Shown here one piece after another: positions 1 through 24,202 of a stretch of 24,202 nucleotides of DNA (position 1 is the first letter of the stretch; each line of letters starts with the position of its first letter). The position numbers and the translations under genes were made by a program. The DNA is from an uncultured bacterium (GTDB lineage: Bacteria > Hinthialibacterota > Hinthialibacteria > Hinthialibacterales > Hinthialibacteraceae). Location: positions 1 through 24,202 of the forward strand of contig CAZFOX010000003.1 in assembly GCA_964520565.1 (NCBI GenBank), in the 5' to 3' direction. The notes beneath the pieces are model-generated. The model searched no databases, was not told the origin of the DNA, and worked only from the letters and a program-made list of their open reading frames with translations.

Positions 1-1133
1 GCATCGCCATCGATCACAATGGGTAGAAGGACTTCCCGAACCACGCGATCCACCAATTCCTGGGTGTCGGGATGGCGTCCCAGTCCGGGGCCGATGACCA
101 CGGAATTCCAGCGGGATGAATCGTGGAAAATTTCCGAAAAAGATTCTTGGGAAAAGGAACCCGCGTCCGTTTCGCGAACCGGCAAGGTCATCATTTCCCA
201 GACGCCGCCCGCGTATATCGGCAAAAGAGAAGCGGGGCATGCAGCCGTCACCAATCCCGCGCCGGCATAAATGGCAGACTGGGCGCATAACAGCGCCGCA
301 CCCGTCATCCCCCGCGAGCCGGCAATAATCAATACGTGTCCGTTCTGACCTTTATGGGTGGAAAGCGAACGCTTCGGAAGCCATTCGTCCACTTCCCGGG
401 CGGTTAAAAGCCGGGCAGTCGATTCGGGGCGGTCCAAGAGGTCGCGGGGAAAGCCGATATCCAGCACAACCAGATGCCGTCCATGGTTCAATCCCGGAGG
501 GAGAATATGGCCGATTTTGGGTAACCCCATCGTATAAATCCAATCGGCAAAAACGGCTTCGCCCTCTACATTCCCTGTATCGGCATCGACGCCGGAGGGA
601 ATATCCACCGAGACGACGATCGAATCCCGCGAAAGGCGGTTGAGGGAAGAAATGGCGGCTTCGATCAACCCCCGGGGTTTTCCTCGAGCTCCGGTTCCAA
701 GAAGCGCGTCCACCCATACTCGAGTTTGTCTCGCAGTGTGGAAAAAAGAATTCAGGCGTTCCCCGCTTGGGCATTCCCATAAGGGGATGCCTTCCTCTAG
801 CATTCTCATGCAATTCGACCGTGCATCACCCTGCAGTTCGCTAACACTGCCAACCAAAGCCACGATGGGTTTGTAATTCTGCCGGGACAGATGGCGGGCG
901 ACGACGAATCCATCTCCCCCGTTATTGCCTTTGCCGCAGAGGATAGCTGTGTGATGAAGAGAATCCGGTGGGAGGGTGGCGAACAGTCCTTCCGCAACAC
1001 CCTGGCCGGCTCGTTCCATCAGAATAAGACCGGGAATCCCGCGGGTTTTGATCGCGGCGAGGTCGATTTCGGACATCGTACGGCCCGAAACCACGTCGAG
1101 TGGATAGGATGGCAAAGATGTATAACCTCTCAT
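1..1133 (-). CDS. nnr: Bifunctional NAD(P)H-hydrate epimerase/dehydratase (YjeF N- and C-domains), 3' end truncated by the window edge
   Basis: Not in the ORF track because its stop lies outside the window. Manual minus-strand translation from ATG 1133 gives MRGYTSLPSYPLDVVSGRTMSEIDLAAIKTRGIPGLILMERAG...ILCGKGNNGGDGFVV (epimerase motif). In the same frame it continues WLPKRSLSTHKGQNGHVLIIAGSRGMTGAALL...VVIGPGLGRHP...PIVIDGDA (dehydratase motifs). I checked the frame at these motifs but did not read every codon between them. Confidence 0.93.
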   Translation of the reverse strand, partial: MRGYTSLPSYPLDVVSGRTMSEIDLAAIKTRGIPGLILMERAGQGVAEGLFATLPPDSLHHTAILCGKGNNGGDGFVVARHLSRQNYKPIVALVGSVSELQGDARSNCMRMLEEGIPLWECPSGERLNSFFHTARQTRVWVDALLGTGARGKPRGLIEAAISSLNRLSRDSIVVSVDIPSGVDADTGNVEGEAVFADWIYTMGLPKIGHILPPGLNHGRHLVVLDIGFPRDLLDRPESTARLLTAREVDEWLPKRSLSTHKGQNGHVLIIAGSRGMTGAALLCAQSAIYAGAGLVTAACPASLLPIYAGGVWEMMTLPVRETDAGSFSQESFSEIFHDSSRWNSVVIGPGLGRHPDTQELVDRVVREVLLPIVIDGD

Positions 1134-1198
1134 TGGGAACACAATCGCCCCATGCGAGGAAAAAAAAGGAGGTATTCCGCGTCAATAAAGGATTTGCT

Positions 1199-1558
1199 CT
1201 AGGCGGAGTCTTCTTCTTCGGTGTCTTGATAGAAGAAATCGTGCAACCATGCCAGCAGTGCAACGATTATAAAACCCTTCCACATTGTGTCGAAAAAGAA
1301 CGATAACGAAAGTCCTTCTAGAGTCAAATCTGCACTATCGACGCCGAGCCATTTCAGCGCCACCAGTTTCTGCAAGTAACAAAAGGCGATAAAAAACGCA
1401 CAGACAACGCTATAATCCAGCAGTGTAAAACGCTTGCCGGGAATCATTGCGTCCCGCGGAGATAATTCGGACTCCCTCTCATGGGCGTCCGTTGCGAGCG
1501 TATCGACCTGCACCTGATCGGGAAATCCGGTTTTGCGGTTTCTTTTTCCTCGGACCAT
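1199..1558 (-). CDS. Small hypothetical membrane protein (about 119 aa, two hydrophobic helices)
   Basis: ORF-track ORF 1199..1582 begins at a TTG; ATG 1558 (MVRGKRN) has AGGA about 11 nt upstream. Hydrophobic segments YSVVCAFFIAFCYL and MWKGFIIVALLAWLHDFF, acidic tail. No family recognised. Confidence 0.6.
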   Translation of the reverse strand: MVRGKRNRKTGFPDQVQVDTLATDAHERESELSPRDAMIPGKRFTLLDYSVVCAFFIAFCYLQKLVALKWLGVDSADLTLEGLSLSFFFDTMWKGFIIVALLAWLHDFFYQDTEEEDSA

Positions 1559-1904
1559 GAACGATATTCCTATAAAATTCAATACAAAATTCCACTTTAT
1601 TTTAACACGATTCTTATTGGTTTATGAAGGGTTAACAAGCATTCGGCTCCTAGAAATTATCATTCTGGCACAGAATCTCCATGAATTGTAAAAACATACG
1701 AACCGAATCGTTAACGCTATTTCTCTCTATATATCTAACGAAGGATGACTATAAAGAAAACGCTATCAGGAATTATTTTTCTGGCAAAGGCCGCTTTTCC
1801 GTTGAGGAACGTCCTCTTTCGCATTAATCCACCGAGGAAAACAGGCATCATGCCTTTGCGATTGTGCAGGCGAGGCGACCGTTTTATCTTTACGGAAGAG
1901 AACG

Positions 1905-2495
1905 TCAGATAGAGTCCCGGTTATCCAGCATTTCCTTAAACTGTTGCGTGAGAGGGTGTATCGGTTTCTCTTTGTTCAAAACCGCCTCCACCCGTAGCTG
2001 GGTTACTCTTTTTAATCCGGCGAGGGGATCGGCGCAGGCTTCTTGCAGGTATTGAAGACGGTTGGGAAAATACGTTCGTCCTGGCTCTAGGAAGTCGGCG
2101 ATATAAACCAGCCATCCAATAGGAGTTAGCAAAGGATGTCCCGTAGGATGATAGGCCACCGCCATAAGGATATCCCGGTCGCTTATGCCATGATGGCTTT
2201 GGAGCAGCCAGGCCCCTAGAGGAGCGTGGTTAAGTTTTCCGATAGAAAGTAATTCCTCCCCGTATTGGATAGAACCATTGTTGGAAAAATGCCGGCGTTC
2301 CTCTTTAGGAATTTCTTTGCCACAATCGTGAAACAGAGAAGCCCAGGCCAGAGAGAGGCGATCGACCGGATGATTTTTCCAGGAATCGGCTAGTTGAAAG
2401 GCGGTTTGAAGAACGCCGAGGCTGTGTTCGTAGCGCTTGGGTGTTAAAGATTTTTTTAATTCGTGAACGGCGTGAGGGGGTAAGAGATCGATCAC
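1905..2495 (-). CDS. yqeK: HD-domain bis(5'-nucleosyl)-tetraphosphatase (symmetrical Ap4A hydrolase, YqeK family)
   Basis: Motifs KRYEHSLGV, LFHDCGKE, HAPLGA, AVAYHPTG (usually HTTG), YIADFLEPGR and a length of 196 aa match the YqeK family. Confidence 0.88.
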   Translation of the reverse strand: MIDLLPPHAVHELKKSLTPKRYEHSLGVLQTAFQLADSWKNHPVDRLSLAWASLFHDCGKEIPKEERRHFSNNGSIQYGEELLSIGKLNHAPLGAWLLQSHHGISDRDILMAVAYHPTGHPLLTPIGWLVYIADFLEPGRTYFPNRLQYLQEACADPLAGLKRVTQLRVEAVLNKEKPIHPLTQQFKEMLDNRDSI

Positions 2496-4675
2496 GGGAT
2501 TGGCTTTTTTTCCGCCTCCTGGATTTTTTTAATCACGCGCTCCTGAAAGGCAGGCGTGAAGTCATAGGGGTAATCGGGGCCGTTTTCCAACGCTTTTTTC
2601 CAACATTGCAGTGCTGCGCCGGTGTCTCCCAGCTGTTGGCGGGTATCGCCAAGATGATCGAGGATAACGGGATGGTTTTCATCCTGGGCGATAGCTTTTT
2701 CCAGATAGGCGGCGGCTTCCTGAATCCGTCCCATACGAAAATATACCCAGCCCATGCTGTCGAGTATATTGCCGTCATCCGGATTGAGTTTTAAGGCTTT
2801 TTGGATTAAAGAAACGGCTTCCTCCAAACGGATGTTCCGATCCGCATAGGTATAACCCAGGAAGTTATATGCCTGAGAGTCTTCGGGAGAAAGACGGATC
2901 GCTTCGTTCATAAGCGATTCGATATCGGCAAGCCGTTCCATTTTGTCGTATACCATGGCCAATTGGTAAAGAACATCCGAGTAGGAGGGAGAAATCGGTC
3001 CCAGGAGATCTTTGGCGTGTATCAATTGCGTTTCGGCATCCGTCCACCGGGCGGAATCCATATAAACTTGCGCCAGAGTACGGCAGATTTCCGCATTTTC
3101 GGGCTGGGATTTACGGAGGTTCATCAAGGCGTTCATTAAACGATCCTGACGGTTGTACGAGGGGAATGAGCGGCGGACGTCATACCAGGAACGCACGTCC
3201 AACAGAAGCCGGGCCAGGAATTCATCCGACTGAGTATTTTCCAAACGGTTAAGAATTGCGTCGAGACGTTGCTCGATAAGAGGCGTTTCATTTAACAACA
3301 AGGCGACTTTGGTTGCTGCAAAGAGGGGGCGGGACTCTTCGGGGAATTGCGAAAGACTTTTTTCCAATAATTCCTGAGCCCGCGATAAAAATCCCAGGGT
3401 TTTAATTTGTTGGAGTGTGGATTGCCGGGTCAGCTCGACCAGGAAGGGAAGGGTATCTTCCAAACTGGCCAGTTCAATAGATTGTTGAAGTCCATCGAGA
3501 AATCCCTGGTATCCCTCGGTGGATCGCTGCAATTTTTCCAGCGATCGTAGCCGGAGAGAATGGAAGAAGAAATTTCCGGGAACGTTTTGAATCAGCGTGT
3601 CCAGTTCCTTCAGGGCTTCGGGATATTGTTCCCGTTCAAAAGCGATCAAGGCCAACCGGTAGGAGGCCTGGTAATCGTCCGGTGCGAGTTCCTTGATTCG
3701 ATGGTATTGATGAACCGCCTCCAGATACGACTTCCGGGAGTGGTAGAGCGGCCCCAGTGTATTCCGTACCGTCAGTTCGTCCTGGGGATTGCGAATGAAC
3801 TGGAGGGCGTTGAGATAGGCGTCTATGGCTTCGTCGTTTTGTTTAAGTAACTCGTGAAGTTTGCCGATTCTGAAATGGACATCGAATTGGTTGGGAATCT
3901 TCCGCGCAACGTCCTTGTATTCATTCAAGGCCTCTTCATAACGGCCTAATTGAGTAAGGATTAATGCGATGCGGTATTGGTACATAAAGGCTTGGTATAC
4001 ATCGATGCGGGCCATTTGCCGATAGAGTAATATTGCTTCCTCAAAGCGTTGCGTACGGACGTAAAGAGAAACCAGCTCGTTGAGCACATCCATAGAATTC
4101 GGCTGAATTTCAAGGAGTTTTTTATATTGCTCAATGGCTTTTTCGTAATCCTTGGTCTGCCGGTAGGCCAATCCCAAAACTTTGTAAGCCTCGATTTCGT
4201 TCGTGCCTTTTCGGATCGCCTCTTCCGCAATTTTGACGGCCTCTTCTGTTTTTCCACTCTGCAGCAGCGCTCTTCCGGTTATGGCTCCCAAATAAGACGA
4301 ATCGGGCGCGATTTCCAACGCTTTAGCGTAAGCTTTCCCCGCTTCTTCAAAACGATTGCGTTCTTCCAGAATAGCGCCTTCCAGGAAGGTGTTCACCAGC
4401 ATTTCTCTTTCTTCGGCAGAGAGAGGCTCTTTTTCCGGGATGGAAGTCGACAAAGGTTGCGAGGGTTTATCTTTCTCGACAGGAATTGGAGTATCAACCG
4501 CAATCGCGGTTGTGGCAAAAGCTGGCGTTTGTTGGATAGTATTCGTTGCTGTGGCTGAATCGGGAATCGAAGAAGATACCCGTTTTCCGCTTGATTTTGG
4601 CGCAGTGGCGCATCCGGCCAAAAGAAGCGCCGGTATAAAAATCGCTAAAAGGAAGAGCTTGTTTATGGTAAACAT
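2492..4675 (-). CDS. TPR-repeat lipoprotein (C-terminus resembles the PA4667/LbcA type)
   Basis: Lipobox LLAG-C22, a Thr/Pro-rich linker and many 34-aa TPR units. The C-terminus reads AYNFLGYTYADRNIRLEEAVSLIQKALKLNPDDGNILDSMGWVYFRMG...ILDHLGD. Confidence 0.85.
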   Translation of the reverse strand: MFTINKLFLLAIFIPALLLAGCATAPKSSGKRVSSSIPDSATATNTIQQTPAFATTAIAVDTPIPVEKDKPSQPLSTSIPEKEPLSAEEREMLVNTFLEGAILEERNRFEEAGKAYAKALEIAPDSSYLGAITGRALLQSGKTEEAVKIAEEAIRKGTNEIEAYKVLGLAYRQTKDYEKAIEQYKKLLEIQPNSMDVLNELVSLYVRTQRFEEAILLYRQMARIDVYQAFMYQYRIALILTQLGRYEEALNEYKDVARKIPNQFDVHFRIGKLHELLKQNDEAIDAYLNALQFIRNPQDELTVRNTLGPLYHSRKSYLEAVHQYHRIKELAPDDYQASYRLALIAFEREQYPEALKELDTLIQNVPGNFFFHSLRLRSLEKLQRSTEGYQGFLDGLQQSIELASLEDTLPFLVELTRQSTLQQIKTLGFLSRAQELLEKSLSQFPEESRPLFAATKVALLLNETPLIEQRLDAILNRLENTQSDEFLARLLLDVRSWYDVRRSFPSYNRQDRLMNALMNLRKSQPENAEICRTLAQVYMDSARWTDAETQLIHAKDLLGPISPSYSDVLYQLAMVYDKMERLADIESLMNEAIRLSPEDSQAYNFLGYTYADRNIRLEEAVSLIQKALKLNPDDGNILDSMGWVYFRMGRIQEAAAYLEKAIAQDENHPVILDHLGDTRQQLGDTGAALQCWKKALENGPDYPYDFTPAFQERVIKKIQEAEKKPIP

Positions 4676-4748
4676 GTCTTTCGGATCCTAGAAAGAAGTA
4701 TATATGGATCCCTGAAAAGCGATAAGGCTGTTTTTCTCCGGCCCGGGA

Positions 4749-5099
4749 TCAACCGGGAGGCCAATTCATGATACGGCCACCCAACAGGTGGACGTGCAAA
4801 TGGTATACGGTTTGGCCTCCGTTATCTCCCGAATTGATCACTAGTCGGTATCCGTCCTCCGCCAGGCCGAATTTGACCGCCATCGCATTGGCGGCCTGGA
4901 TAAGATTCAGAAGAAGGCCGCTGTTTTCCGGGCCGACGTCGCCGATTTTTTCAATGTGCTGTTTGGGAATAATCAGCAGATGCACGGGCGCCTGGGGATG
5001 CAAATCCTTGAACGCCACAACGCGCTCGTCTTCATATTCCAGAGGCGTGTTGATTTCCCGCCGGGCGATCTTACAAAATATGCAATCGTCAGCAACCAT
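4749..5099 (-). CDS. hinT: Histidine triad (HIT) nucleotide-binding protein
   Basis: DCIFCKI at the N-terminus, DLHPQAPVHLLIIPK, GGQTVYHLHVHLLGGR (HxHxH) and WPPG at the end. Start reassigned to ATG 5099, which has an AGGAG Shine-Dalgarno (SD). Confidence 0.93.
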   Translation of the reverse strand: MVADDCIFCKIARREINTPLEYEDERVVAFKDLHPQAPVHLLIIPKQHIEKIGDVGPENSGLLLNLIQAANAMAVKFGLAEDGYRLVINSGDNGGQTVYHLHVHLLGGRIMNWPPG

Positions 5100-5354
5100 T
5101 TTTTTCCCACTCCTATCCCGAAGCGTTGTCTTTACAGCCGGCGGTTTTTCATGTTGCATACCGCCCAGGCGTCCGTTCTTCAGGATCGACGCGCCCAATC
5201 GCGGGATCATTCATCGAACAAAACGGAGCCCGGCAATAACAGTAACGTTTCTTCGAACGTTCTTAGAATAACTCGGCTCGTTCCGGTGTGGAAGTCATCG
5301 AGAATATAGAATATGCTTTCGTGAGGGATTGCCTTGTTTTATTGGAAGGATCTT

Positions 5355-6173
5355 ATGTATTGGTGGCATCTTCCCAACGAGTTTTTCGTTCTGGTAGCCG
5401 GAATTTTCGGCGCGTCGATCGGGAGCTTTCTTCATGTCTGCATATGGAGGATTCCCCGGGATGAATCGATTGTGTTTCCCTCATCCAGCTGCCCTCAATG
5501 CCGGACCGCCATCGCCTGGTACGATAACATTCCTTTGTTTTCCTGGGCGATCCTGGGAGGACGGTGCCGGCATTGCGGAGAAAAAATTTCCATCCGGTAT
5601 CCCATCTACGAAGGATTAACCGCTCTTTGTTTCATGGGAATCGTTTATCGTTTCGGCGTCTCGCAGGTCACGTTTTTGTATCTCCTGATTGTCTGCGATC
5701 TGATCGTCGCATCGGGGATCGATTGGGATCATCATTATATCCCCGATTTTCTGTCGTTGCCGATGATTCCCGCATCGATCGGAGTCGCCGTGCTGGCGCA
5801 GTGGCTGGGGATTCTTCCCACAGCCCTGGTACAACGCGCCGATCAGGCGCTTTTAGGTATCGCGGTAGGTGGCGGTACGATCTGGGCAATCCGCATTGTG
5901 GGAACCTGGGCTTTCCGGCAGGAAGCGATGGGATTCGGCGATGTGAAACTCATGGGATTTCTGGGCGGTTTTATCGGTTGGGACGAAGCGCTACTCTGTA
6001 TCTTTTTAGCGGCATTTATCGGATCGGTGGCGGGGATGGCGATGAAATATTCCGGACGAGTCGGGAAATACGGTCACATTCCATTCGGCCCCTACCTCGC
6101 CCTGGGCGCTTATTTTTGTCTCTTATTTGGGGAAGAGATCATCCTCTGGTATACAAAACCGTTTTCCCTGTAA
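5355..6173 (+). CDS. pilD: Prepilin peptidase / N-methyltransferase (A24 family)
   Basis: GASIGSFLHVCIWRIP, CPQC...CRHC zinc motifs, ISIRYP, catalytic-Asp contexts IDWDHHYIPD and MGFGDVKL, and IPFGPYLALG. ATG 5355 follows GGAAGGA; TTG 5334 is an alternative start. Confidence 0.92.
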   Translation: MYWWHLPNEFFVLVAGIFGASIGSFLHVCIWRIPRDESIVFPSSSCPQCRTAIAWYDNIPLFSWAILGGRCRHCGEKISIRYPIYEGLTALCFMGIVYRFGVSQVTFLYLLIVCDLIVASGIDWDHHYIPDFLSLPMIPASIGVAVLAQWLGILPTALVQRADQALLGIAVGGGTIWAIRIVGTWAFRQEAMGFGDVKLMGFLGGFIGWDEALLCIFLAAFIGSVAGMAMKYSGRVGKYGHIPFGPYLALGAYFCLLFGEEIILWYTKPFSL

Positions 6174-6292
6174 TCAATCACTCCATTGGCTGGAAAAAAT
6201 GAGGTTAGGAATCAATCTCCGTGTTCTTGACCCTGACGCGCGTTTTTCTTTATAGTGGAAAAAGAAATACATCATATTTCGAGGAGAAGATC

Positions 6293-7087
6293 ATGAGAAA
6301 TCTTTGTCTGATGAGCCTGGCGTTATTCGTTGTCGTAGGCGGGATATCGTCCTTCGCGCAGGAAAAACCCGAACCGATCAAGGTTCTTCTGATTTCCGGA
6401 GACGACGTTGCACCGTTTCACGATTGGCGGGAAATCGCGGATTCCACCAGGAAGATGCTGGAGTCTTGCAAAAAATTCGAAGTGGTTGAATGCGAAGATG
6501 CTTATATTCTCGAATCCAAAACGGCCCTGGAAAAATACGCGGTGATCCTTTTAACCTCTTTCAATGCCAATACACCGACACTGTCCGATCCGGCAAAAGA
6601 AAACCTGTTGAATTTCGTGAAAAGCGGCAAAGGATTTATGGTGAACCATCTTGCCAGCGCCTCCTTCAAGGAATGGGACGAATTCGGGAATTTATGCGGG
6701 CGCAAATGGGTGATGGGGACTTCCGGTCACGGGCCGGGTGGTATGTTTACAGCCAATATCGTCAAAAAAGATCATCCGATTACCGAGGGTCTGAAAGATT
6801 TTCAGATTTTGGATGAACTCTATGCCAAGTTACAGGGCGATTCGGAGATCGAGGTTCTGGTTTCCGCCGAATCGGACTGGAGCAAAAACGTCGAGCCGCT
6901 GCTGTTTGTGAAAAATTACGGCAAGGGACGTGTGGTTCATAATGCCTTCGGGCACGATCATAAGGCTATCGAAAACGATACGAACCGGATCCTTCTCATC
7001 CGCAGCTGCGAATGGGCGGCCACCGGGAAAGTGACAAAGGGCTGTTGCGGCATGTGCGGAATGGCGGAAACCAAGGACGTAAAATAA
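6293..7087 (+). CDS. Secreted ThuA-like domain protein (class I glutamine amidotransferase-like fold)
   Basis: GAGGAG SD before ATG 6293 and a signal peptide (SSFA-Q). Motifs FVKSGKGFMVNHLAS, HPITEGL, DELY, YGKGRVVHNAFGHD and CEWAATG. Confidence 0.85.
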   Translation: MRNLCLMSLALFVVVGGISSFAQEKPEPIKVLLISGDDVAPFHDWREIADSTRKMLESCKKFEVVECEDAYILESKTALEKYAVILLTSFNANTPTLSDPAKENLLNFVKSGKGFMVNHLASASFKEWDEFGNLCGRKWVMGTSGHGPGGMFTANIVKKDHPITEGLKDFQILDELYAKLQGDSEIEVLVSAESDWSKNVEPLLFVKNYGKGRVVHNAFGHDHKAIENDTNRILLIRSCEWAATGKVTKGCCGMCGMAETKDVK

Positions 7088-7095
7088 ACTCTCTG

Positions 7096-7123
7096 AGATT
7101 GCTTCACTTCGTTCGCAATGACA
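7096..7123 (-). repeat. REP-like 28-bp palindromic repeat, copy A
   Basis: AGATTGCTTCACTTCGTTCGCAATGACA is 27/28 identical to copy C (24149-24176) and 25/28 to the reverse complement of copy B (7336-7363). It has an internal ATTGC/GCAAT stem. Confidence 0.85.
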
Positions 7124-7335
7124 GGAATGACGAAACGGCAAAAAAGTCCTCACTGTAAATTTGATCCATAAGACTTCGTGGATCGATCCAAGTGACAGGT
7201 ACAAGATTAGGTGTGAGTTTCGTCTTCAAAACACTTTTTGATGGATTATCAGGAAGTGAAGCGATTGCCTATCCGTTCGAGAAGAAAGCCTTATGGAAGA
7301 AAAAGCCTGATCGCAGAGAAAAGCCCGTTCGCAAA

Positions 7336-7363
7336 TGTCATTGCGAGCGTAGCGAAGCAATCT
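7336..7363 (+). repeat. REP-like 28-bp palindromic repeat, copy B (inverted relative to A)
   Basis: TGTCATTGCGAGCGTAGCGAAGCAATCT. It causes the spurious CHCERSEAI / VIASVAKQS peptides in the ORF track. Confidence 0.85.
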
Positions 7364-7399
7364 GCTTTTCAAGTGAAAAAACATCCCGGGGAGAGTATC

Positions 7400-9487
7400 A
7401 TGAAACGATTTCTCATCGCGTTCGTTCTCTGGCACATATTGCTGGTACAGATTACTGAAAGCCAGTCCGAACCGGTAACCACCGGCTCGTTGATCCGGGA
7501 GATGATCGATCTCCATCAGCTCGGGGATTTTCCTGATCCCGCATATAAAACCGTTCAATTCTCTTCGTACGATCACCGCAGCCAACATCCGGGCGGGCCG
7601 GGATGGTTCGCCAACAGCGATGGATTCGGAGGAGAGCCGATACCGAATTTTGAACGGGTTATCACAAAGCCCAATGCAGAGGGAATCGGCGAATACCTCA
7701 TCTGCGATGTCACCGGGCCGGGAGCCATTGTCCGGGTGTGGACGGCTGCTATCCAGGGCGATATCCGGATGTATTTGGATGGGAACAGAAAACCGGTTTT
7801 CAGCGGTTCCGCAGAGGATTTTTTCCTGAGAACCTATAAACCCTATCTTAGTAAAGCCCAATTGGACGAATCTCTATTCGAAGGTTCATTCTCTCAGCGA
7901 AACGCCGGATATTATCCGATTCCTTTTGCCAAGCGTTGCCGGATCGTATGGATCGGTAAAATCAAGGAGATTCATTTCTACCAGGTACAGATTCGAGAGT
8001 ACAAGCATTCAGCCAAGGTAATCACCTTTACACCGAACGATTTACAAACCTATCGCCAGGATATCATAAATACCGCACGGTGCTTGCACGATCCGGAAGG
8101 AACCTGGCGTTACCATTCCAGCGAAGAGCCCTCCGATCTATCCGCCGTGATTCCTCCGGGAGAAAATAAAGAAGTATTTTTCTATAAAGGAACGAAAGCC
8201 ATTGAATGCCTGGCTTTCCGCGTGCACGCGCGGGAACCGGAAAAAGCGCTTCGGCAGACCATCCTGCAAATTCATTTCGATGAATATCCCTGGGGTCAGG
8301 TGCAATCTCCTTTGGGGGATTTCTTTGGTGCGGCGCCCGGCATCAATCCCTATGATTCAATACCTTTCACTGTCAAACCTACAGGAGAAATGATCTGCCG
8401 ATTCGTTATGCCTTTTCAGCAATCGGTACGCATAATGCTTGAAAATATGGGTGATCAACCGGTTGTTGTATCCGTATCGGTACTTTTGACGGATTACGAT
8501 TGGCAAGGGGATTCTTCCATGCATTTCCGTGCGCGCTGGCGCGTCGATCACGGCCTGTTGGCATCCAACGCGGAAGTGATGGATATGCCCTATCTGGTGG
8601 CCAATGGCAAGGGCGTCTATGTGGGAACCGCGGCCATACTTCTCAACCCCAACGATATTCCATCGTCTTATGGGAACTGGTGGGGAGAGGGGGATGAAAA
8701 AATATTCGTGGATGAGGATATTCGCCCCTCCACCTTCGGTACCGGTTCGGAAGATTATTTTAATTACGCCTGGTCTTCCGGCGATATATTTCTCCATCCC
8801 TATATCGGCCAACCCCGGAACGACGGCCCCGCCAACCGGGGATTTGTCACCAATAACCGCTGGCATATTTTAGACAATCTCCCCTTCCAGTACCGGTTGA
8901 GCTTTTATATGGAACTTTTCAGCCACGAACCAACTCCCGGCGTTTCCTATGCCCGGCTGTCTTATCATTATGCCCGCCCGGGATTAATGGACGATCACCT
9001 TCCGATTACTTCCGAGGATGTCCGCCACCTGACGCTGCCGGATAATTGGGAGCCTGCTTCTGCGATGGGCGCGTCCAACTCGATCTTTTTCCCGGCAGAG
9101 TTGACGGTCAAGCCGAATGCGATGGTTGAGTTTGTATACGATCCGCTTTGGCAAGGGGGAACTTTAATGGTATGGCGGCCCGAAAAGGAAGGAGACACCC
9201 TTTCGTTCACCCTTCCCTTAGAAAAAGAAGGAAGTTTCGTCGTTAAGCTGGCGGCCGCGCGAACTCCCCGTTCGGGCAAAATCTCCGTGTTGATGGATGG
9301 AGCTCCGCTCGATTTTGCCGGCGTGATCGATCTTTTCGAACCGGATCGGACACTGCTTCGGCCTGTGGAATCGAAAAAAGTCGAATTGAAAAAAGGCGAT
9401 CATGTTTTGACCATCCGGTACGAGGGGAAGAATCCGGACAGCCAGGAGAATGAAATCGGCCTCGATTTTATCTGGTTGCAGGAATAG
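7400..9487 (+). CDS. Secreted DUF2961 / glycoside hydrolase family 172 protein with C-terminal beta-sandwich domain
   Basis: Signal peptide MKRFLIAFVLWHILLVQITES after a GGGGAGAG SD. Motifs QFSSYD, GPGAIVRVW and WWGEGDEKIFVD...FGTGSEDYFNYAW (the conserved GH172 glutamates). The ORF-track extension upstream of 7400 runs through repeat copy B and is rejected. Confidence 0.85.
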   Translation: MKRFLIAFVLWHILLVQITESQSEPVTTGSLIREMIDLHQLGDFPDPAYKTVQFSSYDHRSQHPGGPGWFANSDGFGGEPIPNFERVITKPNAEGIGEYLICDVTGPGAIVRVWTAAIQGDIRMYLDGNRKPVFSGSAEDFFLRTYKPYLSKAQLDESLFEGSFSQRNAGYYPIPFAKRCRIVWIGKIKEIHFYQVQIREYKHSAKVITFTPNDLQTYRQDIINTARCLHDPEGTWRYHSSEEPSDLSAVIPPGENKEVFFYKGTKAIECLAFRVHAREPEKALRQTILQIHFDEYPWGQVQSPLGDFFGAAPGINPYDSIPFTVKPTGEMICRFVMPFQQSVRIMLENMGDQPVVVSVSVLLTDYDWQGDSSMHFRARWRVDHGLLASNAEVMDMPYLVANGKGVYVGTAAILLNPNDIPSSYGNWWGEGDEKIFVDEDIRPSTFGTGSEDYFNYAWSSGDIFLHPYIGQPRNDGPANRGFVTNNRWHILDNLPFQYRLSFYMELFSHEPTPGVSYARLSYHYARPGLMDDHLPITSEDVRHLTLPDNWEPASAMGASNSIFFPAELTVKPNAMVEFVYDPLWQGGTLMVWRPEKEGDTLSFTLPLEKEGSFVVKLAAARTPRSGKISVLMDGAPLDFAGVIDLFEPDRTLLRPVESKKVELKKGDHVLTIRYEGKNPDSQENEIGLDFIWLQE

Positions 9488-9575
9488 ACCAGGTATCGCC
9501 GATCTGTTGGATGTGGCGGTGCGGTTCGAAACGAAATATTTTTAGAAAAAAATGTCACTAAAAGAGAGAATGACC

Positions 9576-11063
9576 ATGAATCATAAACCGTTATGGATTT
9601 GCTTCTTTCTTCTGAATGGAATAATCCCCATCTTTTCTGTGGATGCCCCAAGGCCGCTCGAGCCGCTTCCCAGTCTGGCGCAGCTGGAATGGCAACGGTT
9701 GGAATATATCGCTTTTGCCCATTTCGGGATGAATACCTTCACCGGCCGCGAGTGGGGAGAGGGAACGGAAAATCCGGCTTTGTTTAATCCAACACAGTTT
9801 GATGCGAATCAATGGGCAAAATCCGTGAAAGACGCGGGGATGAAAATGATCATCCTGACCGCCAAGCATCACGATGGTTTTTGCCTGTGGCCCAGCCAAT
9901 ATACCGAGCACTCGGTTAAAAACAGTCCCTGGCGCGGTGGGAAGGGAGACGTCGTCCGCGAAGTGGCCGACGCCTGCCTGAAAGAAGGACTCAAGCTGGG
10001 GCTGTATTGTTCGCCCTGGGATCGCCACGAGAAAACCTATGGCGATTCACCCGCCTACAATCGATTCTTCCGCAATCAGCTACGCGAATTGCTGTCGAAC
10101 TATGGGACGGTAACCGAGGTCTGGTTCGACGGCGCCTGCGGCGAGGGACCGAACGGAAAACGGCAGGTTTACGATTGGGATAGCTACTATCAGGTCGTCC
10201 GCGAGCTACAACCCAGCGCCCTGATTTTTGGCTGCGGGCCGGATATCCGTTGGGTGGGAAACGAATCGGGCGTCGGCCGTGAAACCGAATGGAGCGCGCT
10301 GCCAATGACACAGGATATTTTGGATTTGAATTGGGCGGCGTATCAAAATACGTTTGTGGATGGTTCGGGTGTCGAGCATGCGCAGCAAGTCGCGGAGTCC
10401 TCGGCCAGACATCCGATGATGTGGTATCCCGCCGAATGCGACGTCTCGATCCGGCCAGGCTGGTTTTATCACCCCGAAGAAGACGGGAAAGTCAAATCGC
10501 TCGATCACCTGCTGGATATTTACTTTAAGTCGGTGGGGCGAAACGGCGTTCTGTTGCTCAATCTCCCGCCAGATAAGCGGGGTTTGATCCACGAGAACGA
10601 CGTTCAGCGTTTACTGGAATTACGCCGTGTTATCGAGGATACATTCCGTGTGGATTTAGCGCGATTTAAACCCGCGAAAGCTACCCAAGTGCGGGGTAAT
10701 CACCCGTTTTTCGGCCCGGAACAGGCGCTGGATGGATGCGCCGAAACCTATTGGACGACGAACGACAATGTGCTGACGGCGTCGATGGAAGTCGATCTGG
10801 GCAAACCAACCGAATTGGATTGCGCGATGATGCAAGAACATATCGCCCTGGGTCAGCGAGTGTATTCTTATTCCATCGAAGCGTGGGATGGTACTGTATG
10901 GAAAGAAATATCGCGGGGAACGACGATTGGGTATAAGAAAATGGACCGCTTTTCGCCATTATTGACAAGCAAGGTGCGCCTGAATATCCATAAGTCTCGT
11001 GCATGCCCAACCATTGAAACATTCGGACTTTATAAGATTTCGCACGGAACCGCCCGGAAATAA
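9576..11063 (+). CDS. Secreted alpha-L-fucosidase (GH29) with C-terminal F5/8 type C (CBM32-like) domain
   Basis: Motifs HFGMNTF, LTAKHHDGFCLWPS, YCSPWDR, EVWFDGA, RWVGNESG and PAECDVSIRPGWFYH, then ALDG..TYW...VDLG...GTTIGYK. The start is uncertain among 9552, 9570 and 9576. Confidence 0.92.
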   Translation: MNHKPLWICFFLLNGIIPIFSVDAPRPLEPLPSLAQLEWQRLEYIAFAHFGMNTFTGREWGEGTENPALFNPTQFDANQWAKSVKDAGMKMIILTAKHHDGFCLWPSQYTEHSVKNSPWRGGKGDVVREVADACLKEGLKLGLYCSPWDRHEKTYGDSPAYNRFFRNQLRELLSNYGTVTEVWFDGACGEGPNGKRQVYDWDSYYQVVRELQPSALIFGCGPDIRWVGNESGVGRETEWSALPMTQDILDLNWAAYQNTFVDGSGVEHAQQVAESSARHPMMWYPAECDVSIRPGWFYHPEEDGKVKSLDHLLDIYFKSVGRNGVLLLNLPPDKRGLIHENDVQRLLELRRVIEDTFRVDLARFKPAKATQVRGNHPFFGPEQALDGCAETYWTTNDNVLTASMEVDLGKPTELDCAMMQEHIALGQRVYSYSIEAWDGTVWKEISRGTTIGYKKMDRFSPLLTSKVRLNIHKSRACPTIETFGLYKISHGTARK

Positions 11064-11670
11064 TGATCAGACGTTTTACCTGGATGTAAGCGGAGAATTT
11101 TCAATCACCGAAATTTCAATTATTTTGGGCTAGGAAATTATTGTAACGATCTAGCGGGGGATTTTTTTGTAAGTCTATGTTTATCAGGTAGAAGAAAAAT
11201 AAAAATATGACGCCGAAAGGGGAAAAGCGCAACGAGCGATAGCGTTTTTTTAATCCGGCGGAATGATACGAATCGGGAAATAATAAAAATAGGTCATTGA
11301 TTTTCTTGAGAATATATGGTTCAATATTTATAAGCTTTGTGAAAGCAGGAAAAACAAATTCTTCTGCGAACGCTCTTTCTCGCAGTTTGATTTTGTGGAT
11401 TTCGCAATAAAATGTGGTTGAGGAATGGTTTTTGGGAATCGTATGGATGTATAAATCCATATTGTAGCGAGTATACTAAAGCGGCTGGGAGAAATCCTCT
11501 CTTCCGTGTGTGAAGATATGTACCTTCCGATTATGCTTCGGATTGGTGCTGAATGTAGGAGTCTATTCGCCCTTCGCGCCCCTTTTCCGGGAAAAGAATT
11601 TCTCAAGAACCGCCTTCGGGTACGGATTTTTCGGATTGGGAAGGCAACGTTAACAGGGAGAAGACCACCG

Positions 11671-12454
11671 ATGAATCGAGTGGCTGCAACCACGAATATG
11701 GCGGCGACTGCTTTTAACACGATCCAACAAGACATAAATGGTTTTATTCACCCATCGGCGCTGATCGATCCCAGTGTGCAACTGGGAGAAGGCGTTATCA
11801 TCCACGCCAATGTAGTTGTTGAACGAGGCGTTCGTATCGGAAGTCATACAGTGATTCATGCGGGATGTTACGTGGGGGAAGATAGTTGTATTGGGGAAAG
11901 CACGGTGCTTTTGCCCGCCGTAACCCTGCGGGAAAAAACGCAGGTGGGTGCCCGGGTATTAGTGGGTGCGGGTGTCGTGATCGGCAGTGATGGTTTGGCT
12001 ATGCCAAACAGGAAAATGGCGTTAATTTCAAGATTCCGCAGGTTGGATATGTCGTGATTGAAGACGATGTATCCATCGGTTCCAACACGACGATCGACCG
12101 GGCCACTCTCGGCCAAACCATTATCAGCCGTGGCGCGAAAATCGGCAGTTTGGTTCAGGTCGGACATAACGCCCATGTCGGCATCGAAACCGCTGTGGGG
12201 GACGGGGTGGAAATCATGTCTCCATCGGGAATGGAGTCGGAATGGTCGGTCATATTCGCGTCGGCGATCGTGCACAAGTCATCAGTGGAGCCGGGATCAG
12301 TAAGGATGTCATGGATGGAGTGAAGATGCAGGGCGTTCCGGCGATGGATGAAGAATCGTACGGCAAATATTCCCAATTTATTGCCAAATTTCCCGAATTT
12401 ATCACGCGGCTTCAGGAGTTGGAAAAAAAGCTCGGATCGGCCTCGGACGAGTGA
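11671..12454 (+). pseudogene. lpxD: LpxD-like hexapeptide-repeat acyltransferase, lacking the N-terminal domain and broken by two frameshifts
   Basis: Three consecutive frames give IHPSALIDPSVQLG...VIGSDG | (F)GYAKQENGVNFKIPQVGYVVIEDDVSIGSNTTIDRATLG...VQVGHN | NHVSIGNGVGMVGHIRVGD...LEKKL. Breaks are at 11994-11996 and about 12205-12210. AGGGAG SD before ATG 11671. Confidence 0.8.
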
Positions 12455-12729
12455 CCGGCTCCCCTCTCATCCGAATTTCGTTTCTTCGTCTTTTCTCGCT
12501 TCTCCAGTATTTCTTCTTCCGGTTTATTCTCCAACCAGAACGGAATGGCTCTGAAACTTGCCTCGTCATTGAAACGCTGTTCGTTAAACACCTTTACAAT
12601 CTCGTGGGAACGGGCATGATTTATAAGTCTGACTTTTTCCAAAGAATCGCTTAATCACCGAAGCGGCGGTTCCGTTTTTCGGAATCGTGTGGGGTTGTGT
12701 GCGAGCAAATCATCAAAATGAGGAGCGCT

Positions 12730-13869
12730 ATGGTTCTAGAACGTATTATCACGTCCGAATCGGTTACAGAAGGGCATCCCGATAAAATAGCGGATCAAAT
12801 TTCCGACGGCATCCTGGATGCGATTTATGAAAAAGACCCCAACGGCCGGGTCGCTTGCGAAACATTGGTGACGACCGGTTTGATTATGATCGCGGGTGAA
12901 ATCACCACCTCGGCGCAGATCGATTACGCGCAGATTGCACGTTCGGTGGTTAACGATATTGGATATAACAAAGCGGAGTATGGTTTCGATTGCAATACCT
13001 GCTCTGTTTTGGTATCGCTGGACCGTCAATCGCCCGATATCGCGCAGGGCGTTAATGAATCGGAAAATCACGAACAGGGCGCGGGCGACCAGGGTATGAT
13101 GTACGGTTATGCCACCGATGAGAACGATTCGTATATGCCCATGCCCATCACTCTGGCACATGGTTTAACCCGCCGTCTTTCCGAAGTGCGGAAAAGCGGC
13201 ATCCTGCCCTGGGTTCGATCGGATGGAAAATCGCAGGTTTCCGTGGTCTACGAGGGTGACGCCATAAAGCGGGTAGATGCCGTGGTCGTTTCCACCCAAC
13301 ACGCTCCCGAGATTTCCCATAAGGATATCAGCGATGCCATTACCGAAGAGGTGATCAAGAAAGTCATTCCTGCCAATCTGCTTCACAAAGATACCAAATT
13401 TCATATCAATCCGACCGGCCGTTTTGTCGTCGGAGGCCCGATGGGCGATTGCGGTCTGACCGGGCGCAAGATAATCGTCGATACCTACGGCGGGGTTGGC
13501 CGGCATGGCGGTGGCGCTTTTTCGGGCAAGGATCCTTCCAAGGTAGACCGCAGCGCGGCGTATGCGGCGCGGCATGTTGCCAAAAATGTGGTAGCTGCCG
13601 GTCTGGCATCCCGTTGCGAAGTTCAACTGGCGTATGCGATCGGCGTAGCACAGCCGGTTTCTATCAATGTCGATACCTTCGGAACCGGAAAACTCTCCGA
13701 TGAAGAAATCTCCAAACGGGTAAAAACCGTCTTCGATCTTCGACCCGCCGCGATTATCAAGCGTCTCAACCTGCGCCGTCCCATCTATCGCGCCACCGCG
13801 GCATACGGCCACTTCGGCCGCCCCGAATTCCCCTGGGAACAGCTGGATTATGTGGATAAACTCAAATAA
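12730..13869 (+). CDS. metK: S-adenosylmethionine synthetase
   Basis: [44 protein letters not shown] and [16 protein letters not shown] before ATG 12730. Confidence 0.98.
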
Positions 13870-13897
13870 AAGGTGCTTTACTTTTTCCTGATCAAAT

Positions 13898-13922
13898 AAA
13901 CCCCTCTTCGGAGGGGTTTTTC
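13898..13922 (+). terminator. Rho-independent terminator after metK
   Basis: Perfect 9-bp stem AAACCCCTC/GAGGGGTTT closing a cUUCGg tetraloop, with a T-rich tail. Confidence 0.85.
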
Positions 13923-13934
13923 ATTTCTTCTAAT

Positions 13935-13963
13935 TTGATATACACTCCCATATTGTGTATCAT
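13935..13963 (+). promoter_or_regulatory. Sigma70-type promoter for the XRE regulator-ahcY unit, overlapped by an inverted repeat
   Basis: TTGATA (13935-13940), a 17-nt spacer, then TATCAT (13958-13963). ATACAC-N9-GTGTAT (13940-13960) spans the spacer. Confidence 0.6.
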
Positions 13964-14140
13964 GATCGTAATATGAATTGAATGCGTGTGAATCATTAAA
14001 ACGAATCGATATCCGCTGTCTCGTTTTTACATTACGAAACTGAACCTTGAATCTACCTCCCCTTCATCCATTTCAACATCTCCGTTATTGAATTTTCCTT
14101 CACGCGGAGTACTCTTATACTCCAGAACGAAGGTGCTCCC

Positions 14141-14872
14141 ATGCGTCTGGAAGAACTCGGAAACCGGATACGCGCTCAGCGCGAAAAAATGGGTCTCAAA
14201 CAGACCGATATCGCCAATGCCCTGCAGATCAGCCCCCAGGCGGTCTCCAAGTGGGAACGGGCGGAAAATGGCCCGGATATTACTATTTTAGGAAACCTGG
14301 CCAAACTTCTCGGGGTATCCACCGACTGGCTGCTGGGAATGCACGTCGAGGATACGGACGTTTTCGAAGCGACCGTCTTCGCTTCGAGCGTCTGCGGGGC
14401 CTATAAGAAATCGCAGGGAATGAAACCAGCCAGTTTTGCACTATGGGCGAACGGGTTGTTCTTTTCCCTGACCGAAGCGGTACTGAAATTCGATGCCGTC
14501 CCCATTAAGTGCATGGGCGATCAATTTCTATGCTTCTTCTCCGGTGCTGCTCATCCGGAACGAGCTTTGAAAGCCGCCCGGCTGGCGCGCGAGACTATCG
14601 CGGAAAATCTCGTAATTGGGCTTAGCAGCGGAGAAATTTACCTGGGAACCGTAGGTCATCCCGATTATGCCCGCCCCGATATCATGGGTGAGGTTGTCAA
14701 CCTGGCTTTCTTGACAATGGCCTGGGCGGAAACCAATGCCGATAGCCGTATCGCCGCCACGGATCGGACGGTTTCCCGGATCGGAGGGAAAATCGAAACC
14801 GGCAAGACGGAACCGGTTCAATTCAAGGGAATCAGCAGTAAAGTGCAGGTAAAAGAAATCCTCATCGGGTGA
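14141..14872 (+). CDS. XRE-family HTH transcriptional regulator fused to a degenerate class III adenylate/guanylate cyclase-like domain
   Basis: The N-terminus [34 protein letters not shown]...[14 protein letters not shown] is a classic XRE HTH. The C-terminus TVFASSV...[12 protein letters not shown]...[14 protein letters not shown]...[13 protein letters not shown]...FKG follows the class III cyclase motif order. Confidence 0.85.
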
Positions 14873-14939
14873 AGTGCGCCTGGGTTTATATCTTCAAAAG
14901 CCTATATTCATCAAATACTTATATAAAGAGGTGCATGCA

Positions 14940-16400
14940 ATGGCTCAAGTCTTGGAAAAAAACGGAATCGATCTTTCCACCATTCAATTGCCTAATTATT
15001 CCGGTCTGCCTCATAAGGTAGCGGATATGAAGCAGGCGGATTTTGGCAGGAAAGAGATCGAAATTGCGGAAGAGGAAATGCCGGGTCTGATGGCCGCGCG
15101 GAAAAAATTCGGTAAAGAGAAACCTCTTTCCGGCGCACGAATTTCCGGATCGCTGCACATGACCATTCAGACGGCGGTGCTGATCGAAACACTGAAACAA
15201 TTGGGCGCGGATGTCCGCTGGGCATCGTGCAACATCTTTTCCACCCAGGATCATGCGGCGGCGGCGATTGCCCAGGCGGGCACACCAGTCTATGCCTGGA
15301 AGGGCGAATCGCTGGAAGATTATTGGGAATGCACATTACAGGCGCTTTCGTTTCCGGGTGGCAAGGGACCGAACTTGATCGTCGATGATGGAGGCGATGC
15401 AACGCTTTTGTTTCACATGGGTTACCGTGCCGAAGAAGATCCTTCCACCCTGGATGAACCGACGGACAACCGCGAACTGGCCATCATCAAGGCGCTTCTG
15501 AAACGGGAGCTGAAAAAGAATCCCACCCGCTGGCACGATGCCCTTCCTGATATGTACGGCGTGTCCGAAGAAACCACGACTGGTGTGCATCGCCTTTATG
15601 AGATGCAGAAAAAAGGAACGCTTCTTTTCCCCGCCATCAATGTGAATGACTCGGTAACCAAGTCGAAATTCGACAATCTATATGGCTGCCGCGAATCGCT
15701 GGCCGACGGGATCAAACGCGCTACCGACGTTATGGTTGCTGGAAAGGTCGTATGTGTCTGCGGTTACGGCGATGTGGGTAAGGGATGCGCCCAATCGATG
15801 CGCGGTTTCGGCGCGCGCGTTCTGGTCACCGAAATCGATCCCATTTGCGCCCTGCAGGCAGCAATGGAAGGGTACGAAGTGACGACCGTGGAAGATGCCC
15901 TGAGCGAGGCGAATGTCTTTGTTACTTCCACCGGCAACTGCGAAGTGATCCGCATCGAGCATATGGAAAAGATGAAGGATCAGGCCATTGTCTGCAATAT
16001 CGGCCATTTCGACAACGAGATTCAGGTCAATAAATTGAATGAGTTTCCGGGTATTCAAAAAATTAACATTAAACCCCAGGTCGATAAATATATCTTCCCG
16101 GATGGGCATGCTATTTTCATGCTGGCCGAAGGCCGCCTGGTCAACCTGGGATGCGCTACCGGCCATCCCTCATTTGTGATGTCTAACTCATTCACAAATC
16201 AGACGTTGGCGCAGATTGACCTTTGGAAGAATCGAAAGGCGATTGGTGTATATACCCTCTCCAAACAGCTGGATGAAGAGGTGGCACGTTTGCACCTGGA
16301 GAAACTGGGTGTCAAGCTAACTAAACTGACACAAAAACAGGCTGATTATATTGGTGTACCGCTTGAAGGCCCCTTTAAACCGGAACACTACCGGTATTGA
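14940..16400 (+). CDS. ahcY: Adenosylhomocysteinase (SAH hydrolase), long form with catalytic-domain insert
   Basis: [81 protein letters not shown] and KPEHYRY. GAGGTG SD before ATG 14940. Confidence 0.98.
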
Positions 16401-16429
16401 GTTGAACCAATAACCCTGAAGACATGGAG

Positions 16430-16460
16430 CGCGGACGTCCCCGTCCGCGTTTTCATTTTT
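16430..16460 (+). terminator. Rho-independent terminator after ahcY
   Basis: Stem CGCGGAC (16430-16436) / GTCCGCG (16443-16449), 6-nt loop, followed by TTTTCATTTTT. Confidence 0.7.
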
Positions 16461-16563
16461 AAAAAACAATCCAAAAATTTCCCCCAAAAAATCTGTTGAC
16501 AAGATGTTAAATTTAGTGCAATATAGTTTATTCTAAATTCAGTGGGTTGAGGGTTCTCGGTGG

Positions 16564-16604
16564 TTTTCCACATCTGCATCTTGCCTGTGAACAACTGTGA
16601 ATAA
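16564..16604. promoter_or_regulatory. Cluster of three DnaA-box-like 9-mers
   Basis: TTTTCCACA (16564-16572, plus strand) and TTATTCACA (minus strand of 16596-16604) fit TT(A/T)TNCACA exactly. TTGTTCACA (minus strand of 16586-16594) has one mismatch. Confidence 0.55.
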
Positions 16605-16876
16605 CTTTTTGATTCCTCATAAGTTCCGATTCAATTTTCCATCGTGAAATCCCTCGCTTCCCCATAGAGCCACTGCTTTTTTCCTATCGAAGCAGGGCGA
16701 ATGAACGCTTGGTTTTCTTTGGCGAAAGCAGCAAAGCGTTCTATTCATCTGGGTTTTTCTGTCAAAGATATTCCTGCCAACGTTCGTTTGCCCTCCAAAA
16801 GACCGGGGGATGACTGTTTGTAGACAGCATCACTCTGGAAAGCACAAAGGATTTGAATTTGAGAGGAGCCAAAACA

Positions 16877-18382
16877 ATGGAAGAACGAGTTCCTATCGTC
16901 CAACCAGCCGCCGAACCAAAACCGGTTGGTGGAGTATCGCACGGGTGGTTGGCATTCTGGTTGATTGTCTTCCTGGTCCTGGGATTCGGCTGAATTGGTC
17001 TTTATCTGGATCAACGCTTGTCGTCCCTGGAAGAAAAAGTACTCACGCAGACCGGCGATGTATCCAAACAGGCAGAATCCACGCTTCAGGTTTTGCAAAC
17101 AGCACGAAAAGAGATATTGGGCAATCGTCAGGAGACTGCCGCCTTCGCACAAAAATTCACCTCCACCCTCGACGGCATGTCGGCGCTTCTGACGCAGACA
17201 GTCAATGCGTTTTCGGAACAAACGATACAACTCACGAAGGCCATCGAAAAGAAGGAAAAAAGCCAGTCGGAAACGCTGGATTCCGCACTGGCGGATCTGA
17301 AACAGGAAATGGCAGCCACCCGGGATGCCGCCGTCCAGGCAAAAAGTAAAGCGGAATCGGTTGATCAGCAATTGGCCGTTCTGGGTGGGCAGCTACAGCA
17401 AATGAATCAAAACCTGGCGGATGGTTTTATCACGTTAACCCAGTTAAGCCGGGATATGAGTCAGGCGATCGGCGATCATCTGGAGCAACAACAGAAGTCG
17501 ATCGACAACCAGCTGGCGGATTTGAGAGATGTTTCCACCCAAAGCCTGGAATCGGTTCGGGAACAACTCGCTTCACTCGATCAAAATACCAGTACAGTGC
17601 AAAACAACTTGGCGCGCCACATCGATGCAGTGGGCGATGAGGTACGGGCCGGATTCAGTGAACAGAAAGAGATTGCTTCTTCTATTCAGAATCATCTTGT
17701 GGAATCCGTACCAGCCGCCGGAGCGCTCTCGCAATTGGCAGAGAAAGTTGGGCATTTATCGAGTGGTGTGGAAACCGGTTTTTCGCAGGGATCGAAGGAT
17801 CGGGAAGCGTTGCGCGCCGCTCTGGCCGATCTGGAATATAACCTGAATGGCCGAACCGATAACCTTCTGGTGGAATTAACCGCCATTCATCAGAAAGAGG
17901 ATTCCTCCCCAACGGCTGAACGGATGGCCGGGGTAGAGGGACAACTAAACTCCCTGGCGCAAGGTCTGCAAAGTCTTCAGGCCAACCTGGGCAATCAACT
18001 CGCCGAAGCCGCTCAATCCGCTGTAGTGAAAGGGCTTCAATCCTATATCGGCCCCGCCGATGAAAAACTAGTTCAGGCCGCATCGCACTTAAAAATCCTG
18101 CAAGAACAAATCCAGTCCGTGCATACCGCCGTGCAGAGAGGAATCGAAGCTACCCGCGCCAAGGCGGCGGAGTGGATGCAGAATCCTCAGTCGGAAGCCG
18201 CGAAAAACTCTTTTGAAGCAGGTCTTCTGGAATTTGCCAACATGATGCAAAGCACGCAATCGCAGGTAGAGACCATCCAGAAACAAATCTCCGGCATTAC
18301 GGCGGCATTAAGTCCGGAATCCGGTGAAAAAAACCTGGAGGACGGAACGCCCATTGGAATGGCGGGCGAGAGTCCGCAATAG
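16877..18382 (+). CDS. Single-pass membrane-anchored long coiled-coil protein interrupted by an in-frame TGA at 16991-16993 (pseudogene, readthrough or sequence error)
   Basis: GAGAGGAG SD before ATG 16877, then MEERVPIVQPAAEPKPVGGVSHGWLAFWLIVFLVLGFG*IGLYLDQRLSSLEEKV, in frame with ORF 17018..18382. The body is rich in Q/L/A/S/E heptad-like sequence. Confidence 0.7.
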
Positions 18383-18419
18383 GATTGGTTTTGTAAGAAA
18401 AAAATCCGAAAATCGCATG

Positions 18420-18450
18420 AAAGGCCGGTTCCAGCAACCGGCCTTTTTTT
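18420..18450. terminator. Probable bidirectional terminator between the converging coiled-coil gene and nth
   Basis: 11-bp stem AAAGGCCGGTT/AACCGGCCTTT with a 5-nt loop, T-run on the right and A-run on the left. Confidence 0.8.
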
Positions 18451-18468
18451 GACGAGATAAATCCCCCC

Positions 18469-19137
18469 TCACCCGCTTTCATCCGACGGGCAATACGCCG
18501 ACAGCGAACAAATCTCGCAATGCGGTTTGCGCGCCTGGCAGACTTTCCGCCCGTGCCAGATGAGGCGATGAGAAAAGTCCGTCCGTTCTTCTGCGGGAAC
18601 GAGCGCGATCAGATCGCGTTCGATTTTATCCGGATCGGTTTCATCGCTTAGCGCCAGTCGATTGGAAAGCCTCTTCACATGCGTATCGACCATGATGGCA
18701 GGCAGGCCAAATGCAGTCCCCAATACCACGTTAGCGGTTTTGCGGCCGATGCCCGGCAGCTGGGTCAGAGCGTCCATCTCTTTCGGAACCTGCCCGCTGA
18801 ATTCCTCGGATAACGCCTGGCTGACGGCCAGGATGCTTTTGGTTTTCTGGCGGAAAAAACCGGTGGGACGGACAATCGCTTCCACGGCATCGGAGTCGGC
18901 GGCAGCCAGCGATTGAGCGTCGGGATATTTTTCGAAGAGGATTTTGGTGACTTGATTGACACGTTCGTCGGTACACTGTGCGGAGAGTATCGTTGCGATC
19001 AGCAACTCATACGCGTTACGAAAATTCAGAGCGCAGACCGGTTCGTACTCTTTGGCCAGAGCGGCGATGATTTTAGCGATGCGTTCCCGGGCGGAAGCGT
19101 CTTGGGAGGATTTTTTGGGAGACATAGGGTTTCTCAT
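18469..19137 (-). CDS. nth: Endonuclease III (HhH-GPD DNA glycosylase with 4Fe-4S cluster)
   Basis: LLIATILSAQCTDERVN, LPGIGRKTANVVL, VDTHVKR and C-X6-C-X2-C-X5-C (CQARKPHCEICSLSAYC). ATG 19137 overlaps the upstream stop (ATGA). Confidence 0.95.
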   Translation of the reverse strand: MRNPMSPKKSSQDASARERIAKIIAALAKEYEPVCALNFRNAYELLIATILSAQCTDERVNQVTKILFEKYPDAQSLAAADSDAVEAIVRPTGFFRQKTKSILAVSQALSEEFSGQVPKEMDALTQLPGIGRKTANVVLGTAFGLPAIMVDTHVKRLSNRLALSDETDPDKIERDLIALVPAEERTDFSHRLIWHGRKVCQARKPHCEICSLSAYCPSDESG

Positions 19138-19553
19138 TTTCCAATCAGTTGAACGACGATCTCCCGTTGGCGCGCTGGAACGTCGCAATCGATCAGGATA
19201 ATCTGTTGCCAGGTGCCCAGTGTAAGAGTTTTGTTTTCAAAGGGCACGGTTAACGAAGGGCCGATGAGTGTCGCGCGGATGTGCGAATGCCCGTTGCCAT
19301 CGTGCCAGGTCATGTCGTGATGGTAAGTCTCGTTGGAAGGCGCAATCGCTTCCAGGCGTTCGGGAAGGTCCTTAAGAAGGCCTGGTTCGTATTCGATGGT
19401 GCTGATGCCCGCAGTCGCTCCGGGAGCGAAAACGGTAACCTGCCCTTCCGTCATCCCGCTGTTGTACAGAATACGCTCGACCTGCGGTGTGATGTCGATG
19501 ATGTCCGTATTGGCTTTCGATGCAACTCGAAATCTTTCCGTCCGGATTTCCAT
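19134..19553 (-). CDS. yjbQ: UPF0047 / YjbQ family protein
   Basis: DIIDIT, GATAGISTIE, HDMTWHDGNGHSHIRATLIGPS and LGTWQQIILIDCD. GGGAGA SD before ATG 19553. Confidence 0.9.
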   Translation of the reverse strand: MEIRTERFRVASKANTDIIDITPQVERILYNSGMTEGQVTVFAPGATAGISTIEYEPGLLKDLPERLEAIAPSNETYHHDMTWHDGNGHSHIRATLIGPSLTVPFENKTLTLGTWQQIILIDCDVPARQREIVVQLIGK

Positions 19554-19572
19554 TTTTTCTCCCGAAAGTATC

Positions 19573-19854
19573 TCAGTACGTGATGTCGAAGCGAGTATAA
19601 GCGCCCGTCGCGGGAGACCAATCCGCATCGATCGAGGTGACATGCGATAGAGAAGGTCCCTCCTCGACGCGCTTGAGGAATTTCAGCAGGACGGATTCTT
19701 CTCCCTCGGCGAAGATTTCCACCCGGCCGTCTCCCAGGTTGCGCACTTCACCAGTCAATCCCATCGATTGAGCGATTCGCTCTACGAAATAACGGAAACC
19801 AACGCCCTGGACACGCCCGCTGACCAGAGCGTGTAAGTGCTTCTGTTTTCTCAT
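19573..19854 (-). CDS. acyP: Acylphosphatase
   Basis: VSGRVQGVGFRY and GEVRNLGDGRVE (catalytic Arg and Asn), 93 aa. ATG 19854 overlaps the upstream TGA. Confidence 0.93.
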   Translation of the reverse strand: MRKQKHLHALVSGRVQGVGFRYFVERIAQSMGLTGEVRNLGDGRVEIFAEGEESVLLKFLKRVEEGPSLSHVTSIDADWSPATGAYTRFDITY

Positions 19855-21068
19855 AGCGTCCGCTCCATTCGCCCACACCAGATACAATGCAAACCCACGC
19901 CGCCCAGCGCACACACCCAAGGCATCACGGGCTGGCAGAACCGGATACAGGCGTACGATAATGTGTAAATAGCGCATAAATAGCCAATAATCCCCAGTAT
20001 AAGAAGAATTCCTCGATGGCGGTATCCCACTACCGCGAATCCTATCAAAGCCAGGAGCAGATAGATAGATTGCAGAGGAACGGTAACAGAAAGCATCCGC
20101 TCGGAGGCGGGCACGTACCAGAAGCGGAAAAATTTTTTGACAAATAGCATGGCGGCGCCGGAAGGATTCGAGAGGATTTCTTTCACACCTTTAGCGTAAA
20201 GACGCTGATTGATTTCCCTCGCGCTTCCGCCTTCCGCTTTGGTCTCTTCGATAATCTTTTCCCATTGAGACATCCAGAAAGCCTGTCCAGGTCCTTCCCA
20301 GCGGCCGTCTACATCCTGATTATTTCCCAGCCAGAATTCCTTTCCGCCACGGATATCGTACAGGAAGAACTGGCCGGAAACCGCGGCATTGCGCCAACCC
20401 CATCCAGAGGCGATCAGAAGAAAGGGGATAAGTATTACAGCGCACATCCGAACGGCGTTCTTCCAGGGAATGATTAAAAAGAGACAGATCGAGAACAGAA
20501 AAGGAACAAATTGTAGAGCCGGGCTGATAAACGCCTGTACAACGGACAGCAGAGACAAACCCAATGCATCGCGAAGTAGCCGGGTTTCGAATACCTTCGA
20601 AGCCGCCAACATCCAAAAAGCCATGGCGGCACCCTGGATGATTTCTGTATTAGGCAGCGGCAGCCGGTAGAGCGCCAGCGGGTAGATGGCATAGAGAATT
20701 CCGGCAGGCAGTGCGCATCCGGGCAAAAACCATTTTTTGACGAAAAGATAAAGACAAGCTAGGGTTGTAACATCTAACAGGCAATGCCAAATGCGGATAA
20801 CAAGCAGTGCGGAGGCGTTGGAGACCGAGAGCGATGCCGGTTGAACGGCGCAAGTGAAGAAGGATAGAAGAGACGGATACAACGGCATGCGGACAATCTG
20901 CTCGCCATTATCCAAAAACTGTCCCGTGCGAAAACTCTCGGCGGCGTTCAGATAACCGTCCGCATCAACGAATGGATACAACTTCGCCCCGCTCCAGGGG
21001 AGGATTGCGATCCAGGCCAGACGAATCGCCAAAGCAAAAAACAAGAGAAAAAGAAATGGCTTCGACAT
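19851..21068 (-). CDS. Polytopic GT-C fold glycosyltransferase (ArnT/PMT-like)
   Basis: About 10 hydrophobic segments, a first loop with DADGY and RMPLYP, plus LPNTE and GGKEFWLGNN. It lies next to a GT2 gene. Confidence 0.72.
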   Translation of the reverse strand: MSKPFLFLLFFALAIRLAWIAILPWSGAKLYPFVDADGYLNAAESFRTGQFLDNGEQIVRMPLYPSLLSFFTCAVQPASLSVSNASALLVIRIWHCLLDVTTLACLYLFVKKWFLPGCALPAGILYAIYPLALYRLPLPNTEIIQGAAMAFWMLAASKVFETRLLRDALGLSLLSVVQAFISPALQFVPFLFSICLFLIIPWKNAVRMCAVILIPFLLIASGWGWRNAAVSGQFFLYDIRGGKEFWLGNNQDVDGRWEGPGQAFWMSQWEKIIEETKAEGGSAREINQRLYAKGVKEILSNPSGAAMLFVKKFFRFWYVPASERMLSVTVPLQSIYLLLALIGFAVVGYRHRGILLILGIIGYLCAIYTLSYACIRFCQPVMPWVCALGGVGLHCIWCGRMERTL

Positions 21069-21134
21069 GTGGAATCCTGTTTGGATTCAATTCTTCCTGG
21101 GAAAATACGATGAAAGAACGCCGGGGATAACGGA

Positions 21135-21818
21135 TTACCGGGCAAAGAGGTTATATTTGATAATACACCAGACAGCGGAAAATCCATCTTTCCAGGTGAT
21201 TTTCTTGCCCTCGTTATAATCGCGCCCGTAATAGGAAATGGGAACTTCGTAGACCCGGCAGCTCAACTTGGCAACTTTGGCGGTCAGTTCGGGTTCGACG
21301 CCGAAACGGTTCGATTCAATAGTGATTTGTTTGAGGATCGAGGATCGAAACGCCTTGTAACAAGTTTCCATATCGGTCAGGTTCAGGTTGGTCAGCATGT
21401 TGGAAAGCAGAGTGAGAAACTTGTTTGCAACGAAATGCCAGAAAAAAAGCACTCGTTGCTCCGGACCGCGGAATCGGGAACCGTAGACCACGTCGGCTTT
21501 GTCCTCCACGATCGGCTTGATCATTCGGGAGTATTCCTGCGGATTGTATTCCAGATCGGCGTCCTGGATGATCGCGATTTCGCCGGTGACTTTTGCGATC
21601 GCGGTGCGGATGGCGGCGCCCTTTCCCTGATTTTTTTCGTGAAAGAAAATACGAACCCGCGGAAGAGTGATTTTCTGCAAAATATCGCGCGTTCCGTCTA
21701 TGGAATAATCGTCGACGACGATCAGCTCTTTCTCTGTCGGTTCGGATAGGACTTGTTCGATGATCTTCTCAATCGTATCCCGTTCGTTATAAACCGGCAT
21801 GATCACGGATAAAAGCAT
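21135..21818 (-). CDS. Glycosyltransferase family 2 (DPM1-like polyprenol-phosphate sugar synthase)
   Basis: SVIMPVYNE, VVDDYSIDGT, NQGKGAA, IIQDADLEYNP, VVYGSRF, TDMETCYK and EVPISYYGR. Confidence 0.92.
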   Translation of the reverse strand: MLLSVIMPVYNERDTIEKIIEQVLSEPTEKELIVVDDYSIDGTRDILQKITLPRVRIFFHEKNQGKGAAIRTAIAKVTGEIAIIQDADLEYNPQEYSRMIKPIVEDKADVVYGSRFRGPEQRVLFFWHFVANKFLTLLSNMLTNLNLTDMETCYKAFRSSILKQITIESNRFGVEPELTAKVAKLSCRVYEVPISYYGRDYNEGKKITWKDGFSAVWCIIKYNLFAR

Positions 21819-21937
21819 AGGCCATCCTCAATTGGGATTCATCAAAAGGATTGTTGCCATTATAGAGAACGCCTTGCCGCATGCAAGGATTGTGGGATAA
21901 GGGGAATGCTGGACTCGGAGGCTGCCCTCAGAGTGGA

Positions 21938-23542
21938 TTACAAATGGATGTTGTAGGGTAAAAAGATCGTAAATGTCGCCCCGCTGGGGCTGTTTTTTGT
22001 AACATCGAGTCTCCCCTGGTGTTCCTCCACAATCCGCCGGGTCATCGGTAAACCCAGCCCGACGCCATGCGGTTTGCTGGAACGAAAGGCTTTAAAGATC
22101 TCCGAAACGCGTTCCGGGGGAATACCCGGGCCGGAATCGGAAATTTCCAGAGCCATAAAATCGTCTTTTTCGGAAAGTTCGATCCGGATTGTTCCTTCTT
22201 CCGGCGTGACATCCAACGCGTTCAGAAGAAGATTGAGCACGGCTTGCTCGATGCGTTCCCGGTCGATGGAGATGGATTTTCGCAGGGTATGGATTTTCGA
22301 GGTTACCGATACGCGTTGCTTGCTGATGCGGTGGCGTAAAAGGCGAAGTACCCGGCCGATCAATGCCTCCATGTCGTGGGATTGCCGTTCCAGACCCCTC
22401 GTCTTGGCCAGATTGAGCAGATCGGTTACCAAGTTGTTGAGATCGCCGATCTTTTGTGCGATGACATCGACGTCGTGGTGAAAGTCGGTTTCATTGGGAG
22501 GGGCGGATTTCCAGGAGTGAATCAGCATATTGATGACGGCCAGGGGATTGCGGATTTCGTGCGCCAGCCCGGCGGCCAGTTCGCCCAGCGTGGCGCGTTT
22601 GGCCGATTCCTGCAACCGTTCTTCCATCGCCATGTTCTGCTCGTGCACCCGGACGTTGGTGATGGCGATCGCGGCGTGATCGGCAAAAGTTTGCAGAAGT
22701 TCCATTTCCGAACGCTGCCAACGGCGCGGCGTGGCCGAATAGATGCTCAACACGCCAAGCACGTCGTTTTGAAAGGCGATCGGGGCGGCGAGCAAGGAGA
22801 TCACTCCTTCCCGCTCCGCCATGGCTTTATGGAGGTATAACGGTTCCTTAAAAACGTTGGGAACCTGCATGATCCGGTTAAGTCGGACAACGGTTCCCAG
22901 AATGGAACCATCCAGGGGAATATTGGGCTTGTCCAGATACTCCAGGCTGCACCCGTACGCCGTGACCAGCTCCAACTCCCGGCGCTTGTCATTAACAAGC
23001 ATCAACGAACTCATCTTGGCCCGGAAGAGCACCGTTCCTTGCTCAACGACATTAAGCAACACCCGGTCCAAGTCGAGCGAGGAAGAAATGGCCCCCGCAA
23101 TATGCAATAGAGCGGGTAGCGGCCGGGATTGTTCGGCCACCAAAAACTCGATCCAACCGGTGAAAAAGTCGTTCGCCAAGGCGTCGACGGGAGTCGAAAG
23201 CGTTTCCAATTGCGCGGGAGCCTGCTCGATGAAACAGTGCGCCACGGCCCCGATCGCGTGATTTCCGCTGAGAATGGGGATCGCCACAATCTCTTCCGCA
23301 ACGCCGGTCATCGATCCCCCCTTTAGCGAGAATGGGACTTTGGAATTCTGTATTCGTTCGATCGTTTCTTTCTCGTAACAATTGGATCGCCAGTAGCGGG
23401 CGGGAGTATCGGGATCTCCAATTGTCGCGCAAAGCAATAGACTAAGAAAATTATCGGAGAAATAATACAGCGCGGACTGGGCGGCGCGATTCTGCTGGTG
23501 AATCGTCGAAAGTGCCGTTTCGGGAGATTGCGGGATCGCCAT
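21938..23542 (-). CDS. Cytoplasmic GAF-domain sensor histidine kinase
   Basis: GAF domain (LDLDRVL...SLLAAPIAFQNDVLGVLSIYS), H-box AHEIRNPL, N-box NLLLNALD, DSGPGIP and GVGLGL. No transmembrane helix is evident. Confidence 0.92.
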   Translation of the reverse strand: MAIPQSPETALSTIHQQNRAAQSALYYFSDNFLSLLLCATIGDPDTPARYWRSNCYEKETIERIQNSKVPFSLKGGSMTGVAEEIVAIPILSGNHAIGAVAHCFIEQAPAQLETLSTPVDALANDFFTGWIEFLVAEQSRPLPALLHIAGAISSSLDLDRVLLNVVEQGTVLFRAKMSSLMLVNDKRRELELVTAYGCSLEYLDKPNIPLDGSILGTVVRLNRIMQVPNVFKEPLYLHKAMAEREGVISLLAAPIAFQNDVLGVLSIYSATPRRWQRSEMELLQTFADHAAIAITNVRVHEQNMAMEERLQESAKRATLGELAAGLAHEIRNPLAVINMLIHSWKSAPPNETDFHHDVDVIAQKIGDLNNLVTDLLNLAKTRGLERQSHDMEALIGRVLRLLRHRISKQRVSVTSKIHTLRKSISIDRERIEQAVLNLLLNALDVTPEEGTIRIELSEKDDFMALEISDSGPGIPPERVSEIFKAFRSSKPHGVGLGLPMTRRIVEEHQGRLDVTKNSPSGATFTIFLPYNIHL

Positions 23543-23701
23543 GATTTCGGTTCTCGTTGCGGATTGTGAAATAATAGATTATTCCATTCGTATGGGAAAA
23601 GTAAATCTCAATTCCAAATGAGGATAAATGGCCACGGCGGGCGGAAAAAAGAAACGGGTAAAATCGCTGTCCTGTAGGCGTGGTACGTGGTGAATTCGAT
23701 G

Positions 23702-23723
23702 TATAATGTGGCGTTTTGAGGTG
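23702..23723 (+). promoter_or_regulatory. Candidate -10 element and ribosome-binding site for the DUF4870 gene
   Basis: Perfect TATAAT at 23702-23707 and GAGGTG at 23718-23723. No convincing -35. Confidence 0.35.
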
Positions 23724-23730
23724 AAAGTAT

Positions 23731-24099
23731 ATGAATGATAACATGGGTTTTACCCCTGAGATTTTGCGGGAAGAGAGAAACTGGGCTACCATTTGTCACT
23801 TGTCCGGATTCGCCTTTTTTATATTGCCTCCCATCGGTCATGTGGTTGCCCCGCTGATCCTTTGGTTGTTAAAACGGCACGATTCCACGTTTATCGATGA
23901 GCACGGCAAGGAAGCAGTTAACTTTCAGATCAGTATTTCGATATATGGGATTCTCTGTTTTATCCTGGTATTCTTAGTAATCGGCCTGGCGATGGCGCTG
24001 CTTCTTTTCTTGTTTTGGGCGATTTGCATGATCTACGCGGCGATTCAGGCCAACGATGGTATGAGTTTCCGCTATCCCTTGATTATCCGCCTGCTCTAA
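23731..24099 (+). CDS. DUF4870-like (Tic20-like) small membrane protein
   Basis: ERNWATICHLSGF, PLILWLLKR...FIDEHGKEAVNFQIS and AAIQANDGMSFRYPLIIRLL. Confidence 0.85.
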   Translation: MNDNMGFTPEILREERNWATICHLSGFAFFILPPIGHVVAPLILWLLKRHDSTFIDEHGKEAVNFQISISIYGILCFILVFLVIGLAMALLLFLFWAICMIYAAIQANDGMSFRYPLIIRLL

Positions 24100-24148
24100 T
24101 CGAGCGGCCTGTACAATATATCGAGTGAAAACCACCGGAAGGATTTGT

Positions 24149-24202
24149 AGATTGCATCACTTCGTTCGCAATGACACGAACGTAACGCATTGTCATTGCG
24201 AG
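24149..24202. repeat. Inverted pair of the 28-bp REP-like repeat (copy C 24149-24176; copy D 24191-24202, truncated by the window)
   Basis: AGATTGCATCACTTCGTTCGCAATGACA, a 14-nt spacer, then TGTCATTGCGAG, which is identical to the start of copy B. Confidence 0.85.

Follow-up and report, generated by a model that had tools for sequence, protein, structure and literature searches.

A degenerate cyclase-homology domain joined to an XRE-type helix-turn-helix: a candidate regulator of S-adenosylhomocysteine recycling

Background

What does a protein that combines a DNA-binding domain with a cyclase-like domain do beside the gene for S-adenosylhomocysteine (SAH) hydrolase, and what might it sense? 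Such a protein is encoded in the window, a stretch of 24,202 nucleotides from an uncultured bacterium of the Hinthialibacteraceae. The gene lies downstream of metK and upstream of ahcY. An earlier note on this DNA had proposed that it is a SAM-cycle regulator in which a helix-turn-helix (HTH) of the XRE type is fused to a catalytically dead cyclase-homology domain (CHD). Comparison of the protein with its relatives suggests that it is probably a new one-component regulator of an SAH-recycling operon, sensing an adenosyl ligand that is most likely SAH itself.

Results and Discussion

The locus and its transcription units

The features of the locus are listed in Table 1. The metK open reading frame spans 12697–13869 and starts with GTG at 12697, the family model aligning from residue 18 of the frame. 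It is followed by a strong intrinsic terminator of its own; metK is a neighbour in a separate transcription unit, outside the regulated unit. The 67 bp gap without a hairpin that the earlier note saw before ahcY is borne out by the ATG of ahcY at 14940 and by the spacer itself, which has no significant structure and folds no better than shuffled sequences (z=+0.40). Between the regulator gene and ahcY a terminator scan gave only a weak terminator-like pattern, which overlaps the stop codon of the regulator gene. The regulator gene and ahcY are presumably co-transcribed. The context of the regulator is one of housekeeping genes, not a prophage.

Table 1. Features of the metK–ahcY region (positions in the window; aa, amino acids of the regulator)
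Feature	Position	Strand	Details
metK (SAM synthetase)	12730–13869	+	TIGR01034 E=9e-184; three S-AdoMet_synt Pfam domains
metK intrinsic terminator	13898–13919	+	stem of 9 pairs (5 G-C), AAACCCCTC-TTCG-GAGGGGTTT, then T-run
Distal 15 bp copy of element	14052–14066	+	degenerate here, TCTAC-ctccc-CTTCA; exactly 21 bp upstream of proximal copy
Proximal copy of element	14073–14087	+	TCAAC-atctc-CGTTA; PWM 26.8 bits
Predicted promoter	14088–14115	+	-35 TTGAAT (14088–14093), 16 bp spacer, -10 TACTCT (14110–14115)
XRE-HTH and degenerate CHD gene	14141–14872	+	243 aa open reading frame
HTH	14147–14335		aa 3–65
Linker			aa 66–73
CHD	14360–14860		aa 74–240
S83 codon	14387–14389		
K123 codon	14507–14509		
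D127 codon	14519–14521		
D180 codon	14678–14680		
N187 codon	14699–14701		
L191 codon	14711–14713		
Spacer, regulator gene to ahcY	14873–14939	+	67 bp; RBS AAGAGG
ahcY (SAH hydrolase)	14940–16400	+	TIGR00936 E=2e-187; ATG at 14940
Intrinsic terminator closing the two-gene unit	16426–16453	+	stem of 12 pairs (7 G-C), then T-run

The earlier note saw no riboswitch, in keeping with the Rfam search, which gave zero matches at E<=1 between 11000 and 17500 and zero at the gathering score in the whole window. An SAH riboswitch at ahcY was rejected on the strength of these results.

Domain structure

The fusion of an XRE-type HTH to a cyclase domain is confirmed by profile matches and by structure comparison. 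HTH_3 (PF01381) matches aa 10–64 at E=7.7e-16, with 58.3 bits against a gathering cut-off of 23, and five helices run across aa 3–65 in an AlphaFold model (monomer, pLDDT 89.2), as in the five-helix bundle of XRE proteins. The closest solved relatives of the HTH are the lambda cI, P22 c2 (E=1.2e-11) and 434 repressors. Its recognition helix, S(P/A) followed by 11 further residues, is invariant across phyla.

The match of the C-terminal part to Guanylate_cyc (PF00211; aa 78–230, profile positions 10–172 of 183) scores 21.0 bits, below the Pfam gathering cut-off of 21.9, and a precomputed match to this model is present in some relatives. When the family profile was compared with the PDB, the cyclase Cya2 (2w01) was matched at E=9.9e-10. 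Foldseek searches with the AlphaFold model returned class III cyclases as all of the top 50 matches, the best being 2w01 (E=1.3e-12), with target-normalised TM scores against class III cyclases of 0.72–0.78. The homology of the CHD to class III cyclases is therefore secure despite the sub-threshold Pfam score.

In the NCBIfam and Pfam searches the window protein matched only XRE-type HTH models and Guanylate_cyc, with no ArsR, MetJ, RHH or LysR matches. The known SAM-cycle regulators thus differ in architecture, as the earlier note held, and identity with SahR/SamR, MetJ or MetR was rejected because the ArsR, RHH and LysR domains are not matched. The names given to family members in public records go no further than 'HTH domain-containing protein' and 'class 3 adenylate cyclase', the second of which misleads.

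Catalytic and adenine-site residues

Residues were mapped by profile alignment to Rv1625c (4p2f/4p2m), and conservation was counted over 152 full-length family members. The first metal Asp, that of FADIVGFT in Rv1625c, corresponds to S83; HMMER places it at the second Ser of FASS and the earlier reader at the first, the residue being Ser either way. The Lys and Asp of IKVSGD correspond to K123 and D127 (the second metal Asp), the Asp of YDVWG to D180, and the Asn and transition-state Arg of VNVASR to N187 and L191. This alignment supports the loss of the first metal Asp and the transition-state Arg that had been read by eye, and equally the retention of the adenine-specifying Lys/Asp pair (K123, D180), of the second metal Asp and of the Asn, a ribose contact.

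The same pattern is seen across the family. Position 83 is S, T, A or G in 138/152 members and D in 9/152; position 191 is L or I in 129/152 and R in 13/152. Nearly all ahcY-linked members lack the first metal Asp as well as the transition-state Arg. The retained residues are conserved at 93–96% (K123 in 141/152, D127 in 144/152, D180 in 146/152 and N187 in 141/152), and K229, the equivalent of the gamma-phosphate Lys, is present in only 85/152. N104, R141, H173, Y176 and W195 are invariant residues specific to the family. Retention of adenine and ribose residues with loss of metal and phosphate residues is a property of the family, not an accident of one sequence.

Association with ahcY across phyla

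Homologues of the regulator are associated with methionine and SAM genes, a point on which the earlier note had let its proposal depend. Among 74 non-redundant loci (clusters), 62 were informative, and in 44 of these ahcY lies directly downstream on the same strand. Six further loci have metH, a methyl-THF:corrinoid methyltransferase gene, thyX, an adenosine deaminase gene or thrC as the downstream partner, and 12 have no panel gene adjoining the regulator. None of 50 HTH-only control loci has ahcY or these partner genes (Fisher p=6e-17 for ahcY). In Latescibacterota and Gemmatimonadota ahcY is followed by metF. The loci come from more than 10 phyla, mostly uncultured and non-proteobacterial; those named in record titles are Latescibacterota, Nitrospirota, Nitrospinota, Hydrogenedentota, Planctomycetota, Armatimonadota, Gemmatimonadota, Sumerlaeota and Omnitrophota. 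Chance does not account for the ahcY adjacency or for the residue pattern, as each is seen again from phylum to phylum.

The earlier note had set the gene between metK and ahcY and had called for a tally of the metK, ahcY, metF and metH neighbours. In that tally the link to ahcY stands and metH and metF are seen, but the role given to metK was overstated, as metK has its own terminator and is found within 4 kb of the regulator gene in only 3/74 loci (the window and two related clusters), a lineage-specific arrangement.

These counts bear on whether the degenerate CHD senses anything. It could serve as a dimerisation scaffold only, with no ligand, in a protein that is a constitutive autoregulator or responds via another partner; many XRE proteins carry C-terminal oligomerisation domains, and CHDs are obligate dimers, as is established for class III cyclases. 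A mere scaffold is nevertheless distinctly unlikely, given that purifying selection maintains exactly the residues that contact purine and ribose at 93–96% across proteins that are only 28–60% identical overall, while the phosphate and metal residues drift. So close an association with a single metabolic step would also require that some metabolic signal is read.

A conserved DNA element at the promoter

A tandem element, two direct copies of TCAAC-N5-CGTyA placed 21 bp apart, abuts the -35 box in 53 loci. The 53 sites are non-identical and lie at a fixed distance and orientation to the regulator gene. Columns that were not used in selecting the sites contain a second copy (columns -22 to -8), in which TCAAC occurs at frequencies of 0.78–0.97 and is followed by CG(T) and A, and also a promoter, with TTG at +14 to +16, TAnnnT at +37 to +42 and a 17 bp spacer. 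Footprinting against relatives of 76–89% protein identity shows the proximal block to be invariant, and in alignment A2 the TTG and TA..CT are invariant also. The strict form CAAC-N9-ATTG is present 62–108 nt upstream of the gene in 21/34 loci, where 0.005 per 200 nt would be expected. At PWM>=18 there are 3 matches in 1.28 Mb of control DNA, a background of 0.0004 per upstream window.

The proximal copy is a candidate binding site for the XRE-CHD protein, as an operator or as an activator site, although the element might in principle be occupied by some other factor. The two copies are direct repeats of an asymmetric unit, with weak dyad symmetry confined to CAA...TTG. XRE-family dimers usually read inverted repeats, which counts against the assignment. 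The earlier note included neither this element nor the intact sister clade described below, and both add to the case.

The positions of the element and the identity of the partner genes also bear on which ligand would be sensed. SAM, with the unit repressed at high SAM as by S-box riboswitches or SamR, would account for metK as a neighbour here and in two clusters related to the window; the adenosyl part is common to SAM and SAH, and D127 could face the sulfonium group. This is very unlikely, as metK is linked in so few clusters and has its own terminator, and the PWM scan found no site upstream of metK (nor any in the 67 bp spacer before ahcY). Moreover, known SAM regulons centre on metK and methionine biosynthesis, whereas ahcY and metF mark SAH systems (PMC4239095).

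Adenosine or another adenine nucleoside (MTA, 5'-deoxyadenosine) would fit the same architecture and DNA binding, the regulator then tuning AhcY together with adenosine-removing enzymes. What the kept residues specify in a ligand is limited to its adenine and ribose, and the level of adenosine governs the reversible AhcY reaction. At locus L008 the regulator and the same tandem element precede an adenosine deaminase gene, and at L140 purA is downstream. Such adenosine-linked partners occur in only 2/62 clusters, however, and metF, metH, the methyl-THF methyltransferase and thrC point to the recycling of homocysteine and methyl groups more than to salvage of purines. The invariant polar residues R141, H173 and Y176 would moreover be free to hold an amino-acid moiety. 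An adenine nucleoside is on balance unlikely to be the effector.

A sister subclade with an intact catalytic set

A sister subclade (P0126, P0291–P0301) retains the full D-K-D-D-N-R set and GFT, seen in 18 sequences. Its motifs are F(S/T)D..GFT, K..GD, D, N..R and KG, and its members pass Pfam PF00211. The sister subclade and the dead family have in common their length, the HTH recognition helix, a GHPDY motif and the upstream TCAAC...CGTCATTG element. P0291, P0292 and P0293, the sole members with known context, share one synteny in which the gene stands alone, facing a MacB-type ABC operon, with no ahcY or methyl-cycle neighbour. The partly degenerate relatives P0312 and P0309 are also without a methyl-cycle neighbour. 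Intact and partly degenerate forms are thus linked to ahcY in 0/5 cases against 44/62 (p=0.003), the five contexts including three of one synteny. An intact subclade lacking the link to ahcY fits a repurposing of the cyclase fold in the ahcY-linked family, and this together with the residue pattern of the family supports the repurposing that the earlier note had suggested.

The sister subclade, which looks fully competent, might also be taken to indicate that the domain of the ahcY-linked proteins still has enzyme activity, as a weak cyclase or some other nucleotidyl transferase, or else binds ATP or cAMP, with a neighbourhood that reflects something besides ahcY regulation. One metal Asp and the Asn are retained, and JGI labels many members 'class 3 adenylate cyclase'. 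Yet the two catalytic residues missing from nearly all ahcY-linked members are ones of which, in class III cyclase mutagenesis, the loss of either lowers activity by orders of magnitude, and the gamma-phosphate Lys is not conserved. Continued nucleotide chemistry is hardly credible.

Comparison with known systems

Compared with the active class III cyclases (Rv1625c 4p2f/1yk9, CyaC 1wc0, Cya2 2w01, CyaB 3r5g), the CHD has the same fold, with the adenine Lys/Asp pair, the second metal Asp and the Asn at homologous positions. It differs in the changes of Asp to Ser, Arg to Leu and GFT to GAY, in a variable KG Lys, and in having an XRE HTH in place of the usual sensor or membrane modules. Class III cyclases form head-to-tail dimers with their sites at the interface, and the same is expected for the CHD. 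Other receptors derived from dead cyclase folds are the forskolin pseudo-site of mammalian adenylyl cyclase and the degenerate GGDEF domains that bind GTP or c-di-GMP. There too catalysis is lost and the active site is kept for binding a small molecule; those, however, take up a diterpene or nucleotides and act on an enzyme or on contacts between proteins, whereas the CHD is joined to a DNA-binding domain and its proposed ligand has no phosphate.

A site near -42 beside a weak -35 resembles the arrangement in which lambda cI at OR2 activates PRM. The phage repressors lambda cI, P22 c2 and 434 differ in having a C-terminal domain of the LexA-like kind and inverted repeats as their sites; the present protein is not in a prophage.

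SahR is an SAH-responsive repressor of the ArsR family, found in Alpha-, Delta- and some Gammaproteobacteria, with a core regulon of sahR, ahcY, metH, metF and metK (Leyn et al. 2014, PMC4239095). The core of the SAH riboswitch comprises ahcY and metF, with metH in one lineage (PMC4239095). The partner set of ahcY, metH and metF found here matches these SAH-responsive regulons. The likeness to SahR extends to a presumed autoregulation, the element here being upstream of the regulator's own gene, to a location beside methyl-cycle genes, to the targets ahcY, metF and metH and, by the logic proposed, to sensing a metabolite that is the substrate of the controlled enzyme. The proteins themselves are unrelated, an XRE HTH with a CHD as against an ArsR winged helix; the site here consists of two direct repeats immediately next to the -35 box, whereas the SahR operator is a 20 bp palindrome; metK, part of the SahR core regulon, is not linked here; and the taxa are mostly of uncultured non-proteobacterial phyla. 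The present system thus resembles SahR/SamR in its workings but does not belong with them. The SAH riboswitch controls the same set, again without metK, but is an RNA where this is a protein, and the window has no Rfam match.

Proposed mechanism

The N-terminal Cro/C1-type HTH would recognise the tandem element abutting the -35 of its own promoter, and the protein would control the two-gene unit of its own gene and ahcY. In other lineages the controlled unit would add metF, or have metH in place of ahcY. Having lost one metal Asp and the transition-state Arg, and with a gamma-phosphate Lys that is not conserved, the CHD would no longer cyclise nucleotides. It would dimerise as cyclases do and hold a phosphate-free adenosyl metabolite in the degenerate interface site, and ligand binding would alter the occupancy or activity of the promoter. 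As the earlier note did, we infer that SAH, adenosine or SAM binds at the dimer interface and gates DNA binding. Comparison of sequences and structures establishes the domain architecture and fold, the pattern of residues, the gene partnership and the presence of the DNA element; binding of the protein to this element, the choice of ligand and the direction of control are inferences.

That the protein is a transcription factor controlling the ahcY unit is very likely, and it is likely that an adenosyl ligand is sensed in the CHD. SAH is the likeliest ligand, since the genes under control are those for SAH disposal and homocysteine recycling, although the chance that it is SAH specifically is little better than even. 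The sites are centred near -44 and -65 beside a weak -35, of which only the TTG is conserved, and this leans slightly towards ligand-dependent activation. Activation, as by lambda cI at PRM or by PhoB, is accordingly favoured by a small degree; a repressor released by SAH, as SahR is, would be nearly as likely.

A literature search found no published precedent for an XRE-CHD regulator. The chances are about even that this is the first class III CHD to have given up catalysis to become the receptor of a transcription factor, that it did so for SAH, as a third independent solution to SAH control after the SAH riboswitch and SahR, and that the ancestral state is kept in the catalytic DNA-binding sister clade.

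Conclusions

The regulator family looks like a previously undescribed methyl-cycle switch in many mostly uncultured phyla. If this is correct, it would name an SAH-recycling regulator for a broad set of phyla, among them the Hydrogenedentota, Latescibacterota, Omnitrophota, Planctomycetota, Nitrospinota, Gemmatimonadota and Sumerlaeota, and annotations that count these proteins as cAMP producers would be corrected. A compact SAH- or adenosyl-responsive factor with a 36 bp operator would be a biosensor part for methyltransferase engineering. The CHD would join the sensor modules of one-component regulators and would provide a natural example of an enzyme that became a receptor, a transition that residue swaps could replay, since intact, intermediate and dead forms have one DNA-binding specificity.

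Distribution and gene neighbourhood of the family

The first protein search with the window protein, a 243-aa XRE-HTH protein with a degenerate class III cyclase-homology domain (CHD), found 973 proteins, of which the best 120 are full-length at 240–316 aa. Clustering at 50% identity leaves about 80 representatives at E≤1e-30, the full-length ones sharing one architecture of 234–281 aa. The sources are MAGs or metagenomes without exception; complete chromosomes with the gene include OZ241986.1, OZ220741.1, OY762209.1 and a Gemmatimonadota contig of 10.3 Mb, and the only recorded names are 'helix-turn-helix domain-containing protein', 'transcriptional regulator with XRE-family HTH domain' and 'class 3 adenylate cyclase'. 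No description of the family was found in the literature available in full text without subscription, searched for XRE domains with cyclases, for SAH (S-adenosylhomocysteine) regulators and for cyclase pseudoenzymes.

Full-length relatives were collected at 90 loci through a scan of species-representative genomes, a metagenome scan seeded by the cyclase half alone and look-ups of exact proteins. Clustering at 90% protein identity reduces these to 74, with enough downstream sequence for judgement in 62. The SAH hydrolase gene ahcY is directly downstream on the same strand in 44 of the 62 clusters (71%), whereas it is present at none of 50 HTH-only control loci from the same genome scan (Fisher p=6e-17). 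Three proteins outside the tally (P0072, P0015 and P0018) have the regulator-ahcY order as well, and metF comes third, behind the regulator gene and ahcY, in Latescibacterota and Gemmatimonadota. Directly downstream on the same strand, one cluster each has full-length metH (L016), adenosine deaminase (L008) or threonine synthase (L009/L025; TIGR00260). A small ORF, C11, is followed by a methyl-THF:corrinoid methyltransferase gene in one cluster (L018; NF005719) and by thyX in two (L015 and L021). Twelve clusters have no panel gene directly downstream. At L013, L017 and L019 the regulator gene is on its own. The conserved partners are therefore genes of SAH disposal and of homocysteine and methyl recycling, rather than of SAM synthesis.

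The earlier note had proposed a dead-cyclase SAM-cycle regulator placed between metK and ahcY, and had suggested this neighbour tally as a check. The ahcY part of the claim holds. The SAM synthetase gene metK is found within 4 kb in just three of the 74 clusters, which all share 74% or more identity with the window protein, and 2 kb upstream in one more relative with the same hexapeptide-transferase-to-metK synteny block. Because this adjacency is rare, and because metK has its own terminator and no upstream element, it was rejected as a regulon member and is seen as a bystander.

Some loci depart from the common arrangement. In two relatives that are 76–80% identical, a gene for a ydjC-family carbohydrate deacetylase (L081:6763-7725, L083:6762-7724) separates ahcY from the regulator gene, apparently in one unit. 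The small ORF C11 (L015:8775-9146, L018:8755-9126, L021:8744-9112) is conserved at 123 aa in these Syntrophia/Desulfobacterota-type loci and has no match in Pfam or NCBIfam. At L140 (~980 and 6622-8043), one of the 12 clusters without a panel gene, a divergent member with 47% identity has Pro at D127 and purA downstream in place of ahcY.

Organisation of the locus

The terminators that follow metK and ahcY bound a unit that runs from the promoter through the regulator gene and ahcY to the second terminator; metK, upstream, forms a unit of its own. The nearest named relative, from a Candidatus Omnitrophica MAG, is 79% identical and has an identical gene order.

Features of the window, with tandem element copies and promoter hexamers as predicted
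Feature	Position	Strand	Basis or remark
Weak PWM match, sole other above 15 bits in the window	~911	+	15.7 bits; gap between ORFs 352-813 and 1905-2495
lpxD, in three reading frames	11506-12454	+	upstream of metK
lpxD, first ORF	11506-12057	+	TIGR01853 positions 80-180
lpxD, second ORF	12054-12323	+	TIGR01853 positions 198-250
lpxD, third ORF	12242-12454	+	TIGR01853 positions 270-321
metK ORF	12697-13869	+	TIGR01034 E=9e-184
metK intrinsic terminator, strong	13898-13919	+	terminator scan
Promoter-like match TTGATA-17-TATCAT	13935-13963	+	10/12; encloses ATACAC-N9-GTGTAT inverted repeat; just past metK terminator, 180 bp before regulator gene
Distal element copy, degenerate	14052-14066	+	21 bp upstream of proximal copy
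Proximal element copy	14073-14087	+	PWM 26.8 bits
Inferred -35, TTGAAT	14088-14093	+	conserved spacing
Inferred -10, TACTCT	14110-14115	+	conserved spacing
Regulator gene, 243 aa	14141-14872	+	ORF call; start codon at 14141; 3' of metK, 5' of ahcY
Regulator-ahcY spacer, 67 bp	between 14872 and 14940	+	contains AAGAGG ribosome-binding site
ahcY	ATG at 14940	+	TIGR00936 E=2e-187
Terminator after ahcY, strong	16426-16453	+	terminator scan
Gln/Ala/Leu-rich protein, 454 aa	17018-18382	+	directly after ahcY terminator

Control by RNA was considered for this unit. Near the locus Rfam gave no match at E≤1, and across the whole window none reached gathering score; a riboswitch or leader RNA was therefore rejected. 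The conserved upstream block precedes the inferred -35 and -10 and so would not be transcribed, which also argues against a leader RNA. An attenuator in the spacer before ahcY was rejected, the fold being no better than that of shuffled sequence (z=+0.40).

The remainder of the window carries ordinary chromosomal genes, encoding a fucosidase, a TPR protein, a prepilin peptidase, endonuclease III and a histidine kinase. The broken lpxD is either a pseudogene with two frameshifts or the result of assembly indel errors; the initial 64 residues of its first ORF have no match to TIGR01853. The 454-aa protein is probably all-helical, with Pfam matches that are all sub-threshold and of coiled-coil type (apolipoprotein, SF-assemblin).

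A cyclase fold with a degenerate catalytic site

The window protein is a genuine member of the XRE family of HTH proteins, with HTH_3 covering residues 10–64 (E=7.7e-16). A phage repressor or antitoxin reading of this domain was rejected, since the NCBIfam matches are sub-threshold and HTH-only and the neighbourhood is housekeeping. The class III cyclase model spans residues 78–230, near its full length, at 21.0 bits, below the Pfam cut-off of 21.9. A profile of 25 family members matches the cyclase Cya2 (2w01; E=9.9e-10) and, in its HTH part, the P22 c2 repressor (E=1.2e-11). The AlphaFold model built on the same alignment (mean pLDDT 89.2) has a five-helix HTH (aa 3–65), a short linker and a beta-alpha-beta-beta-alpha-beta domain (aa 74–240), and its top 50 Foldseek matches are exclusively class III cyclases (2w01 E=1.3e-12; target-normalised TM 0.72–0.78). 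Together the profile, the predicted structure and the Foldseek matches settle the cyclase homology of the C-terminal half.

In class III cyclases two Asp residues bind metal, a Lys and an Asp read the adenine, an Asn contacts the ribose and an Arg stabilises the transition state at the alpha-phosphate. Alignment of a CHD-only profile to Rv1625c (4p2f/4p2m) places S83 of the window protein at the Asp of FADIVGFT, K123 and D127 at the Lys and Asp of IKVSGD, D180 at the Asp of YDVWG, and N187 and L191 at the Asn and Arg of VNVASR. The residue calls made by eye in the earlier note were correct. Among 152 full-length members, 28–96% identical to the window protein, position 83 is S in 105, T in 21, D in 9, A in 7 and G in 5, and position 191 is L in 126, R in 13 and I in 3. 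Retention is high for K123 (141/152), D127 (144/152), D180 (146/152) and N187 (141/152); position 229, the equivalent of the gamma-phosphate Lys in a C-terminal KG motif, is K in just 85 of the 152. The residue pattern thus holds family-wide. By these counts, selection keeps the parts of the site in contact with adenine and ribose, and has released those in contact with metal and phosphate. Residues N104, R141, H173, Y176 and W195 are near-invariant across the 152 members and family-specific. Although the CHD is homologous to class III cyclases, the window protein falls short on three of the catalytic features that define them and should therefore not be filed as a cyclase.

A tandem element upstream of the regulator gene

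Exact palindromes (half-sites of 5–7 nt, gaps of 0–16) common to loci beyond close relatives were not found upstream. The element, which the earlier note had not noticed, is asymmetric and surfaced through phylogenetic footprinting alone, as the single invariant block, 30–75 bp before the start codon, in the upstream alignment of relatives at 76–89% protein identity. A strict CAAC-N9-ATTG is located 62–108 nt upstream at 21 of 34 loci, always on the strand of the gene, with ~0.005 expected per 200 nt. In 53 non-identical sites aligned on this pattern, columns unused in site choice reveal a second copy exactly 21 bp upstream, with TCAAC (frequency 0.78–0.97), CG(T) and A, and a TA...T at +37 to +42, 17 bp downstream of a TTG that occupies +14 to +16. 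Two direct TCAAC-N5-CGTyA copies, spaced by two helical turns, thus make up the element, and the proximal one abuts a TTGnnn -35 hexamer that is followed by a TAnnnT -10. Its position weight matrix (PWM), at a threshold of 18 bits, has 3 matches in 1.28 Mb of control DNA. The promoter-like match shortly after the metK terminator is a better-looking sigma-70-like sequence, yet it was rejected as an operator because it is not conserved even at 76–89% protein identity; it is probably due to chance or lineage-specific.

The co-occurrence of regulator and element suggests that the one binds the other. A shared operator predicts a shared recognition helix, and the helix, S(P/A) with 11 further residues, is almost invariant across phyla, which fits. 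An asymmetric, directly repeated unit is unlike the usual targets of XRE dimers. At L008 the tandem element, instead of preceding the regulator gene, separates it from adenosine deaminase, which suggests that it is more than an autoregulatory site. A second strong copy at L140 (25.2 bits) is ~5 kb from the regulator gene, just before a gene for an S41 peptidase. The loci L015, L018 and L021 have a variant, more palindromic motif, TCAAC-N5-GTTGA, and small HTH changes (KQxNLA, ERGANxPD). Co-variation of helix and motif was rejected as evidence, because just these three Syntrophia-type loci vary slightly in both, which is too few.

Proposed mode of action and relation to known systems

Class III cyclases all dimerise through the CHD. 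The regulator may do so too, and the dimer would bind the tandem element beside the -35, with the degenerate site at the interface sensing a phosphate-free adenosyl metabolite. Degenerate cyclase-type sites act as receptors in the forskolin site of mammalian cyclases and in degenerate GGDEF domains. To our knowledge no transcription factor uses a CHD as its effector domain, and no precedent was found in the literature available in full text without subscription.

SAH is the best candidate for the ligand, because the genes that would be controlled remove SAH and recycle homocysteine. The main alternative is that adenosine is sensed rather than SAH, as adenosine deaminase and purA occur as neighbours. 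SAM would be less likely, the link to metK being missing. At the inferred promoter, the two element copies have their centres near -44 and -65, and the adjoining -35 keeps TTG only. This geometry is like that of activator-dependent promoters (lambda cI at PRM, PhoB boxes) and leans slightly towards SAH-dependent activation; a repressor released by SAH is nearly as likely.

The core regulon of SahR is sahR, ahcY, metH, metF and metK, and that of the SAH riboswitch consists of ahcY and metF, joined by metH in one lineage and never by metK (PMC4239095). The partner genes of the regulator family match the content of these SAH-responsive regulons (PMC4239095). The regulator would work much as these two systems do, but it is a member of neither: it has neither the ArsR fold nor the palindromic operator of SahR, and its locus has no Rfam match. 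Apart from metK, the earlier interpretation was supported by every computational test possible. The window protein is rated a probable one-component metabolite-responsive regulator, with a putative sensor domain and operator not described before.

A sister subclade with an intact site

A minority of divergent members have Asp at 83 and Arg at 191, and these are real on direct inspection. P0126 reads FTDIPLFT...IKYIGD...DVMGDTVNLAAR...KG, and P0135 resembles it. With P0126 as seed, a further search yielded 18 sequences with the full D-K-D-D-N-R set and the GFT motif, every one of which passes the Pfam cyclase model. The intact subclade (P0126, P0291–P0301) retains the family HTH, its recognition helix unchanged. 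DNA was retrievable for a single intact member (L149:5001-5744), which has kept the upstream element at 19.9 bits. The gene contexts, by contrast, are unlike those of the main clade. P0291, P0292 and P0293 are encoded by stand-alone genes convergent with a MacB-type (MacB/FtsX) ABC efflux operon, and the contexts of the partly degenerate P0312 and P0309 hold no methyl-cycle neighbour. A methyl-cycle neighbour is therefore present in 0 of 5 subclade or intermediate contexts, against ahcY in 44 of the 62 clusters that could be judged (p=0.003), although three of the five share one synteny and the effective sample is smaller than 5.

The simplest history is that an autoregulated DNA-binding adenylyl cyclase lost the metal-binding Asp and the transition-state Arg, kept the adenine pocket and was recruited before ahcY. 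A DNA-binding adenylyl cyclase, which the intact subclade may represent, would be of interest in itself.
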